Positions 1 to 64,000 of a DNA stretch of 64,000 nt are shown here, piece after piece; within the stretch, counting starts at the first letter, position 1, and each line of letters opens with the position of its first letter. The stretch comes from Alphaproteobacteria bacterium (GTDB taxonomy: Bacteria > Pseudomonadota > Alphaproteobacteria > UBA828), in assembly GCA_965237415.1 (NCBI GenBank), contig CBDEFM010000001.1, positions 260,205 to 324,204 on the forward strand. Direction: 5' to 3'. The translations under genes and the position numbers were made by a program. A model generated the notes under the pieces. It was not told where the DNA came from. It saw only the letters and a program-made list of their open reading frames with translations, and made no database searches.

Positions 1-313
1 GCTCCACGGAGGCGAGCACCCCGTATTCGTGCATCGTATCCACCCAGCCGCGCAACTGCTCCGCGTACTCGTCATTCCAGAGTCGCCGTTCCCCATAAGG
101 TGCTGAGCAGGAGCTTGGATGAATGCTGCATTGCTCGGTGGAAATGACGGCCCATCCGCCTTCGGCTTTCATGCGCCGATGCGCGACATCCCCATGGTGC
201 TCGGTGTACCCCATCGCATTGCAGTGAGGCACTTGATAGAAGCGATTCTTGGCAATCTTCGGGCCGATCTTGATCGGCGTGAACAGGATGTCATGGCGGG
301 GATCGCGGGCCAT
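1..313 (-). CDS. Trimethylamine/dimethylamine/histamine-dehydrogenase-family flavoprotein (OYE-like FMN domain), 5' part only; gene runs off the window start
   Basis: Open-ended, so absent from the ORF track. Reverse translation from ATG (cat at 311-313, GGAGG upstream) gives MARDPRHDILFTPIKIGPKIAKNRFYQVPHCNAMGY...MKAEGGWAVISTEQCSIHP. This is the conserved TMADH-family N-terminus, including the VPHC cysteine context. It is paralogous to the N-terminus encoded at 2603..3127. Confidence 0.8.
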   Translation of the reverse strand, partial: MARDPRHDILFTPIKIGPKIAKNRFYQVPHCNAMGYTEHHGDVAHRRMKAEGGWAVISTEQCSIHPSSCSAPYGERRLWNDEYAEQLRGWVDTMHEYGVLASVE

Positions 314-451
314 TGTTGCCTCCCTGCACAGAATGCAGGCAGCGCCGCTGCAGGGGCGCGCCCTCTTATACGTCCTTGGCGATAGTCCGGCAGCGAACGC
401 GCCGAGCGCGTGGGCGCAAGGCGCGGCGCTGCCGGGATGTGAGACCCTCGC

Positions 452-832
452 CTAGGCGGCGAGCTGCTCGGCCTCGGGATCGTGAATGAAGAAGACCTTG
501 CGCACGGTCTCCTCGATTACCCAAGTCACCTGCTCACCCTTCGACGTGTAAAAGATATCGCCGGCGGTATAGGTGTGGGTCGTGCCGTCCTGCTCCGTTA
601 CGTGGATCTTGCCCTGGAGCAAGGTGCAGATCTCGTCGCCGGGATAGGTGTATTCGAACTTGCCCGGCGTGCACTGCCAGACGCCCGCCATCGTGCGCAT
701 GCCGAAGCCGCCCAGATCGAAACGTCCCTCGTGCACCGGGTTCCCTTCGAGCACATTCACGAACGGCAGATCACCCAGCGGCGGCCATGGCTCGAGGCCG
801 CCCTCGTCCTTCAGCGTCACATAGTTGAGCAT
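452..832 (-). CDS. Cupin-domain protein (DUF861/EutQ-like small cupin)
   Basis: 126-aa ORF. GDEICTLLQGKIHVTEQDG...YTAGDIFYTSKGEQVTW fits the two-motif cupin beta-barrel. The size is typical of single-domain cupins. Confidence 0.7.
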   Translation of the reverse strand: MLNYVTLKDEGGLEPWPPLGDLPFVNVLEGNPVHEGRFDLGGFGMRTMAGVWQCTPGKFEYTYPGDEICTLLQGKIHVTEQDGTTHTYTAGDIFYTSKGEQVTWVIEETVRKVFFIHDPEAEQLAA

Positions 833-950
833 TCTCTTTTCCTCTCCTTTGTGGGGTCTTGTCCCCTATCAGTCTACCCGGTCCATCGGTTGAGTCATCG
901 GTCGCTTTGCAGAAGCCTCATGAGCCCGATGCAGGAACATGTGTGACCTC

Positions 951-3240
<2,290 letters not shown>

Positions 3241-3518
3241 ATGTACTTACAATGCAAGACTTACATACATCAAAGTCGTTCTTGGCACTTCAATCTAAAG
3301 AGTTCGTTCGACCCGATCACACAGGGAAGAACCGACGTCGCGCATTGAGATAAGACTCTTCGAAATCCGAATTCCGCTCTGCCCCTGCCTCCAGGCGTCC
3401 CGTCCACCCTACTCCGGGCGGGCCATCGGGCGCTATCGCGCGAGGCGGCACACTTGCCCTCGCGCGGCCGCTGACTGCAAGCTGAGCACGCAACGCCCGC
3501 AGGGAGAAGGACAACGCA

Positions 3519-5039
3519 ATGGCGAACGCAACGTACGACGCAATCATCGTCGGCGCGGGCCATAATGGGCTCGTCGCCGCCTTCTATCTCGCGCGGGCGG
3601 GGCGCAAGGTGCTGCTCTGCGAGCGCAGACCCTTCGTCGGCGGCGCCTGCGCGACGGAGGAGCTTTTCGAAGGCTACCGCGTCTCGTCTTGTTCCTACGT
3701 CATGTGGAAGCTCGAACAGAAGGTGCGCGATGACATGGGCCTCGACGCGCGCGGGTTGACCATGCACTTGATCGACCCGCCCGTGTTCCTTCCCTACGAA
3801 GACGGCTCGCACGCACTCCTGCACTACGACATGGAGACCACGGTGGAATCGATCGCGCGGCTGAATACGCGCGACGCGGCGCGCTTTCCCGAATGGGTCG
3901 ACCTCTGGACCAGGGCAACCGCGCTGGTGCAGCCCTACATGCTGACCGATCCGCCGACACTCTCCGACGTTTGGGAACGCGCCAAGGCGAACGGCGACGA
4001 AGCGGTGTTGGAGCGTTTATTCACCTCGTCGCTCGTCGACCTCGCGGCCGACTATTTCGAGGACGAGCGCGTGCGCGCGATGATGCTCTACGTGCAGGAT
4101 ATGGCCGACCCCTACGCCAATGGCAGCGCCTGGGCCGAGATATTCTTCCAATTCGGCGCTGCTGGCGGGCACGGCTTCTACGTCGTCGAAGGCGGCATGG
4201 GCTCGATCACCCGCACCATGGCAGAGGCGGTGGCGGAGCAGGGCGGCGAGATCCGCTGCGATGCGCCGGTCGTGCGGGTGCTGGTGGAGGGCGGCGCAGC
4301 TACCGGCGTGCGCCTCGCCTCGGGTGAAGAGATCCGCGCCGAGATCGTGCTCTCGAATGCCGATCCCAAGCGCACCTACCGGAGCCTCTTCGGGCCCGAG
4401 GATCTGCCGGCGGGTCTCATGAACCGCGTGGAGCGGCTCAAGACCGAGACCGGCTACTTCAAGTTTCACTGCGTGATGGACGAGCCGCCGGACGTTTCGG
4501 GTTATCTCGACGGATATGACGGCCCGCCCATCTCCTACATTCTGATCGCGCCGAGCCTTGATCATTATGCCCGGGCGGGAGCGGAAATGCGGGCGGGAGA
4601 GCCCTGCAGCGAGCCGATCTGCCACCTTCAGGTGCCGACCTTCTATGACAAGACACTGACCGATCGGGATGGCCATATTTGCTCGATCTGGGGTCTCTAC
4701 GCGCCGCCGCGGCTCGCGACAGGCACCTGGGAGGAGCGGCGCGAGGAAGTGGGCGAAGGAGTCGTCGATTACGTGACGCGCTTCGTCCCCAATTTCCGCT
4801 CAGCCATCCGCGAGTGGATGTTCATGAGCCCCTGGGACATCGAGCAGCGCACGGGGATCACCGATGGCGCAATCCGCCATCTCGACGTGGTGCCGAGCCA
4901 GTTCCTGAGGGGGCGGCCCGGCTACGATACCGAGATTCGCAACTTCTATCTCTGCGGCGGCGGCACGCACCCGGCCGGCGAGGTTACCGGCGCACCCGGC
5001 CACAACGCCGCCCACCACATCCTTCGCACCAACGCCTGA
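3519..5039 (+). CDS. NAD(P)/FAD-dependent oxidoreductase, phytoene-desaturase (CrtI)/amine-oxidase family
   Basis: 506 aa. N-terminal dinucleotide-binding motif YDAIIVGAGHNGLVAAFYLARAGRKVLLCE..VGG. Length and C-terminal GGGTHPAGEVTGAPG are typical of the CrtI family. GGAGAAGGA lies upstream of the ATG. Confidence 0.8.
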   Translation: MANATYDAIIVGAGHNGLVAAFYLARAGRKVLLCERRPFVGGACATEELFEGYRVSSCSYVMWKLEQKVRDDMGLDARGLTMHLIDPPVFLPYEDGSHALLHYDMETTVESIARLNTRDAARFPEWVDLWTRATALVQPYMLTDPPTLSDVWERAKANGDEAVLERLFTSSLVDLAADYFEDERVRAMMLYVQDMADPYANGSAWAEIFFQFGAAGGHGFYVVEGGMGSITRTMAEAVAEQGGEIRCDAPVVRVLVEGGAATGVRLASGEEIRAEIVLSNADPKRTYRSLFGPEDLPAGLMNRVERLKTETGYFKFHCVMDEPPDVSGYLDGYDGPPISYILIAPSLDHYARAGAEMRAGEPCSEPICHLQVPTFYDKTLTDRDGHICSIWGLYAPPRLATGTWEERREEVGEGVVDYVTRFVPNFRSAIREWMFMSPWDIEQRTGITDGAIRHLDVVPSQFLRGRPGYDTEIRNFYLCGGGTHPAGEVTGAPGHNAAHHILRTNA

Positions 5040-5121
5040 CTCCCCTCGCCCCGCTTCGTGATCCCACAGACCCGCTGATAGACTGAGCGCCGCCGAGCGC
5101 AATGCGGGAGGGCTGCAGCCG

Positions 5122-7569
5122 ATGACCCAAGGGTTTCCCGACCAGGCGCGTGTCGTGATCATCGGCGGCGGGGCGATTGGCTGTGCCACCGCGTACCATC
5201 TGGCGAAACACGGCTGCGATGATGTCGTCCTGGTCGAGAAAGCCAAGCTCACTTCTGGATCGACCTGGCATGCCGCCGGCGCCTTCGCGCAGTTCCGCAC
5301 AGATCCGAACGCGGGGCGGCTTATGGCCTATGGCGCCGACCTCTACGCCTCGCTCGAGGCCGAAACCGGCCAGGCCACGGGTTGGCGGCAGACCGGCGGC
5401 ATGCGGGTCGCCTCGAACCGCGACCGCCGCCACGAGTACGAGCGGGCGATCACGACGGCGCGCTCCTTCGGCGTCGAGATGCAACTGATATCGGCGAAGG
5501 AAGCGCAGGCGCTCTTCCCCTTCATGACCATCGATCATGTGGATTGCGCGCTCTATATCCCCTCCGACGGCGCCCTGAGCCCGTCGGATACATGCATGGC
5601 ACTGGCGAAAGGGGCGCGCCAATACGGTGCCCGGCTCTTCGAAGACACCGCGGTGACCGGTTTCGAGATGGAGCGCGGCCGTGTCAACGCAGTCAGGACG
5701 GAGCGCGGCACGATCCGCTGCGAGATCGCGGTGATCTGCTGCGGCATCTGGTCGCGCGAAGTCGGGCGGCTCGCGGGGGTGAACGTCCCAATCCAGCCCT
5801 CGCATCATTGCTATTTCATCACCGAGCCGATCGAGGGCGTGACCCGCGACCTGCCGACGACGCGGGACCCCGACCTCTGGCACTACATCCGCGAGGAGGT
5901 CGGCGGACTGCTCGTCGGCCAGTACGACCCCGATCCGATCCCGTTCACCGATCCGATACCCAGGGACCACGAGTTCAAGCTCATGCCCGAGAACCTCGAC
6001 CACTTCATGCCGAGGCTCGAAGGGTTGCTCGACTGGATTCCCGTGCTCAAGACGGTGGGCATCAAGAGCTGGTTCAATGGCCTGGAATCCTTCACCGAAG
6101 ACCAGAATCCGGTGATGGGCGAGGCGCCGGAGGTGCGCAACATCTTCGTGAGCGCGGGCTTCAATGCCTACGGTCTCACCGGCTGCGGCGGCGCCGGTAT
6201 GGCGCTCGGCGAGTGGATCCTGAACGGCGAGCCGCCCTACGACATCTGGAGCTTCGATATCCGCCGCTTTAGCGGCTACCACAGGGCCGACAGCCAGGTT
6301 CTGGTTCGTTCGCTGGAAGGCCAGGGTCACCATTACACCATCGTCTGGCCCCGCGAGGAGATGAAGGCCGGCCGGCCGCTACGGCGTAGCGCGATCTACG
6401 ATCGCCTGGCAGACAGCCGCGCCTGCTTCGGCGCCAAGTTCGGGTGGGAGCGGCCCAACTGGTTTGCGCCCGAAGGGGTCGAGCCGGTGGAGATCGACAG
6501 CTTCGTGCGCCCCCACTGGCACGCGCACGTCGCCGTCGAGCACGCGTCCTGCCGGGGTGCGGCCGCCCTCTTCGACCAGTCGTCCTTCGCCAAGTTCGCC
6601 CTGGTTGGGCGCGATGCGGAGTCCTGCCTGCAGCGCATCTGCGCCGCGGATGTGAGCAAGCCGCCGGGGCGCATCACCTACACGCAGATGCTCAAGGGGC
6701 ACGGCGGGATCGAATGCGACCTGACCGTCGCGCGCATCGCGGACGACTCCTTCTACATCGTTACCGGCACCGGCTTTGCGACCCACGACTTCGACCATAT
6801 CAGCTGCAACATCGATCCGGACGCCCACGCCTCGCTGATCGACGTCACCTCGGCCTACGGGGTGCTCGCGCTGATGGGGCCGCGCGCCCGCGAAATCCTC
6901 GCTGCCGTTGCCGAAGGCCCTCTCGGGCCGGAGGACTTTCCCTTCGGCGCGGTGCGGGAGATCTACGTGGCCGGCGCGCCCGTCCGCGCCATGCGCATCA
7001 CCTTCGTGGGCGAGCTCGGCTGGGAGCTCCACGTTCCGACCGACTACATGGTCACGGTCTACGATGCGCTGAAGGAAGCGGGTGACGCGCACGGGCTGCG
7101 CGATGCGGGCTACCGGGCGATCGACAGCCTGCGGTTGGAGAAGGGCTACCGCGTGTGGGCGGCGGATATCGGTCCTGACTTCAACCCGCTGGAGGCCGGC
7201 CTCGACTTCGCAGTTGCGTTCGACAAGGCGACGCCGTTCATCGGCCAGGACGCTGTGCGGAGGCAGCGGGAACAGCCGCTGACCCGCCGCCTCGTGACCT
7301 TCACCATCGCGGACGACCCCGAGGTGCAGCTGTGGGGCCGTGAGACAATCATTCGGAACGGCGAGCGCGTGGGCTGGCTCGCTTCCGGCGGTTTCGGCCA
7401 CACCGTCGGCCAGAGCATTGGCATGGGCTATGTGCGAAACCCGGCGGGCGTCGGCGACGACTATCTCGCGAGTGGCACGTATTCGCTGGAGGTCGCAACG
7501 CGCGAGGTGCCGGCCGAACTCCACCTACGGCCGCTCTACGATCCGGACAACGAGCGGGTCAAGGCGTGA
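5122..7569 (+). CDS. Dimethylglycine/sarcosine-dehydrogenase-like enzyme (DAO-type FAD domain fused to GcvT folate-binding aminomethyltransferase domain)
   Basis: 815 aa. N-terminal RVVIIGGGAIGCATAYHLAKHG FAD motif. The C-terminal half has GcvT-like features (FAKFALVGRDAE.., GYRAIDSLRLEKGY). The two-domain architecture is diagnostic of this family. Confidence 0.85.
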   Translation: MTQGFPDQARVVIIGGGAIGCATAYHLAKHGCDDVVLVEKAKLTSGSTWHAAGAFAQFRTDPNAGRLMAYGADLYASLEAETGQATGWRQTGGMRVASNRDRRHEYERAITTARSFGVEMQLISAKEAQALFPFMTIDHVDCALYIPSDGALSPSDTCMALAKGARQYGARLFEDTAVTGFEMERGRVNAVRTERGTIRCEIAVICCGIWSREVGRLAGVNVPIQPSHHCYFITEPIEGVTRDLPTTRDPDLWHYIREEVGGLLVGQYDPDPIPFTDPIPRDHEFKLMPENLDHFMPRLEGLLDWIPVLKTVGIKSWFNGLESFTEDQNPVMGEAPEVRNIFVSAGFNAYGLTGCGGAGMALGEWILNGEPPYDIWSFDIRRFSGYHRADSQVLVRSLEGQGHHYTIVWPREEMKAGRPLRRSAIYDRLADSRACFGAKFGWERPNWFAPEGVEPVEIDSFVRPHWHAHVAVEHASCRGAAALFDQSSFAKFALVGRDAESCLQRICAADVSKPPGRITYTQMLKGHGGIECDLTVARIADDSFYIVTGTGFATHDFDHISCNIDPDAHASLIDVTSAYGVLALMGPRAREILAAVAEGPLGPEDFPFGAVREIYVAGAPVRAMRITFVGELGWELHVPTDYMVTVYDALKEAGDAHGLRDAGYRAIDSLRLEKGYRVWAADIGPDFNPLEAGLDFAVAFDKATPFIGQDAVRRQREQPLTRRLVTFTIADDPEVQLWGRETIIRNGERVGWLASGGFGHTVGQSIGMGYVRNPAGVGDDYLASGTYSLEVATREVPAELHLRPLYDPDNERVKA

Positions 7570-7597
7570 GCGCCGCCCGCAACCGGGCGCATGAGGC

Positions 7598-8575
7598 ATG
7601 ACGGACAAGCCCATAACAGACGACGAGGTTTATTCGCTGGTCGGCGGCGCGCGCGGCATGGAGGCGCGCAGCGGCGCGGCGATCGAACGCGCCCGCGCGC
7701 TGCCGATCTGGACCGGCGCCGTCGAGCCCGCCTTGTTGAGCGGCGGTCTCAGCAACATCAACCTCACCGCAGAAGACGATGGCCAGCGCTACGTGATCCG
7801 CGTCGGCGAGGACGAGCCCTTCTTCGGCGTCTCCCGCGAGCACGAGCTCCAGGCCTTTCGTGCGGCCCACGCCGCAGGGGTCGCGCCGGAGGTGGTCTAC
7901 GCCGAGCCCGGCCTGATGGTGATCCGCTTCATCGAAGGCCGTTCGCTCCTGCCGGCCGACGTGCACGAGCCGGAGCAGCTCGCCAAGGTGGCCCGTCTCT
8001 TTCGCCAGCTCCATCGCGAGGCGCATAAGCACCTGGACTCGACGGGCTTCATGTTCTGGCCGTTCCAGCATCATCGCTCGTACATTCGGTTGTTGCAGGA
8101 ACGCTCCGACCGGCTCTACGAGCGATGGCTAGCCATGTTGCCGGGCCTCGCCGCAGCGAACGAGGCGCTGGAGCGCGCGATGGGTCCGGCGACCATCGTC
8201 TTCGGCCATAACGACCTCAACCCGCAGAACATCATGGACGACGGCGAACGGCTCTGGTTCGTGGACTGGGAGTTCGCCGGGTTCGTGGTAGACCTGTTCG
8301 ACCTCGGCGTCCTCGCCATGAATATCGAGATCAGGCCGGACGAGATCGACCCTTATCTCGAGAACTATTTCGACGCCCCGGCTACCGACGAGCTTCGCTA
8401 CCGCTTTGCCGCCGCGACAGTGGTTGCTGCCATACGCGAGACCACCTGGAGCATCGTCTCCGAGGTGATGGACAAGCCGATTGACTTCGACTTCCGGATC
8501 TACTCGACGATGAATGCGGACCGCTACGAGCGCATGTACGCTGAATTCTGCGAGACCTATGGCACTTCGGGGTAG
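7598..8575 (+). CDS. Choline/ethanolamine-kinase-like phosphotransferase (APH fold)
   Basis: 325 aa. Brenner-type catalytic motif FGHNDLNPQNIM followed by WFVDWEFAG, the choline-kinase motif pair. Confidence 0.75.
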   Translation: MTDKPITDDEVYSLVGGARGMEARSGAAIERARALPIWTGAVEPALLSGGLSNINLTAEDDGQRYVIRVGEDEPFFGVSREHELQAFRAAHAAGVAPEVVYAEPGLMVIRFIEGRSLLPADVHEPEQLAKVARLFRQLHREAHKHLDSTGFMFWPFQHHRSYIRLLQERSDRLYERWLAMLPGLAAANEALERAMGPATIVFGHNDLNPQNIMDDGERLWFVDWEFAGFVVDLFDLGVLAMNIEIRPDEIDPYLENYFDAPATDELRYRFAAATVVAAIRETTWSIVSEVMDKPIDFDFRIYSTMNADRYERMYAEFCETYGTSG

Positions 8576-8589
8576 CAAGGGGGCGATCG

Positions 8590-9477
8590 ATGAGTGAAGA
8601 GAGGCAGCCCAACGAGACCTGTCGCGTCGCCGTGGAGGGCGGCGAGGTGGCCGTCTACAGCTACGGCGCGAGCGAGCGGATTCTGCTTGGTCTTCACGGC
8701 GGCCCCGGTCTTCCCTGCGACTATGTGCGAGACAGCCATTCGGTGATGGCGGATCACGGCTATCGCGTGGTGGTCTATGACCAGCTCGGCTGCGGCCAGT
8801 CCGACAAACCGGACGATACCTCGCTCTTCAACGTGGCCCGCTATGTGGACGAGGTGGAGGCGGTTCGGTCCGCGCTCGGGCTCGGCCGGGTCCATCTGCT
8901 CGGGCAATCCTGGGGAACCTGGTTGGGCACCGATTACTGCCTGAAGTACCAGGATAACGTCGCATCCTACGTGATCGCGAACGGCTCAGGCTGTGTGCCG
9001 CACACGGTGGCGGAGATGAAGCGCCTTCGCGCCGCCCTGGGCCCCGAGACGGTGGCCATGATGCAGCGTCACGAGGCGCAAGGAACCACGGACCACCCTG
9101 CCTATCAGGCCGCCATCACCATCCTGTACTTCAGGCACCTGTGCCGGGTCGACGAGTGGCCCGCGCCGCTGCAGCGCTCGCTCGACGGCATCAACATGGC
9201 GGTCTACGGCACGATGTGGGGACCCAACGAGTTCTGCTGCGTCGGCACGCTCAAGGATTGGGACCGGCTCTCGGAGATGTCACGCATCACCGTGCCCTGC
9301 CTGATTGTGAGCGGCCTCCACGACGAGCTCACCCCGGAAGGCGCCATGCTCATGCAGGACGTGCTACCGAATGCAACGAGCGTCGTCTTCCCCAACAGCT
9401 CGCACACGCCTTTCTTCGAAGAGCCCGACGCCTATTTCGCGGCGCTGCGCGACTTCCTCGATCGCCAGCCCGGCTGA
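8590..9477 (+). CDS. Alpha/beta hydrolase, proline-iminopeptidase family
   Basis: 295 aa. LHGGPGLPCDY oxyanion region, nucleophile elbow LLGQSWGTWLG (GxSxG), and C-terminal NSSHTPFFEEP with the catalytic His. Confidence 0.75.
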   Translation: MSEERQPNETCRVAVEGGEVAVYSYGASERILLGLHGGPGLPCDYVRDSHSVMADHGYRVVVYDQLGCGQSDKPDDTSLFNVARYVDEVEAVRSALGLGRVHLLGQSWGTWLGTDYCLKYQDNVASYVIANGSGCVPHTVAEMKRLRAALGPETVAMMQRHEAQGTTDHPAYQAAITILYFRHLCRVDEWPAPLQRSLDGINMAVYGTMWGPNEFCCVGTLKDWDRLSEMSRITVPCLIVSGLHDELTPEGAMLMQDVLPNATSVVFPNSSHTPFFEEPDAYFAALRDFLDRQPG

Positions 9478-9490
9478 GCCCTGCCGCTCC

Positions 9491-10276
9491 TCAGTGGATG
9501 CTGAGGCCGGCGCAGACATTGATCGCTTGCCCGGTCACGTAGCGTCCGGGATCGCCGGCGAGGCAAACGGCCATCTCGGCGATCGCGGTCGGCGGGATCA
9601 GGGCGTTCATCATGTTGGTGCGCATGCTCTCGTCATAGACCTTCTCGTAGGGTTCGCCGAGATCGCGCGCCATGTTCTCGTGCAACTCCACCGCCATTTT
9701 GGTCTCGATCCAGCCGGGACAGATGGCGTTCACCCGGATGTTGTGCTCGCCCACCTCGGCGGCGAGACAGCGCACGAAGCCGACCAGGCCGTGCTTGGTG
9801 GCGTTGTAGGCGGTCCACTCCGCATCCGCGGTCTTGGCGTTGGTCGAGGCGTTGAAGAGCTGCACGCCGCCGGCACCCTGCGCGATCATCGTCGGCAGCG
9901 TGTGCTTCGAAATCAGGTACGGCGCCTTCAGGTTGACGGCCATGATCCAGTCCCACATGGCCTCGTCCATGTCGACGACCTTGCTGTAATCGGCGACTCC
10001 GGCATTGTTTACGACCACGTCGATGCCGCCGAGCCTCTCGATGGCGGCCTTGCACATCGCCTCGATGGCCGAAGGGTCTGTCAGATCGGCGGGGGCGGCA
10101 AAGGCCTTGCCGCCAGCGTCGGCGATGGCCTCTAGGGTCTCCGCCGCTCGTGCCTCGCTCCGTGCGTGGATTGCGACCGTCGCGCCTTCTCGTGCGTAAG
10201 CCTCCGCGATCGCGCGCCCGATGCCGCTCGCCGCGCCTGTGACGAGTGTCCGTTTGCCCTCCAGTCCTACTCTCAT
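9491..10276 (-). CDS. Short-chain dehydrogenase/reductase (SDR)
   Basis: TLVTGAASGIGRAI cofactor motif, NNAG, and catalytic YNATK (YxxxK). Start moved from the track's 10354 to ATG 10276 (MRVGLEGKR), which gives the canonical about 260-aa size. Confidence 0.85.
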   Translation of the reverse strand: MRVGLEGKRTLVTGAASGIGRAIAEAYAREGATVAIHARSEARAAETLEAIADAGGKAFAAPADLTDPSAIEAMCKAAIERLGGIDVVVNNAGVADYSKVVDMDEAMWDWIMAVNLKAPYLISKHTLPTMIAQGAGGVQLFNASTNAKTADAEWTAYNATKHGLVGFVRCLAAEVGEHNIRVNAICPGWIETKMAVELHENMARDLGEPYEKVYDESMRTNMMNALIPPTAIAEMAVCLAGDPGRYVTGQAINVCAGLSIH

Positions 10277-10316
10277 GACTCTCTCTCCAGGGTTGCCGCC
10301 AGCGTGACCGGGTTGT

Positions 10317-11027
10317 CTAGGCGACGCCCAGATAGGTCTGCTGCACCTTGTCATTCTCGCGCAGGTCGGCCGCCGGGCCTTCGAGAACGATCCGTCCCGT
10401 CTCCATCACGTACCCCTTCTGGGCAAGCGCAAGGGCAAGCCGGGCGTTCTGCTCGACCAGCACGATGGTCCGTTTCTCGGTGTGCAGCGCGCGGATGATG
10501 CGGGCGATTTCGCGGCACATGATGGGAGACAACCCGAGCGACGGCTCGTCCATCAGGATCACGTTGGGTCTCGACATCAGGGCGCGGCCCATGGCGAGCA
10601 TCTGCTGCTCGCCGCCGGAGAGCGTGCCCGCGAGCTGGCTGGCGCGCTCCTGCAAGCGCGGGAACCGCCTGAAGACATCGTCGAAATCCGCACGCAGACC
10701 GTCCGCGTCCTTGCGCAAGTAGGCGCCCATCTCCAGATTCTCGCGCACGGTCATCATGGGGAAGACACGCCGCCCCTCGGGCACATGGGCGATGCCAAGT
10801 CCGGCGATCTTCTCCGGCGAGGCGCCGTTGATGCGCGCGCCCCCCAGGCGGATTTCGCCGCCGCTCAGACGCTCGAGGCCGGAGATCGCCCGCAATGTGG
10901 TGGACTTCCCCGCGCCGTTGGCACCGATCAGGGTGACGATCTCCCCCTCCTCGACGCCGATGGAGATCCCCTTGACGGCTTCGATCTTGTTGTAGCTGAC
11001 CGATACGTTCTCGAGTTCAAGCAGCAA
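10317..11027 (-). CDS. livF: Branched-chain-amino-acid-type ABC transporter ATP-binding protein (LivF-like)
   Basis: 236 aa. Walker A GANGAGKST, ABC signature LSGGEQQMLAMGRAL, Walker B ILMDEPS. Confidence 0.9.
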   Translation of the reverse strand: MLLELENVSVSYNKIEAVKGISIGVEEGEIVTLIGANGAGKSTTLRAISGLERLSGGEIRLGGARINGASPEKIAGLGIAHVPEGRRVFPMMTVRENLEMGAYLRKDADGLRADFDDVFRRFPRLQERASQLAGTLSGGEQQMLAMGRALMSRPNVILMDEPSLGLSPIMCREIARIIRALHTEKRTIVLVEQNARLALALAQKGYVMETGRIVLEGPAADLRENDKVQQTYLGVA

Positions 11028-11802
11028 AGTCGTCGTCTCCCAAGATGTCCTCGGAGCCGAGATAGGCCTCGATCACCTCCGGGTTAGAAACGATCTCCGC
11101 CGGCACACCTTCCGTCAGCTTCTTTCCGAAATTCAGGACCGTGATGTACTCGCAGAGGCCCATCACAGTCTTCATGTCGTGCTCGACCAACAGGATCGTG
11201 ATGTTCCATTCGTCGCGCAGCTTCCGAATTATTGCGGTCATGCGCTCTGTCTCGGCCGGATTCATCCCGGCGACGGGCTCGTCCAGCATGAGGATGCGGG
11301 GTTCCGTGGCGAGCGCCATCGCGACACCGAGCGCGCGCTGATGACCGTGCGAGAGATTGGGCGCGAGTTCGTCTCTGAACGCACTCAGGCCGATGTAATC
11401 GAGAATCTCCAGAGCCCGCCTCTCATTGGCCTTCTCCATGCCGCGCGCCGTGCCGACAATCGCGCCGAACAGGCTCTCGCGCGCATGCAGGTGCCGTGCG
11501 ATCAGCACATTCTGAAGCACCGTGAAGTCGCTGAACATCGCGGAGCGCTGAAAAGTGCGCACTCCACCCTTGCCTGCGATCCGGCTCGGGCGCAGGCCGG
11601 TGAGCTTGTCGCCGTTCAGGAAGACGTCGCCGGAGGTCGGCCTGTAGGTGCCCGAGATGACGTTGAAGAGCGTCGTCTTGCCTGCCCCGTTCGGCCCGAT
11701 GACGCCGCGGATTTCACCTTCCTCGACCGTCATGTCGAGATCGGAAATGGCGAGGAGGCCGCCGAAGCGCTTGGTCAGTTGTCTGACTTCGAGAAGCGCC
11801 AC
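11017..11802 (-). CDS. livG: Branched-chain-amino-acid-type ABC transporter ATP-binding protein (LivG-like)
   Basis: 261 aa. Walker A GPNGAGKTT, signature LSHGHQRALGVAMAL, Walker B LMLDEPVAG. Overlaps the livF start. Confidence 0.9.
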   Translation of the reverse strand: MALLEVRQLTKRFGGLLAISDLDMTVEEGEIRGVIGPNGAGKTTLFNVISGTYRPTSGDVFLNGDKLTGLRPSRIAGKGGVRTFQRSAMFSDFTVLQNVLIARHLHARESLFGAIVGTARGMEKANERRALEILDYIGLSAFRDELAPNLSHGHQRALGVAMALATEPRILMLDEPVAGMNPAETERMTAIIRKLRDEWNITILLVEHDMKTVMGLCEYITVLNFGKKLTEGVPAEIVSNPEVIEAYLGSEDILGDDDFAA

Positions 11803-11813
11803 GATTTCGGCCC

Positions 11814-12860
11814 CTATGTGCGCGATGCGAACGTCGTCACCCAGGCGCGCAGACGTTCGAGTTGCTGGCCCGGCGGTGTGCGGAGCGCATTGGCGACCTT
11901 AGGGAACAGGCTTTCCAGCCCGCCCGGCAAAAAGATGAGGAAGAAGATCAGGACGGTGCCGAACATCAGCGGTCGCCATTCCAGCAGCGGCCGGCTCCAT
12001 TCGAAGGCGATGGTCACAACGACCAGTCCCACGATCGGACCCCAGAAGGTGGCGATACCGCCGACCACCACCCAGATGATCAGATAGATCATCGTGGTCA
12101 GGTCGAAGTTGCGAGGATCGATCGAACCCATTCGGTACGCCAGCAGAGCGCCCGCGATACCGGCGAAGAACGCGCCCGCGATGAAGGCGAGGCTGCGGTA
12201 GCGCGCGACGTCGATACCGACGCATTCGGCCAGAAGGTCGTCGCTGTGGATCGACTTCCAGGCGTTCCCGAGGCGCGACTTGTCGAGCCTCCACATAATG
12301 AAGACGGCGGCAAGCATGACGATAAAGCAGGTGAAGTAATAGGGCACCGGCGGCGACAGCCTGAGCCCGACGATCTCCGGCGACGGGATATTGATGATCC
12401 CACGCGTACCGCCGAACGGGAACTGCACCTTCACCCAGATAAGCCGGATCAGCTCACCCATGGCGAAGGAGCCGATGAAGAAGCCGAAGCCCGCCGTTCG
12501 CAGCAGTGGCACGATGAAGGCGGCGCCCACGATTGCCGCGGTGATCCCCGCCATCGGTACAACGACACCGAAGGGCAGCCCGGCATGCTTGGCTATGAGC
12601 GCCGCGCCATAGGACCCTGCGCCCATCAGCACCACATGGGCGAAGCTCCAATCCCCGGTCGTGGTGATGAGCCGGTAGCTCGTCACCATGATGACGTTGA
12701 TGAAGAATACGATCGCGAGCTCGCGGTGATAGGGCTTCAGCTCGAAGCCAAGGACACACAGGACGGCGAGCACCGCGGCGAGAAGGAGCAGCGGGGCGAA
12801 CCGCCGCATCGCGTTCGCGGTCGCTTGGCTGGTCTCCACCGCTTCGTCAGGCGCGCTCAC
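11814..12860 (-). CDS. livM: ABC transporter permease (LivM-like)
   Basis: 348 aa, multi-pass hydrophobic protein. Position and order match liv operons. Confidence 0.85.
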   Translation of the reverse strand: MSAPDEAVETSQATANAMRRFAPLLLLAAVLAVLCVLGFELKPYHRELAIVFFINVIMVTSYRLITTTGDWSFAHVVLMGAGSYGAALIAKHAGLPFGVVVPMAGITAAIVGAAFIVPLLRTAGFGFFIGSFAMGELIRLIWVKVQFPFGGTRGIINIPSPEIVGLRLSPPVPYYFTCFIVMLAAVFIMWRLDKSRLGNAWKSIHSDDLLAECVGIDVARYRSLAFIAGAFFAGIAGALLAYRMGSIDPRNFDLTTMIYLIIWVVVGGIATFWGPIVGLVVVTIAFEWSRPLLEWRPLMFGTVLIFFLIFLPGGLESLFPKVANALRTPPGQQLERLRAWVTTFASRT

Positions 12861-13716
12861 GGCCCAAGAGCCCCTGTGGCCGGACGATCAGGGTGATTGC
12901 CATGAAGCCCACGCCCACCATCGTCGCGATCAGGTTGTCGGTGACCGTGGTGACGAAGGTGTGGATGAATCCGAGGATGGCAGCCGCCAGAATCGCACCC
13001 TCGATACTCGCCATCCCGCCCACGATGACGACCACGAAGGCGATCAGGATGACGCCGTGCCCCATATAGGGTGTCACGGAATGGATCGGCGCCATGAGCG
13101 CGCCGGCGAGCCCCGTCGAGGCACCGGCGAGCGCCATCGCCAGCGCCGTCATGCGGTTGGTGCGAATGCCCTGCAGCGCGGCGATCTCCGGATCCTGCGC
13201 GCAGGCGCGCAACGCCTTGCCCAGCTTGACGCGATAGAGGAAGAAGCGCAGCGCCAGCAACATTGCAAACGCGCAGGGGATCACGATCAGGCGTTGCCAG
13301 CCGAGCGTGGCGTCGCCGATGTCAGCGGCGCCCATATAGGGGGTCGGGATGCTCTTTGCCATCCCGACCCCCCAAATTTGCCCCGCGGCGACTTGCAGAA
13401 TAAATGCTAACCCGGCAGTCGCCATGAAGCCGGCAAGGATGTTCTTGCGGGTTGGACGGAAGATTAAGCGCTCCGTCACCAACCCGAACAGGGCGACGAT
13501 CGGGATCGCAAGAACGACCGCCAGAGGAAACGGCAGGCCGACGAGCGCGTAGAGAACGTAGACGCAGTAGGCGCCGACCATGAAGAACTCGCCATGGGCG
13601 AAGTTCGCCATCTTCATGACGCCGAAGGCGAGCGCGAGACCGACCGCAACGAGCGCGTAGATCGACGACGCCACCACTGAATTCAGCAGCGTCTGGATCA
13701 GGGTAGCGGCGTCCAT
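12847..13716 (-). CDS. livH: ABC transporter permease (LivH-like)
   Basis: 289 aa, multi-pass hydrophobic protein with the typical LivH N-terminus (LLNSVVASSIYALVAVGLALAFGVMKMANFAHGEF). Confidence 0.85.
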   Translation of the reverse strand: MDAATLIQTLLNSVVASSIYALVAVGLALAFGVMKMANFAHGEFFMVGAYCVYVLYALVGLPFPLAVVLAIPIVALFGLVTERLIFRPTRKNILAGFMATAGLAFILQVAAGQIWGVGMAKSIPTPYMGAADIGDATLGWQRLIVIPCAFAMLLALRFFLYRVKLGKALRACAQDPEIAALQGIRTNRMTALAMALAGASTGLAGALMAPIHSVTPYMGHGVILIAFVVVIVGGMASIEGAILAAAILGFIHTFVTTVTDNLIATMVGVGFMAITLIVRPQGLLGRERA

Positions 13717-13735
13717 GCGACTGGGTTCCGAGAAA

Positions 13736-13760
13736 CGGTCTCCGGACTATCCGGAGACCG
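13736..13760 (-). terminator. Perfect 10-bp stem / 5-nt loop hairpin (CGGTCTCCGG-ACTAT-CCGGAGACCG) between the binding-protein gene and the permease genes
   Basis: Read directly from the sequence. An intra-operon hairpin downstream of the highly expressed binding-protein gene is a common attenuating arrangement. There is no clear U-tract. Confidence 0.4.
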
Positions 13761-13790
13761 CTGGTCCGTACACTGTCGACCGATACGGAA

Positions 13791-13833
13791 GAACGGGGCG
13801 AGCGATCATGACGTTGTTTTGCTCGCCCCGTTC
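13791..13833 (-). terminator. 13-bp stem hairpin (GAACGGGGCGAGC...GCTCGCCCCGTTC) immediately downstream of the binding-protein stop codon
   Basis: Perfect 13-bp inverted repeat with a 17-nt loop, starting 7 nt after the stop at 13840. The T-tract is weak. Confidence 0.4.
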
Positions 13834-13839
13834 ACATGC

Positions 13840-15150
13840 TTACTGGCGCTGATCCCACATCTGACCGCGCGCCCGCACCTCGGCGATGATCGCCTCCTTA
13901 TGGGCGTCGAACCACGGCTCGAAGCGCATCATGGAGACGATGCGCTTGCACTTGCAGTCGGCGTCGAAGACGTTGGTCGGGATCGGGTGCGACATCATGT
14001 TCCTGATGCCCCACATGTCTTCGCCCGAGATCAGTGCCGGCCCCTCGATGGTCATGATGGCCCTCTCGGCCCGGATGGCCTCGAGCACGGCATCGGGATC
14101 GAAGCTGCCGGCCTTCTGCAGGCCGTGCAGATAGACCTGAACGATCGGCATGTAGAGCCAGTCGATTCCGGTCATCGGCGCGTTCACGTCTTCCGGTGCC
14201 CCGTCGCCGAAGCGCGCCTGCCAATCCTCGACGAACTGGCTTTGCATTGAGGGATTGCCCCACCAGGGGTCGTCCATGGTCGGATAGCTGTCGTAGCCGC
14301 CGACCTTCGCGGCCCACTCAGGCGGCACCTTCTGCAGCACCGATTCCCACTCGATGTAGTTCGCGTTGATGGGTCCTTCGAAGCCCTGCTGATAGAGCTG
14401 CTCCATCACGAGCGGAATAAAGTCCGGCCAGGTGATATTGAGCGCCACGGCATCCGGCTTGGCCGCGAGCAACGCGGTGACGACCGGCGCGAAGTCGGTG
14501 GTCTCAGGCGAGAAATGCTCGTCGTAGACGATCTCCCATCCTGCCGCCTTGGCCGCGCCCACTTCCCAGCTCTGCCCGACGAAGGTAACCGCGTCCTCCT
14601 GAGCGATGACCCCATAGGTGCGGAGCTCGGGATAGATGTTCTTGATGTAGAGCGGACGCATCATTTCGCCACGAGGGAACGAGTCCTCGCCGGCGATCAC
14701 GTAGGGGCGGTTGGGGTTGATGTCGGTGGACGCAAGCGGTGCATAGAACACTCCATTGTCCATCAAGAACGGAATCTGGGAATCTCCGGTCGTGCCGCCG
14801 ACACCCAGCACCATCTTGACTTCGCTCTCGAAGACGAGCTGCTTCGCGCCCTGAAGGGCTTTGCTCGGAACATATTCGTTGTCGAACTGGTGAATCTCGA
14901 TCGGATGGCGCGTATCGCCGACCAGGAGCCCGCCGTCCGCATTGACCCAATCCGCCAGAATTTGCAGGCCGGTAAGCCCGGGAAGACCCCAGCCCGCAAC
15001 CGGGCCGGACAACGGCGCATTGAAGCCGATGCCGATGGGATCCCCGATCTTCTCCTCCGCGTTCGCGTCGGGCAGCGTGCCGAACGCGAGGGCGCCCGCA
15101 GCAGTGAGTATCCCGACTGACCGAAGGGCCATCCTTGCTATCGACTTCAT
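13840..15150 (-). CDS. ABC transporter periplasmic substrate-binding protein (LivK/Peripla_BP_6-like, unusually long)
   Basis: 436 aa. Signal peptide MKSIARMALRSVGILTAAGALAFGTLPDANA. It is the first gene of the liv-type operon. Confidence 0.8.
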   Translation of the reverse strand: MKSIARMALRSVGILTAAGALAFGTLPDANAEEKIGDPIGIGFNAPLSGPVAGWGLPGLTGLQILADWVNADGGLLVGDTRHPIEIHQFDNEYVPSKALQGAKQLVFESEVKMVLGVGGTTGDSQIPFLMDNGVFYAPLASTDINPNRPYVIAGEDSFPRGEMMRPLYIKNIYPELRTYGVIAQEDAVTFVGQSWEVGAAKAAGWEIVYDEHFSPETTDFAPVVTALLAAKPDAVALNITWPDFIPLVMEQLYQQGFEGPINANYIEWESVLQKVPPEWAAKVGGYDSYPTMDDPWWGNPSMQSQFVEDWQARFGDGAPEDVNAPMTGIDWLYMPIVQVYLHGLQKAGSFDPDAVLEAIRAERAIMTIEGPALISGEDMWGIRNMMSHPIPTNVFDADCKCKRIVSMMRFEPWFDAHKEAIIAEVRARGQMWDQRQ

Positions 15151-15177
15151 GGTACCTCCCTTTCTCCTGACTGCGCC

Positions 15178-15456
15178 TTACTTAGTCATGTGAACCGCTA
15201 GCAGCCGGGCAGCATAGTCCTGCGGGAATCGCGGTTCAAGGCGCCCTCCCCCCAGGGCATGGCCAGGCATCCGCGCAGGATCACCCCCGCACATGCGACG
15301 CGCCGAGACCTTGGCGAGTGACCGCGCCGAGGTCGAGGCCAAAGCCAGCGCATCGCGCCAGCGCCGGAAGGTCCGCTCCGACACGCCGAGCACCTCCGCC
15401 GCCTCGGCCTGGCTCAACGGCCGCGCCGTGGTCCGCGCATACACCTCCTCACGCAC
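15178..15456 (-). pseudogene. Helix-turn-helix fragment, probably the N-terminal remnant of a transposase or regulator
   Basis: Only the first about 35 aa (EEVYARTTARPLSQAEAAEVLGVSERTFRRWRDA) look like an HTH of the kind at the N-terminus of some IS transposases. The rest is low complexity. It sits exactly at the transition from core to accessory DNA. Confidence 0.3.
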
Positions 15457-15562
15457 CTTCGGTTCTAACTATTTGAAATAGGGTCGGTTTTCTCCTGAAA
15501 TTCGGTGTCGGGGAACGGATTCTGCAACTTTTCGTTCCCCGGCTGCAACCGCAACCGGGAGA

Positions 15563-16690
15563 ATGAACATGTCCAGAATCGCGTTCACCGAGGCCCGTAT
15601 CAGGGCGCTCAAAACGCGCAAGGCAGCTTACGACCTACGCGACAGCAAGCTCACCGGATTCGGCGTCCGGGTCCTGCCCTCGGGCCGCAAACGCTTCTTC
15701 ATCCACTGTCAGCATAGGGGGGAGCGCCTCTGGAAGATCGTCGGCGACCCCGCGACGATGGATGTCCGCGAGGCACGGTCTCAAGCCACGGCGATGCTCG
15801 CCGCGATCCGGCGGGGCGAGGATGTGCCGGGCGAAACGGGCGGGGATTACTTCGAGGCGGTCGCCGAGACCGTGTTCCGGCGTCACGAACGGGTCTGGAA
15901 GTCGAGGACCCTTTACGTGAACCGGTGTTATCTGCGCAATCAGCTCCTGCCGCATTTCGCCGGACGCCGGGTCGCGGACATCGGCATGGACGATGTCCGG
16001 AACTGGTTTGCTTCGCTGCGTGCAACCCCGGTCGCGGCGGATCGCTCCATGCCGGTGCTTTCCGTCATCATGCGGGAGGCGGAAGCGATGGGCCTTCGGC
16101 CCGAGGGGTCCAACCCGTGCCGAGGCATCAGGCGATACCGCCGGAAGGGGCGGGAGCGCTTCCTGTCCGACGAAGAGATCCGCAGGTTGTCCGCAACGCT
16201 GTCGGCCCATGCGGACCGTCGCCCCGGACAGGTTGCGGTCATTCGCCTTCTCCTGCTGACCGGATGCCGCCAAGGCGAGATCCTGACACTGCGCTGGTCG
16301 GACTATCGCGAAGGCCATCTGTTCCTCCGGGACAGCAAGACGGGCCCCAGAACCGTCTGGCTGTCGGACCCGGCCAGGCGCATTCTCGATACCCTGGAGC
16401 GAACCGGTCCATGGGTCTTTCCGGCCGCGCAGCGGGACCGCCCGCGGAGCGCGGGGTGGCTGCACCGGTTCTGGTACCGGGTCCGCACGGAACCCGGCCT
16501 GTGCGACGTGCGCCTTCACGACCTGCGCCACACTCATGCCAGCATCGCCCTGAAGCAGGGCGCAACCGTCCTCGCGATCGGCAGGCTGCTCGGACACCGC
16601 AGCCCAGAGACGACGCTCAAATATACCCATCTCGCCGACACGATGGTCCACGAGGCCGCCGAGACGGTCGGCGCCGTGCTTGAGGGCTGA
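15563..16690 (+). CDS. Tyrosine integrase, P4-like (DUF4102 arm-binding N-terminus)
   Basis: 375 aa. N-terminal LTGFGVRVLPSGRKRFF. Catalytic motifs LLLLTGCRQGEILTLRW, HDLRHTHAS and LLGHRSPETTLKYTHL. Confidence 0.9.
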   Translation: MNMSRIAFTEARIRALKTRKAAYDLRDSKLTGFGVRVLPSGRKRFFIHCQHRGERLWKIVGDPATMDVREARSQATAMLAAIRRGEDVPGETGGDYFEAVAETVFRRHERVWKSRTLYVNRCYLRNQLLPHFAGRRVADIGMDDVRNWFASLRATPVAADRSMPVLSVIMREAEAMGLRPEGSNPCRGIRRYRRKGRERFLSDEEIRRLSATLSAHADRRPGQVAVIRLLLLTGCRQGEILTLRWSDYREGHLFLRDSKTGPRTVWLSDPARRILDTLERTGPWVFPAAQRDRPRSAGWLHRFWYRVRTEPGLCDVRLHDLRHTHASIALKQGATVLAIGRLLGHRSPETTLKYTHLADTMVHEAAETVGAVLEG

Positions 16691-16693
16691 GCG

Positions 16694-17842
16694 GTGGCGC
16701 ACAAGAAACGCGTGCGACTCACCGATACGGCCATCGCCCGCCTGCGCCCCCGCGAGCGGGAATATACGGTCTGGGACGGGAGCCTGCCCGGTCTCGGGGT
16801 CCGGGTCCGTCCGTCCGGAGGACGCAGCTGGATATTCCTGCTCAAGACGGATGGAGGGACCCGCAAGATCTCCCTCGGGCCGGCGGCGCTGAAGATAGCC
16901 GAGGAGGCCCGCCGCGAGTGCCACGTCCTGTCCGCGGCGCCCGGCCACGAGCGCGAGCCCGAGGAGACCGGGCACGTGGCACCTTTGTTCCGGGCTTTCG
17001 TCGCCGGCGCGTGGAAGACGGCTCACTTCAACCGGTACAAGCCTTCGACGCGGAGGGGCGTGCGATATGTCCTTGCCAGGCAGCTCTTGCCCGCGTTCGG
17101 ATCGAGGCCATTGGATCGAATATCCCGGGCACAGGTCAGATGCTGGTTCGACACATTCAGCCAGACCGCCCCGGCGGGTGCCAACCGTGCTCTCGACATC
17201 TTGCGGCAGATCATGAACTTCGCAATCGCCTGCGGCCACATCGACGCCAATCCCGCGCGCGGCGCAAAAAGGAACCGACGTCAGCCGCTCACCCGCTTCC
17301 TGTCCCGCGAGGAGATCGGCCGCCTCCATAGCGTCCTGGACAAGCAGTCCGGCAAGAGCCGCACGCGGCAGGCCGACATCATCCGGCTTCTGCTGCTCAC
17401 CGGATGCCGCAAAAGCGAGATCGTGCAGCTGCGCCGGTCCGAGGTCCGGGACGACGTGCTCACCTTGGCCGACAGCAAGACCGGGCCGCGAAACGTGCCC
17501 CTCAACGCAGGAGCCCGGCGCATCCTCGAACGGCAGCCCCAATGCGGGAGCCCGTTCGTGTTTCCGTCGCCCCGCGACCCGGCCCGGCCGCGCAGTCTCA
17601 ACCTCCCGCTATGGTATCGGGTCCGGCGGGAAGCCGGGATCGAGGATGTCCGTCTTCATGATCTCCGCCATACGGTGGCGAGCCATGCCGTCATGAACGG
17701 GGTGCCGGTGCCGGTGGTATCCCGGCTGCTCGGCCACTCCAATGTGCGCATGACGCTACGCTATGCCCATCTCGGGGACCGGGAAATCGAGGCTGCGGCC
17801 GAAAGCATCGGCCAATTCATCGCCGATATCATGGACATGTAG
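16694..17842 (+). CDS. Second tyrosine integrase, P4-like, 3 nt downstream of the first
   Basis: 382 aa with a GTG start. LPGLGVRVRPSGGRSW, LLLLTGCRKSEIVQLRR, HDLRHTVASHAV, LLGHSNVRMTLRYAHL. Confidence 0.9.
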   Translation: MAHKKRVRLTDTAIARLRPREREYTVWDGSLPGLGVRVRPSGGRSWIFLLKTDGGTRKISLGPAALKIAEEARRECHVLSAAPGHEREPEETGHVAPLFRAFVAGAWKTAHFNRYKPSTRRGVRYVLARQLLPAFGSRPLDRISRAQVRCWFDTFSQTAPAGANRALDILRQIMNFAIACGHIDANPARGAKRNRRQPLTRFLSREEIGRLHSVLDKQSGKSRTRQADIIRLLLLTGCRKSEIVQLRRSEVRDDVLTLADSKTGPRNVPLNAGARRILERQPQCGSPFVFPSPRDPARPRSLNLPLWYRVRREAGIEDVRLHDLRHTVASHAVMNGVPVPVVSRLLGHSNVRMTLRYAHLGDREIEAAAESIGQFIADIMDM

Positions 17843-18026
17843 AATGACCGTTGGCCGGCGTATTCGCCTCGTACCGCTGGTCCGTGGGGTGTGAAAACCA
17901 ACGCGGCTCCGCCCTTGTAGCCGGACGACGGCACAGCTTATGGTTAGGACTCTTTGCTGTTTGTTGGTCGGCGCGCGGATTGGACGCCGATCGGCGCGCT
18001 AACTAGTTGTTTTCTTTTGACTCATA

Positions 18027-18064
18027 GGGGTCAACATCGCGCGCTTAACAACACTCAAGCTCGC
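18027..18064 (+). repeat. 38-bp GGGG-type terminal inverted repeat, copy L (GGGGTCAACATCGCGCGCTTAACAACACTCAAGCTCGC)
   Basis: Matches the reverse complement of 22984-23021 at 32/38 positions. Matches 22081-22108 (same orientation) at 22/28. Confidence 0.7.
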
Positions 18065-18238
18065 TGCGCTCCTCCGCAGTCAACTTGATCTCCACCGATG
18101 GCCGCATCACCATGCCCCCCGATTCGATACCACCCCTTTAACAATACGAACTTTTGGGAATTATATCGAATAGTCACATTTTCCGCTTGACCATGCGCCC
18201 ATCAATCTTTATCTTATAGTCACACAAGGGGATTGAAG

Positions 18239-19225
18239 ATGGCTCGCAAGGCACCCGGTAAATCGCATCGCAAGGGACTGACCTTCATGGAGGTCGCCGA
18301 CATGTTCCGCGACGAAGAGACGGCGCGGGAGTGGATCGAGAAAGAGCGCTGGCCCGATGGCCCGTACTGCCCAAAGTGCGGATCGTTCAACGTCCAGTCC
18401 AAGATCAAGCACAAGACCATGACGCACCGTTGCCGGGAGTGCATGAGCGGCAAGAGCAAGACCATGTTCACCGTCCGCATCGGCACCGTCATGGAAAGCA
18501 CGAAGATGCCCTACCGCGCTTGGGCGGTCGGCATTTACCTGTTCACGACGAACATCAAGGGCGTGTCGTCCATGAAGCTGCATCGCGAACTGGGCATCAG
18601 TCAGAAGGCGGCATGGTTCATGCTGCATCGGCTGCGGCTGGCGTTTGACGCCGAGACCGGGCCGTTCACGGGGCCGGTGGAAGTGGACGAAACGCATATC
18701 GGTGGCAAGCGGAAGAACAAGCCGTTGGCGAAACGGAAAGAGCTGAAAGGTCGCGGCGCGGTGGACATGACCACCGTTGCCGGGGCGAAGGACCGCGAGA
18801 CCAACCGGATTGCGGCCCGCGTCGTTGCAGATACCGATGCGCCGACGCTGCAAGGTTTCGTTCGCGAGCACGCCAAACCCGGCGCGACGGTCTATACGGA
18901 CGAGGCGAGAGCCTACAAGGGGATGCCCGAATTCACCCATGAGGCCGTCAATCACAGCGTCGGCGAATATGTCCGCGATATGGCTTCGACGAATGGCATG
19001 GAGAGCTTCTGGTCCATGCTGGAGCGCGGGCATCAGGGCATCTACCACAAGTTCTCGCCGAAGCATCTTGATCGCTACGTGACGGAATTCGCCGGCCGGC
19101 ATAACGACCGCGAAGCCGATACCGTCGATCAAATGACGGGGATCGTTGCGGGCATGGTCGGGAAACGGCTGACCTATGCCGATCTGACCGCGGACAATGG
19201 GCTGGACTCGGGAGCGCGCTCATGA
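18239..19225 (+). CDS. IS1595-family (ISXO2-like) DDE transposase with N-terminal zinc ribbon
   Basis: RWPDGPYCPKCGSFNVQSK..HRCRECMSGK zinc ribbon, MPYRAWAVGIYLFTTNIKGVSSMKLHRELGISQKAAWFMLHRLR HTH, and EVDETHIGGKRKN. The track start 18233 is TTG; ATG 18239 is preferred. Confidence 0.9.
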   Translation: MARKAPGKSHRKGLTFMEVADMFRDEETAREWIEKERWPDGPYCPKCGSFNVQSKIKHKTMTHRCRECMSGKSKTMFTVRIGTVMESTKMPYRAWAVGIYLFTTNIKGVSSMKLHRELGISQKAAWFMLHRLRLAFDAETGPFTGPVEVDETHIGGKRKNKPLAKRKELKGRGAVDMTTVAGAKDRETNRIAARVVADTDAPTLQGFVREHAKPGATVYTDEARAYKGMPEFTHEAVNHSVGEYVRDMASTNGMESFWSMLERGHQGIYHKFSPKHLDRYVTEFAGRHNDREADTVDQMTGIVAGMVGKRLTYADLTADNGLDSGARS

Positions 19226-19638
19226 CCGATGAAGAACGCCGTCAACAGAACTGGGTGGAACTCCGGGCAGACTGCACGGCGCAAGGAATCTTCGATCTCA
19301 TTGTGAACGCCGTGAAGCGCGACGTTGAGCGATTCAACAAACTCCCTCCGCAGAGGCGCCGAGACCGAACCTTCAAGCTCGAACAGAATGAACGGGAAAT
19401 CGTTGGTGTCGCTCAAGTGAACGATTCCGGGGAGTGGATAAAAGGGCTGATGGGCATAAACATTGAAAAGACCGGAGCGACTATTAGGGTATGGCGCAAC
19501 CGAGATTGTCAATTTGCGGTCGAACAGGAATGGAATGAAGAGACGCTCGCCTGCGACCTGAAGATCGACGGTAAGCGCTATTCGGTCTGGCAGATCAGTC
19601 AGAAGGCGATCGGTGACCTGCTGTTCGGCTATGGCTGA
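19222..19638 (+). CDS. Hypothetical protein (138 aa), first passenger gene of the IS
   Basis: Its start overlaps the transposase stop (ATGA). Its stop overlaps the next start (ATGGCTGA). I recognise no motif. Confidence 0.55.
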   Translation: MTDEERRQQNWVELRADCTAQGIFDLIVNAVKRDVERFNKLPPQRRRDRTFKLEQNEREIVGVAQVNDSGEWIKGLMGINIEKTGATIRVWRNRDCQFAVEQEWNEETLACDLKIDGKRYSVWQISQKAIGDLLFGYG

Positions 19639-21040
19639 TCCCAACTTCGCGAGCGGCACGGTCTGGACGGGCGACAACCTCGCGGTCATGCGGGGCATGA
19701 ACAGTGGGTGCGTCGATCTGATCTACTTGGACCCGCCGTTCAACTCCAATCGGCACTACGAGGCGCCGATAGGGAGCAAGGCCGCCGGGGCCTCGTTCAA
19801 GGACGCATGGACCCTGGACGACGTTGACGTGTGCGAGCATGGCGAACTAGCCGATCGCAACCCAGCGGCATACTGTGTCATCGAAGCGGCACGCATGGCG
19901 CATGGAAAGTCCATGCAATCATACTTGATCTTCATGGCGGTACGGTTGCTGGAAATGAGGCGCATCCTAAAGCCCACGGGCAGCATCTATTTGCACTGCG
20001 ATCCGACTGCGAGCCATTACCTGAAGTTACTAATGGACAGTATTTTTGGACAAGACAGCTTTCGTAATGAAATTGTGTGGCAACGGACGCCCGCGAAGGC
20101 GTTGATGACCACGCGGCTGGCGACCAACCATGATATTTTGTTTGTTTATCAGATGGCAGAGCGTGCAACATGGAATGCAGACGCAGCCTTCATCCCATAT
20201 GATCCGAACAACCTCGACAGTCGGACGGCTTCTAAATATCGGCACTTAGATGCCGACGGGCGGGTGTACCGTCTTGATAACTTGACTAATCCGAACAGAA
20301 ATAGGCCGAACCTAACATACGAATTCATGGGCGTTACTCGTGTATGGCGCTGGACACAAGAACGAATGCTAGAAGCGTATGACGCGGGATTGATCGTTCA
20401 AAACAAGCCGGGAGGTGTGCCTCAGCTAAAGCGGTATTTGGATGAGCAGAAGGGACGGCCAGTCGGAGATGTATGGGCAGATATTCCGCCTATAAATTCG
20501 CAAGCGAAGGAGCGGATAGGCTATCCCACTCAAAAGCCCTTAGCCTTGCTAAGGCGGATCATTACACTGAGTACCTATCCCGATGATTTTGTGCTTGATC
20601 CCTTCTGCGGTTGCGCCACGGCCCTTGTCGCGGCGGATCGGCTCCAACGGAAGTGGGCCGGTATCGACCTCTCGCCGCTCGCCATAAAGCTAGTTAACGA
20701 GAGAATCGCGGGAGATCGGGCAGCCACCAAGGAGGCCGAACACAACCCCGTGATCGGCGGCTCCCTGTTCCGCGTAACAGCCCTGACAGAGCCCCCCAGC
20801 CGAACGGACCTAGGAGACCTTCCCAACTACCGGACACACCGGCACCGCCTCTACGGCGTACAGGAGGGCGTCTGCGCAGGCTGCGAGACGCACTTCCCGT
20901 TCCGCGTCATGGACGTTGACCACATGCTGCCCCGCTCACGCGGTGGGACGGATCATCCCGACAATCTTCAACTGCTCTGCTCCGGTTGCAACCGGAGCAA
21001 GGGCGGTAAAACGATGGCCGAATGGAGGGCCGCGCAGTGA
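19631..21040 (+). CDS. N6-adenine/N4-cytosine DNA methyltransferase (beta-class motif order) fused to a C-terminal HNH endonuclease domain
   Basis: Motif IV DLIYLDPPFNSN lies near the N-terminus, and the AdoMet motif VLDPFCGCATALVAA lies later. The C-terminal CAGCETHF..DVDHMLPRSRGGTDHPDNLQLLCSGCNRSKGG is a canonical HNH with two CxxC pairs. ATG at 19631. Confidence 0.85.
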   Translation: MADPNFASGTVWTGDNLAVMRGMNSGCVDLIYLDPPFNSNRHYEAPIGSKAAGASFKDAWTLDDVDVCEHGELADRNPAAYCVIEAARMAHGKSMQSYLIFMAVRLLEMRRILKPTGSIYLHCDPTASHYLKLLMDSIFGQDSFRNEIVWQRTPAKALMTTRLATNHDILFVYQMAERATWNADAAFIPYDPNNLDSRTASKYRHLDADGRVYRLDNLTNPNRNRPNLTYEFMGVTRVWRWTQERMLEAYDAGLIVQNKPGGVPQLKRYLDEQKGRPVGDVWADIPPINSQAKERIGYPTQKPLALLRRIITLSTYPDDFVLDPFCGCATALVAADRLQRKWAGIDLSPLAIKLVNERIAGDRAATKEAEHNPVIGGSLFRVTALTEPPSRTDLGDLPNYRTHRHRLYGVQEGVCAGCETHFPFRVMDVDHMLPRSRGGTDHPDNLQLLCSGCNRSKGGKTMAEWRAAQ

Positions 21041-21216
21041 CCGACAAACCCCGCAAGCGCAAGCTGCCGAAGCCCAGGACGATCACGCTGCCCGATCAGA
21101 GCTACCAGCCGCCGAAGGCGGAGCAGGAGAAAGAGCACGACATGCCGGGTGCGTCCAAGAAGACGGTGCGCCGTGCATTCTTCCGTCCGGTCAACGTCCG
21201 CCGCGAGGACGGATGA
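21022..21216 (+). CDS. Hypothetical small basic protein (64 aa)
   Basis: Overlaps the methyltransferase 3' end by 19 nt, and its stop overlaps the next start (ATGA). Lys/Arg/Pro-rich. Coding status rests mainly on this coupling. Confidence 0.4.
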   Translation: MEGRAVTDKPRKRKLPKPRTITLPDQSYQPPKAEQEKEHDMPGASKKTVRRAFFRPVNVRREDG

Positions 21217-21554
21217 AGGGGAAGAAATATAGAAGGCAGATGAAGCGCCTGCGGAAGATGCTGGCCGATGGAACGCGCTACCAGGGCGGGGCGTACAAAG
21301 ACGGCAAGAGGCATGGCCCTTGGGTGGCAATCCGTCGTAATGGGACTGTTGTGGTGTGCGAGTACAAGGAGGGCGCGATGGTTGGCCGTCCTCGCAAACT
21401 CAAGAAGGGTCATTGGCCGCCGGTCATAGCTACGGTGCGGGCCCAAGGCTCTGTTTCAGCACGGAGCTGGGGCCACGCGAGGATGCACGGCCCACCTCTT
21501 CGGGGTGGGAGGGCTGACGGCAATCAGGTGTCGCGACTACGATTCACAATGTGA
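21213..21554 (+). CDS. Hypothetical protein with one MORN/YwqK-like repeat (113 aa)
   Basis: GAYKDGKRHGPWVAIRRNGTVVVCEYKEG resembles a MORN-type repeat. The stop codon lies inside IRR. Confidence 0.4.
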   Translation: MKGKKYRRQMKRLRKMLADGTRYQGGAYKDGKRHGPWVAIRRNGTVVVCEYKEGAMVGRPRKLKKGHWPPVIATVRAQGSVSARSWGHARMHGPPLRGGRADGNQVSRLRFTM

Positions 21555-21606
21555 CTATTCGATATAATCCCCGAACTTTTCGTACAGAACACTAGCACCG
21601 GAGGAC

Positions 21607-21975
21607 ATGGACATGTTGAAGACACTAATGTGGGCGACAGTAAGCGTGATCGCCATAGTGGCAACCACAGAAAACCTGACGGGCGCTGACGGCACTAAGG
21701 CTGACACCTGGGCCAAGCAGATAGCAGAGAAGGACCCGCGGAACGCAAATTGGAGGGCGCTGAAAGCTCGCAAGATGAGCGTGGGTCTGATAGAGCAGCA
21801 GTGCCGCAAATACATCAACGGACCACGCAAGGCAGAGGCATTAGACGAGGTAGCCTCACAGCTGTACCACTGGCGAGAGACTGCATACGACATCGCGGAT
21901 GCCATGAACTACGACCACATACCGACTGCAAGGACCCTGTGCATGGACTTGAAGACCTTGAGCATCATACGCTGA
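21607..21975 (+). CDS. Hypothetical protein with N-terminal hydrophobic segment (122 aa)
   Basis: Strong SD GGAGGA 3 nt upstream of the ATG. N-terminal LMWATVSVIAIVATT looks like a signal or anchor. No homology recognised. Confidence 0.5.
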   Translation: MDMLKTLMWATVSVIAIVATTENLTGADGTKADTWAKQIAEKDPRNANWRALKARKMSVGLIEQQCRKYINGPRKAEALDEVASQLYHWRETAYDIADAMNYDHIPTARTLCMDLKTLSIIR

Positions 21976-22080
21976 CCAAATAGCGCTCCGCCCTACCCAT
22001 AGGCGTTGAACGCTGGCTGTTGTTCGGCGAGTGGTTGCGCGCCGATCGACGCGATAAGCTATTGAAGTGGCTTGATATTG

Positions 22081-22108
22081 GGGGTCAAAATTGCACGCCG
22101 AACAACAA
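22081..22108 (+). repeat. Third, internal copy (M) of the GGGG-type repeat (GGGGTCAAAATTGCACGCCGAACAACAA)
   Basis: 22/28 identical to copy L in the same orientation. Forms an inverted pair with copy R around the HExxH gene. Confidence 0.5.
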
Positions 22109-22145
22109 TAGAAGAAGGGGCAATGCGGTGGGAGGGCATCGCCGG

Positions 22146-22898
22146 ATGACAGAAATGAAACTGACGATCGATCTGCAAAGTTTTTCACCGAAGAACGAAG
22201 TGCGGAAGCGAGGAATCGCGACCACGCTGGAATCGACGTTCGAAGCCTTCATGTCGGTGTTCGAAAGGCAACCGGATGCGGGTGTGAACGTGGCATGGTG
22301 GGGATCGCCGAAGCCGCCGAGGACGTTGTTCGACCGTCGGCCGTACGAGATACGGCTGACAGCCCGGGGAAACGGCTGGCCGCAGTACGCCTATCAGTTT
22401 GCCCACGAGCTGTGCCACGTGATGACCAACTTTGATCGTGTCAAGGAACACCGGCACAAATGGTTCGAGGAAAGCCTGTGCGAGCTTGCCTCGCTCTTCG
22501 TGCTCTACAGGCTTGCCAAAGCATGGGCGGCCGATCCGCCTGCCGGAATAAGCGCAGCCGGGAGTTATGCCCCCGCCCATGCGGAGTACGCGCGGAGCGA
22601 GATGGGAAAGTCCGCTCCCGTACCGCGATCGGGACTTCCGGCGTGGATGAAAGCCAACATCGGCACGATGGAGGAGAACAGCACGAAACGTTGTCTCAAT
22701 CGGGTTGTTGCGGTCGCACTCCTGGATTGTTTCCGGCAAGACCCCGCGCTCTGGCGGGACTGCGCGTGCCTGAATTTCTGGGATGCCAGCAAGGACCCGA
22801 CATTCGCGGCGTATCTCGACTCGTGGGACGGGATTCTCAGCGGTCGGGGCGCCGTGCCGGGAGCGACGCCAAGCCTTGTGAGGGCACTGGTTCTTTGA
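22146..22898 (+). CDS. Putative zinc metallopeptidase, gluzincin-like HExxH...E motif (250 aa)
   Basis: FAHELCHVMTNFDRVKEHRHKWFEESLCELAS gives HExxH followed 17-18 residues later by a Glu in a WFEES context. This is reminiscent of the M1/MA-clan WLNEG motif. Start set at ATG 22146 (MTEMK). Confidence 0.55.
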   Translation: MTEMKLTIDLQSFSPKNEVRKRGIATTLESTFEAFMSVFERQPDAGVNVAWWGSPKPPRTLFDRRPYEIRLTARGNGWPQYAYQFAHELCHVMTNFDRVKEHRHKWFEESLCELASLFVLYRLAKAWAADPPAGISAAGSYAPAHAEYARSEMGKSAPVPRSGLPAWMKANIGTMEENSTKRCLNRVVAVALLDCFRQDPALWRDCACLNFWDASKDPTFAAYLDSWDGILSGRGAVPGATPSLVRALVL

Positions 22899-22983
22899 GA
22901 AGGGTGGTGTGCCGAGTCCAGTGTCCTGTTTCATAAATTACTAGTCACGATTGTTGTTCTGTGATTCGTTATGCCTCGGGTTG

Positions 22984-23021
22984 TCGATCTGGAGTGTTGT
23001 TAAGCACGCTTTGTTGACCCC
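22984..23021 (-). repeat. 38-bp GGGG-type terminal inverted repeat, copy R
   Basis: The reverse complement GGGGTCAACAAAGCGTGCTTAACAACACTCCAGATCGA matches copy L at 32/38. Confidence 0.7.
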
Positions 23022-23080
23022 CCGGAATCCAGCCAGATCAATGGATTACCGCGTCGATCGGCGCCGAACCCGCGCGCCGA

Positions 23081-23172
23081 TCAACAACCGGTTGCCGACG
23101 CAATGAAATTCTGACGCTGCGCTGGGAATTTATCGATTGTGGATTTCCTGCAAGGCGAGAATTTGCATAACT
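23081..23172 (+). pseudogene. Tyrosine-integrase fragment (catalytic Arg box only)
   Basis: Translates to TTGCRRNEILTLRWEFID. Compare LLLLTGCRQGEILTLRW in the intact integrases. It is flanked by unrelated sequence and an early stop. Confidence 0.45.
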
Positions 23173-23434
23173 GATTGTAACCAATCTATTTATTCTATTT
23201 CTCGCCGCCGCCTGGAAGACGGTTTCCTGCACTGTTCAACACTATTTCAACACGGGACCTCCGGTCATGAGCGAGCGCATCCCGGGCGCCGCACGCCGCA
23301 AAGGTAACCGTTCGGCGGCCCTTTCAATTACCCACATCTTGGTATTTTTAGTGTCTTGCCACAATTTGTTGTGTTTGTGGAGTAGAGCGTGATTCCTTGT
23401 CCGGCACCGAATCGGGAACGGAGAGGTGCGGATC

Positions 23435-24019
23435 ATGGAGCAACGTTGGTTCGACGAGGAACTATCGGGTTGCCAGCTTGGCGACGGTCGTCTGGATAGT
23501 CGCCTTCGCCAACTGGTGGAGCGCATGGATGCCGGGTTCGGCGAGAGCATTCCTCTTGCCTGCCAGGACTGGGCCAGCACGAAGGCGGCGTACCGCTTCT
23601 TCTCCAACGACCGGGTGAGCGAAGAAGATATTCTTCGGGGCCATTTCGACGCAACGCGGCGCCGGTTCGTCGCCAGCGACGGCCCGATGCTGGTTCTTCA
23701 CGACACGACGGAGTTTACATGGAAACGTAGGCGTTCCGAGGCAGTGGGCTTCACCACGAAGGTAAGCAGCGGCAAGGACAAGCGCGGTCGCGAGCGCATG
23801 CACACGGTCTGCGGGCTATTGATGCATTCGAGCCTGGTGGCGACGACGGATGGGTTGCCGCTGGGAATAGCCGCGGCCAAGTTCTGGACCCGGAAGAAGT
23901 TCAAGGGCACGAACGCCCTCAGGAGGAGGATCAACCCAACGCGCGTGCCGATCGAGGGCAAGGAGAGCATGCGCTGGCTGGACAACCTGCGTCGGCGGCC
24001 GGGGGATTTCAGCGATTGA
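23435..24019 (+). pseudogene. IS4-family (Tn5/IS50-like) transposase, N-terminal about 185 aa only
   Basis: LGDGRLDSRLRQLVERM, STKAAYRFFSNDRVSEEDIL and VLHDTTEF follow the Tn5 Tnp N-terminal DNA-binding region and first catalytic Asp. Homology stops near 23985, less than half of a full transposase. Confidence 0.7.
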
Positions 24020-24312
24020 GGGTTCGCTTCCAATCCCTTCTGAGGGGCCGGAGCCAGATGTCCTTTTTCGGCTGGGCGCGTTTCATGTGCCTGTCGTAGC
24101 GCCCGCGATCCTGGGTGGTTCCGACACGGATCCAGCCCGATGCCCTGTACGGCGCCGGTGTAGCGCGGGGTCTCGACGAAGGTCTCGATGAGCACGGGCG
24201 TTGTGTTGTAGCGCTCGGTCCAGTCCTCGGGCAGGCGGCGGCGGACGATGGCGAGGATGTGCGAGCCGAGGTTGGGGATCGTGATCCATGGGATTCCAGG
24301 ACAGGTGGTGTA
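24009..24312 (-). pseudogene. DUF4338 (DruA-like) protein, C-terminal fragment with internal frameshift
   Basis: Reverse frames give ..TCPGIPWITIPNLGSHILAIVRRRLPEDWTERYNTTPVLIETFVETPRYTGA, then after a 1-nt shift near 24145-24155 YRASGWIRVGTTQDRGRYDRHMKRAQPKKDIWLRPLRRDWKRTLNR*. The LIETFV..YRA.GW signature is the one I associate with DUF4338. Confidence 0.6.
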
Positions 24313-24599
24313 CGATAACGGGCGGGATCGGATTCAGGCTGACGGCGCGGTGGGAGGCGTACTGATCCTCACGATCGCGTTCGACGCGAGCGGCATCGGA
24401 AGGCAAGAAAGGGGATAACGTGTTCCGGGGCACACAACAGACTGGTGCGTGGCGTGGACGAGTGCACCCCCATCATCAAGCCGGCTCACAACGGTGGCGC
24501 GCGGGTCGGCGTGCACCCCGCGCGCCGGACCACGACCACTTGCAAGACCGGCCCCCTACGGCTGGCATCGCCGCCCGGAATAGGCCCGTGCGCTCCACC

Positions 24600-27500
24600 A
24601 TGGCTCGCGGGACCGCAGCCGCGCTGCTCACGCTGGCCGTGCTGTTGGGCGTGGCCCTGCCGGGTTCCCCCGCCTACGCGAGCGACGTGCTGTGGGAGGC
24701 CTCGTTGACGGTGGGCAACTACCTGACTGCGGACGAGCCGCATTCGGAGAGGGAACGAGGTTTTCGCAGGGAGTATTGCGTTCCGGAATCCTGGGGGTCG
24801 TACCTCGGTGAGGATTGGTCAAATCTTCTTGAAGAGGATCGATCCAATTATGATATGTGCTATGGCAGCATTTCCGACCGTACGTTCGAAGTGGATGGAA
24901 GGACCTACACGCTGGAAGGTGTATTTCACTGGGTTTCCGACGAAGTGTTCCTACTCGAATTCACGAGATCGGTCGATATGACCCCGCTGTTGGGCAAGGA
25001 GTTCATCGTCAACGGGGTCACGTTCCGGATGGCAGACGGGAGCTTCCCGGCTGGCAATAGAGGCGACGGCATCGTCTGGCATGCACCCCAATGGAACGCC
25101 GCCATGGGCTGGGAGGTGGGTTCCACCATCTCGGTGCAAATCAAGGAGTCGGGGCCGCTGACGGCAAAATTCCGGAACCTGCCGAACAGCCACAACCGGG
25201 AGCCGGCCCTTTTGGGGCTGTATCCGTTTGCCTTTCTGCTTGAGTTCAGCGAGGAGGTCGCGGTCGACGCGGACACCTTGCGCTCGGTGCTGACAGTGAC
25301 AGGCGGCGAGATGACCGGCATCGCGCGGCGATATCCGCCGAGGAACCAGATCTGGCGGATCACCGTGCAGCCGGCCTCGCTGGTCGCACCGGTGATGCTC
25401 ACGCTGACGGCGAAGGCGAGCTGCGAGGACGATGGGGCCATCTGCACCGCGGACGGCCGCCGCATGGCCGAGGCGGTCGAGGCCGAGGTGCCGGGCGCCC
25501 CGCCGCCCCGGGTGACGAATGTGGCGATACCGGGATCGTCGGGTCCCGGAGAGAACGGCACCTGGGACACGGGCGAGATCGTCCTTGCGCAGGTGAGCTT
25601 CAGCGTGCCGGTGACATTGGTGAAGCCTGGGGGCAGGGAACCGACCCTCGGCATCCTGCTCGACGGTATGCGCCGCGAGGCGGCGTACTGGACCAGAACC
25701 GAACGGACCCTCCTGTTCCGCTACACGGTGACCGCGGAGGACGACGGGGCGCGCAACGCGTGGGTGGTGTCGAACGGGCTGTCGCTCAACGGTACGACCC
25801 TCCGTGACGAGATCGACCGGGACGCGAATCTCGGCTTCTCTATCGCGCCGCCCCTCCCCGGGCTTTCGGTAGCGGATGTCACGGTGACGGAGGCCGCAGG
25901 CGCGACGGCGGATTTCGTGGTGACCCTGAGCCCGGCGGCGTCGGAGACGGTGACGGTGGACTACGCCACCTCGGACGGCACCGCGACCGCGGGGGCGGAC
26001 TACACGGACACCTCGGGGACGCTCACCTTCAACGCCGGCGAGACCTCGAAGACGGTCTCGGTGCCGGTGGTCGATGACGCCCACGAGGACAGCGGAGAGA
26101 CCTTCACGCTGACGCTCAGCAACGCGTCGGGCGGCGAGGCGTATCTTGCCGACGCAAGCGCGACCGGGGCTATCGAGAACGACGACCCCGCGGTGGAAGC
26201 GACGCCGCTGACGGCGGAGGTCCGGGACATTTCCGTGGAGGCCCACGATGGGAGCACGGCGTTCACCTTCGAGCTTCGCTTCAGCGAGGACGTAACGGGC
26301 CTGAGCTACGCGACGCTACGCAATTCCGCGTTCTCGGTAACGAACGGGCAGGTGACGCGGTCGCGACGCCTCGTGCAAGGGAAGAACAGACGCTGGGAAA
26401 TCACCGTCGCGCCCGACGGCAACGACGACGTCACCATCACGCTGCCGGCGACGACGGACTGCGCGGCCACGGGCGCCATCTGCAACGAAGACGGCCGTCC
26501 ACTCTCGGCGGCGGTCACGGCGACGGTCCCGCATACGGCGCAGGCGCAGACGGACACGCCCCCGCCGCCGGACTTCCGGGTCCGGTTCGAGGACATTCCG
26601 GCCGTGCATGACGGGACGAGCGCGATCGTCTTCAAGGTCAAGTTCAACACGAAGCCCAAGGCCAGCTACAGCTACGTCACGATGCGCGACGGCACGCTGG
26701 TCGTCCGGCAGGGCGGAGCGGCCATTGCGGTCACGCGGGCCAAACGCCTCAACAAGCCGCACAACGACCAGTGGGAGATCACGGTCAATCCGGTGTCGAA
26801 GGCGAACATGACGGTCGCGATCCGGCAGACCGCCTCGTGTAGCGAGACGGGCGCGATCTGCACGGAGACGGACGAGCCGCTCGCGAATGGCGGGCTCTCG
26901 CAGACGATCCTCGGCCCGCCGGGGCTCCGGGTGATGGATGCGGAGGTGCGGGAGGCCGCGGACGCGACGGTGGATTTCTCGGTCATCCTGAGCCCCGTGT
27001 CGTCGGCGACGGTGACGGTGAACTACGCCACCGCGGACGACACGGCCACCGCGGGCTCGGACTACACGGCCACGTCGGGGACGCTGACCTTCGAGCCGGG
27101 CGTCACCTTAAAGAGGGTGTCGGTGCCGGTGCTCGACGACGTCCTTGACGATGACGGGGAGACGTTCACGCTGACCTTGAGCAATCCCTCGGGGGCGAAT
27201 GCGTATCTGGTGGACGCCACGGCCACGGGCACCATCCGGAACTCCGACCCGCTACAGCAAGCGTGGCTGGCGCGGTTCGGCCGCACGGTGGCCGACCAGG
27301 TGATCGAGGCGGTGCAGGGCCGTATTCAGGCGCCGCCGCGTCCCGGGGTCGCGGTGAGTCTCGCCGGCCAGGCGATCGGCGGCGACGGATCGTTGTCCGG
27401 GGCCGGTTCCGCGGAGCCGGACGGCGCGGACGCGCGGGCGTCGCTGGCCGAGGAGACCGAGGCCCGGTCGCGGCTGGAGACGATGTCGAACTGGTTGCAG

Positions 27501-28799
27501 GGCGAGAATGAGGAGGATGGCAGTCGGGCCGGGTTCCGGTCACGCAGCGTGACGGAACGCGACCTGCTGACCGGGACGTCGTTCTCGCTGACGGGCGAGG
27601 CCGCGGCGGACGGCGGCTACGCGTCGCTGTGGGGCCGGGGCGCGGTCTCAAGCTTCGACGGCCGCGACGGCGACCTCACGCTCGACGGCGAGGTGACGAG
27701 CGCCATGCTCGGGGCGGACTGGACGCGCGACCCCGGATCGGGGTCCGGGGCAGGTGCGTGGACCGCCGGGCTTCTGGTGTCGCATTCGCGCGGCGACGGC
27801 AGCTACCGGGGCGAGGGCGAGGGCAAGGTCGAGAGCGCGCTGACCGGGCTCTATCCCTATGGGCGCTATGCGGTGAGCGACCGCGTGACGGTCTGGGGCG
27901 TGGCCGGCTACGGGTCGGGCACGCTCACGCTGACGCCGAAGAACCCGGTGGAGGGCGAGGACGACAGGCCGATCGAGACCGATATGAGCCTGACGATGGG
28001 CGCGGTGGGCGTGCGCGGGGTGATGATCGAGGCGCCGGCCGAAGGCGGCCCGGAACTCGCGGTCAAGTCGGACGCGATGATGGTGCGCACGAGCTCGGAG
28101 GCGGCAAGCGGCAGCGGCGGCAATCTCGCGGCGGCGGAGGCCGACGTGACCCGTCTGCGGCTCGGTCTGGAGGGGAGCTGGCGCGGCATCGAGGCCGGCG
28201 GCGGCGAACTGACGCCGCGTCTCGAGATCGGGCTTCGCCATGACGGCGGCGATGCCGAGACCGGCTTCGGCCTCGACCTCGGTGGCGGGCTTGCCTGGTC
28301 GCATCCGGCGAGCGGGGTCTCGGCCGAGCTCAGCGGGCGCGGCTTGCTGACCCACGAGGCCGGCGGCTTCCGCGACCGTGGTATCTCGGGCTCGCTCGGC
28401 TGGGATCCGCGGCCGGAGACCGGGCGCGGGGTGAGCCTCACGCTGACCCAGACGCTGGGTGCGTCGGCCTCGGGCGGCATGGACGCGCTCTTGTCGCGCG
28501 GCACCCTGGCGGATCTGGCGGCCAACGACGACGGGGCGGACGATCTGCAGCGCCGCCGTCTGGAGCTCCGGCTCGGCTACGGCGTCTCCGCCTTCGGGGA
28601 CCGGTTCACGGCGACGCCGGAGATCGGGCTCGGCCTGTCGGACAGCGCGCGCGACTACAGCCTCGGCTGGCGGCTCGGTCTCGACCGGTCCGGACCGAAC
28701 GCGCTCGAACTCCGGCTCGAGGCGACGCGGCGCGAGAGCGCAAACGACAACGCGGACCCGGAGCACGGCATCGGGTTCAAGCTGACGGCGAGCTGGTGA
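24600..28799 (+). CDS. Autotransporter with Calx-beta and Big-like passenger modules (about 1,399 aa)
   Basis: Signal peptide MARGTAAALLTLAVLLGVALPGSPAYA at ATG 24600. Two Calx-beta domains (..VDYATSDGTATAGADYTDTSGTLTFNAGETSKTVSVPVVDD..) and three 90-100-aa Big-like modules. The C-terminal about 470 aa is a beta-barrel translocator with alternating pattern, ending GFKLTASW. Confidence 0.85.
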   Translation: MARGTAAALLTLAVLLGVALPGSPAYASDVLWEASLTVGNYLTADEPHSERERGFRREYCVPESWGSYLGEDWSNLLEEDRSNYDMCYGSISDRTFEVDGRTYTLEGVFHWVSDEVFLLEFTRSVDMTPLLGKEFIVNGVTFRMADGSFPAGNRGDGIVWHAPQWNAAMGWEVGSTISVQIKESGPLTAKFRNLPNSHNREPALLGLYPFAFLLEFSEEVAVDADTLRSVLTVTGGEMTGIARRYPPRNQIWRITVQPASLVAPVMLTLTAKASCEDDGAICTADGRRMAEAVEAEVPGAPPPRVTNVAIPGSSGPGENGTWDTGEIVLAQVSFSVPVTLVKPGGREPTLGILLDGMRREAAYWTRTERTLLFRYTVTAEDDGARNAWVVSNGLSLNGTTLRDEIDRDANLGFSIAPPLPGLSVADVTVTEAAGATADFVVTLSPAASETVTVDYATSDGTATAGADYTDTSGTLTFNAGETSKTVSVPVVDDAHEDSGETFTLTLSNASGGEAYLADASATGAIENDDPAVEATPLTAEVRDISVEAHDGSTAFTFELRFSEDVTGLSYATLRNSAFSVTNGQVTRSRRLVQGKNRRWEITVAPDGNDDVTITLPATTDCAATGAICNEDGRPLSAAVTATVPHTAQAQTDTPPPPDFRVRFEDIPAVHDGTSAIVFKVKFNTKPKASYSYVTMRDGTLVVRQGGAAIAVTRAKRLNKPHNDQWEITVNPVSKANMTVAIRQTASCSETGAICTETDEPLANGGLSQTILGPPGLRVMDAEVREAADATVDFSVILSPVSSATVTVNYATADDTATAGSDYTATSGTLTFEPGVTLKRVSVPVLDDVLDDDGETFTLTLSNPSGANAYLVDATATGTIRNSDPLQQAWLARFGRTVADQVIEAVQGRIQAPPRPGVAVSLAGQAIGGDGSLSGAGSAEPDGADARASLAEETEARSRLETMSNWLQGENEEDGSRAGFRSRSVTERDLLTGTSFSLTGEAAADGGYASLWGRGAVSSFDGRDGDLTLDGEVTSAMLGADWTRDPGSGSGAGAWTAGLLVSHSRGDGSYRGEGEGKVESALTGLYPYGRYAVSDRVTVWGVAGYGSGTLTLTPKNPVEGEDDRPIETDMSLTMGAVGVRGVMIEAPAEGGPELAVKSDAMMVRTSSEAASGSGGNLAAAEADVTRLRLGLEGSWRGIEAGGGELTPRLEIGLRHDGGDAETGFGLDLGGGLAWSHPASGVSAELSGRGLLTHEAGGFRDRGISGSLGWDPRPETGRGVSLTLTQTLGASASGGMDALLSRGTLADLAANDDGADDLQRRRLELRLGYGVSAFGDRFTATPEIGLGLSDSARDYSLGWRLGLDRSGPNALELRLEATRRESANDNADPEHGIGFKLTASW

Positions 28800-29456
28800 G
28801 GGCGCGGCGATGCGTCCCCTCGCCCACCCGTTCCGCGGAGCCGGCGCCCGGACCTCAGGCCCGGGTGACCTTCCAGAGGACCTTGCCGACGATATGGATG
28901 TCCGCGGCAAGGCAGGTATAGGCCGGGTAGCCCGGGTTGACCGAGAGCAGGCGCAGGCTCGGCGGGCCCGGCTCGCGGACCGGCTCGACGCGCTTGACGA
29001 CGAGGCCGTCGCCGTCCCACAGCACGAACAGCTCGCCGGCGCCGGGCATGGTGCGCCCGGTGTCGACCACCAGGCGGTCGCCCTCGCGCAGCTCCGGCTC
29101 CATGGAGATGCCGCGCACCTTGATGATGCGCAAGGCCCCGGGCTCGGCGTCGCCCTCGTGGCGGATCATCGCCTCGGGGAGCCGCCAGCGGGCCTTCTCA
29201 AGCACGAAGTCGTCGTTCCAGGCGCCGGGTCCGGCGGCGGCCTCGATCTCCATCTCGGCGACGCCGGTGGTGCGGGGCCGGGTACCGCGGTCCTTCTTCT
29301 TCCAGGGCTTGGGGGCCGGGAGCTCGGCATGGCGCAGCCCGGCCGGATCGCAGTCGAGCAGCGTGCCGAGCGCCTCGCTGTCCTGGAAGGAGAGCACGCG
29401 GGGCATGCCGCGGGCGAGATATTGCTGGAGATAGGCCTTGTTGCGGCCGATGGCGA
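27261..29456 (+). repeat. Copy 1 of a 2.2-kb direct repeat (autotransporter beta-domain, intergenic spacer, and 3' three-quarters of the repressor gene)
   Basis: About 95-99% identical to 45815..47998 by eye, with a 24-bp indel (DPGSGSGAGAW vs DAW) and a small indel in the spacer. Identity drops sharply upstream of 27261 and ends abruptly at 29456. Confidence 0.9.
28855..29456 (-). pseudogene. CI/LexA-like S24 peptidase repressor, 5'-truncated duplicate (HTH lost, peptidase domain retained)
   Basis: Nearly identical to residues about 27-225 of the protein at 47397..48074. Homology breaks at 29456 within the HTH (..IGRNKAYLQQYLARG). GISMEP (Ser) and VVKRV (Lys) are retained. Confidence 0.8.
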
Positions 29457-29891
29457 TGAGTCGTCCTGGCCGTCGCCGTCGTCCTGCTCGTCGGCCAGCC
29501 GGTCATAGGCTTGCTCGACGCTCATGCCCTCCCACGCCTCGGCGTCGGGCGGCAGGGTGAAACCGGCGTCGCGCAGCAGCGCATGGGTGACGAGCTGCGA
29601 GGCCCGCTGCCAGCGTTCGGGGTCGCGTTCGCCCCGGCGGGTGTGATGCTTGAGGGCGCAGGCCAGCACCACGCGGCCGATCGCGGTCTCGATGAAATGC
29701 GCATCGGTGTCCACGATCCATTGGGGCGCATAGCGGATTTCGCGGCTGTCGCTGGCCACGGTCTCGCGGCTGGCATCGGCCCGGAGCGGCAGCCTGAGCG
29801 CCAGGCTGCCGAAGAAGGGCTGGTCGCGCAGCAATGCGGTCACGCAGCCGCTGATCCGCTGCGCCGATTCAGACTGCATGCGGGCGGCCAT
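29457..29891 (-). pseudogene. DUF2201-like (putative metallopeptidase/VWA-associated) protein, N-terminal 145 aa only
   Basis: MAARMQSESAQRISGCVTALLRDQPFFGSLALRLPL..REIRYAPQW.. resembles the N-terminal domain of DUF2201 proteins. It is cut at the repeat junction at 29456/29457. Confidence 0.45.
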
Positions 29892-30085
29892 CACGCCGCC
29901 CTCCGCGCGGGCTCGGCAGGGGCCTGGGCGTCCGGCGCGAAATACCCCGCGAACTGCTCCATCAGCGCATCGGCGTCGCGCTTCACCTGCGCCCGGGCGG
30001 CCGGGTCGAAGTTGCGCGACGGACGCAGCGTGTCGGGATCGACGCCGGCGATCTTGTCCTTCACCTGCTCGCACAGCCGCGCCAG
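29891..30085 (-). pseudogene. 3' part of a gene split by IS21 (hypothetical, possibly DUF3150-like)
   Basis: Reverse frame gives LARLCEQVKDKIAGVDPDTLRPSRNFDPAARAQVKRDADALMEQFAGYFAP..*. It joins in frame with 32862..33128 once the IS and one copy of the 6-bp duplication are removed. Its stop overlaps the next ATG. Confidence 0.6.
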
Positions 30086-30421
30086 TGCGGATTCTCACCA
30101 ACGTAGCCGGCCGTTCTCAATCAACGTAGCCGGCGATTCTCACTCAAGGTAGCCACCCAATCTCACCATGGTAGCCACCCCGGAGCGAAGCGAGGGATCA
30201 CGTTATTGTCGGCAGTTCTCCCTTCGCGATTTCCTCTTCAGCGATACCACCGCCGAAGGCCCTGCGGCAAGACGGGGGAGCATGGGGTGCGCGCGACGCG
30301 TGACCCCTCACGAGTCGGAGCGGCGCGCGCACCCCATGCCGTCGCACGATCCGTTCCACCACTCCGACGCTCCGGAGCGAAGCGACGATTCTGCCGCGCG
30401 AAGCGCGGCCCCCTGCCGCGG

Positions 30422-31183
30422 TCATGACTTGGTAGCAGCGTCGGCATCATCGGTGCGCATGGACGTGCCGTGCAGCTCGATCCGGGTGGCGCCGTGGACG
30501 AGACGGTCGAGGATTGCATCGGCGAGGGTGGGATCGTTGAGCTGCCGGTGCCAGTCGGCGACCGGGAGTTGGCTGGTGGCGACCACCGAGCGCCGGCCGA
30601 AGCGATCATCGAGTATCTCGAGGAGGTCGCGTGCCCGCGCGCCGTCGATCGGCGCCAGGCCCCAGTCGTCGAGGATGAGCACCTCGATGCGGGCAAGATC
30701 GCGGTAGAGCTTCAGTATGGTGCCCTCGCCATGGGCGATCCGCAGATCGGTGAGCAGCCGCGGCACGCGCAGGTACTGGGCTTGGTACCCTTCGAGGCAG
30801 GCCTTGTGGGCGAAGGCGCACGCGATCCAGGACTTGCCGGTGCCGCAGGGGCCGGTGATCAGGATATTGGCGCCGTTGCGGACCCACACGCAGTCGCCGA
30901 GGCCGAGCACGAGGCTGCGGTCGAGACCGCGGGGGCGGCTCAGGTTGATGTCCTCGAAGCAGGCGTCCTGGTGGCGGAGCTGGGCCTTCTTGAGCCGCCG
31001 CTGTAGGGCTCTGGATCGGCGCTCGGCGATCTCGCGGTCGATCAGCAACGCGAGGCGGTCCTCGAAGGTCATGTCATCGAGGTCGTGGCGCGCCATCTGT
31101 TCTAGGAAGGCGGCCTGCATCCCGGGTAGGCGCAGCTTGGCTATGCGCGCGGCCAGGGGGTGGGATACGGCGTTATCGGTCAT
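30422..31183 (-). CDS. istB: IS21 helper ATPase IstB
   Basis: 253 aa. Walker A GPCGTGKSW, Walker B VLILDDWG. Overlaps the istA stop. Confidence 0.9.
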   Translation of the reverse strand: MTDNAVSHPLAARIAKLRLPGMQAAFLEQMARHDLDDMTFEDRLALLIDREIAERRSRALQRRLKKAQLRHQDACFEDINLSRPRGLDRSLVLGLGDCVWVRNGANILITGPCGTGKSWIACAFAHKACLEGYQAQYLRVPRLLTDLRIAHGEGTILKLYRDLARIEVLILDDWGLAPIDGARARDLLEILDDRFGRRSVVATSQLPVADWHRQLNDPTLADAILDRLVHGATRIELHGTSMRTDDADAATKS

Positions 31184-32709
31184 CTGTAATACTCCGGTCC
31201 TCTAATGTTCGGATGATCGAGGGGCAGGGCCTCGGGTTCCTGCTCGGCGGCGGTGCGATCGGCGCCGGTGCGCAGGATGTTGTCGAGGCCGCGATAGGTT
31301 CGGGTGCCGAGCTCCAGCGCGTAGCGGCAGGCGGCGTCGAAGCGCGCCGGCTCGTGGCCGTTGGCGAGCCGCAGAACGCCGTAGCACGAGCGGAAGCCGA
31401 ACTCCGGATTGGGATTGCGCTCCATGACCGCCGTGACGAAGGCGTGGACATGGGGGCCGAGATCCCGGGCCTTGTCCTCCAGCCGGACGCGGGTGTCCTC
31501 GACGCCGGCGCGCTGATGTGCCTGCGGCTGGTGTTCCCTGAGCGTGGTGGCGCGGCCTCTGGCCTGGCTGCGGAGATGGCTGGCAATCTGCCGGCCTCGG
31601 TGGAAGACGTCGATGACCGATCCGCGCAGGCGGACATCGACCTCCTTGCCGACGTACTGGTAGGGCACCGAGTAGAAGTGGCGGTCGATGGCGATGTGGT
31701 AATCGCGGTGGACCGTGTTCTTGCGCCACTGCGTGCGCTGCCAGCGCCGGTCCGGCAGGGACCGCATGTGGGGGAGATCGACACTCTCGAAACGGCTGTA
31801 GCGGTTCCCGCCCGTGCCATCGGCATAGGGGCGCTCGTTGATCTTCCGGGCCCGGACGGCGATCGCCCGGTTCAGCGACGCCAGATCATGGAAGACATGG
31901 TTGCGCAGCGGCGCCAGGATCCTGCGCTCAACGTGAAGCACTCCTTGTTCGACGAGTCCCTTGTCGCGCGGGCGCCGGACCCGCGCCGGCAGGCCCTGGA
32001 CGCCGTAATGTTCGAGCAGATCGGCGTAGGTCTCGTTCAGGACCGGCTCGTAGCGCGACGGCTGCGTCACCGCCGGCTTGATGTTGTCGGGCACCACCAG
32101 CTGCGGCGCCCAGCCCATGTCCTCGAAGCAGCGCACGTGCGAAGCGCACCAGTCCTCGATCTTCTGGGTCAGCGTCGCCTCGGCGTAGAGCCGCCCCGAC
32201 ACGCCCATCGAGGCCACGAACACCTGCGCCTCGTGCTCGACCCCGTCGACCAGGAGCGCAATCGTCATGCCGGCGTAATCGACGAACAGCCGCTCTCCGG
32301 GACGGCGATTCTGGCGCATCGTCACGTCCCGGCGCGGTCGCCATTCCCGGAACCGGCGGCACCAGGTCGGATAGCTCATCCCGTCGGGATGCGTCTCGCG
32401 CCATTCCTCCCACAGCAGCATCAGAGTCATGCCGCGGCCGGACAGGTCTTTCTCGACCTTCGCCCAGTCCACCTCCGGCCAATCCGAAGCCCGGGACCTG
32501 CGGTAGAGCGCCGCCTCCAGGACCTCCTCGTCCAGGTCGCGGGCCTCCGGCCAGCTCAGCCCCGAGGCGGCAAACCGCTCCAGGATCTGCGCCACCGAGC
32601 GCCGCGCAAGGCCGCAGTGGGTGGCGATGGCGCGGGCGCTGCGGCCCTCGTCGAAATGAAACGCAAGAATCCTCTTCACCTTTCTCATCGGTAACCTTCC
32701 CTGTGCCAT
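31180..32709 (-). CDS. istA: IS21 transposase IstA
   Basis: About 509 aa. N-terminal HTH (RKVKRILAFHFDEGRSARAIATHCGLARRSV) and a DDE region (FVDYAGMT.., VVPDNIKPAV). The start is uncertain (ATG 32709 or 32688). Confidence 0.85.
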   Translation of the reverse strand: MAQGRLPMRKVKRILAFHFDEGRSARAIATHCGLARRSVAQILERFAASGLSWPEARDLDEEVLEAALYRRSRASDWPEVDWAKVEKDLSGRGMTLMLLWEEWRETHPDGMSYPTWCRRFREWRPRRDVTMRQNRRPGERLFVDYAGMTIALLVDGVEHEAQVFVASMGVSGRLYAEATLTQKIEDWCASHVRCFEDMGWAPQLVVPDNIKPAVTQPSRYEPVLNETYADLLEHYGVQGLPARVRRPRDKGLVEQGVLHVERRILAPLRNHVFHDLASLNRAIAVRARKINERPYADGTGGNRYSRFESVDLPHMRSLPDRRWQRTQWRKNTVHRDYHIAIDRHFYSVPYQYVGKEVDVRLRGSVIDVFHRGRQIASHLRSQARGRATTLREHQPQAHQRAGVEDTRVRLEDKARDLGPHVHAFVTAVMERNPNPEFGFRSCYGVLRLANGHEPARFDAACRYALELGTRTYRGLDNILRTGADRTAAEQEPEALPLDHPNIRGPEYYR

Positions 32710-32861
32710 CCCGTATCCCTCGGACCAATCGCGAAAGTCCGAGGCGTACGACGGCACCCTGAGTCGCACCAAAACCCGCCGCCCCGCAGGGGTGGCTACC
32801 TTGGTGAGATTGGGTGGCTACCTTGAGTGAGAATCGGTGGCTACCTTCGTGAGATTCCGCA

Positions 32862-33128
32862 CGCCAGCGCGTCGTCGCCGAAGATGTTGAGACGCGGAAC
32901 CACGTCGACCAGGCCGCGGATGTTGTCGATCATCGAATCGCGGAACACGAGCGGCTTGCCGTTGTCGTCTTCCTGCAACCGCTCCGAAACGCGCTCCACG
33001 GCTTCGCCCAGGCGCCGGTAGAGGTCGGCGACGGCATCGTGCAGCCGCTCCTCGATCTGGCGCTCGATGTCGCGCTTGACCCGGTCGGTGTCGTCGCAGG
33101 CCAGCTTGGCGATAAAGTGGTCGGCGTC
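32862..33128 (-). pseudogene. 5' part of the gene split by IS21 (itself 5'-truncated at a junction with an integrase fragment)
   Basis: ..DADHFIAKLACDDTDRVKRDIERQIEERLHDAVADLYRRLGEAVERVSERLQEDDNGKPLVFRDSMIDNIRGLVDVVPRLNIFGDDALA. The apparent ATG at 33143 is the antisense of integrase-fragment sequence and so is fortuitous. Confidence 0.55.
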
Positions 33129-33131
33129 GGG

Positions 33132-33332
33132 GACCTTCGTCATTCGTATGCGTCCCGGGCGCTGGCACTCGGCGAGAGCCTGACGGTCATCGGCCGGCTG
33201 CTCGGCCACAACAAGGTCGAGACCACCGCCAAGTATGCCCATCTGGTTCGCGACGCGGAAAAGGCCGCAGCCGCGCGCACCGGCGACAGCATCGGCGCCC
33301 AGCTCATGCCCGTCGGTGCCGAGGCGGCGTGA
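33132..33332 (+). pseudogene. Tyrosine-integrase C-terminal fragment
   Basis: DLRHSYASRALALGESLTVIGRLLGHNKVETTAKYAHL holds box II with the catalytic His and Tyr, ending at a stop at 33332. Confidence 0.75.
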
Positions 33333-33343
33333 AGGGGGAAACG

Positions 33344-33469
33344 ATGGCCGTACAGCAGAAGATCCTCTCCAACCGCACCGTGGCGGCGCTCAGGGTCGAA
33401 CGGGACACGGTGTTCTGGGACCGGGACCTGACTGGATTTGGAAATTACGATCCGATTTTGGTCTCGTGA
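33344..33469 (+). pseudogene. Tyrosine-integrase N-terminal fragment (DUF4102-type), 11 nt after the previous fragment
   Basis: MAVQQKILSNRTVAALRVERDTVFWDRDLTGFG parallels MAHKKRVRLTDTAIARLRPREREYTVWDGSLPGLG of the integrase at 16694. Homology breaks after LTGFG near 33445. Confidence 0.65.
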
Positions 33470-33743
33470 ATCAGGATAAACTATTGAATTAAATAACTAT
33501 ATTGCACTTTCCATCTTCCGCGCGCACCCATGTATCATCGGTTCCGTAAGCACAGCACAAGGGGATTCACTATAGTCCAGGCGCATCCCTACGCGCTCTA
33601 GGCGTAGCATCCGTGATCGACAATCCTGGCGCGTCACCGTTCCTCCAGGCCGTGATGGCCCGGCCGGGCGGAGGAAGTGAATGGCCGCTGTCGAGGCGGC
33701 GGCGAAACCGTGCCGAGCCGATCGCTGACGCGCAGGCAGTCGA

Positions 33744-33908
33744 ACCGGCGCCGGTGAAGCGCGGGGTCTCGACAAAGGTCTCGATGAGCACGGGAGTAGT
33801 GCTGTAGCGCTGGGTCCAGTCCTGGGGCAGTTGGCATCGGACGAGGGACAAGATGTGCGAGCTCAGGTTGGGGGTGGTAATCCAGGGGAGGATGGGGATG
33901 CAAGTGGG
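33744..33908 (-). pseudogene. Second, more degenerate DUF4338 (DruA-like) fragment
   Basis: PTCIPILPWITTPNLSSHILSLVRCQLPQDWTQRYSTTPVLIETFVETPRFTGAG is about 75% identical to the fragment at 24009..24312. Downstream frames are degenerate. Confidence 0.55.
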
Positions 33909-33939
33909 GGCTCCCTTCTCGGCCTTTTGAGAGAAGCCT

Positions 33940-34593
33940 CTAGTTTTCTGTCGGTCCACACCTTTCCAGAACCTTTTCCCTTCGGTGACGGGCCACAAGT
34001 AGGGCCAGCAGGAGTGTTGATGTCATCTTCGAGACCTTGAAAAAGGCATCCGCTACGTTGTAATAGTTGGCCTCTTCGTGCTTTGGATCCTCACCAGACA
34101 CGACGAAATAAGCCATTTGATCCTCGGCATTCGTCCCAACTAAAGTGGGCCAGAAGTGCCGGAACGACAGGTGCACGAAATCGGACGTTTCTTCGTAGAG
34201 CTGCGTGACCCATGGATATTTCTCGGACAACCGCTCGTGCAGGTATGCATCTGTCATTGACTTCCCATTCTTTGATTTCAGTTTCCTGAACGTAGTCTCA
34301 CCGTCGAAGATACGCTTAACGTCGATTTCAGGATCGGCCAATAGCGGGATTCCGTTGACCCTCATGGCCGTGTCGATCTGCGTGCGTACCAGGATAGTGG
34401 CGCAGGAGAAATTCCATCCTTCAACGAGTTTGCGAAAACCCAGGGACTGCGAGACCGTTCGCTTCATCGCTCCGAGCAGGAAATTGTCTATAGAGGAAAT
34501 GGGTGCGCCTGACGGAAGAATCGACTGGCCCTTGCGTAGCAACTCGCTCTCAAGGCTCTCAATAGCGTTGAGGCGTTCAGCAAGACTCTTCAT
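33940..34593 (-). CDS. Hypothetical protein (217 aa), low-GC orphan
   Basis: ATG 34593 is preceded by GGAGG. Amino-acid composition is balanced and GC is clearly lower than in neighbouring DNA. No motif recognised. Confidence 0.55.
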   Translation of the reverse strand: MKSLAERLNAIESLESELLRKGQSILPSGAPISSIDNFLLGAMKRTVSQSLGFRKLVEGWNFSCATILVRTQIDTAMRVNGIPLLADPEIDVKRIFDGETTFRKLKSKNGKSMTDAYLHERLSEKYPWVTQLYEETSDFVHLSFRHFWPTLVGTNAEDQMAYFVVSGEDPKHEEANYYNVADAFFKVSKMTSTLLLALLVARHRREKVLERCGPTEN

Positions 34594-34686
34594 TTGTCGC
34601 CTCCATCCCAATCGCTATCCCGTTCGTCGCAGCAACGCACCTCCCGTCTCCCTGCAATGGAACCGGCGCGGTCGGCGGTCGCGCCT

Positions 34687-34962
34687 TCACCGGTTGACGG
34701 CATCGCGGAGCGCCTTGCCGGCCTTGAACGACGGTGCCTTCGAGGCGGCGACGGCGATGCTTTCGCCGGTCGCGGGATTGCGGGCCTGTCTTGCCGCCCT
34801 GGCCCTGGTCGAGAAGCGCCCGAACCCCGCGATGGCGACGGTGTCGTCATGCGCCAGAGCGTCGGTGATGGCGGAGAATACGGCAGCGACGGCACGATTG
34901 GCGGTTGCGTTGTCCAGAGACGCCTCGGCGGCCACGCGGGCGGTCAATTCGGACTTGTTCAT
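34687..34962 (-). CDS. HU/IHF-family nucleoid-associated DNA-binding protein
   Basis: MNKSELTARVAAEASLDNATANRAVAAVFSAITDALAHDDTVAIAGFGRFSTRARAARQARNPATGESIAVAASKAPSFKAGKALRDAVN is a canonical 91-aa HU, including the RNPxTG arm. Confidence 0.9.
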   Translation of the reverse strand: MNKSELTARVAAEASLDNATANRAVAAVFSAITDALAHDDTVAIAGFGRFSTRARAARQARNPATGESIAVAASKAPSFKAGKALRDAVNR

Positions 34963-35774
34963 GGTGTATCCCCCGGGGTGCGATCGGACAGCCGCGGTCG
35001 GTGCGGCCTCCGGCAAGGGTGCCGATTCGCCGGGCGGCGATCAACGGGTGGTGTGACAACCCGGACCAACGGGTACGTCCCCGACCCGGCATGGCGTTGC
35101 GGGACGGGCTGAGTCGGGTTGGGGATGTCGAACCCGACATCGGGTACCGGGCAAGCGACCGGAGCCACGCGAGCCAACCGCGGTTGCCTCTGTGGACATG
35201 GCGATGTCTTCCGATATGAGCGTGGGCAGACGGCGGTGGCGGATTTGCCCGTCGCGGAGGACAGGCCGGCCGCGCGGATGCCCCGCGCCTCCGGATGCCC
35301 TCCCAGCATGAATTTCTACGCAAACGGCATTTTCGTTCCGGTCGGCACGCCGCCAATGAAAGCGGTGGTGCATGCGGTGCATGCGGATTGTCGAACGCGT
35401 CCCGATCCCGGTCGAGCGCGTCGGCATGCGGCAGGACCGGAGGGTTCCGAGAGCATCCGTGTCGTCGCGAGCGGCAGCCGACCGGCATCGATCGCCGCGA
35501 ACATCGGGCGCGTGAGATCCGGGCCGGTACCGCCTGGATGCGGGCGGTGTCGCATCGGAATCAGAAACGCCCGGAGAACGACGTGCCCCGGCGAGTACCC
35601 CACGTTCGGTCGGGGTTTGAATGACGCGACGGCCGCCCCATACCAATCGATGGAGAACATGCGGCCGGGCGCTCATGGCGGGAACCGTATGTTCGAGAAG
35701 AGAAAGGATGTCATTTGTGGAGTCGCCGCCGCCGGCGGCGATTTCACCCGTTCACCCTCGTTGCCGATGGCGCT

Positions 35775-35948
35775 CGGCGCTGATGGACACCGTGTCCGGG
35801 CGCAGCGCCCGGGCCGGCGCAGCGCCGGGAGCGAATTGGTGGCGAGCCTGCACAGGGGACGCTGGAAGACCACCGCGAAGGTGAATCGCTACGCCAAGCG
35901 GTTGCTCACCCGTCGCAGGCACGCGAGTGACCTCGCGCGGGCGCGGGT
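35775..35948 (+). pseudogene. Degenerate C-terminal remnant of a second Cre-like recombinase, opposite orientation to the intact one
   Basis: GADGHRVRAQ..LHRGRWKTTAKVNRYAKRLLTRRRHASDLARA compares with SGHSTRVGAAQ..LHAGRWKTTAMVNRYGERLLARRSGAAQLARL in the intact gene. Confidence 0.45.
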
Positions 35949-36830
35949 CCGACTGACCGGGTTCACCGGTGCACCGGCAACCGGTATCGTGCCGACGCCA
36001 CCGCCGCGCGCGATTGCACGGGGAATCGGTATGCGATTTCGACGTCGCGCGGTCCGTGCAGCCCTTCATCGCAATCGCGCAAGGCGCCTCGCCCCGCGTG
36101 ACGCACGACAGGGCGTTACCGGGCACCCACGGTCATTCGCACTGTGTCTGTCGACAGCCCCGCACAGTACAGCGCGCTCTCCGGCGAAGTGTGTCTGGAA
36201 CTTCGGTGCGCGCCGGCTATCGTCGGCGTCAGTCACCGACGCACAGGCAACGAGATGGCTTGCATCGGCAAGGCGACGGACCGCCACCGGAGCGGAGTGC
36301 GCACACCGACCCCACTGGGCGCCCTCGCGGGTCGCGCCGCAACGACGATGTTGCATCCGCGCATTCGAAGGTGCGTCGACGGCCATCGCGCCCGGGGCGG
36401 GGGTAGCCGGTTGCAGGCGAAACACCCGAAGGCGTCCCCGTGCGGCAGGCCCAATGCCGGTCGAGCATCGAGGTTGCCGCAAACGGCATTTTCATTCCCG
36501 CCGCCGAGTCGATAGTCAGGTCGGTGCACGACACGGCAGCCGCGGCCGGAGGCGCGGACGGTGAAGCGGAGAGGATCGGAAAGCTCGGGAGCGGAGACGG
36601 CGAACCGCCGCAACGGCGCCGGGGAATGCCGGGCGCGGCGGGCCGTCCATCGCGGCGCGACAGGCGCGATCTTGGCCACGGGCAGGCCATCGGACGGGCT
36701 GCTCTCGCACGTGTCGGGACGCGCATGCACCGAAGGCGCTCGAAGCGCCCGGTCGCGTCCGAAAAATTGTTTGAAAGCAACCGGTTGCGGCGGATTCCAA
36801 GCAGCTCTGGCCTGGAGTCCACGACACCGT

Positions 36831-36864
36831 TTGGCTCGCGATAACTGTTGTTATCGCGAGCCAA
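36831..36864 (+). promoter_or_regulatory. 34-bp lox-like palindrome, site A: TTGGCTCGCGATA-ACTGTTGT-TATCGCGAGCCAA
   Basis: Perfect 15-bp arms around the asymmetric centre TGTT. The 13-8-13 layout is the same as loxP. It is identical to site B except that the centre is inverted. Confidence 0.6.
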
Positions 36865-37050
36865 CTTGTCAATTCCTGCGTTTCCGACCGGCGACCCGGA
36901 GGCTGCCCAGTCTCGACCCGAACATCGTAAGCCGTGCCGGAACTCGATACAACCGGTTGGTTCAAGGGCGGTTTCTTCCTCCCGGGACGCGCCGACTGTG
37001 ATGCGCGCGCCTCCCTCGCCCGGAAGCCGACCCTGAGCCCGGCGACGATT

Positions 37051-37065
37051 TTGGCTCGCGATAAC
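37051..37065 (+). promoter_or_regulatory. Isolated half-site TTGGCTCGCGATAAC
   Basis: Exact copy of one 15-bp arm without its partner, located 94 bp beyond the recombinase stop codon. Confidence 0.45.
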
Positions 37066-37158
37066 ATTTTCTGGAAATCCGCCCCTTGGCACGATTCCTG
37101 TCGGGCGCACGGCGCCGGACGCCGCCGTGGGTACGCCGCATGATACGCCACCGCGCCC

Positions 37159-38130
37159 CTACTCGCGATGCTGTAAACGGGCGAGCTGCGCCGCCCCGCT
37201 TCGCCGCGCCAGGAGGCGCTCGCCGTAGCGGTTGACCATCGCCGTCGTCTTCCACCGTCCCGCGTGCAGGATGGCCGCCATGCCGATGCCTTCGGCGACC
37301 ATGTCCTGCGCCGCCCCGACCCGTGTGCTGTGCCCGGAGATGCGCTCGACGACGTCGCCGGGCAATCCGGCACGCTCGGCCATGGCCTTGAAGATGCGCG
37401 GCACCTGGCTCGCATCGAGCCGCTCGCCGACCGCACCCCGGTTCAGCGAGCGGAAGAGCATGCCTTGGCACACGCCGCTTCGCTCGAGCCACTCGTGCAC
37501 CAGCGCCACGCTGTCGCGCGCAAGATACGCCGTCGCGCCCCGGCCTTCGGCGTCCGTCTTGGAGCGGCGCACCAGCACCGTGGCCGCGCCGTCGCGTTCT
37601 TCAACGATATCCGTCACTTGCAGCGCGACGAGCTCGCCCCGGCGCAGCAGCGTGTCGTAGGCGACGGCCAGTAGCGCGCGGTTGCGCGCATCGATGAGCC
37701 CATCGCCCATGGCGTCGAGCAGGCGCTCGCGCAGCGCCCCGGTGAGCCCCTTGGCCTGCGCCTGACGCCGGCCCGTTCGCCGGTGCATGCGCTGCAGCGC
37801 GCGTCGCACCGGCTCGCGTTGCGTCGTCTTTCCCACCCCCATCGCCCGGTGCGCGGCGGCGATGCTCGCCACGTAGCGGCGCACCGTCGCGGGCGCGCGG
37901 ACCCGGGCCATGGCGTCGACGAACGCGGCGAGGGTCTCGGCGCTCGCGGCCAGCGCCGGCTCACCGCGCTCGGTGCACCAGGCGGCGTAGATGGCGAGGT
38001 CGGAGCGCAGCGCCCGCTCGGTGTTGGCGCTCAGCGCCCCGCGCGCGGCCTTGGTGCAGGCGTCGAGCGTGTCCCGGTGAGTCTGGCCGTCGCTCTCGCG
38101 CGGCGGGTAGCGAACGGCGTCTACCAGCAT
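37159..38130 (-). CDS. Cre-like tyrosine recombinase
   Basis: 323 aa from ATG 38130 (MLVDAVRYPP). It is colinear with Cre landmarks: AAWC; RNRALLAVAYDTLLRRGELVALQVTDI (Cre RNLAFLGIAYNTLLRIAEIARIRVKDI); RRSKTD; SGHSTRVGAAQDM (Cre SGHSARVGAARDM); HAGRWKTTAMVNRY (Cre QAGGWTNVNIVMNY, catalytic Tyr). The track start 38184 merely reads through site B. Confidence 0.85.
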   Translation of the reverse strand: MLVDAVRYPPRESDGQTHRDTLDACTKAARGALSANTERALRSDLAIYAAWCTERGEPALAASAETLAAFVDAMARVRAPATVRRYVASIAAAHRAMGVGKTTQREPVRRALQRMHRRTGRRQAQAKGLTGALRERLLDAMGDGLIDARNRALLAVAYDTLLRRGELVALQVTDIVEERDGAATVLVRRSKTDAEGRGATAYLARDSVALVHEWLERSGVCQGMLFRSLNRGAVGERLDASQVPRIFKAMAERAGLPGDVVERISGHSTRVGAAQDMVAEGIGMAAILHAGRWKTTAMVNRYGERLLARRSGAAQLARLQHRE

Positions 38131-38167
38131 GGGGAAGCCTCCAGGTCCGTGGAATACGGCCCGGAGA

Positions 38168-38201
38168 TTGGCTCGCGATAACAACAGTTATCGCGAGCCA
38201 A
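38168..38201 (+). promoter_or_regulatory. 34-bp lox-like palindrome, site B: TTGGCTCGCGATA-ACAACAGT-TATCGCGAGCCAA
   Basis: Exact reverse complement of site A, so the two sites are in inverted orientation. It lies between the divergent recombinase and giant autotransporter genes. Confidence 0.6.
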
Positions 38202-38359
38202 ATCGAGTGCGGCGGGGCGACCGGTTCGGACGTGGGCGAAGACGAGGAGCCACGGGCGATGTCGGGGCCATGTCCGCCGTGTCTCGGCTGGGAAGGGGGA
38301 CGTCGGGCGCTCGCGCGCGGCGCCTGCGGCGACGAAGGCAAGGCCGGGGAGATGGGTTC

Positions 38360-41300
38360 ATGGCGAGAGTGAGACAGGCAACCGCGTCACGCGGCCGCAC
38401 GGGGGCGCCGGAAACCGCCTCGACGCAGTGGGGGGCGCGGTGTCGGCAGGAGAAGCGAGCGGCAATCGCGCCCGGGAAGACACCGGAGGCGGCACATGCG
38501 TCGCGACGGGAGCCGGTAGCACCCGTCTCCCGGCGGCGAGACTGCCCGCCTAGACCTTCTCCCACCGCGCGGTCCCCGCGCGGGCTATCTTCCTCCCTAC
38601 TCGCTTATTTCGCGGCCGTCCCGGCGGCGGCGCTGCGCTGCCTGTCCCCGGATCGGGGTCCGGGGCAAGCCCCGCGCGCGGTTTCCTCCCGGCGCCGCGG
38701 CCCGCCTGCCGCCGCGCTACGCGCCGGGGCGGGCATCGCCCTGCTGCTGCTCGCCATGCTGACCGCCCTGCCGGCCCAGGCGCAGACCGACACCACGGCG
38801 CCGACGCTCGTCACGACCAGCGCTCGCGGACCCACAGTCATTAGCACTGGCTTATCTCTCTACTTGATTTACGACGAGAATCTGGACCACGACAACCATC
38901 CACCGGTCAGCGCCTTCAGCGTCATGGTCGATAGCAGTCCGATCACGGTGACAAGCGTAGAGGAAAGAACAACTATCAGCTTGAGGCTGAATCTGTCCCC
39001 CACCATCCGCCAGGGCCAGACCGTCACGGTGAGCTACACCGATCCGAGCTCGAGCAACGACGCCAACGCAATCCAGGACGCGGCCGGCAACGACGCCGCC
39101 ACCTTCGCGAACCAGGCGATACGCAACATATCCACCGTCACCGGCATCCCCGGCGCCCCGACGGGGCTGTCGGCGACGAAGATGGGCGCCACGCAGATCG
39201 ACCTTTCCTGGACCGCGCCGACGGACACCGGCGGTGCGGAAATCACCGGCTACAAGATCGAGTGGTCGGCCAACGGCAATGCCCCCTGGAATGAGCTGAT
39301 CGCGGACACCGGCAACACGGACACGACGTATTCCGACACCGGGCTCGCCTCGAAGACCACGCGCCACTACCGGGTTTCGGCGAGAAATTCCTTCGACCTC
39401 GGCCCCGGCCCCGCCTCGAACGTCGACGACGCCACCACCGACGACATCGTCGGGCCGGTGCTGGTGAGGGTGTCGATCAACGCGTCCGGCGATAATGTAA
39501 GGTTTTTCTTTGACGAGGCGCTTGACCAGCGCTCAGGAAAAACCCCGCCGGAGAGCGCCTTCGAGGTGCTGGCCGATGGAGTCCGGGTAGCGACAGACGG
39601 TTTCGACGCGGTTTCGGAACCCCACCGTATTGTGCTCGTAACTACCGCCCCGACCATCAAGCAGGGCCAGACGGTCGTCGTCACCTACACCGACCCGAGC
39701 ACGGGCAACGATCCCGTCGCCATCCAGGACCTGGCGGGCAACGACGCGGCGACCTTCACCACCGGCGTGTCGGGCGTCCCCGCGGTCGTCAACAGTTCCA
39801 ACGTCGCGAATCCCGCCCCGGACGCGCCGACGGGGCTGACGGCGACGAAGATGGGCGGCACGCAGATCGACCTTTCCTGGACGGAGCCGGCGGACCCTGG
39901 CGATGCGGTAATCACGGGCTACTGGATCGAGGTCTCGGATACCGGCGCTACCGGCCCCTGGACCGAGCTGATCGCGGACACCGGCAACACGGACAAGACG
40001 TATTCCGACACCGGGCTCGCCTCGGAAACCACGCGCCACTACCGGGTTCGGGCGATCAATTCCTTCGGCCCCGGCCCCGCCTCGAACATCGACTCTGCCA
40101 CCACCGACGACATCGTCGCGCCGGAGCTGGTGAGGGTGTCGATCAACGCGTTCGGCGATAATGTAAGGTTTTTCTTTGACGGGGCGCTTGACCAGCGCTC
40201 AGGAAAGACCCCGCCGGAGAGCGCCTTCGAGGTGCTGGCCGATGGAGTCCGGGTAGCGACAGACGGTTTCGACGCGGTTTCGGAACCCCACCGTATTGTG
40301 CTCGTAACTACCGCCCCGACCATCAAGCAGGGCCAAACGGTCGTCGTTACCTACACCGACCCGAGCACGGGCAACGATGCCGCCGCCATCCAGGATGCCG
40401 CCGGCAACGACGTGGCGACATTCACCACCGGAAAGGCGGGCGTCCCCGCGGTCGTCAACAGTTCCAATCAACCCGGCGTGAAGATATCCAAGACGGAACT
40501 GAGCATCGACGAAGGCGGCACCGGCACCTACACGGTGGCGCTCTATTCGCAGCCGACGGCGACGGTGACGGTCACGCCGTCGCGCACCAGCGGCGATGCG
40601 GACATCACCGTGAGCGGCGGCCCCCTCACCTTCACCACGACGACCTGGAATGTGGCGCAGACGGTGACGGTACGCGCGGCCGAGGATGCGGATTTGGTTC
40701 GCGATACGGCCGTGATCGGCCACGCGGTGAGCGGCGGCAACTACGCCTCGGTCATGGCCGCTTCGGTGACCGTCACCGCGGCTGACAACGATGCGTCCAA
40801 CGAGCCTGCCACCGGCAAGCCGACGATTTCAGGGACGGCGCAGGTCGGCCAGACGCTGACCGCGGCGAAGGGCAACATCAACGACCCAAACGGGCTGACC
40901 AAGGCCGACAACGACGAGACGGGCTTCGCCTACACCTACCAGTGGATCCGGGTGGATTCCGACGGCACGTCGAACCCGATGAATGTCGGGACCTCGAGCA
41001 CCTACACGCTGGCGGCGTTGGACGAGGACAAGAAGATCAAGGTGGAAGTGAGCTTCCACGACGACAATGGCCACGCGGAGACGCGGACGAGCGACGCGTA
41101 TCCGTCCGCGGACACGGTCCTGCCCTCTTCGGCGGTGAGCCTGTTGCTGTCGCCTGCATCGATCCGCGAGAACGGCGGCAGTGCCAGGATCAGGGCAAGG
41201 CTGAACGTGGCGTCGAGTGCCGAGACGACGGTCACGGTATCGGTCGAGCCGGTCCCGCCGGCGGTCGCCGGGGACTACGCGCTGAGCGCCAACACGGTGC

Positions 41301-44300
41301 TGAGGATTGCCGCCGGGCGGACCTTCAGCACGGGCCTGGTGACGCTGACGGCGGTGAACAACGATGTGGACGCGGACGACAAGACGGTCATCATCCTGGG
41401 CGATGCGGAGAACAGCGCGGGCGTTGGCGGTCCGGCCGAGGAGACGCTGACGATCGCGGACGACGATCGGGGCGTGCGGCTGGGCACGCGGTCGCTCGCG
41501 ATCGATGAGGGCCGCAGCAAGGGCTACACGGTGGTGTTGGGGTCGCGGCCCACGGGGACGGTGACGGTGACGCCGCAGGTTCCGCCCGGCATGGTGACGG
41601 TGTCGGGGCCGCTCCGGTTCACGCCGAGCACATGGGACGAGCCGCAGACGGTGACGGTGACGGCGGGCCAGGACGAGGACGAGGAGGACGAGTCGGTCCA
41701 GGTGACGCACGTTGTGTCGGGCGCGGATTACGGCGGCGTGACCGCGGACATCGTGCGGGTCACGGTGAGCGACGACGACGGCGGCACGGGCGTGCTGGAG
41801 GTGGGTGTGTATGACGGCTCGGACGGGGCCGGCGTCAAGGACCCGCCGCCGCAGGTGCATTTCGGGCAGCCGTTCAGGCTCGACCTGGTGTGGTCGCATC
41901 TGCGGACGAAGCATTGGGACAATCCGGAGTACGCGATCGGGCCGACCCGGGCGATCCGGGCGGTCGGCGGGACGGTGCGTGCGGTGCGGGGCCGGTTCAG
42001 CCCGCCCAGTAAGGGGGACCACGGCTGGGACCAGGCGCGCCTGACGCTCGAGGTCACGCCCGAGGCGAGCGACGGCAGCGACGACGTGACGCTGGTCCTG
42101 GAGCCGATGGATTGCAGCAGCAATGACGCGCGAGCGCTGTGCGCCTTCGCCAGCATCGGGAAGTGGACCGGCCTGGCGAAACGGGTGCGCTTCACGGTGC
42201 GCGGTATCACCGGTCCGCCGGAGGTGGCGCCGGCGGAGCTGGACCTGACGGTGACCCCGCAGGAGCGGCGCGGCACGGATATGTTCCTGGTGAGCTTCGA
42301 CGCCGACGAGGAGGGGACGCGCTTCCGGCTGCAGACGCAGGCGGCCGGCGGGGATTGGACGAGAACGCGCGAGTGGACCGGGGCGATGCGCTCGGAGAAC
42401 CAGCATCGGGTGACGGTCGACGGGGTGTCGCACGATGACGCCTACGAGTTCCGGGTGCGCTGGGAGAACCGCTTCGGGCCGGGGCCGTGGGCGCAAGCGA
42501 GCACGGCCGGCGCGGCGCCGGCGGCGCCGACAAGGCTCACGCTCACGGCGATGTACGACGCCAAGAGCCTGGCGCTCGCCTGGACCCCGGCGGCAGGCGG
42601 GGTGCGGATCGACCGCTTCCAGTACCGGATCGAGCGAATCCGTAGCGAGGAGCTGGTTATCCTTTCGGACACGGGGCCGATTCAATATTTGGGCAATTGG
42701 ATCGACATTCCGAACAGCGGAACGGGCGGCGCGAACCACCGTTCGTGGACGATCGGGGGGCTTGCGAACATATGGGCCGCCAGGATCCGGGTGCGCGCGG
42801 TGAGCGCGTCGGGCCGCGCGGGCGCGGCCTCGGCGGAAGCGGTGGCGGCGGTCGACGTGCCGCGGGTGGTGGACATCTCGATGGCGTCGGACCCCGGTGC
42901 CGACGGGTACTACACGTACGGAAACAGGATCGGGATCAACGTGAGGTTGAGCCGTCCGGTCCGCATCCCGGGTAACGATCGGGGACCGTCGCTGGAGGTC
43001 GAGATCGGAAGCCGCGTGTACAGCCTGGGGCTGGTGTCGATGCGGCAGTCGGTGGCGCATGAACTGATCGGACAGGCGCCGTTGTCGGGCGACGTGCTGT
43101 TCTTCGAGCACAGCCTTGGTACGGGTGACGTGGACCACAACGGGATCCGGGTGCCGGCCGGCGCGCTCAAAGGCAATGGCGGGCGGCTGCTCGACCTGAC
43201 ACCCGCGGGAGAAGACCAGGTGGCGGACCTCGCCGTGAGCACGGCAAAAACCTTCCCGGCGCACAAGGTGAACACGGTCCCGCCGGGCATCGTGCGCATG
43301 ACCTGGCAGCAGAACCTGGACACGAAGGGCGTGGTGCGGGGCGCCGAGGTGCGCATCCACTACGACCGCGACCTCGACCCGGATTCGAGGCTGGATCCCG
43401 GCAGGGTCCAGTACCGGGTGGCGTATTCGGAGTCGCGGGCGCTCGGCCGCAGCGTGACGGGACTGAGCATCGGCGACGCCACCGACGACGGGATCGACAA
43501 CCCCCGGACGGTGCGGCTGGTGCTGGCGCCGGTGGTCCACGATCCGAGCACCAACCCGCGCAACAGCCCGACGCCGCCCGAGACCGTGACGGTGACCTAT
43601 TCGGGAATGAAAGTGAGCGGGAACACCGGGCGGCGATACGGCCCCTTCGATACGCTGGGGAACCCCCTCGCGGGCTTCACCCGGGCGGCGGAGCACCTGA
43701 CCGCGACGCAGGCAGCGTTGGCGGCGGAGTTCCGAAACGTACCGCCCGAGCACAACAGCCCGTTCACCTTCGAGGTGCATTTCAGCGAGGAGGTCGCGCT
43801 CACCGAAGAGATGCTGCTGAACTCGGTCTTCACGGTGACCAACGGCACGGTGTCGGCCGCGCGGCGGCTCAATCCGCCGAGCAACATCGCCTGGGAGATC
43901 ACGGTCGATTCGATCACCGAGGAGGCGGTGACGGTGGTGCTGCCGGAGACCACGGACTGCACCGTGGCGGGCGCGATCTGCACCTGGGACGAGCGCCCGC
44001 TCTCGGCGGAGATTTCGGCGACGGTGGCCGGCCCGCAGATCGTGGCGACGAGCGTGGTGACGAGCGCGGCGGTGACCAACGGTCCCGGAGACAATGGCAC
44101 CTGGGACACCGGCGAAACCGTCGAGGCCGAGGTGCGCTTCAGCGCGCCGGTGACGGTGGTGGCGCCTCCGGGCTCCGGGCCGATCCTCGCCATCCTGCTC
44201 GACGGCACGCGCCGCGAGGCGGCGTACACCGGCGGTTCAGGCACCGACACGCTGCGCTTCAGCTACACGGTTGCGGAAGCGGACAACGGAGCCCGGAAGG

Positions 44301-47300
44301 CGCGCGTTGCCCCGAACGGGCTCGCGCTCAACGGAACGACCATCGGAGACAGTGAAGGCGTCGCGGCCGATATCGGTTTCTCTACCGCGCCGTATGTGAC
44401 GGCTGTCGAACTCGCGGCGGATGGCTCGGGGGACGGGATCTGGACCCCAGGCGAGACTATTGCCGCCCGCCTCACCTTCAGCGAGGCGGTGACGGTGGCG
44501 GGCGGCACGCCGTATCTCTGGATCACGGTCGCAGGGATGCCGGGCGCGCTCGGCTACGCGTCCGGATCGGGAAGCGACACGCTGGTCTTCTCCATAGAGG
44601 TGCCGGGCGGGAGCCTCTCCGAAATCGAGGTGACGGCGGACAGTCTCAACGCCAACGGCGCGGCCATCGTGTCGCAGGCGAGCGGCATCGCGGCGGAGCT
44701 CGGCCATGACGGCACGGCGCCGGAGGCGGCGCCGGAGAACGCGGGCGCCACCGCGCTGACGGCGGCGTTCGCGGAGCTGCCGGAGAGCCACGGCGGCGCG
44801 GCGTTCACCTTCGAGCTCCGCTTCAGCGAGGCGTTCCCGATCGGCTACGAGACGATGCGCGACGATGCGTTCACGGTGACGAACGGGCGTGTGACCGGGG
44901 CGCGACGCCTCGACAATCCGCACCGCGAGTCCGTGCGCATGGAACCCAACCGGGTATGGGAGATCACCGTCGAGCCCGACACGGACGCCGGAGACGTCTC
45001 GATTGCGCTGCCTGAAACGACCGACTGCACCGCGGCCGGCGCGGTCTGCACCGGGGACAACCGCCCGCTCACGGCGGAGATTTCGGCGACGGTGGCCGGC
45101 CCGGCGCAGGCGGTGACGCCCCCGCCGCCGGGCTTCCGGGTCCGCTTCGAGGACTTCCCGTCGGAGCATGACGGGACCAGCGCGGTCGTCTTCAAGGTGA
45201 TGTTCAACAAGAAGCCGGCGAACTACAGCTACCGCACGATGCGCGACAACACGCTCCTCGCCCGGCAGGGGAGCCAAGCGGTCACGCCCAAGCGGGCCAA
45301 ACGCCTCAACGCACCGCACAGCGACCAGTGGCGGATCACGATCGAGCCGGCCTCCAAGGCGGACATGCACGTCGAGATCCGCCACACCACGGCGTGCACC
45401 GAAACGGGCGCGGTGTGCACGGCGGAGAACGAACAGCTCTCGAACCGGCTCTCGAAGACGATCCTCGGCCCTCCGGGGCTCGCGGTGGCGGACGCGCGGG
45501 TGGAGGAAGCGGCGAACGCGACGGTGGACTTCGCGGTGACGCTCAGCCGCGCGTCATCGTCGACGGTGACGGTGGACTATGCGACCTCGGACGGCACGGC
45601 GACGGCGGGCAGCGACTACACGGCGACGTCGGGGACGCTGACCTTCGCGCCGGGCGACACGGCGAAGACGGTGTCGGTGCCGGTGCTGGACGACGCCCAT
45701 GACGAGGACCATGAGACGTTCACGCTGACGCTCTCCAACCCCTCGGGCGGCAACGCCTGGCTCTCCGACGCCACGGCGACGGGCACGATCGAGAACACCG
45801 ACAAGATGCCGCAGGCGTGGCTGGCGCGCTTCGGGCGCACGGTGGCCGACCAGGTGATCGACGCGGTGCAGGGCCGCATTCAGGCGCAGCCGAGTCCCGG
45901 GGTCGCGGTGAGTCTCGCGGGCCAGGCGATCGGCGCCAACGGATCGTTGTCCGGGGCCGGTTCCGCGGAGCCGGACGGTGCGGACGCGCGGGCGACGCTG
46001 GCCGAGGAGACCGAGGCCCGGTCGCGGCTGGAGACGATGTCGAACTGGCTGCAGGGCGAGAATGAGGAGGATGGCAGTCGGGCCGGGTTCCAGTCACGCA
46101 GCGTGACGGAACGCGACCTGCTGACCGGGACGTCGTTCTCGCTGACCGGCGAGGCCGCGGCGGGCGGCGGCTACGCGTCGCTGTGGGGCCGGGGCGCGGT
46201 CTCGCGCTTCGACGGCCGCGACGGCGATCTCACGCTCGACGGCGAGGTGACGAGCGCGATGCTCGGGGCGGACTGGACGCGCGATGCGTGGACCGCCGGG
46301 CTTCTGGTGTCGCATTCGCGCGGCGACGGCAGCTACCGGGGCGAGGGCGAGGGCAAGGTCGAGAGCGCGCTGACCGGGCTCTATCCCTATGGGCGCTATG
46401 CGGTGAGCGACCGCGTGACGGTCTGGGGCGTGGCCGGCTACGGGTCGGGCACGCTCACGCTGACGCCGAAGAACCCGGTGGAGGGCGAGGACGACAGGCC
46501 GATCGAGACCGATATGAGCCTGACGATGGGCGCGGTGGGCGTGCGCGGGGTGATGATTGAGGCGCCGGCCGAAGGCGGCCCGGAGCTCGCGGTCAAGTCC
46601 GACGCGATGATGGTGCGCACGAGCTCGGAGGCGGCAAGCGGCAGCGGCGGCAATCTCGCGGCGGCGGACGCCGATGTGACCCGTCTGCGTCTCGGGCTTG
46701 AGGGAACCTGGCGCGGCATCGAGGCCGGCGGCGGGGAACTGACGCCGCGTCTCGAGGTGGGCGTGCGCCATGACGGCGGCGACGCCGAGACCGGCTTCGG
46801 CCTCGACCTCGGTGGCGGGCTTGCCTGGTCGCATCCGGCGAGCGGGATATCGGCCGAGCTCAGCGGGCGCGGCTTGCTGACCCACGAGGCCGGCGGCTTC
46901 CGCGACCGTGGTATCTCGGGCTCGCTCGGCTGGGATCCGCGGCCGGAGACCGGGCGCGGGGTGAGCCTCACGCTGACCCAGACGCTGGGTGCGTCGGCCT
47001 CGGGCGGCATGGACGCGCTCTTGTCGCGCGGCACCCTGGCGGATCTGGCGGCCAACGACGACGGGGCGGACGATCTGCAGCGCCGCCGTCTGGAGCTCCG
47101 GCTCGGCTACGGCGTCTCCGCCTTCGGGGACCGGTTCACGGCGACGCCGGAGATCGGGCTCGGCCTGTCGGACAGCGCGCGCGACTACAGCCTCGGCTGG
47201 CGGCTCGGTCTCGACCGGTCCGGGGCGAACGCGCTCGAACTCCGGATCGAGGCGACGCGGCGCGAGAGCGCCAACGACAACGCGGACCCGGAGCACGGCA

Positions 47301-47329
47301 TCGGGTTCAAGCTGACGGCGAGCTGGTGA
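38360..47329 (+). CDS. Giant autotransporter adhesin (Big-like/FN3/Calx-beta passenger, about 2,990 aa); start codon uncertain
   Basis: The ORF is open from 38129. A signal-peptide-like segment RRRGPPAAALRAGAGIALLLLAMLTALPAQA lies at about 38690-38780. The passenger has alternating Big-like and FN3 modules, Calx-beta domains (VDYATSDGTATAGSDYTATSGTLTF) and three Cys-pair Big-like modules. The C-terminal beta-domain is nearly identical to that of 24600..28799 and ends GFKLTASW. ATG 38360 is the nearest upstream canonical in-frame start. Confidence 0.8.
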   Translation: MARVRQATASRGRTGAPETASTQWGARCRQEKRAAIAPGKTPEAAHASRREPVAPVSRRRDCPPRPSPTARSPRGLSSSLLAYFAAVPAAALRCLSPDRGPGQAPRAVSSRRRGPPAAALRAGAGIALLLLAMLTALPAQAQTDTTAPTLVTTSARGPTVISTGLSLYLIYDENLDHDNHPPVSAFSVMVDSSPITVTSVEERTTISLRLNLSPTIRQGQTVTVSYTDPSSSNDANAIQDAAGNDAATFANQAIRNISTVTGIPGAPTGLSATKMGATQIDLSWTAPTDTGGAEITGYKIEWSANGNAPWNELIADTGNTDTTYSDTGLASKTTRHYRVSARNSFDLGPGPASNVDDATTDDIVGPVLVRVSINASGDNVRFFFDEALDQRSGKTPPESAFEVLADGVRVATDGFDAVSEPHRIVLVTTAPTIKQGQTVVVTYTDPSTGNDPVAIQDLAGNDAATFTTGVSGVPAVVNSSNVANPAPDAPTGLTATKMGGTQIDLSWTEPADPGDAVITGYWIEVSDTGATGPWTELIADTGNTDKTYSDTGLASETTRHYRVRAINSFGPGPASNIDSATTDDIVAPELVRVSINAFGDNVRFFFDGALDQRSGKTPPESAFEVLADGVRVATDGFDAVSEPHRIVLVTTAPTIKQGQTVVVTYTDPSTGNDAAAIQDAAGNDVATFTTGKAGVPAVVNSSNQPGVKISKTELSIDEGGTGTYTVALYSQPTATVTVTPSRTSGDADITVSGGPLTFTTTTWNVAQTVTVRAAEDADLVRDTAVIGHAVSGGNYASVMAASVTVTAADNDASNEPATGKPTISGTAQVGQTLTAAKGNINDPNGLTKADNDETGFAYTYQWIRVDSDGTSNPMNVGTSSTYTLAALDEDKKIKVEVSFHDDNGHAETRTSDAYPSADTVLPSSAVSLLLSPASIRENGGSARIRARLNVASSAETTVTVSVEPVPPAVAGDYALSANTVLRIAAGRTFSTGLVTLTAVNNDVDADDKTVIILGDAENSAGVGGPAEETLTIADDDRGVRLGTRSLAIDEGRSKGYTVVLGSRPTGTVTVTPQVPPGMVTVSGPLRFTPSTWDEPQTVTVTAGQDEDEEDESVQVTHVVSGADYGGVTADIVRVTVSDDDGGTGVLEVGVYDGSDGAGVKDPPPQVHFGQPFRLDLVWSHLRTKHWDNPEYAIGPTRAIRAVGGTVRAVRGRFSPPSKGDHGWDQARLTLEVTPEASDGSDDVTLVLEPMDCSSNDARALCAFASIGKWTGLAKRVRFTVRGITGPPEVAPAELDLTVTPQERRGTDMFLVSFDADEEGTRFRLQTQAAGGDWTRTREWTGAMRSENQHRVTVDGVSHDDAYEFRVRWENRFGPGPWAQASTAGAAPAAPTRLTLTAMYDAKSLALAWTPAAGGVRIDRFQYRIERIRSEELVILSDTGPIQYLGNWIDIPNSGTGGANHRSWTIGGLANIWAARIRVRAVSASGRAGAASAEAVAAVDVPRVVDISMASDPGADGYYTYGNRIGINVRLSRPVRIPGNDRGPSLEVEIGSRVYSLGLVSMRQSVAHELIGQAPLSGDVLFFEHSLGTGDVDHNGIRVPAGALKGNGGRLLDLTPAGEDQVADLAVSTAKTFPAHKVNTVPPGIVRMTWQQNLDTKGVVRGAEVRIHYDRDLDPDSRLDPGRVQYRVAYSESRALGRSVTGLSIGDATDDGIDNPRTVRLVLAPVVHDPSTNPRNSPTPPETVTVTYSGMKVSGNTGRRYGPFDTLGNPLAGFTRAAEHLTATQAALAAEFRNVPPEHNSPFTFEVHFSEEVALTEEMLLNSVFTVTNGTVSAARRLNPPSNIAWEITVDSITEEAVTVVLPETTDCTVAGAICTWDERPLSAEISATVAGPQIVATSVVTSAAVTNGPGDNGTWDTGETVEAEVRFSAPVTVVAPPGSGPILAILLDGTRREAAYTGGSGTDTLRFSYTVAEADNGARKARVAPNGLALNGTTIGDSEGVAADIGFSTAPYVTAVELAADGSGDGIWTPGETIAARLTFSEAVTVAGGTPYLWITVAGMPGALGYASGSGSDTLVFSIEVPGGSLSEIEVTADSLNANGAAIVSQASGIAAELGHDGTAPEAAPENAGATALTAAFAELPESHGGAAFTFELRFSEAFPIGYETMRDDAFTVTNGRVTGARRLDNPHRESVRMEPNRVWEITVEPDTDAGDVSIALPETTDCTAAGAVCTGDNRPLTAEISATVAGPAQAVTPPPPGFRVRFEDFPSEHDGTSAVVFKVMFNKKPANYSYRTMRDNTLLARQGSQAVTPKRAKRLNAPHSDQWRITIEPASKADMHVEIRHTTACTETGAVCTAENEQLSNRLSKTILGPPGLAVADARVEEAANATVDFAVTLSRASSSTVTVDYATSDGTATAGSDYTATSGTLTFAPGDTAKTVSVPVLDDAHDEDHETFTLTLSNPSGGNAWLSDATATGTIENTDKMPQAWLARFGRTVADQVIDAVQGRIQAQPSPGVAVSLAGQAIGANGSLSGAGSAEPDGADARATLAEETEARSRLETMSNWLQGENEEDGSRAGFQSRSVTERDLLTGTSFSLTGEAAAGGGYASLWGRGAVSRFDGRDGDLTLDGEVTSAMLGADWTRDAWTAGLLVSHSRGDGSYRGEGEGKVESALTGLYPYGRYAVSDRVTVWGVAGYGSGTLTLTPKNPVEGEDDRPIETDMSLTMGAVGVRGVMIEAPAEGGPELAVKSDAMMVRTSSEAASGSGGNLAAADADVTRLRLGLEGTWRGIEAGGGELTPRLEVGVRHDGGDAETGFGLDLGGGLAWSHPASGISAELSGRGLLTHEAGGFRDRGISGSLGWDPRPETGRGVSLTLTQTLGASASGGMDALLSRGTLADLAANDDGADDLQRRRLELRLGYGVSAFGDRFTATPEIGLGLSDSARDYSLGWRLGLDRSGANALELRIEATRRESANDNADPEHGIGFKLTASW
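38790..40471 (+). repeat. About 2.5 tandem copies of a 666-669-bp unit (Big-like plus FN3 module) inside the giant gene
   Basis: 39431-39805 and 40097-40471 are nearly identical (offset 666 bp). The FN3 parts at about 39148-39430 and 39818-40085 are about 85% identical (offset 669). Confidence 0.85.
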
Positions 47330-47998
47330 GGGCGCGGCGATGCGTCCCCTCGCCCACCCGGTCCGCGGAGCCGGCGCCCCTGGCGCGGTGTGCGGCTCAG
47401 GCCCGGGTGACCTTCCACAACACCTTGCCGACGATGTGGATGTCCGCGGCAAGGCAGGTATAGGCCGGGTAGCCCGGGTTGACCGAGAGCAGGCGCAGGC
47501 TCGGCGGGCCCGGCTCGCGGACCGGCTCGACGCGCTTGACGACGAGCCCGTCGCCGTCCCAGAGCACGAAGAGCTCGCCGGCGCCGGGCATGCGCCGCCC
47601 GGTGTCAACCACCAGGCGGTCGCCCTCGCGCAGCTCCGGCTCCATGGAGATGCCGCGCACCTTGATGATGCGCAAGGCCCCGGGCTCGGCGTCGCCCTCG
47701 TGGCGGATCATCGCCTCGGGGAGCCGCCAGCGGGCCTTCTCAAGCACGAAGTCGTCGTTCCAGGCGCCGGGTCCGGCGGCGGCCTCGATCTCCATCTCGG
47801 CGACGCCGGTGGTGCGGGGCCGGGTACCGCGGTCCTTCTTCTTCCAGGGCTTGGGCGCCGGGAGCTCGGCATGGCGCAGCCCGGCCGGGTCGCAGTCGAG
47901 CAGCGCGCCGAGGGCCTCGCTGTCCTGGAAGGAGAGCACGCGGGGCATGCCGCGGGCGAGATATTGCTGGAGATAGGCCTTGTTGCGGCCGATGGCGA
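45815..47998 (+). repeat. Copy 2 of the 2.2-kb direct repeat
   Basis: See copy 1 (27261..29456). Here the repeat continues into an intact repressor gene. Confidence 0.9.
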
Positions 47999-48074
47999 GC
48001 GAGGCTTCGGCGAGTGAGACGCCGCTCTGCCATAGCTGTTCGCGCAGTCGGTCTCGCACTGGGTCGCGCTCCAT
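47397..48074 (-). CDS. CI/LexA-like repressor (N-terminal HTH plus C-terminal S24 autopeptidase)
   Basis: 225 aa. HTH SGVSLAEASLAIGRNKAYLQQYL and S24 motifs VRGISMEP (Ser) and LVVKRV (Lys). It is divergent from the transfer operon, as with SetR/CI-type ICE regulators. Confidence 0.85.
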   Translation of the reverse strand: MERDPVRDRLREQLWQSGVSLAEASLAIGRNKAYLQQYLARGMPRVLSFQDSEALGALLDCDPAGLRHAELPAPKPWKKKDRGTRPRTTGVAEMEIEAAAGPGAWNDDFVLEKARWRLPEAMIRHEGDAEPGALRIIKVRGISMEPELREGDRLVVDTGRRMPGAGELFVLWDGDGLVVKRVEPVREPGPPSLRLLSVNPGYPAYTCLAADIHIVGKVLWKVTRA

Positions 48075-48144
48075 CGCGGGCTCCTCTGTCTATGCCTCAC
48101 AGGTGCAGGATATCTCCTAACTAATCCTGTTGTCAACGGCGCGT

Positions 48145-48159
48145 GTTCGGTTTACGTTC
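48145..48159 (+). promoter_or_regulatory. Candidate alphaproteobacterial SOS (LexA) box GTTC-N7-GTTC
   Basis: GTTCGGTTTACGTTC lies 7 nt upstream of ATG 48166 in the 91-bp divergent intergenic region. The motif matches the published GTTC-N7-GTTC consensus. One or two chance hits are expected in 64 kb, so position is the main argument. Confidence 0.4.
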
Positions 48160-48165
48160 GCGTCC

Positions 48166-48882
48166 ATGGCAAGTCTCGACCACCAGTTCCGCACCCTGCT
48201 GCACACCCATCTCGACCGCTCCGGCACGAGCGGGCGGCGCTTCGGGCTGGAGGCGCTCGGCGATCCGGGCTTCGTCGCTTCTTTGGCCAAGGGCCGGCGG
48301 CTGGGCCTGAAGACCGCCGACCGGGTGCTCACGTTCATCGGCCTCACGCCTCTGGCGCCCGCGTTCCGGCGCGAGGTCGAGGCGTTCCTGCGCCTGACCG
48401 GGACCAAGGTCTATGTGCTCGGCGAGGGCGCGCTGAGCGACCCCTCCTTCATCGAACGGCTGCGCCGGGACGCCTCGTTCCGGCTCGGCACCGTGGAGCG
48501 GGTGCGGGGCTGGATGACGTGCCGCGCCGACGCGGCGGCGCTGGCCGCGATGCGCGACGCGGTCGCGGGCGTGCCGCTGCTCTCGGACGGGCCGGTCCCG
48601 TCCGGCGGCCCGTCCGGCGAGTGTGGACCACAGGGAGATCACGACATGAAACAGGACAACGGCAACTATCTGAGCACGCGCCGGGCGGCGGCCTTTCTCG
48701 GCCTCTCGCCGCGCACGCTCGACCGCTACCGGGTTACCGGCGAGGGCCCGGTCTATCACCGTTTCGGCAACCGCATCCTCTACCGCCGGGAAGACCTGGA
48801 GGCCTGGGCGGGTGCGCGCCGGGTGCGCTCGACCTCGGACGGCGGCGCCGGTTCGGCGTCGCACCCGCGGAGGACGGTCTGA
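48166..48882 (+). CDS. Regulatory protein: duplicated N-terminal module plus C-terminal excisionase/MerR-type HTH; an internal start at 48646 could give a separate 78-aa HTH protein
   Basis: The C-terminal LSTRRAAAFLGLSPRTLDRYRVTGEGPVYHRFGNRILYRREDLEAWA is an AlpA/excisionase-type HTH. ATG 48646 has a GGGAGA SD. The N-terminal part contains two related about 45-aa repeats (GLEALGDPGFVASLAKGRRLGLKTADRVLTF and GEGALSDPSFIERLRRDASFRLGTVERVRGW). Confidence 0.6.
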   Translation: MASLDHQFRTLLHTHLDRSGTSGRRFGLEALGDPGFVASLAKGRRLGLKTADRVLTFIGLTPLAPAFRREVEAFLRLTGTKVYVLGEGALSDPSFIERLRRDASFRLGTVERVRGWMTCRADAAALAAMRDAVAGVPLLSDGPVPSGGPSGECGPQGDHDMKQDNGNYLSTRRAAAFLGLSPRTLDRYRVTGEGPVYHRFGNRILYRREDLEAWAGARRVRSTSDGGAGSASHPRRTV

Positions 48883-49238
48883 TGGGTGCGCGGGTCGTGA
48901 ATGTGCGGCGCATCGCGCCCCCACCGGTCCGGGCGCTGGTGTGGGCCGGGGTCCGGGTACTGGTCCCCGCGGGGGTGGCGCTGGCGGCGTCGTTTGGCCT
49001 CGCGGACGGGGCGTTCGCCTCGACCGACGACACCTTTTCCGGCCCGCTCGACACGGTGAGCGGCATCGTCGAGGGCACCGGCGGCCAGCTCGCCGCGGCA
49101 CTCGCGGTGGGCGCGGCGCTGGTCGGCTCGGTGCTGCGCTTCAACGCCATGCAGCTGATGGGCGCGGTCGGCGTCGGCGTTGCGGCCGGGGCCGGGGTCG
49201 GCATCGTCACCAGCCTGGTCGGCACGGCGATCGTCTGA
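48882..49238 (+). CDS. Putative conjugative pilin precursor (TraA-like)
   Basis: 118 aa with two hydrophobic segments and a Gly/Ala/Val-rich C-terminus. It sits directly upstream of traL-traE-traK as in F-type operons. Its start overlaps the previous stop (TGATG). Confidence 0.5.
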   Translation: MGARVVNVRRIAPPPVRALVWAGVRVLVPAGVALAASFGLADGAFASTDDTFSGPLDTVSGIVEGTGGQLAAALAVGAALVGSVLRFNAMQLMGAVGVGVAAGAGVGIVTSLVGTAIV

Positions 49239-49251
49239 GGGTGCGGGAACG

Positions 49252-49545
49252 ATGAACGACACCGCGCGCCATACCATCCCGCGCCGCCTCGACGATCCGG
49301 AGCGCTGGCTGTTCTGGACCGTCGACGAGGCGGCGGCGCTGATGGGCCCGGCGCTGCTCGGGCTCGCCGCCAACCAGTTCGTGCCGGGGCTGATCGCGGG
49401 GCTAAGCGGCTGGATGCTGCTCAGGCGCATCAAGCGCGGCGGCGGCGCCAACATCGCGCAATACGCCCTCTACTGGTTCCTGCCGGACTTCGTGCTGCGT
49501 CTTAAACGCACGCCGCCGAGCCATGTCCGGCGTTACGTGGGCTGA
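49252..49545 (+). CDS. traL: Type-F conjugative transfer protein TraL
   Basis: 97 aa. IPRRLDDPERWLFWTVDEAAALMGP.. matches the TraL signature and size, and gene order agrees. Confidence 0.8.
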   Translation: MNDTARHTIPRRLDDPERWLFWTVDEAAALMGPALLGLAANQFVPGLIAGLSGWMLLRRIKRGGGANIAQYALYWFLPDFVLRLKRTPPSHVRRYVG

Positions 49546-49550
49546 CGGCG

Positions 49551-50102
49551 ATGCAGCGCACGGTACTTGAGGGCGAGCGGCGCCGCGCGCGGGATTCGCG
49601 CCTGGCGCTGGCCGGGCTGCTGGCGCTCTCGCTCGCGGCCAACCTGGCGCTGTCGGCGTCGCTGGCCTCGCGCGAGGGCATGACGGTGCTGGTGCCGGCG
49701 GCGGCGGGACCGGGCTGGGAGGTCGGCGAGAGCTGGGCCGGGCGGCGGTATCTGGAAGACATGGCGCGCACGGCGGCGGCGACGCTGCTGACGCTGACGC
49801 CGGAGAACGCGGGCTATGTGCGGGAAGCCGCGGCGCGGATGAGCCACGCATCGGCGCGGGGCGCGATCGGCGCCTGGGTGGCCTCGGAGGCGGCGCGGAT
49901 GGCGCGGCGCGACCTCGCGACCGCGTTCTATCCGGAGCGGGTCGAGATCGAGGCGGAAGCGCTCGCGGCCGAGGTCACGGGCGAGTTGGTGACCTGGATC
50001 GGCCGCGAGGAGGCCGCGCGGGCAAGCCGGACCTACCGGCTGGTGTTCCGCATGGACGGCGGGCGCATCGGGCTGCTGCGTTTCGAGCAACGGGAGGACT
50101 GA
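49551..50102 (+). CDS. traE: Type-F conjugative transfer protein TraE
   Basis: 183 aa with an N-terminal TM segment and YRLVFRMDGGRIGLLRFE at the C-terminus. Position is after traL. Confidence 0.75.
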   Translation: MQRTVLEGERRRARDSRLALAGLLALSLAANLALSASLASREGMTVLVPAAAGPGWEVGESWAGRRYLEDMARTAAATLLTLTPENAGYVREAAARMSHASARGAIGAWVASEAARMARRDLATAFYPERVEIEAEALAAEVTGELVTWIGREEAARASRTYRLVFRMDGGRIGLLRFEQRED

Positions 50103-50104
50103 GA

Positions 50105-50998
50105 GTGAGAACCACGCAATCGATATTGCCGGCGATACTGCCGGCGCGCGCGGCGCCCCGGTCAGGGTCCGGGGCAGGCTGCCGGCGCACCGTGCGGGGC
50201 GCCCTGCTTCTTGTCCATATGGCCTGCGCGCTGGCGGCGGCGCCGGCGGCGGCGATGCAGGTGCTCGACGCGGTCGACCATGCCGAGCTCACGGCGGAGG
50301 TCTCGGCGACGGCGGTGAGCCGCATCGCGCTCGGCAATGACCGCATCGCGCGGGTGATCCGGGCGCCGGGCGGCTTCGAGACCGAGCACGACCCGGGCTC
50401 CGGCGACCTCTATCTGCGCCCGCTCGGAACCCGGGATGCGGGCGCTGGAATGGACGATACGGGGGACGATCCGCCCGAGACGGCGCCGGTGTCGCTGTTC
50501 ATCGGCACCGAGAAGGGATTCACCTACCGGCTGACGCTGGCGGTCGCCGAGCGCGGCTCGGCGCAGATCCTGATCCGCAACGCCGCGGCCCAGGATCCGG
50601 TCCGGAACGCCCCGGCGGCGGGCGATCCGCGGATCGGCGCCCTGGTGCGCCTGATCGGCGCGGTGGCGCGCCGCGAACCGCTGCCGGGCTATGCGATCGA
50701 GGCCGCGGCGGCCGGCCCTGACGGCGCGGCCGGACCGGTCTTCGGCACCTTGGAGACCTGGCGCGGGCCGCGCTTCGAGGTCCTTGTGGTCGAGATCCCG
50801 GACCGGATGTTGGTTGGCGAAACCCCTGGCGGACCCCTTTCCGGCGGACCTGGGGATGCGGCGGCGGTCGCCGCCCGGCTCGGCCCCGGCATCGCGGCGG
50901 CGTGGCTCGCCGGCCCCGGCACGGGGCCATCGGGCGGGCGCATCGCGGTGACGGTGCGCGAGCGAGCCGCGCCGGTGTCCGGGGGGACTTCGCGATGA
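50105..50998 (+). CDS. traK: Type-F conjugative transfer protein TraK (secretin-like)
   Basis: 297 aa (GTG start). VSRIALGNDRIARVIRAPGGFETEHDPGSGDLYLRP and GFTYRLTLAV are typical of TraK. Confidence 0.8.
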   Translation: MRTTQSILPAILPARAAPRSGSGAGCRRTVRGALLLVHMACALAAAPAAAMQVLDAVDHAELTAEVSATAVSRIALGNDRIARVIRAPGGFETEHDPGSGDLYLRPLGTRDAGAGMDDTGDDPPETAPVSLFIGTEKGFTYRLTLAVAERGSAQILIRNAAAQDPVRNAPAAGDPRIGALVRLIGAVARREPLPGYAIEAAAAGPDGAAGPVFGTLETWRGPRFEVLVVEIPDRMLVGETPGGPLSGGPGDAAAVAARLGPGIAAAWLAGPGTGPSGGRIAVTVRERAAPVSGGTSR

Positions 50999-52269
50999 CG
51001 GCGCAGGGCACGGCCGGCCGGGCGGGCGCGATCGACGGCGAATCGCGCAAGGTCCGCAACCGCCAGATCGTGCTGTTCTCCGCCATCGCGGCGGCGCTGA
51101 TGCTGGTGTTCGCGGTCTGGATGGGGTTCGGCGCCGGCAAGGCGCCCGCGCCGGGTGCGCGCATCGACGCCGAGCTCGCCGGTCCCGGCACCGCCGAGGA
51201 CAGCTGGACCCGGCGCTCGGAAGGGCGGCTCGGGCTGATCGAGACCCGGCTGCGGGAGATGGAGACCCGGGCGCGGCAGCTCACCTCGGAGAATGAGCGT
51301 CTGCGGGGGCAGCTCAAGGACAACGACCGCAACGCGCGCGATGTCATCGACAAGTACAAGGCGGTGATCGACGAGATGCAGGGCGCCCGGGCCGGCACAC
51401 CGGCCCCGGCTCCGGATTTTGTTCCTGACGAGGAAATGTTCGCGCCGGGCGGCGCGGTCCGCCAATCCGCGGCGGGCACGGCGAACGCCCCGGCCGGGGC
51501 GCCCCCGGCCCCGCTGATCGAGAACTTCACGCTCGACGGCGCCGCGCCCGCACTCCTCGGCGACGATCCCGGAACGGTGGATGCCAAACCGCTCTCGATC
51601 TGGCTGCCGGCGGGCAGCCACGCCGAGGCGGTGGTGCTGGCCGGCGTCGACGCCTCGGCCGGGATCTCCAGCCAGGGCGATCCGCGCCCGGTGCTGCTGC
51701 GCCTCACCGGTCCGGCCTGGACGGCGGCGCCGTCTGCCGCGGCCGGGACCGCGCTGAGCGTCGATATCGCGGGCTGCACGGTGACCGGGGCTGCCCATGG
51801 CGACCTCTCCTCGGAGAAGGTCTATGCGCGGCTGCGCACGCTGACCTGCGCCGGGCCCGAGCCCGGCACGGTGGTCGAGACCGAGGTCGCGGGCTTCGTC
51901 GCGGGGTCGGGCAAGACCGGGGTGCGCGGCCCGGTGGTGAGCCGCGAAGGCGCCTTGGTCCAGAAGGCGTTCCTCGCGGGCCTCGTCTCCGGCGTCGGCC
52001 AGGGCGTGGCGGGCGCCTTCCAGCCCCAGGCGGTGGCCACGGGCGGCGCGGCGGTCGCCAATACCGGGCTGGCCGATATCGGCCGCGCCGGCCTCGGGTC
52101 GGGCGCAGCCAGCGCCGGGCAGAAGGTTGCCGACTACATGATCCGCCGCGCCGAGCAGTACCAGCCGGTGATCCAGCTACGCGCCGGGACCCGCGTCACC
52201 GTGGTGTTCCTCGAAGGCGCGCGCCTCGACGGCGCGCCCGCCAGACCGGCCCCCCGAAAGGAGAAATAG
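50995..52269 (+). CDS. traB: Type-F conjugative transfer protein TraB (VirB10-like)
   Basis: 424 aa from ATG 50995 (ATGA overlap with traK). It has an N-terminal TM segment, a coiled coil and a Pro-rich linker. The conserved C-terminal domain reads GCTVTGAAHGDLSSEKVYARL.. and ..VIQLRAGTRVTVVF. Confidence 0.8.
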   Translation: MTAQGTAGRAGAIDGESRKVRNRQIVLFSAIAAALMLVFAVWMGFGAGKAPAPGARIDAELAGPGTAEDSWTRRSEGRLGLIETRLREMETRARQLTSENERLRGQLKDNDRNARDVIDKYKAVIDEMQGARAGTPAPAPDFVPDEEMFAPGGAVRQSAAGTANAPAGAPPAPLIENFTLDGAAPALLGDDPGTVDAKPLSIWLPAGSHAEAVVLAGVDASAGISSQGDPRPVLLRLTGPAWTAAPSAAAGTALSVDIAGCTVTGAAHGDLSSEKVYARLRTLTCAGPEPGTVVETEVAGFVAGSGKTGVRGPVVSREGALVQKAFLAGLVSGVGQGVAGAFQPQAVATGGAAVANTGLADIGRAGLGSGAASAGQKVADYMIRRAEQYQPVIQLRAGTRVTVVFLEGARLDGAPARPAPRKEK

Positions 52270-52270
52270 G

Positions 52271-52942
52271 ATGACCCATTCCATCCGACCGTGGCGCGGG
52301 CCACGGGTTGTTGCGGGCGCTGCCGTCCTCGCGGCGCTCGCCGGCTGCTCGTCGACCCATGTCGGGGAGTCCTGGCAGTGTCCGCTGGCGCAGGGCGGAT
52401 CGTGCACGAGCGTCGCCGGCGCCGATCCGGCGGTGCCGGCGCGCGCCGGCGAAGCGATGGCCCTGCCCGCGCCGCTCTACCGGGTGCGCGCCGACGGAAA
52501 CCGGGTGCGCGCTCGGGAGGCGGCGCGGGCCGAAAGACCCTGCGATAGCGAATGCGGCCCCCTCGCCTGGCTGGCGCGGTTGTTCGGCCCGGATACGGAA
52601 GCCGGCGATGATTCGGCCGGCCCGGAATCCGCCACGGCGGTATCCGCGGTCCGGCCCGGTGCTGCCCTGCCCGCCTCGACCGGCGAGCGTCCGGCCGGCG
52701 ATCGTCAGGTCGATCGTCAGGTCAAAGGGTCGGTCAATGAGGCGCCGGTCCACGACGATCCGGCCCCTGGCGATACGGCGGCTATCGAAGCGGCTGCGAT
52801 GGATGCGCGTGGCGACGATCTGCGCGAGGCGGAGGTTGTCGGGCGCATCTGGATCGCGCCTTTCGTCGACGGCGACGGGATCTACCGCGAGGCGGGCTGG
52901 GTGCGCCTGGTGATCGCGCCGGCGCGCTGGCGGCTGCCATGA
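52271..52942 (+). CDS. traV: Type-F conjugative transfer lipoprotein TraV
   Basis: Lipobox LAALAGCSS followed by the conserved Cys pair (WQCPLAQGGSCTSV). Confidence 0.75.
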   Translation: MTHSIRPWRGPRVVAGAAVLAALAGCSSTHVGESWQCPLAQGGSCTSVAGADPAVPARAGEAMALPAPLYRVRADGNRVRAREAARAERPCDSECGPLAWLARLFGPDTEAGDDSAGPESATAVSAVRPGAALPASTGERPAGDRQVDRQVKGSVNEAPVHDDPAPGDTAAIEAAAMDARGDDLREAEVVGRIWIAPFVDGDGIYREAGWVRLVIAPARWRLP

Positions 52943-55618
52943 CCGGATTCGGGATCCCGCGCCGCCTCATCGACCTGTTCGAGGGCTCGGCCGGGCTTGA
53001 GCCGTGGTCGCCGCCGGAGCTGCCGGCGGCGCTCGCCGAGCTGCTGCCCTGGCGCGCCTTCGACGAGCGGAGCGAGCTCTATGTCAACGCCGGCTCGTGC
53101 GGCTTCGTGATCGAGCTGCCGCCCTTTGCCGGGATCGACGCCGAGACCCTGGGCGCGCTTGGCGGTGCCCTGGCCGATGCGGCGCCGGAGCACTGCTGCG
53201 CGAGGCCACTGCACCGTCCAGGTGATCCACTGGGCGAGCCCGCGCTTCGGGGCGGCGCTCGCCGCCTGGGCGGCGCCGCGCGCAAGCGCGGGCGCGGTCC
53301 AGGCCGCGATGGCGCGCGGCCGCGCGGACCTGCTGCGGGACGCCGGCTGGCGGGCGCTGCATGCGGGTGGCCCGCCCTTCACGCTGTCCGATTACCGGGT
53401 CTTCATCGCGGCGACGCTCGCCGGTCCGGCGGGGCCGGCGGCGGAGACCGCCCTCGGCAGCTTCCGCCGCGCGCTCGAGGGCACGCTCGCCTCGGCGGGC
53501 GCGACGGCGCGGCGGATCGCGCCGGACGCGCTCCTGTCGCTGGCCGCCGAGCTGACCGCGCCGGATGTCGCGGGCGCCCAGGACGGCGGGCTCGACCGCC
53601 CGCACCGGCGCTGGTCGCCGCGCGACCCGCTGCATCTCCAATGCGCCGCGCCCGGGCGCGCGCTCACCGTGGCGCCCACCGGGCTGGTGTTCCACCACCC
53701 CGACGGCTCCGATGTCGCGGTCCGGGTGCTGTCGGCCATCGCCTTCCCCGAGGTCTGGCCGGGCTGGCGCGGCAACGCGCTGATCGGCGACTTCCACCGC
53801 GATTTCCTGCAGCCCGGCTGCCCGGTGCTGACCGCGCTCACCATCGTGACCGGGGACGAGGCGGCGGGCGAGCGCGCCTTCCTCAAATCCGCCCGCGCGA
53901 CCCAGCAGGCCGGCACCGGGCTGGCGCGCTACCTGCCGGGGCTGCCCGAGAAGGCGCGCGACTGGCAGGTGGTGACCGAGCGGCTGAAGGACGGCGAGCG
54001 CCTGGTCAAGGCCTGCTACACGGTCGCGGTCTATGCGCCGCTCGATGCGATCGACGAGGCCGAGCAGGCGGTGCGCGCGATCTATCACGGCCAGGGTTGG
54101 CGCGTGGTCGCCGAGCGCTATGTCCAGCTCCCCTCCTGGCTCACCTGCCTGCCGATGGCGCCGGCGGGCGGGCTCGACGCCGACCTCGCCCGCATGGGCC
54201 GGATGAAGACGCTGCTGACCTCGGCGGCGGTCGATCTCGCGCCGGTGCACGGCGAATGGCGCGGCCAGGGTGCCGCGCCCGACAACCCGCCCGCCCTTTT
54301 CCTCATCGGCCGGCGCGGCCAGCCCGCCTGCTGGTCGCCCTTCGCCAACGCGGCCGGCAACTACAACGTCGCCGTCACCGGCAAGTCCGGGTCCGGCAAG
54401 TCGGTGCTGATGCAGGAGCTGGTGGCCGGCATCGTCGGCGCCGGCGGCGAGGCCGTGGTGATCGACGACGGCCGCTCGTTCCAGCACACGGCGGAAGCAC
54501 TCGGCGGCGCCTTCATCGCCTTCGGCAAGGACCCGGCCTGCCTCAACCCCTTCGCCATGATCGACGCCGGAACCGCGAACCGGGACGGCGACTATCGCGA
54601 GGAGTGCTTCGCGATGCTGGCCGGCGTGGTCGGGCGGATGTGCCGGCGGCGCGGGTCGATCGACGACATCGAGGCGGCGCTGATCGACGAGGCCATCGCC
54701 GCGTCCTGGGACGAGGCCGGCAATGCCGCGGATCTCGGGACGGTCCGCAAGCATCTCGAAGCGCGGTCCGACCGCCGCGCCACCGACATGGCGACCGCGC
54801 TCGGGCCGTGGTGCCCGGGCGGCGCCATGGGCCGGCTGTTCGCCGGCGGCGACACCCCGGAGCTCGATGCGGCGCTGACCGTGTTCGAGCTCGCCGAACT
54901 CAAGGGCCGCGGCGACGTCCAGGGCGTGGTGCTGATGCTGGTGGTCTTCCTGGCGACCCAGCGCATGTATCACGGCCCGCGCACGCGGGCGAAGGCGATC
55001 GTCATCGACGAGGCCTGGGACCTGCTCTCGGGCGAGGACAGCAAGGCCTTCCTCGAAGGCGCGGCAAGGCGCGCCCGCAAATACCGGGGCTCGCTGATCA
55101 CCGGCACGCAATCGGTCAACGACTACTACGCCAACCCGGCCGCGCGGGCCGCCTGGGAGAACTCGGACTGGGTGATCTTCCTCGCCCAGAAGGACGAATC
55201 GGTCGAGCTCCTGAAGGCGGAGAAGCGCATCCACTGCGATCCGGGCATGGAGCGGGCACTTAAGAGTCTCACCACCGCCGACGGGCGCTTCGCCGAAGTC
55301 GTGCTGCACGGCCCGGACGGCTGGCGGGTCGCCCGCCTCGTGCTCGATGCCTGGTCGGTGGCGCTGTTCTCCTCGCGCGGCCCGGCCTTCACGGCGGTCG
55401 AGACGCTCAAGGCCGAGGGGCTCACCACCGCCCAGGCCATCGACCGCATCGCCGGCGGGACCGGCGCGGACGGTTCCGGTACAGGCGGCGGGACCGCGAG
55501 GGCCGGAGGGCGCGGCGACGGCACGAAATCCGCCCCTTCCAGCCGGGAAGACAACGAAGGCGGCTCCTTTTTTGAGCCCGAAGGAGAACGAACCGAAAAC
55601 GCAAGGAGGGATGCATGA
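52939..55618 (+). pseudogene. traC: Type-F conjugative ATPase TraC (VirB4-like), frame broken by a 16-bp insertion at 53191-53206
   Basis: The N-terminus (MTGFGIPRRLIDLFEGS..FVIELPPFAGIDAETLGALGGALADAAPEH) is in the frame of 52939. The rest (CTVQVIHWASPRFG.. Walker A VTGKSGSGKS .. IVIDEAW) is in the frame of ORF 53126..55618. Removing CACTGCTGCGCGAGGC, which is bounded by the 6-bp repeat CACTGC, restores one frame. Confidence 0.85.
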
Positions 55619-56436
55619 GCGCAGACAGGACATCGGATGCCGCCGCGGCAACCGCGGGCGCCGGGCGGCGGCTCGCCTGGCCGGGCGATCCGGAGACCGT
55701 GGCCGCTGCCGATATCGACTTCGAGGCGCTGGCCCATGTGCTGGCCAACACCTGCCTCTGGGGCGGGCGCACGCGCCGTTACCACGCGCTGGCGGCGCAC
55801 GCGCTGATCGCGAGCGAGGAGATCGAGGCGCTCGACGGGCTGGGCGAAGAGGACCGGCGGGTGCTCGCGCTGCATGCGCTGCTCAAGGACGCGCCCGCGG
55901 CCTGGCTCGGCGTCGGGGCAATGGACACGCAGGGGGCGGCATCGCAGCGGGGGGCGGAGCGCGCCAACCGCCTTGCCGCCGGCATCGAGCGCGCGGTCCG
56001 CGAGGCCGCCGGGCTGGATGCGGTGCTGGCCGTCGAGCATGCCGAGCTGCTGCGCTTCATCGCGCGCATGACGGCGGCGTCGGAGCGCCGCGACCTGTTC
56101 GACGCGGGCGAACCGGGACCGGCGCCCGGATCGGGTCCGGGCCAGGCCTGGGCCGCGTTCCCGCCGCTCAAGCGGCGCATCCGCCCGCTCGGGCCGGGCC
56201 GCGCCGCGAAGCTCTGGCTCGCCCGCTTCCGGGCGCTCGCCCGCCCGCCCGGCGGCGCCGGCGCGGGGGCAAATGCGACCGGCGCGGGCAATGACCGCGA
56301 AACCAATGACGGGACCAATGACGGGGAGGACAGCGATGTCGCGGACGTATCGGCGAAGGAAGGACCGGAGAAACGGGCAGCGGCACGGACACCGGCACGG
56401 ACACCGGGGGGCAGGGATGAACGCAAGGCGGCGTAG
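55615..56436 (+). CDS. Hypothetical protein (273 aa)
   Basis: ATGA overlap with the traC stop. No motif recognised. The C-terminal third is low complexity. Confidence 0.45.
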   Translation: MSADRTSDAAAATAGAGRRLAWPGDPETVAAADIDFEALAHVLANTCLWGGRTRRYHALAAHALIASEEIEALDGLGEEDRRVLALHALLKDAPAAWLGVGAMDTQGAASQRGAERANRLAAGIERAVREAAGLDAVLAVEHAELLRFIARMTAASERRDLFDAGEPGPAPGSGPGQAWAAFPPLKRRIRPLGPGRAAKLWLARFRALARPPGGAGAGANATGAGNDRETNDGTNDGEDSDVADVSAKEGPEKRAAARTPARTPGGRDERKAA

Positions 56437-56665
56437 GCCCCGCAATGCGCCGGGCTGCGTGCAGGTCGTGCAGGACGCCGAGGCGGTGTTCCGCTCAGGC
56501 GTCCTCGCCGGCGTGCTGTCGGCCGAGCGCTCCGCGCGCAACTGGGCCGGGCACTACATGTACCTGTTCCACGACGAGGACGGCACCGCCTGGTTCAAGC
56601 ACCGCGATACCCGCGTGCACGTGACGATGACGGCGCGCCAGCGCGCCGCGGGGTACCGGGGATGA
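56417..56665 (+). CDS. Hypothetical small protein (82 aa)
   Basis: ATG 56417. ..NWAGHYMYLFHDEDGTAWFKHRDTRVHVTM looks globular. Its stop overlaps the next start. Confidence 0.4.
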   Translation: MNARRRRPRNAPGCVQVVQDAEAVFRSGVLAGVLSAERSARNWAGHYMYLFHDEDGTAWFKHRDTRVHVTMTARQRAAGYRG

Positions 56666-57093
56666 GCGAGCTCAGGGTGCTGGCCGCAGCGGTGCTGCTG
56701 GCCGGCGGGGTCGCGGCCGCGGTCTCGGCGACCGTGCTGCGTTACGGCCCGGCGATTGAATCGTCGATCGTGGCGGGCCATGGCGCCGACGCGCCGGCCC
56801 GGATCGCAAGCGTGCGCCTCGGCGAGCTGGCGGCGGACCATGCCCTGCGGGTGGCCCGCGCCGGGACTTCGCCGGGGGAGACCGCGGCGGCAACCCGGGC
56901 CTGGGCGGTGGCGCTGGAACGGGCGCTGGCCCGGGTCGCGGCCCATCATCGCGCGGTGCTGCTGCCGGCGCGCGCCGTCGCCGCCGGGGCGCCGGACCTC
57001 ACGGCCGAAATCGAGGCGGCGATGGCCGCGGCGATTGCGGAGCCGATGGCGGACCGGGCGCCGCCGCAACCCGCGCCGGAGACCAGGCCATGA
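56662..57093 (+). CDS. TrbI-like (type-F) inner-membrane protein
   Basis: 143 aa with a single N-terminal TM segment. Its position between traC and traW matches trbI of F-like operons. Sequence evidence alone is weak. Confidence 0.4.
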   Translation: MSELRVLAAAVLLAGGVAAAVSATVLRYGPAIESSIVAGHGADAPARIASVRLGELAADHALRVARAGTSPGETAAATRAWAVALERALARVAAHHRAVLLPARAVAAGAPDLTAEIEAAMAAAIAEPMADRAPPQPAPETRP

Positions 57094-57716
57094 GGGCCCG
57101 GTCGATGACGGTAAGGGCGATCCTCCGCGGCGCCCGTCCGGGGCGGCGGCGCCGCGCCGATATCGCGCTCGCCTGCATGGCGGTGCTGGCGCTGCTGTGG
57201 CTGGGCGCGGCCTCGCGCATCCATGTCAATGCGAGCTGGTCGGACGGCGCCTGGGGCTATGCCGCCTTCCCGCTGTTCGGCAATCCCCGGATCGGCGACC
57301 GGGTGCTGTTCGAGCCGCCGGACTCCCTTGGATCTCCGGTGCCGTATCTCAAGACCGTGCGCGGCCTGCCCGGCATGCGTATCGCCGTCGACAAGGACAG
57401 GACGGTCCGTATCGACGGTGTGGCGCTCGGCCGGGCCAAGACCCATGCCCTCGACGGGCGGGCTCTGGAGGCAATCGCGCGCGGCGTTGTGCCACCCGGC
57501 CACTACTACCTGCACGCCGATCATCCCGACAGCCACGACAGCCGCTATGCGGAGATCGGCCCGGTGCCGCGCGCGCGCATTCTGGGCCGCGCCGTGGCGC
57601 TGCCGGACCTGCCCTGGCTCGGCCTGAAGGGGCCGCTGGTGGGGCCGGAGGATGCCGGAATTGCGCCAGGCGCCGAACAAAGCCCGCCGCGCCTGCCGGC
57701 GGGAGCGGCGCCATGA
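57090..57716 (+). CDS. S26-family conjugative signal peptidase (TraF/TrhF-like)
   Basis: 208 aa with an N-terminal TM segment and the signal-peptidase box HPDSHDSRYAEIGPV. The same position as trhF between traC and traW in SXT/R27-type operons. Confidence 0.7.
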   Translation: MRARSMTVRAILRGARPGRRRRADIALACMAVLALLWLGAASRIHVNASWSDGAWGYAAFPLFGNPRIGDRVLFEPPDSLGSPVPYLKTVRGLPGMRIAVDKDRTVRIDGVALGRAKTHALDGRALEAIARGVVPPGHYYLHADHPDSHDSRYAEIGPVPRARILGRAVALPDLPWLGLKGPLVGPEDAGIAPGAEQSPPRLPAGAAP

Positions 57717-58393
57717 GGCGGTCCGCAATGTTACGCAGCCTCGCGCTGCCGGTCCTCGCGATCCTGTTCGCGGCCGGCGCGGCATCGGCGAAGGACCTCG
57801 GCGTGCGCGGCCAGACCTGGCCGGTCGCAGAGCCGGACCTGCTGGCGCAGATCGAGTCGCGTCTCATGGAGATGGAACGCTCGGGCGAGCTGGCCCGGCT
57901 GCAAGAGGAAGCCCGCGTCCGTGCCCGGTCGCGGCTGGAGGCGCCCGAACCGGTGGCGGGAATCGCACCGGCCAGGACCGGACGCACCCGCCTGTTCGAC
58001 CCGTCGATCACCGTCGGGCGCGACATCCGTGCCGCCGACGGGACCGTGATTGCGGCCGCCGGAACGCGGGTCGATCCGTTCGCCCATGCGCCGTTCACCC
58101 GCGACCTGCTGTTCATCGACGGCACCCGCGAGGCGGAAATCGCCTGGGCGCTCGAACGGACCCGCGACGGGGACAGGCCATCGACGATCGTGCTGCTGGC
58201 GGGCCGGCCCCTCGACCTCGCGCGGCGCCACGGCCGTCCGTTCTTCTTCGACCAGGGCGGGCGCATCGCCCGGCGCCTCGGCCTTGCCGCCACGCCCTCG
58301 CGGGTGACGCGCGACGGCGCGCATCTGCGCATCGACGAAATCCCGCTCGACGACCACGCGGCAGACACGCGGCGCGGCCGCGGCAATCCATGA
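57713..58393 (+). CDS. traW: Type-F conjugative transfer protein TraW
   Basis: 226 aa with a signal peptide, then AKDLGVRGQTWPVAEPDLLAQIESRL, the typical TraW N-terminus. Confidence 0.8.
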   Translation: MRRSAMLRSLALPVLAILFAAGAASAKDLGVRGQTWPVAEPDLLAQIESRLMEMERSGELARLQEEARVRARSRLEAPEPVAGIAPARTGRTRLFDPSITVGRDIRAADGTVIAAAGTRVDPFAHAPFTRDLLFIDGTREAEIAWALERTRDGDRPSTIVLLAGRPLDLARRHGRPFFFDQGGRIARRLGLAATPSRVTRDGAHLRIDEIPLDDHAADTRRGRGNP

Positions 58394-58440
58394 ACCCGCA
58401 GGACCAATCCCGATGAAGAGAAGGACAGGAGGAAACAGCG

Positions 58441-58884
58441 ATGCTGAACATGAACAGGGTGACATTGCTCGGCCGCGCCGGGCGCGATCCGGAGCTCCGC
58501 ACCATGCGGAGCGGCGACCGCGCGGCGTCGTTCAGCCTGGCCACCACGGAGCGGTGGAAACGCCAGGACGGGCAGACCGAAGAGAGTACCGAATGGCACC
58601 GCATCGTGGTCTACGGGGCCGCGGTCGAGGCGGTCGAAACGATGGTGCGCAAGGGCTGCGCGGTGCTGATCGAGGGCCGGCTCGCGGTGCGCGCCTGGAA
58701 GGACGGCGAGGGCCGCGACCGGCAGGTGACCGAGATCGTCGTCGCCGGCCGGCAGGGCCTGGTCAACGTGCTCTCCGGACGCCCGCAAGCAGACACGCAG
58801 GCGGGCACGGATACGGAGGCGGCGCCGGCCGCGGGCGGGCCGCCCGCAACCGCGGACGCGGCGCCGGCCGGTGGGCCGGCATGA
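58441..58884 (+). CDS. ssb: Single-stranded DNA-binding protein (OB fold) lacking the canonical acidic C-terminal tip
   Basis: MNRVTLLGRAGRDPELRTMRSGDRAASFSLATTERWK..TEWHRIVVYG is a canonical SSB OB fold. The tail ends ..AAPAGGPA instead of D-D-D-I-P-F. Confidence 0.85.
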   Translation: MLNMNRVTLLGRAGRDPELRTMRSGDRAASFSLATTERWKRQDGQTEESTEWHRIVVYGAAVEAVETMVRKGCAVLIEGRLAVRAWKDGEGRDRQVTEIVVAGRQGLVNVLSGRPQADTQAGTDTEAAPAAGGPPATADAAPAGGPA

Positions 58885-59882
58885 GATGCCGTTTCATCCT
58901 CCTGTTGGCGTTGGTCTCGTTCGCCGTGTTTCCGGTTGGAACCGCGTCGGCGCAGACCTGCACCGGGCGCTTCGTCAACCCCATCACGGATGTGTGCTGG
59001 GAGTGCCTGCTGCCGATCTCGATCGGCCCGATCTCCATTGGCAGCGCATCGGGCGCTCCCGACACGGCCAACCCGTCCTCGCCGATTTGCCTGTGCGGCT
59101 CGCCGATCCCCCGGATCGGGCTCTCCCTCGGAGTCTGGGAGCCGGCAAGGCTAATGGACGTGTCGCGGGCGCCCTGGTGCTTCCCCAATCTCGGCGGCCT
59201 CACCATCGATCCGGGGTTGCCGGCGGCGCGCGGGCGCACCGGGTCCTCGGGCGGCGACGGCGCCTCGGGCTCGGTCTGGCACGCGCACTATTACGTCTAT
59301 CCGCTGCTGTCCTGGATCGGGGCGCTGCTCGACCTCGGCTGCCTCGAAGCCGGCGGGCTCGATATCGCCTGGACCTCGGAGCTCGACCCGGCCTGGCTCG
59401 ACGACGAGCTGTCCTTCCTGCTCAACCCGGAAGCCGCGCTCTTTGCCAACCTGCCGGCCCAGGCGGCCTGTGCCGCCGACTGCGCGGCGTCCTCGGCCGG
59501 GCTGCCGCTCGATCCGCTGTTCTGGTGCGCCGGCTGCCAGGGCGGGATGTATCCGCTGACCGGCAACGTCGCGGCCCATGTCGGCGGCGTCCAGGCCTCG
59601 CTGCTCGCGGCCCAGCGCCTAGTCTACCGGCTGCACCGGCTCGGGCTCGCCTGGGGCACGTTCGGCTCCGGGGCGCTCTGCGGGCGCTACCCGATGCCGG
59701 TGATGAAGAAGTCGCAATACCGCTGGCAGATGACCCAGCCGGTGCCGGCCACGACGCCGTTCCTGGGCTGCAACCCGACCGGTCGCTCCTCGGTGCTCTG
59801 GGAAACGCTGCGCGAGCTCCCGGTCGCGGGCGAGAGCTTCGGCTACCTGCTGTGGCGAAAACGCAACTGCTGTTTGCTGTGA
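58881..59882 (+). CDS. traU: Type-F conjugative transfer protein TraU
   Basis: 333 aa with a signal peptide, then CTGRFVNPITDVCWECLLPISIG, the hallmark TraU motif. ATGA overlap with ssb. Confidence 0.9.
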   Translation: MRCRFILLLALVSFAVFPVGTASAQTCTGRFVNPITDVCWECLLPISIGPISIGSASGAPDTANPSSPICLCGSPIPRIGLSLGVWEPARLMDVSRAPWCFPNLGGLTIDPGLPAARGRTGSSGGDGASGSVWHAHYYVYPLLSWIGALLDLGCLEAGGLDIAWTSELDPAWLDDELSFLLNPEAALFANLPAQAACAADCAASSAGLPLDPLFWCAGCQGGMYPLTGNVAAHVGGVQASLLAAQRLVYRLHRLGLAWGTFGSGALCGRYPMPVMKKSQYRWQMTQPVPATTPFLGCNPTGRSSVLWETLRELPVAGESFGYLLWRKRNCCLL

Positions 59883-59926
59883 ACCCTTTGAAAACACAAG
59901 TGAAAACCGTCCGACAAGGCTCCGCA

Positions 59927-60667
59927 ATGACCGCTATCCGCTCCCGCAACGTCGCTATCTCCCTCGCTGCTGCGATGCTGCTGGCCGCATGCTGCGGCCC
60001 GGTCCGGGCGGACGACGCCGGGCCCGTCGCCGTTCCCGGCGATGGCGCGTCGAAGGCTGCGCGCACCCTCGTCGATGAGGTGCTGCGCAAGGCCGGCGGT
60101 AGTGAAAACGGCCTCGGCGACTGGACGCAGAAGATCATCGGAGATGCCCTCGACCGCGCGTCCGGCGCCGCCGGGGCCACCCCCGCTCCGCTGCCGGCCG
60201 AACGCCACGCAGCGGGCACGCGGGCAGGTCTCGCCGGGCGGCCGAACAGCGCGGAAATCATCGTCTTCACCAGCCTGTCCGTTCCCGCCGCGAGCTGGGC
60301 GCAGTGGGCGTCCGAGGCGGCGCGGGTCGGCGTGCCGCTGGTGCTGCGCGGCGTCGGCGAAGACGGATTGCGCGCGACGGTCAAACGAATCGGCGACCGG
60401 ATCGATACGCACAAGGTCGGCATCGCCATCGATCCGCGCCTGTTCCGGCTGTTCGGCGTGACCCGTGTCCCCGCCGTCGTCGCGGTCCCGGGCGGCGTGC
60501 CGCCCTGCCGGAGCCGGGGCTGCTCGGACGATGCACAGCCGCCCTTCGATCGCGTCGCCGGGAATATCGGTCTCGCCGCCGCCCTCGAAGCCATCGCCGC
60601 CGAGGGCGGGCCGGGCCGGGACATTGCACGGCAGCATCTCGGGCGGCTGAGAGGAGAAGAGCGATGA
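59927..60667 (+). CDS. trbC: Type-F conjugative transfer protein TrbC
   Basis: 246 aa. IIVFTSLSVPAASWAQWASEAARVGVPLVLRGV is the TrbC signature. Confidence 0.8.
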   Translation: MTAIRSRNVAISLAAAMLLAACCGPVRADDAGPVAVPGDGASKAARTLVDEVLRKAGGSENGLGDWTQKIIGDALDRASGAAGATPAPLPAERHAAGTRAGLAGRPNSAEIIVFTSLSVPAASWAQWASEAARVGVPLVLRGVGEDGLRATVKRIGDRIDTHKVGIAIDPRLFRLFGVTRVPAVVAVPGGVPPCRSRGCSDDAQPPFDRVAGNIGLAAALEAIAAEGGPGRDIARQHLGRLRGEER

Positions 60668-61803
60668 CCGTGGAGATTCAACCCGAGCGGATCGACGTCC
60701 TGGTCGACCGGGCGACACGGATTGTCCGCCTGCTGGCCTGGCTCGTGGCGCTTGCCTGTGCGGTGCTCCTGTTCGCCCTCCTCTCGGCGGCGGCGGCGGC
60801 GGCGGAAGATCCGAAGGCGGCCGCCCGCGAAATCGGCCGGGCGGGAACCACGGCGGCGGGCGCGATCGCGAAGAGCGCCGGCAGCGCGGCGACCGTGCCG
60901 GGCTATGCCGGGACCGACGTGCCCGAACGCGGCATCGGGGCGGGCGCGCTACAGGACGCGGCGAAAGCAAGGCTCGCCGATCCGCACGATCCCGGCGGGG
61001 CGGCCGGGCGCGCGGTGATCGAGGGCACCGTGAACCGGCCCGCCGCGGAGGTGCCGGCGAGCGATCCGGCGGTGGTCCGCTCGGAGGGTATCGCGGTGTC
61101 GCCGCAGTCCCCGGCCCATGGTGCTTCCGGGCTCGCCTCGGGCAGCGTCTCCGACTGCGGCAAGGAGCTTGAGGATGCCCAGGATGGCGGGGCCTGCGGC
61201 GCCGTGCGCTGGTGCGTGGGCGCGGGCTGCGAGAGCGTATCGGGGCAGTCCAACACCGGGTTCGTGAACGCCACGACCCGGCTCAACATGGCGCTGGAGC
61301 TCGGCGGCGAGGAATTCGACCGCGACGACATGCGCTTCTTCACCGGCAAGCGCCGGGCCTGCACCATCAGGCTGTTCGGCCTCGCCAACTGCTGCAAGAA
61401 CTCGGGCGCCCTGGTCGGGCTCGCCGGGTGCAGCGCCGAAGAGATCGAGCTCGCGGAGGAACGCAACGGCGGCAACACCCACTATCTGGGGAGTTACTGC
61501 GCGAAGCGCACCTTCTTCGGGGTGTGCATCCGCCGGGCGCGCGCCTGGTGCGTGTTCGGCTCCAAGCTCGGGCGCATCCTGCAGGAGCAGGGGCGCAGCC
61601 AGCTCGGGGTCGGCTGGGGCGACTGCCGGGGGCTGTCGGTCGCCGAGATCGAGGGCATCGACTTCGAGAGGCTCGACCTCTCCGAGTTCACCGAGAACCT
61701 GATGGACGGTGGCCAGGAGCCCGCGATCTCGCTGCCCGAGGCGGGCGACACGCAGTCGGTCATGCGGGACCGCGTCCGCGACTTCTACCGGCGGGGCGAA
61801 TGA
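60664..61803 (+). CDS. traN: Type-F conjugative transfer protein TraN (Cys-rich outer-membrane protein)
   Basis: 379 aa with many conserved Cys in the C-terminal half (..CTIRLFGLANCCKNSG..GCSAEE..YCAKRTFFGVCIRRARAWCVFGSKLGRILQEQG..). Confidence 0.85.
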   Translation: MTVEIQPERIDVLVDRATRIVRLLAWLVALACAVLLFALLSAAAAAAEDPKAAAREIGRAGTTAAGAIAKSAGSAATVPGYAGTDVPERGIGAGALQDAAKARLADPHDPGGAAGRAVIEGTVNRPAAEVPASDPAVVRSEGIAVSPQSPAHGASGLASGSVSDCGKELEDAQDGGACGAVRWCVGAGCESVSGQSNTGFVNATTRLNMALELGGEEFDRDDMRFFTGKRRACTIRLFGLANCCKNSGALVGLAGCSAEEIELAEERNGGNTHYLGSYCAKRTFFGVCIRRARAWCVFGSKLGRILQEQGRSQLGVGWGDCRGLSVAEIEGIDFERLDLSEFTENLMDGGQEPAISLPEAGDTQSVMRDRVRDFYRRGE

Positions 61804-62618
61804 TGACGCCCGGCATGAAACATGCGGTCGTGGCGTGTGGGGTCTCGATACTCCTTGCCGGGCCGCTCACGGCAGAGGCCGCGGGCGGCGAATGGCGGTC
61901 CTGGTGCAGCCCCGACGGCTCGAACGCTTCCCTCGGCTGGCACTTCTATTGCGACCGGGACGAGGCGTCGGAACCGGAGGTTCGTGCGCCCGCACCGCAA
62001 TCCGGGCAGCAGAGCGCAACCGGGCGAATCCTGGAGATTCGCCGGCAACTGGAAGAGGCCCGCGCGGCGGCCGTGCTCGATCCGACGCCGGATAAGGTGG
62101 CCTCCTATCTGCGCCTGCAACAGGAAACCCTGCAACGCGCCGCCGCTTTTTCCGACGTGTTCCGCCGCACGGTTTGGGCGACGCCCGAGCTCGACTACAC
62201 CCTGAAACGCCCGGTCGGCGCGCTCGCCAAGCAGCTCTGGTCCGACGAGCGGCGCGAGGCACGAAACACGGCGCTGGCGCGGCTCGGGGAGCGCTACGGG
62301 CTGATCTATCTCGGCCATGCCGGCTGCGCCGGATGCAAGGTGTTCGGCCCGCTGCTGCGTGCATTCGCGACGCGCCACGGCCTCGACGTGCTGGCCGTGT
62401 CGATGTCCGGCGAGGCGCTGGAAGGCTGGCCGGAGGCGGTGCCCGACAATGGCCGAGCCGCCAGGCTCGGGCTTGCCGGTTCCCCGGTCCCGGCCGTCGT
62501 GCTGTTCGACACGAAGACCAAGCGGGTGCTGCCGGTCGGCTTCGGCGTGATGGCCGAGGACCAGCTGGCGATGCGCATCTTCACCCTCACAGCGCAGGAG
62601 CCCGGCCGTGACTATTGA
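61800..62618 (+). CDS. traF: TraF/TrbB-type thioredoxin-fold conjugative protein (retains a CxxC)
   Basis: 272 aa with a signal peptide. GLIYLGHAGCAGCKVFGPLL (CAGC) and VPAVVLFD. Position is between traN and traH. Confidence 0.8.
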   Translation: MMTPGMKHAVVACGVSILLAGPLTAEAAGGEWRSWCSPDGSNASLGWHFYCDRDEASEPEVRAPAPQSGQQSATGRILEIRRQLEEARAAAVLDPTPDKVASYLRLQQETLQRAAAFSDVFRRTVWATPELDYTLKRPVGALAKQLWSDERREARNTALARLGERYGLIYLGHAGCAGCKVFGPLLRAFATRHGLDVLAVSMSGEALEGWPEAVPDNGRAARLGLAGSPVPAVVLFDTKTKRVLPVGFGVMAEDQLAMRIFTLTAQEPGRDY

Positions 62619-62625
62619 TCCGAGA

Positions 62626-64000
62626 ATGGGCGCGATTTGCGCCGCCCTGGCGCTCGCGCTGACGGGCGCCATTCCCGGTGCAGGCCCCGCCTCCGCCGAC
62701 GTGCTGTCGGAGATGAACCGCTTCTGGCAGGGCGCGGCGGTCAACACCACCGGCCCGACCGCGTTCCAGGGCCAGGCCTCGGGCCACTGGACGCTCGGCA
62801 ATCTCTATCTGAGATCGCCGGTGCGCTCGGAGCAGGTCGCGACGGTGAACCTGCCCTCGTTCCGGGCCGGCTGCGGCGGCATCGACGCCTTCGCCGGCGC
62901 CTTCTCCTTCATCGACTCCGACCAGTTGATCGCGTTTGCCCGCGCGGTCGCCCAGAACGCCGCCGGCTTCGCCTTCGAGCTCGCCCTGGAGACCATCTCG
63001 CCGGTGATCGCCGAGACCATGTCGAAGCTGCGGGCGCTGGCGCAGTGGGTCAACAGCCAGAACCTGAACAGCTGCGAGACCGCCCAGGCGCTGGTCGGCG
63101 CCGCGTGGTCGAAGAACGACCGTGCATCCGCCTCGATCTGCGCCGCCATCGGCACGTCGCAGGGGATCTTCTCGGACTATGCCGCGGCCAAGCACGGCTG
63201 CGGCTCGGAGGGCAAGCGCAACTCGACGCTGGCGTCCGCCTCGGGCGCCATGGCCGACCAGGTGCCGGTCAATGTCAACTATGCCTGGAAGGCGGTTCGG
63301 GCGTCGTCCTTCCTCGCGGGGGATGCGCAGCTTGCGGAGTTCGCGATGTCGGTCACCGGCACGGTGATCGTCACCGCGCCGACCTCGGACGGGGATTCGT
63401 CGGGTCCGCGCGTCCGCATCCTCGAGCCGCTGGCCCTCGACCGCCGCGTGACGGAAATCCTGATGGAGGGCGGTGGCGACCTGCCGGTCTATCGCTGCGA
63501 TACGACGGCGCTCTGCCTCAACCCGACGCTCGGGCGGGTGACCATACCGGCCGACCGGGGCTTCCGGGCCCGCGTCGCCGACCTGCTGCGCGATCTGGTC
63601 GACGCGGTACGGACCGACACCGCGCCGCCGGCCGAAGCGCTCGGGCTGGTCAACCTCACCACGCTTCCGGTCTACCGGGTCGCCAATACCGCCGCGGCCT
63701 ATCGCGGCGCGGTGGTCGACCAGGAGATGGACGCGCTGGCCGAAGCCGTCGCGCTCGACATATTGCAGGTCTGGATCTCGGACCTGCACCGCACCGTCGA
63801 GGAACGCGCCGGGACGCTGGACATCGCCGACGGCGAGCAGTTGCGGCGCTGGCGCGAGGGGCTGCGCGCCAACCGCATTGCGCTCGCCCGCCACCGCCAC
63901 GAGGGGCTGGAGCGTTTCAACACGGCGCTCTCCGTGGTCGAGAAGCTGCGCCTGATCGAGACCGAGCTCGCCGGTGCGCTCAGCGCCGACCTGCGTGCCG
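62626..64000 (+). CDS. traH: Type-F conjugative transfer protein TraH, 3'-incomplete (runs off the window end)
   Basis: Open-ended, so absent from the ORF track. Translation gives MGAICAALALALTGAIPGAGPASADVLSEMNRFWQGAAVNTTGPTAFQGQASGHWTLGNLYLRSP..LPSFRAGCGGIDAFAGAFSFIDSDQLI, the TraH signature. An alternative GTG start is at 62608. Confidence 0.85.
   Translation, partial: MGAICAALALALTGAIPGAGPASADVLSEMNRFWQGAAVNTTGPTAFQGQASGHWTLGNLYLRSPVRSEQVATVNLPSFRAGCGGIDAFAGAFSFIDSDQLIAFARAVAQNAAGFAFELALETISPVIAETMSKLRALAQWVNSQNLNSCETAQALVGAAWSKNDRASASICAAIGTSQGIFSDYAAAKHGCGSEGKRNSTLASASGAMADQVPVNVNYAWKAVRASSFLAGDAQLAEFAMSVTGTVIVTAPTSDGDSSGPRVRILEPLALDRRVTEILMEGGGDLPVYRCDTTALCLNPTLGRVTIPADRGFRARVADLLRDLVDAVRTDTAPPAEALGLVNLTTLPVYRVANTAAAYRGAVVDQEMDALAEAVALDILQVWISDLHRTVEERAGTLDIADGEQLRRWREGLRANRIALARHRHEGLERFNTALSVVEKLRLIETELAGALSADLRA

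Follow-up and report, generated by a model that had tools for sequence, protein, structure and literature searches.

A candidate distant start codon and a proposed 141-residue presequence for a giant autotransporter gene beside a Cre-like recombinase module

The window analyzed here is a 64,000-nucleotide stretch of an alphaproteobacterial genome, within which a giant autotransporter gene lies next to a Cre-like recombinase gene and its lox-like sites. On balance, we favor a reading in which this gene is not broken but starts at the canonical ATG at 38360 and is translated through a 141-residue presequence. Comparison with other loci indicates that long translated leaders of this kind are most likely a property common to giant secreted-protein genes beside a Cre-like/lox-like module in many uncultured bacteria.

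Results

An intact giant gene with no start codon close to its signal peptide

The longest ORF of the giant gene opens with ATG 38129 and spans 38129–47329 (~9.2 kb), its frame running for 3,066 codons without interruption, and GC at codon positions 1/2/3 of the gene body is 0.64/0.54/0.89. Because of this strong coding periodicity and the unbroken frame, we consider the gene to be maintained and to need a start. The C terminus of the protein, which ends in ...FKLTASW, matches the TIGR01414 autotrans_barl model with 26.2 bits (cut-off 16), the barrel expected of type Va, which supports the label 'autotransporter' given in a preliminary description of this DNA. Pfam's own barrel model had no match to the protein at E ≤ 1, its Pfam matches being to SWM_repeat, fn3, and Calx-beta only, and the genome contains six paralogous barrels. 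We sought a true orthologue over the full length of the protein, but matches reached at best about 50–56%, in repeat domains, and we therefore built our comparison on homologous leaders and modules (loci L021, L022, and L023, and 47 loci related to the recombinase). A plasmid collection searched with 36700–39700 gave no match. The features of the gene and its 5′ region are as follows.

38360–47329, plus strand: giant type Va autotransporter, proposed coding sequence from ATG 38360 to the stop (ORF and translation)
38346–38351, plus strand: Shine-Dalgarno (SD)-like GGGGAG, 8 nt 5′ of ATG 38360
38360–38782, plus strand: proposed 141-codon presequence, with a low-complexity extension, n-region SSRRRGPPAAALRAGAG, h-region, and a cleavage site between AQA and QTD
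38735–38770, plus strand: signal-peptide hydrophobic core IALLLLAMLTAL, which includes ATG 38756
38499–38755, plus strand: C-rich start-free stretch, lacking ATG, GTG, and TTG in all frames

Upstream of the signal peptide, the frame of the giant ORF stays open as far as the stop TAG 38108, passing through lox-like site B (38168–38201) as previously described. The in-frame canonical starts in this region are ATG 38129, TTG 38168, GTG 38207, ATG 38270, GTG 38279, ATG 38360, and GTG 38369, after which the next is ATG 38756, within the hydrophobic core. The preliminary description had placed ATG 38756 there, had named 38360, 38270, and 38129 as upstream in-frame ATGs that would add Arg-rich residues, and had likened the signal-peptide segment to the N terminus of a paralogue with its ATG at 24600 (MARGTAAALLTLAVLLGVALPGSPAYA), all of which holds on the sequence. 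It had also reported no ATG, GTG, or TTG between 38560 and 38755; this gap is actually wider, extending from 38499 to 38755.

The C-rich stretch comprises 114 C, 86 G, 41 T, and 18 A of 259 bases, and in a first-order Markov model of the same stretch a start-free gap of this kind arises by chance with P of about 0.018. Genome-wide, 53 gaps among 357,654 are at least 260 nt long. The leader of the window has no stops in the frame of the giant gene and 2 and 1 in the other two frames, and for this leader alone an open frame across its 534 nt has a chance probability of about 0.15. Taken singly, neither the start-free gap nor the open frame is remarkable.

ATG 38360 as the favored start

ATG 38360 is the sole in-frame canonical start with a good SD sequence. 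The duplex of GGGGAG with the anti-SD has an energy of –8.1 kcal/mol, the best among all in-frame canonical starts, compared with a mean of –2.9 and a 5th percentile of –7.0 kcal/mol at random genome positions. From this ATG the frame is open to the signal peptide, the hydrophobic core lying 123 codons downstream (family range, 43–179 codons), and the start recurs in homologues: the called start of L023 is its homologue (MARTEQA in the window, MARVRQA in L023), and a paralogous leader at C2:29.9 kb also aligns with it. Although the preliminary description had treated ATG 38360 as implausible, its SD sequence, its open frame, and the homologous start in L023 instead make it the one that we favor.

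The n-region, h-region, and AQA–QTD pattern of the signal peptide are clear by eye and are conserved in L021, L022, and L023, to which the DNA of the hydrophobic-core region is about 84% identical. About 110 residues precede the n-region in the proposed presequence, and 69% of the extension is R, P, A, G, or S. The residues encoded by 38129–38800 or 38360–38800 matched no Pfam family, ESPR (PF13018) included, at E ≤ 1. A tblastn search with the Arg-rich leader peptide, run with composition correction off, spuriously hit GC-rich off-frame translations by the thousand, showing that the likeness of this peptide to others is compositional. Across codon positions, GC is flat in leaders (0.72–0.81), as it would also be in untranslated DNA. 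A minus-strand gene in the leader was rejected, periodicity being absent in every phase. Long autotransporter signals are known with roughly 40–70 residues in total, and to our knowledge a signal peptide 123 residues from the N terminus is far beyond any characterized autotransporter presequence, which counts against ATG 38360.

Long open leaders in homologous loci

Our comparison set comprised about 20 loci from several phyla in which a Cre-like recombinase and a lox-like module sit beside the gene of a secreted giant protein, and we defined the leader as the region from the lox-like site to the hydrophobic core. Over 21 loci, leader stop codons numbered 12 in the gene frame and 52 and 32 in the other two (binomial P = 2.6e-6 for frame 0), and SD-preceded starts numbered 28 in the gene frame and 13 and 11 in the others (P = 0.007); because the loci are not independent, these P values overstate the case. 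Most family loci have an in-frame SD-preceded ATG 43–179 codons upstream of the core. L021, L022, and L023, which share the layout of a divergent 323–327-aa recombinase, lox-like sites, and a homologous signal peptide, each have an in-frame SD-preceded ATG or GTG 62–67 codons before ALRAGAG. In L036, L037, L040, and L043, the SD-preceded ATG is fixed 39–40 nt past the site despite leaders of different length, is in frame with the gene over 144, 105, 179, and 77 open codons, respectively, and begins a common N terminus, MxxGSVRxR.

The preliminary description had named, as a finding that would refute it, orthologues with the same long Arg-rich extension conserved at the protein level. Such a finding was largely made: the extensions of the homologues are equally long, in frame, and Arg/Pro-rich, and start at an SD-preceded ATG or GTG, but their amino-acid sequence is not conserved. 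Given these long SD-started extensions in homologues, the simplest reading is a canonical distant start, ATG 38360, and the comparison indicates that a long leader before the signal peptide is a family trait rather than local damage.

What is conserved in family leaders is the open frame. Proximal-leader indels between close homologues are 24, 6, and 3 nt long, and homologous DNA blocks are read in different frames at different loci. Leader substitutions are spread evenly over codon positions (20/19/21 of 58 for L022 versus L023; 12/15/14 for L036 versus L037), and codon-position tests for purifying selection in leaders were flat in every pair compared, a result that fits a translated but unconstrained leader and an untranslated one alike. 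On the pattern of stops and starts, selection appears to keep the frame open and the start in frame and not to preserve the peptide sequence.

Out-of-frame starts and other explanations for the missing start

The preliminary description had offered three options: a damaged or silent gene, a non-canonical start, or dependence on upstream context that the recombinase module can change. The first stays as a minority option because two other SD-preceded ATGs do not share the gene's frame in this genome; neither a non-canonical start nor an N terminus supplied by inversion finds support, and transcriptional control by the module is plausible. The two out-of-frame ATGs open short ORFs.

38259–38372, plus strand: upstream ORF 1, frame +1, 37 codons; SD GAGGAG at 38244–38249, –8.1 kcal/mol
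38496–38519, plus strand: upstream ORF 2, frame +1, 7 codons (MRRDGSR and stop); SD GGAGG at 38485–38489, –9.5 kcal/mol

It is rather unlikely, in our estimation, that ribosomes load at these two starts and that the giant gene is thereby silenced or attenuated, as a young 5′ pseudogene or in a reversible OFF state. ATG 38496 has the strongest SD of all; L021 carries its homologue in the reading frame of the giant ORF, and a conserved GAGAC block lies 44 nt from the ATG here and 39 nt from it in L021. ATG 38259 lies about where relatives have their in-frame first SD-preceded ATG past the lox-like site. Because both are out of frame here and have in-frame counterparts in relatives, the leader of this genome may carry frameshifts. 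An imperfect 11-nt tandem duplication (38254–38274, 1.9 copies) has placed one ATG in frame +1 and another, at a distance of 11 nt, in frame 0, and leaders of relatives contain repeats with units that are not multiples of three ((GAGCC) x 60.8, (GAGCGCC) x 9.4, and a 13-nt unit x 7.5), which suggests a gene class prone to ON/OFF switching. Against silencing, the 9.2-kb body is undamaged and keeps its full codon bias, and frame 0 is still open with the SD-preceded ATG 38360 that is common to L023. Out-of-frame SD-preceded starts occur also in relatives that possess in-frame starts, and the stop of upstream ORF 1 (TGA 38370–38372), which overlaps the region of ATG 38360, could couple translation to that ATG and so fits coupling and not blockage. 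The 11-nt repeat, the only one that Tandem Repeats Finder reported in the window's leader, scored 33, barely over the program minimum of 30, and long simple repeats are absent from this leader. A programmed shift into frame 0 by ribosomes starting at ATG 38496 was rejected, as AGC CGG TAG is without a slippery heptamer and L021 requires no shift.

We regard as improbable a non-canonical start just upstream of the core (such as CTG 38633 or 38642, or ATC 38735) that would make the 500-nt leader an untranslated 5′ region. Such a start would suit a leader with neither coding periodicity nor a third-position substitution bias, a coding-like composition that begins near 38690, and the block TTCCTCCCGGCGC, which all four close homologues have in invariant form immediately 5′ of the signal peptide. 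However, this block is pyrimidine-rich and anti-SD-like, and no SD lies near the candidate codons. The only near-cognate codon conserved in three homologues (the CTG of AALRAG) is CTA here, and the in-frame TTG of L021 is CCG here. The RNA fold of 38470–38770 was not unusual (z = –1.05), an Rfam scan of 36000–39500 gave no match, and a non-canonical start would leave the family-wide depletion of stops and enrichment of in-frame SD-preceded starts unexplained.

An assembly error, by which an indel in the leader puts the real start (38259 or 38496) out of frame, is more doubtful still. One extra base in 38262–38270 or 38499–38516 would bring an SD-preceded ATG into frame 0, the estimated completeness of the genome is 96% compared with 98–100% for other near-closed assemblies of the genus, and related contig names give 5–10x coverage, suggesting long-read metagenome assemblies. 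Nevertheless, three giant ORFs (3,066, 4,684, and 2,701 codons; about 31 kb) show no frame breaks, which implies a low rate of indel errors and thus makes a hit in a given 20–40-nt stretch improbable.

We find it scarcely credible that the start and N terminus come from the invertible segment and are fused in frame through site B after inversion: the frame is indeed open through site B here and in several relatives, and for about 100 further codons in the configuration inverted in silico, but that configuration offers only two GTGs, both without an SD, the phase between site and ORF is not conserved (leader length modulo 3 falls in all three classes among 15 loci), and four relatives have their SD-preceded ATG 39–40 nt downstream of the site.

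The recombinase module and a candidate split promoter

The module beside the giant gene has the following parts.

37159–38130, minus strand: gene of a 323-aa Cre-like tyrosine recombinase, carried within the invertible segment and divergent from the giant gene
38168–38201, no strand assigned: lox-like site B, 13-8-13 (TTGGCTCGCGATA ACAACAGT TATCGCGAGCCAA)
36831–36864, no strand assigned: lox-like site A, paired with site B in inverted orientation, with spacer ACTGTTGT
36867–36872, minus strand: outward-reading TTGACA hexamer of the invertible segment, separated from site A by 2 nt

The recombinase has a Phage_integrase domain (PF00589, 73.3 bits) and a SAM-like domain, with weak Xer-type matches. 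Together with 34-bp sites in which an asymmetric 8-bp spacer separates two inverted 13-bp arms, this tyrosine recombinase domain identifies the module as Cre/lox-type. In relatives, the arms change together and remain palindromic. Wherever the recombinase and the target gene could both be located in an assembly, the two are divergent. No consistent second target gene lies past the distal lox-like site, where only a flank of about 80 nt is conserved, and a LuxR-type gene found left of the module in L022 and L023 is not linked to it in this genome.

A sigma-70 consensus promoter and terminator scan of 36500–38900 found nothing. A spacing of 17 bp from TTGACA puts a candidate –10 on the final 6 nt of the lox spacer (AACAGT; nACAGT in the family), and 16 of 23 related loci, as well as two modules of this genome, have TTGAC at 1–2 nt from the distal arm. 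The invertible module may control transcription of the giant gene.

Discussion

With ATG 38360 as the start, transcription would come from a promoter whose –35 element is on the invertible segment, and ribosomes would initiate at ATG 38360, with upstream ORF 1 assisting their loading through its overlapping stop. Translation of the leader may shield the long transcript from premature termination, or may delay export as other long autotransporter signals do.

Tentatively, we also consider it possible that the lox-like site and the translated leader form one horizontally spread switch cassette, found in symbiont MAGs of several phyla, with a split promoter and with the giant gene OFF. The invertible segment would bring only the –35 (TTGACA) and each lox spacer an outward –10 (nACAGT), so that inversion would assemble or dismantle the promoter and transcription would start inside a lox arm. 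The first SD-preceded ATG would follow 40–160 nt later and be read via an unconstrained leader into the signal peptide of the giant adhesin. Phase variation may also operate in the leader at the level of translation, as a second layer, by way of frameshifting repeats or turnover of start codons, and the gene in the window would be transcriptionally OFF and partly re-wired translationally.

Autotransporters can carry exceptionally long signal sequences, by the account given in PMC2805444. Like the ESPR-type long signals (PF13018) of autotransporters and of two-partner secretion proteins treated there, the proposed presequence would have an extra N-terminal extension before a Sec signal, an upstream canonical start, and a very large type V protein. 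Unlike ESPR, which is a conserved motif, the extension here matches neither ESPR nor any other Pfam family, is of low complexity, and is conserved only as an open frame; it is also much longer, both in the window and across the family.

The module resembles the hin/fljBA H segment, fimS, and cwpV of Clostridioides difficile (PMC2784873) in that a site-specific recombinase and inverted repeats immediately precede a gene for a large surface protein. Its recombinase gene is carried within the invertible segment, like hin, and a long leader follows the switch, as in cwpV (PMC2784873). It differs from all three in its enzyme, a Cre-like tyrosine recombinase with 34-bp 13-8-13 sites, and in its putative promoter, split between a –35 inside the segment and a –10 in the lox spacer. 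All assemblies here have one orientation only, and inversion and promoter activity are putative. A further likeness is to the simple-sequence-repeat contingency loci of adhesin genes: relatives' leaders carry such repeats, and if these leaders are translated, gain or loss of repeat copies would shift the reading frame. The leader in the window differs in having no such repeat but just the imperfect 11-nt duplication.

For annotation, the consequence is that gene callers place the starts of these giant adhesin genes almost arbitrarily (62 to 184 codons ahead of the signal-peptide region in public homologues), so predictions of secretion and localization will often fail. If the leaders are translated, they would exceed in length all presequences so far described for type V secreted proteins, and they would illustrate selection that keeps a frame open while leaving the peptide itself unselected. 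A Cre-like invertible module is linked to giant adhesin genes across phyla, with several of the cases coming from sponge-associated metagenome bins, and this linkage suggests a transferable system by which symbionts display eukaryote-like adhesins in a phase-variable manner.

The reading frame of the giant gene opens far upstream of its signal peptide

The source genome (G000; 4.75 Mb, 67% GC, two contigs) encodes in the window (C1:260205-324204) a giant autotransporter of 3,066 codons (38129..47329, plus strand), whose reading frame is open from a TAG at 38108 on. The preliminary description had reported that no start lies beside the signal peptide and that the frame stays open upstream, both of which we confirmed. 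Canonical in-frame starts occur at ATG 38129, TTG 38168, GTG 38207, ATG 38270, GTG 38279, ATG 38360 and GTG 38369; the next, ATG 38756, falls inside the hydrophobic core (IALLLLAMLTAL), and ATG, GTG and TTG are absent in all frames between 38499 and 38755. The start of the paralogue at 24600 also matched its earlier description. The start-free gap had a probability of about 0.018 under a Markov model, the genome holds 53 start-free gaps of at least 260 nt, and a frame open across the 534-nt leader (the DNA between lox-like site B and the signal peptide) would arise by chance with a probability of about 0.15; each feature alone is only mildly unusual for C-rich DNA.

Because GC content by codon position was flat over 38203–38690 (0.74/0.76/0.72, compared with 0.64/0.54/0.89 in the body of the gene and 0.88/0.65/0.94 from 38690 onward), the leader lacks an ordinary coding signature, which was absent on both strands. 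It had no Rfam match, and its predicted RNA structure was not unusual (z = -1.05).

The protein contains SWM_repeat, fn3 and Calx-beta domains and a C-terminal match to TIGR01414, the NCBIfam autotransporter barrel (26.2 bits; cut-off 16). The barrel region (46340–47326) is 97.9% identical in protein sequence to that of a 1,459-amino-acid paralogue (27810–28796 of 24420–28799), although passengers and N termini are unlike, a pattern suggestive of a recent conversion event between the genes or a swap of domains.

Frame statistics across related loci fit a translated leader

The collections searched contained no close orthologue of the whole giant protein, but the leader, signal peptide and recombinase module recur elsewhere. 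Three metagenome loci, L021, L022 and L023 (encoding P0011, P0124 and P0125), have a divergent recombinase of 323–327 amino acids and a signal peptide ~84% identical in DNA to that of the window; the lox-like sites of L021 and L022 have arms unlike the window's, yet palindromic. A scan of species-representative genomes yielded 47 loci with a Cre-like recombinase (39–89% identity), most of which encode a secreted giant protein beside the recombinase-proximal site. Because the nearest in-frame canonical start lies 27–99 codons upstream of the hydrophobic core in many of them, the lack of a nearby start is a trait of the family.

In the leaders of 21 loci, from the site up to the hydrophobic core, stop codons numbered 12, 52 and 32 in frames 0 (that of the giant gene), +1 and +2, a depletion in frame 0 with a binomial P of 2.6e-6, for loci that are not fully independent. 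Starts preceded by a Shine-Dalgarno (SD) sequence 5–12 nt upstream were distributed 28/13/11 (P = 0.007). In L036, L037, L040 and L043, GGAGG and an ATG lie exactly 39–40 nt past the site; this ATG is in frame and open for 144, 105, 179 and 77 codons, respectively, in leaders of unequal length with a common N terminus, MxxGSVRxR. Another start, [A/G]TG ACN GGN, is common to L022, L023, the C2:3022317 paralogue and genome G003 (L031/L047), in frame and 27–67 codons upstream of the signal-peptide region. Indels in the proximal leader of four close homologues measure 24, 6 and 3 nt. L036 and L037 differ by an indel of 96 nt and by +1 and -1 changes that compensate each other, with the frame preserved. 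Substitutions were even across codon positions in all pairs compared, GC was likewise flat in these leaders, homologous blocks are read in unlike frames among loci, and the peptides consist of 56–75% R, P, A, G or S. These observations are consistent with translation of the leader and maintenance of its open frame, the encoded peptide being without sequence constraint.

Autotransporters are known to carry exceptionally long signal sequences (PMC2805444). Compared with these, the window extension is longer and free of sequence constraint, and it lacks the conserved motif of ESPR-type signals.

Three SD-preceded ATGs in the leader

The window leader contains three ATGs preceded by an SD:

38259, ATG in frame +1, SD GAGGAG (-8.1 kcal/mol), 37-codon ORF with stop TGA at 38370–38372
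38360, ATG in frame 0 with no stop before the signal peptide, SD GGGGAG at 38346–38351 (-8.1 kcal/mol)
38496, ATG in frame +1, SD GGAGG (-9.5 kcal/mol), 7-codon ORF

We lean towards ATG 38360 as a canonical but distant start of the giant gene, from which a presequence of great length, as is typical in the family, would be translated. The called start of L023 aligns with it (ATGGCGAGGACGGAACAGGCA versus ATGGCGAGAGTGAGACAGGCA), as does the relic of a paralogous leader near C2:29.9 kb. Initiation there would give a 141-codon presequence ending between AQA and QTD, after 38782; the 123 codons to the hydrophobic core are within the family range. The stop of the 38259 ORF sits 10 nt past ATG 38360, which would be compatible with translational coupling.

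The relic (G000:C2:29893-30065, minus strand) includes a lox-arm remnant, GTATCGCGAGAAT, after an AT-rich promoter-like stretch (TTGACA ... TAGAAT); downstream, it is 70–77% identical to leader 38210–38417, including the ATG homologous to 38360.

ATG 38496 is homologous to the L021 start, which is in frame there (the ATG and a conserved GAGAC block are 39 nt apart in L021, compared with 44 nt in the window), and the first in-frame SD-preceded ATG of relatives lies about at the position of 38259. Because both counterparts are in frame and the window's ATGs are not, frame changes may have cost the window genome two starts typical of the family, with a third retained. We regard it as unlikely but worth considering that the giant gene is translated weakly or not at all in this genome; silence of the gene was one option in the preliminary description. 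The non-canonical start that it had also proposed found no support and is very improbable: the region has no SD, a CTG of three homologues is CTA in the window, an in-frame TTG of L021 is CCG, and such a start cannot account for the family's frame statistics. An assembly error behind the out-of-frame starts is harder still to credit, because three giant ORFs totaling ~31 kb are unbroken, making a random indel in a given 20–40-nt stretch unlikely. Least plausible is an N terminus supplied by inversion, given that the site-to-ORF phase varies among loci, that relatives start 39–40 nt downstream of the site, and that the in-silico inverted configuration yields only GTGs without an SD.

A putative promoter split across the lox-like site

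The recombinase gene lies in a 1.3-kb segment between two inverted 34-bp (13-8-13) sites:

38130 to 37159, minus strand, Cre-like tyrosine recombinase of 323 amino acids (PF00589), divergent from the giant gene
36831–36864, lox-like site A, TTGGCTCGCGATA ACTGTTGT TATCGCGAGCCAA, with its inverse at 38168–38201 (site B)

The module resembles invertible switches of the hin, fimS and cwpV type (PMC2784873), but unlike them consists of a Cre-like enzyme and lox-like sites. The genome has three further recombinase modules; in one of them (C2:3021029-3021946), too, the neighboring divergent gene encodes a giant secreted protein (C2:3022164-3030269). At least three modules of this genome have kept a lone half-site of one arm (37051–37066, C2:2143578, C2:2247323) within the invertible segment, ~190 nt from the distal site (that away from the giant gene).

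A simple consensus scan found no promoter. Within the invertible segment, an outward-reading TTGACA (36867–36872, minus strand) is located 2 nt from site A. Of 23 related loci, 16 have TTGAC(A) 1–2 nt from their distal lox arm, as do two other modules of this genome. The hexamer is separated by 17 bp, a distance that includes the 13-nt arm and two spacer bases, from the last six spacer bases, AACAGT in the window and nACAGT in most loci, which match the TATAAT consensus at A2, A4 and T6. We hypothesize a split outward promoter, in which the -35 element would ride on the invertible segment and the lox spacer would supply the -10. Inversion would turn the -35 toward site B, and a transcript from the right arm would contain all of the leader start codons. 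Relatives with an SD-preceded ATG 40 nt past the site have no space for a promoter downstream of it; in all assemblies seen, however, the -35 points away from the giant gene.

A conserved flank, roughly GCAAnnCATTG ... TTTTTC, follows the distal site in the window (36740–36830, minus-strand reading) and occupies the 50–90 nt past that site in L038, L046, L047, L050, L055, L060, L063 and L078. In the window, the flank past site A has a palindrome, GCAACCGGTTGC, then a T-rich run, and a copy of CAACCGGTTG lies inside the invertible segment (36949–36960). This flank could be a terminator or accessory site.

Tandem repeats in leaders and spread of the module

Relatives' leaders contain frameshifting tandem repeats, whereas the window's does not:

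G000:C2:838250-838550, minus strand, (GAGCC) x 60.8 at 99% identity, read as (AEPSR)n
L011 (G004:C1), about 2380–2445, minus strand, (GAGCGCC) x 9.4, in the leader of a homologous giant gene
L022, 3873–3969, 13-nt unit x 7.5, in the leader of a homologous giant gene
L021, 5762–5795, 13-nt unit x 2.6, in the leader of a homologous giant gene

The first belongs to the open leader of a 4,684-codon autotransporter ORF (C2:838825-824771), ahead of its signal peptide, and is likely a tract for phase variation by slipped-strand mispairing; the units in L011, L022 and L021 also have lengths not divisible by three.

The metagenome-assembled genomes with recombinase loci are labeled Gammaproteobacteria, Alphaproteobacteria, Vicinamibacterales, Longimicrobiales and others. 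Several of their names indicate sponge metagenomes (e.g., Spongia_Bin9), and the remaining bin codes we take to denote sponge samples. Across loci L036–L078 the recombinase module is found at 48–89% protein identity, and lox-arm sequences vary with palindromy kept by compensatory change. The presence of the module in several phyla, together with this compensatory change, points to a working cassette that has spread horizontally.
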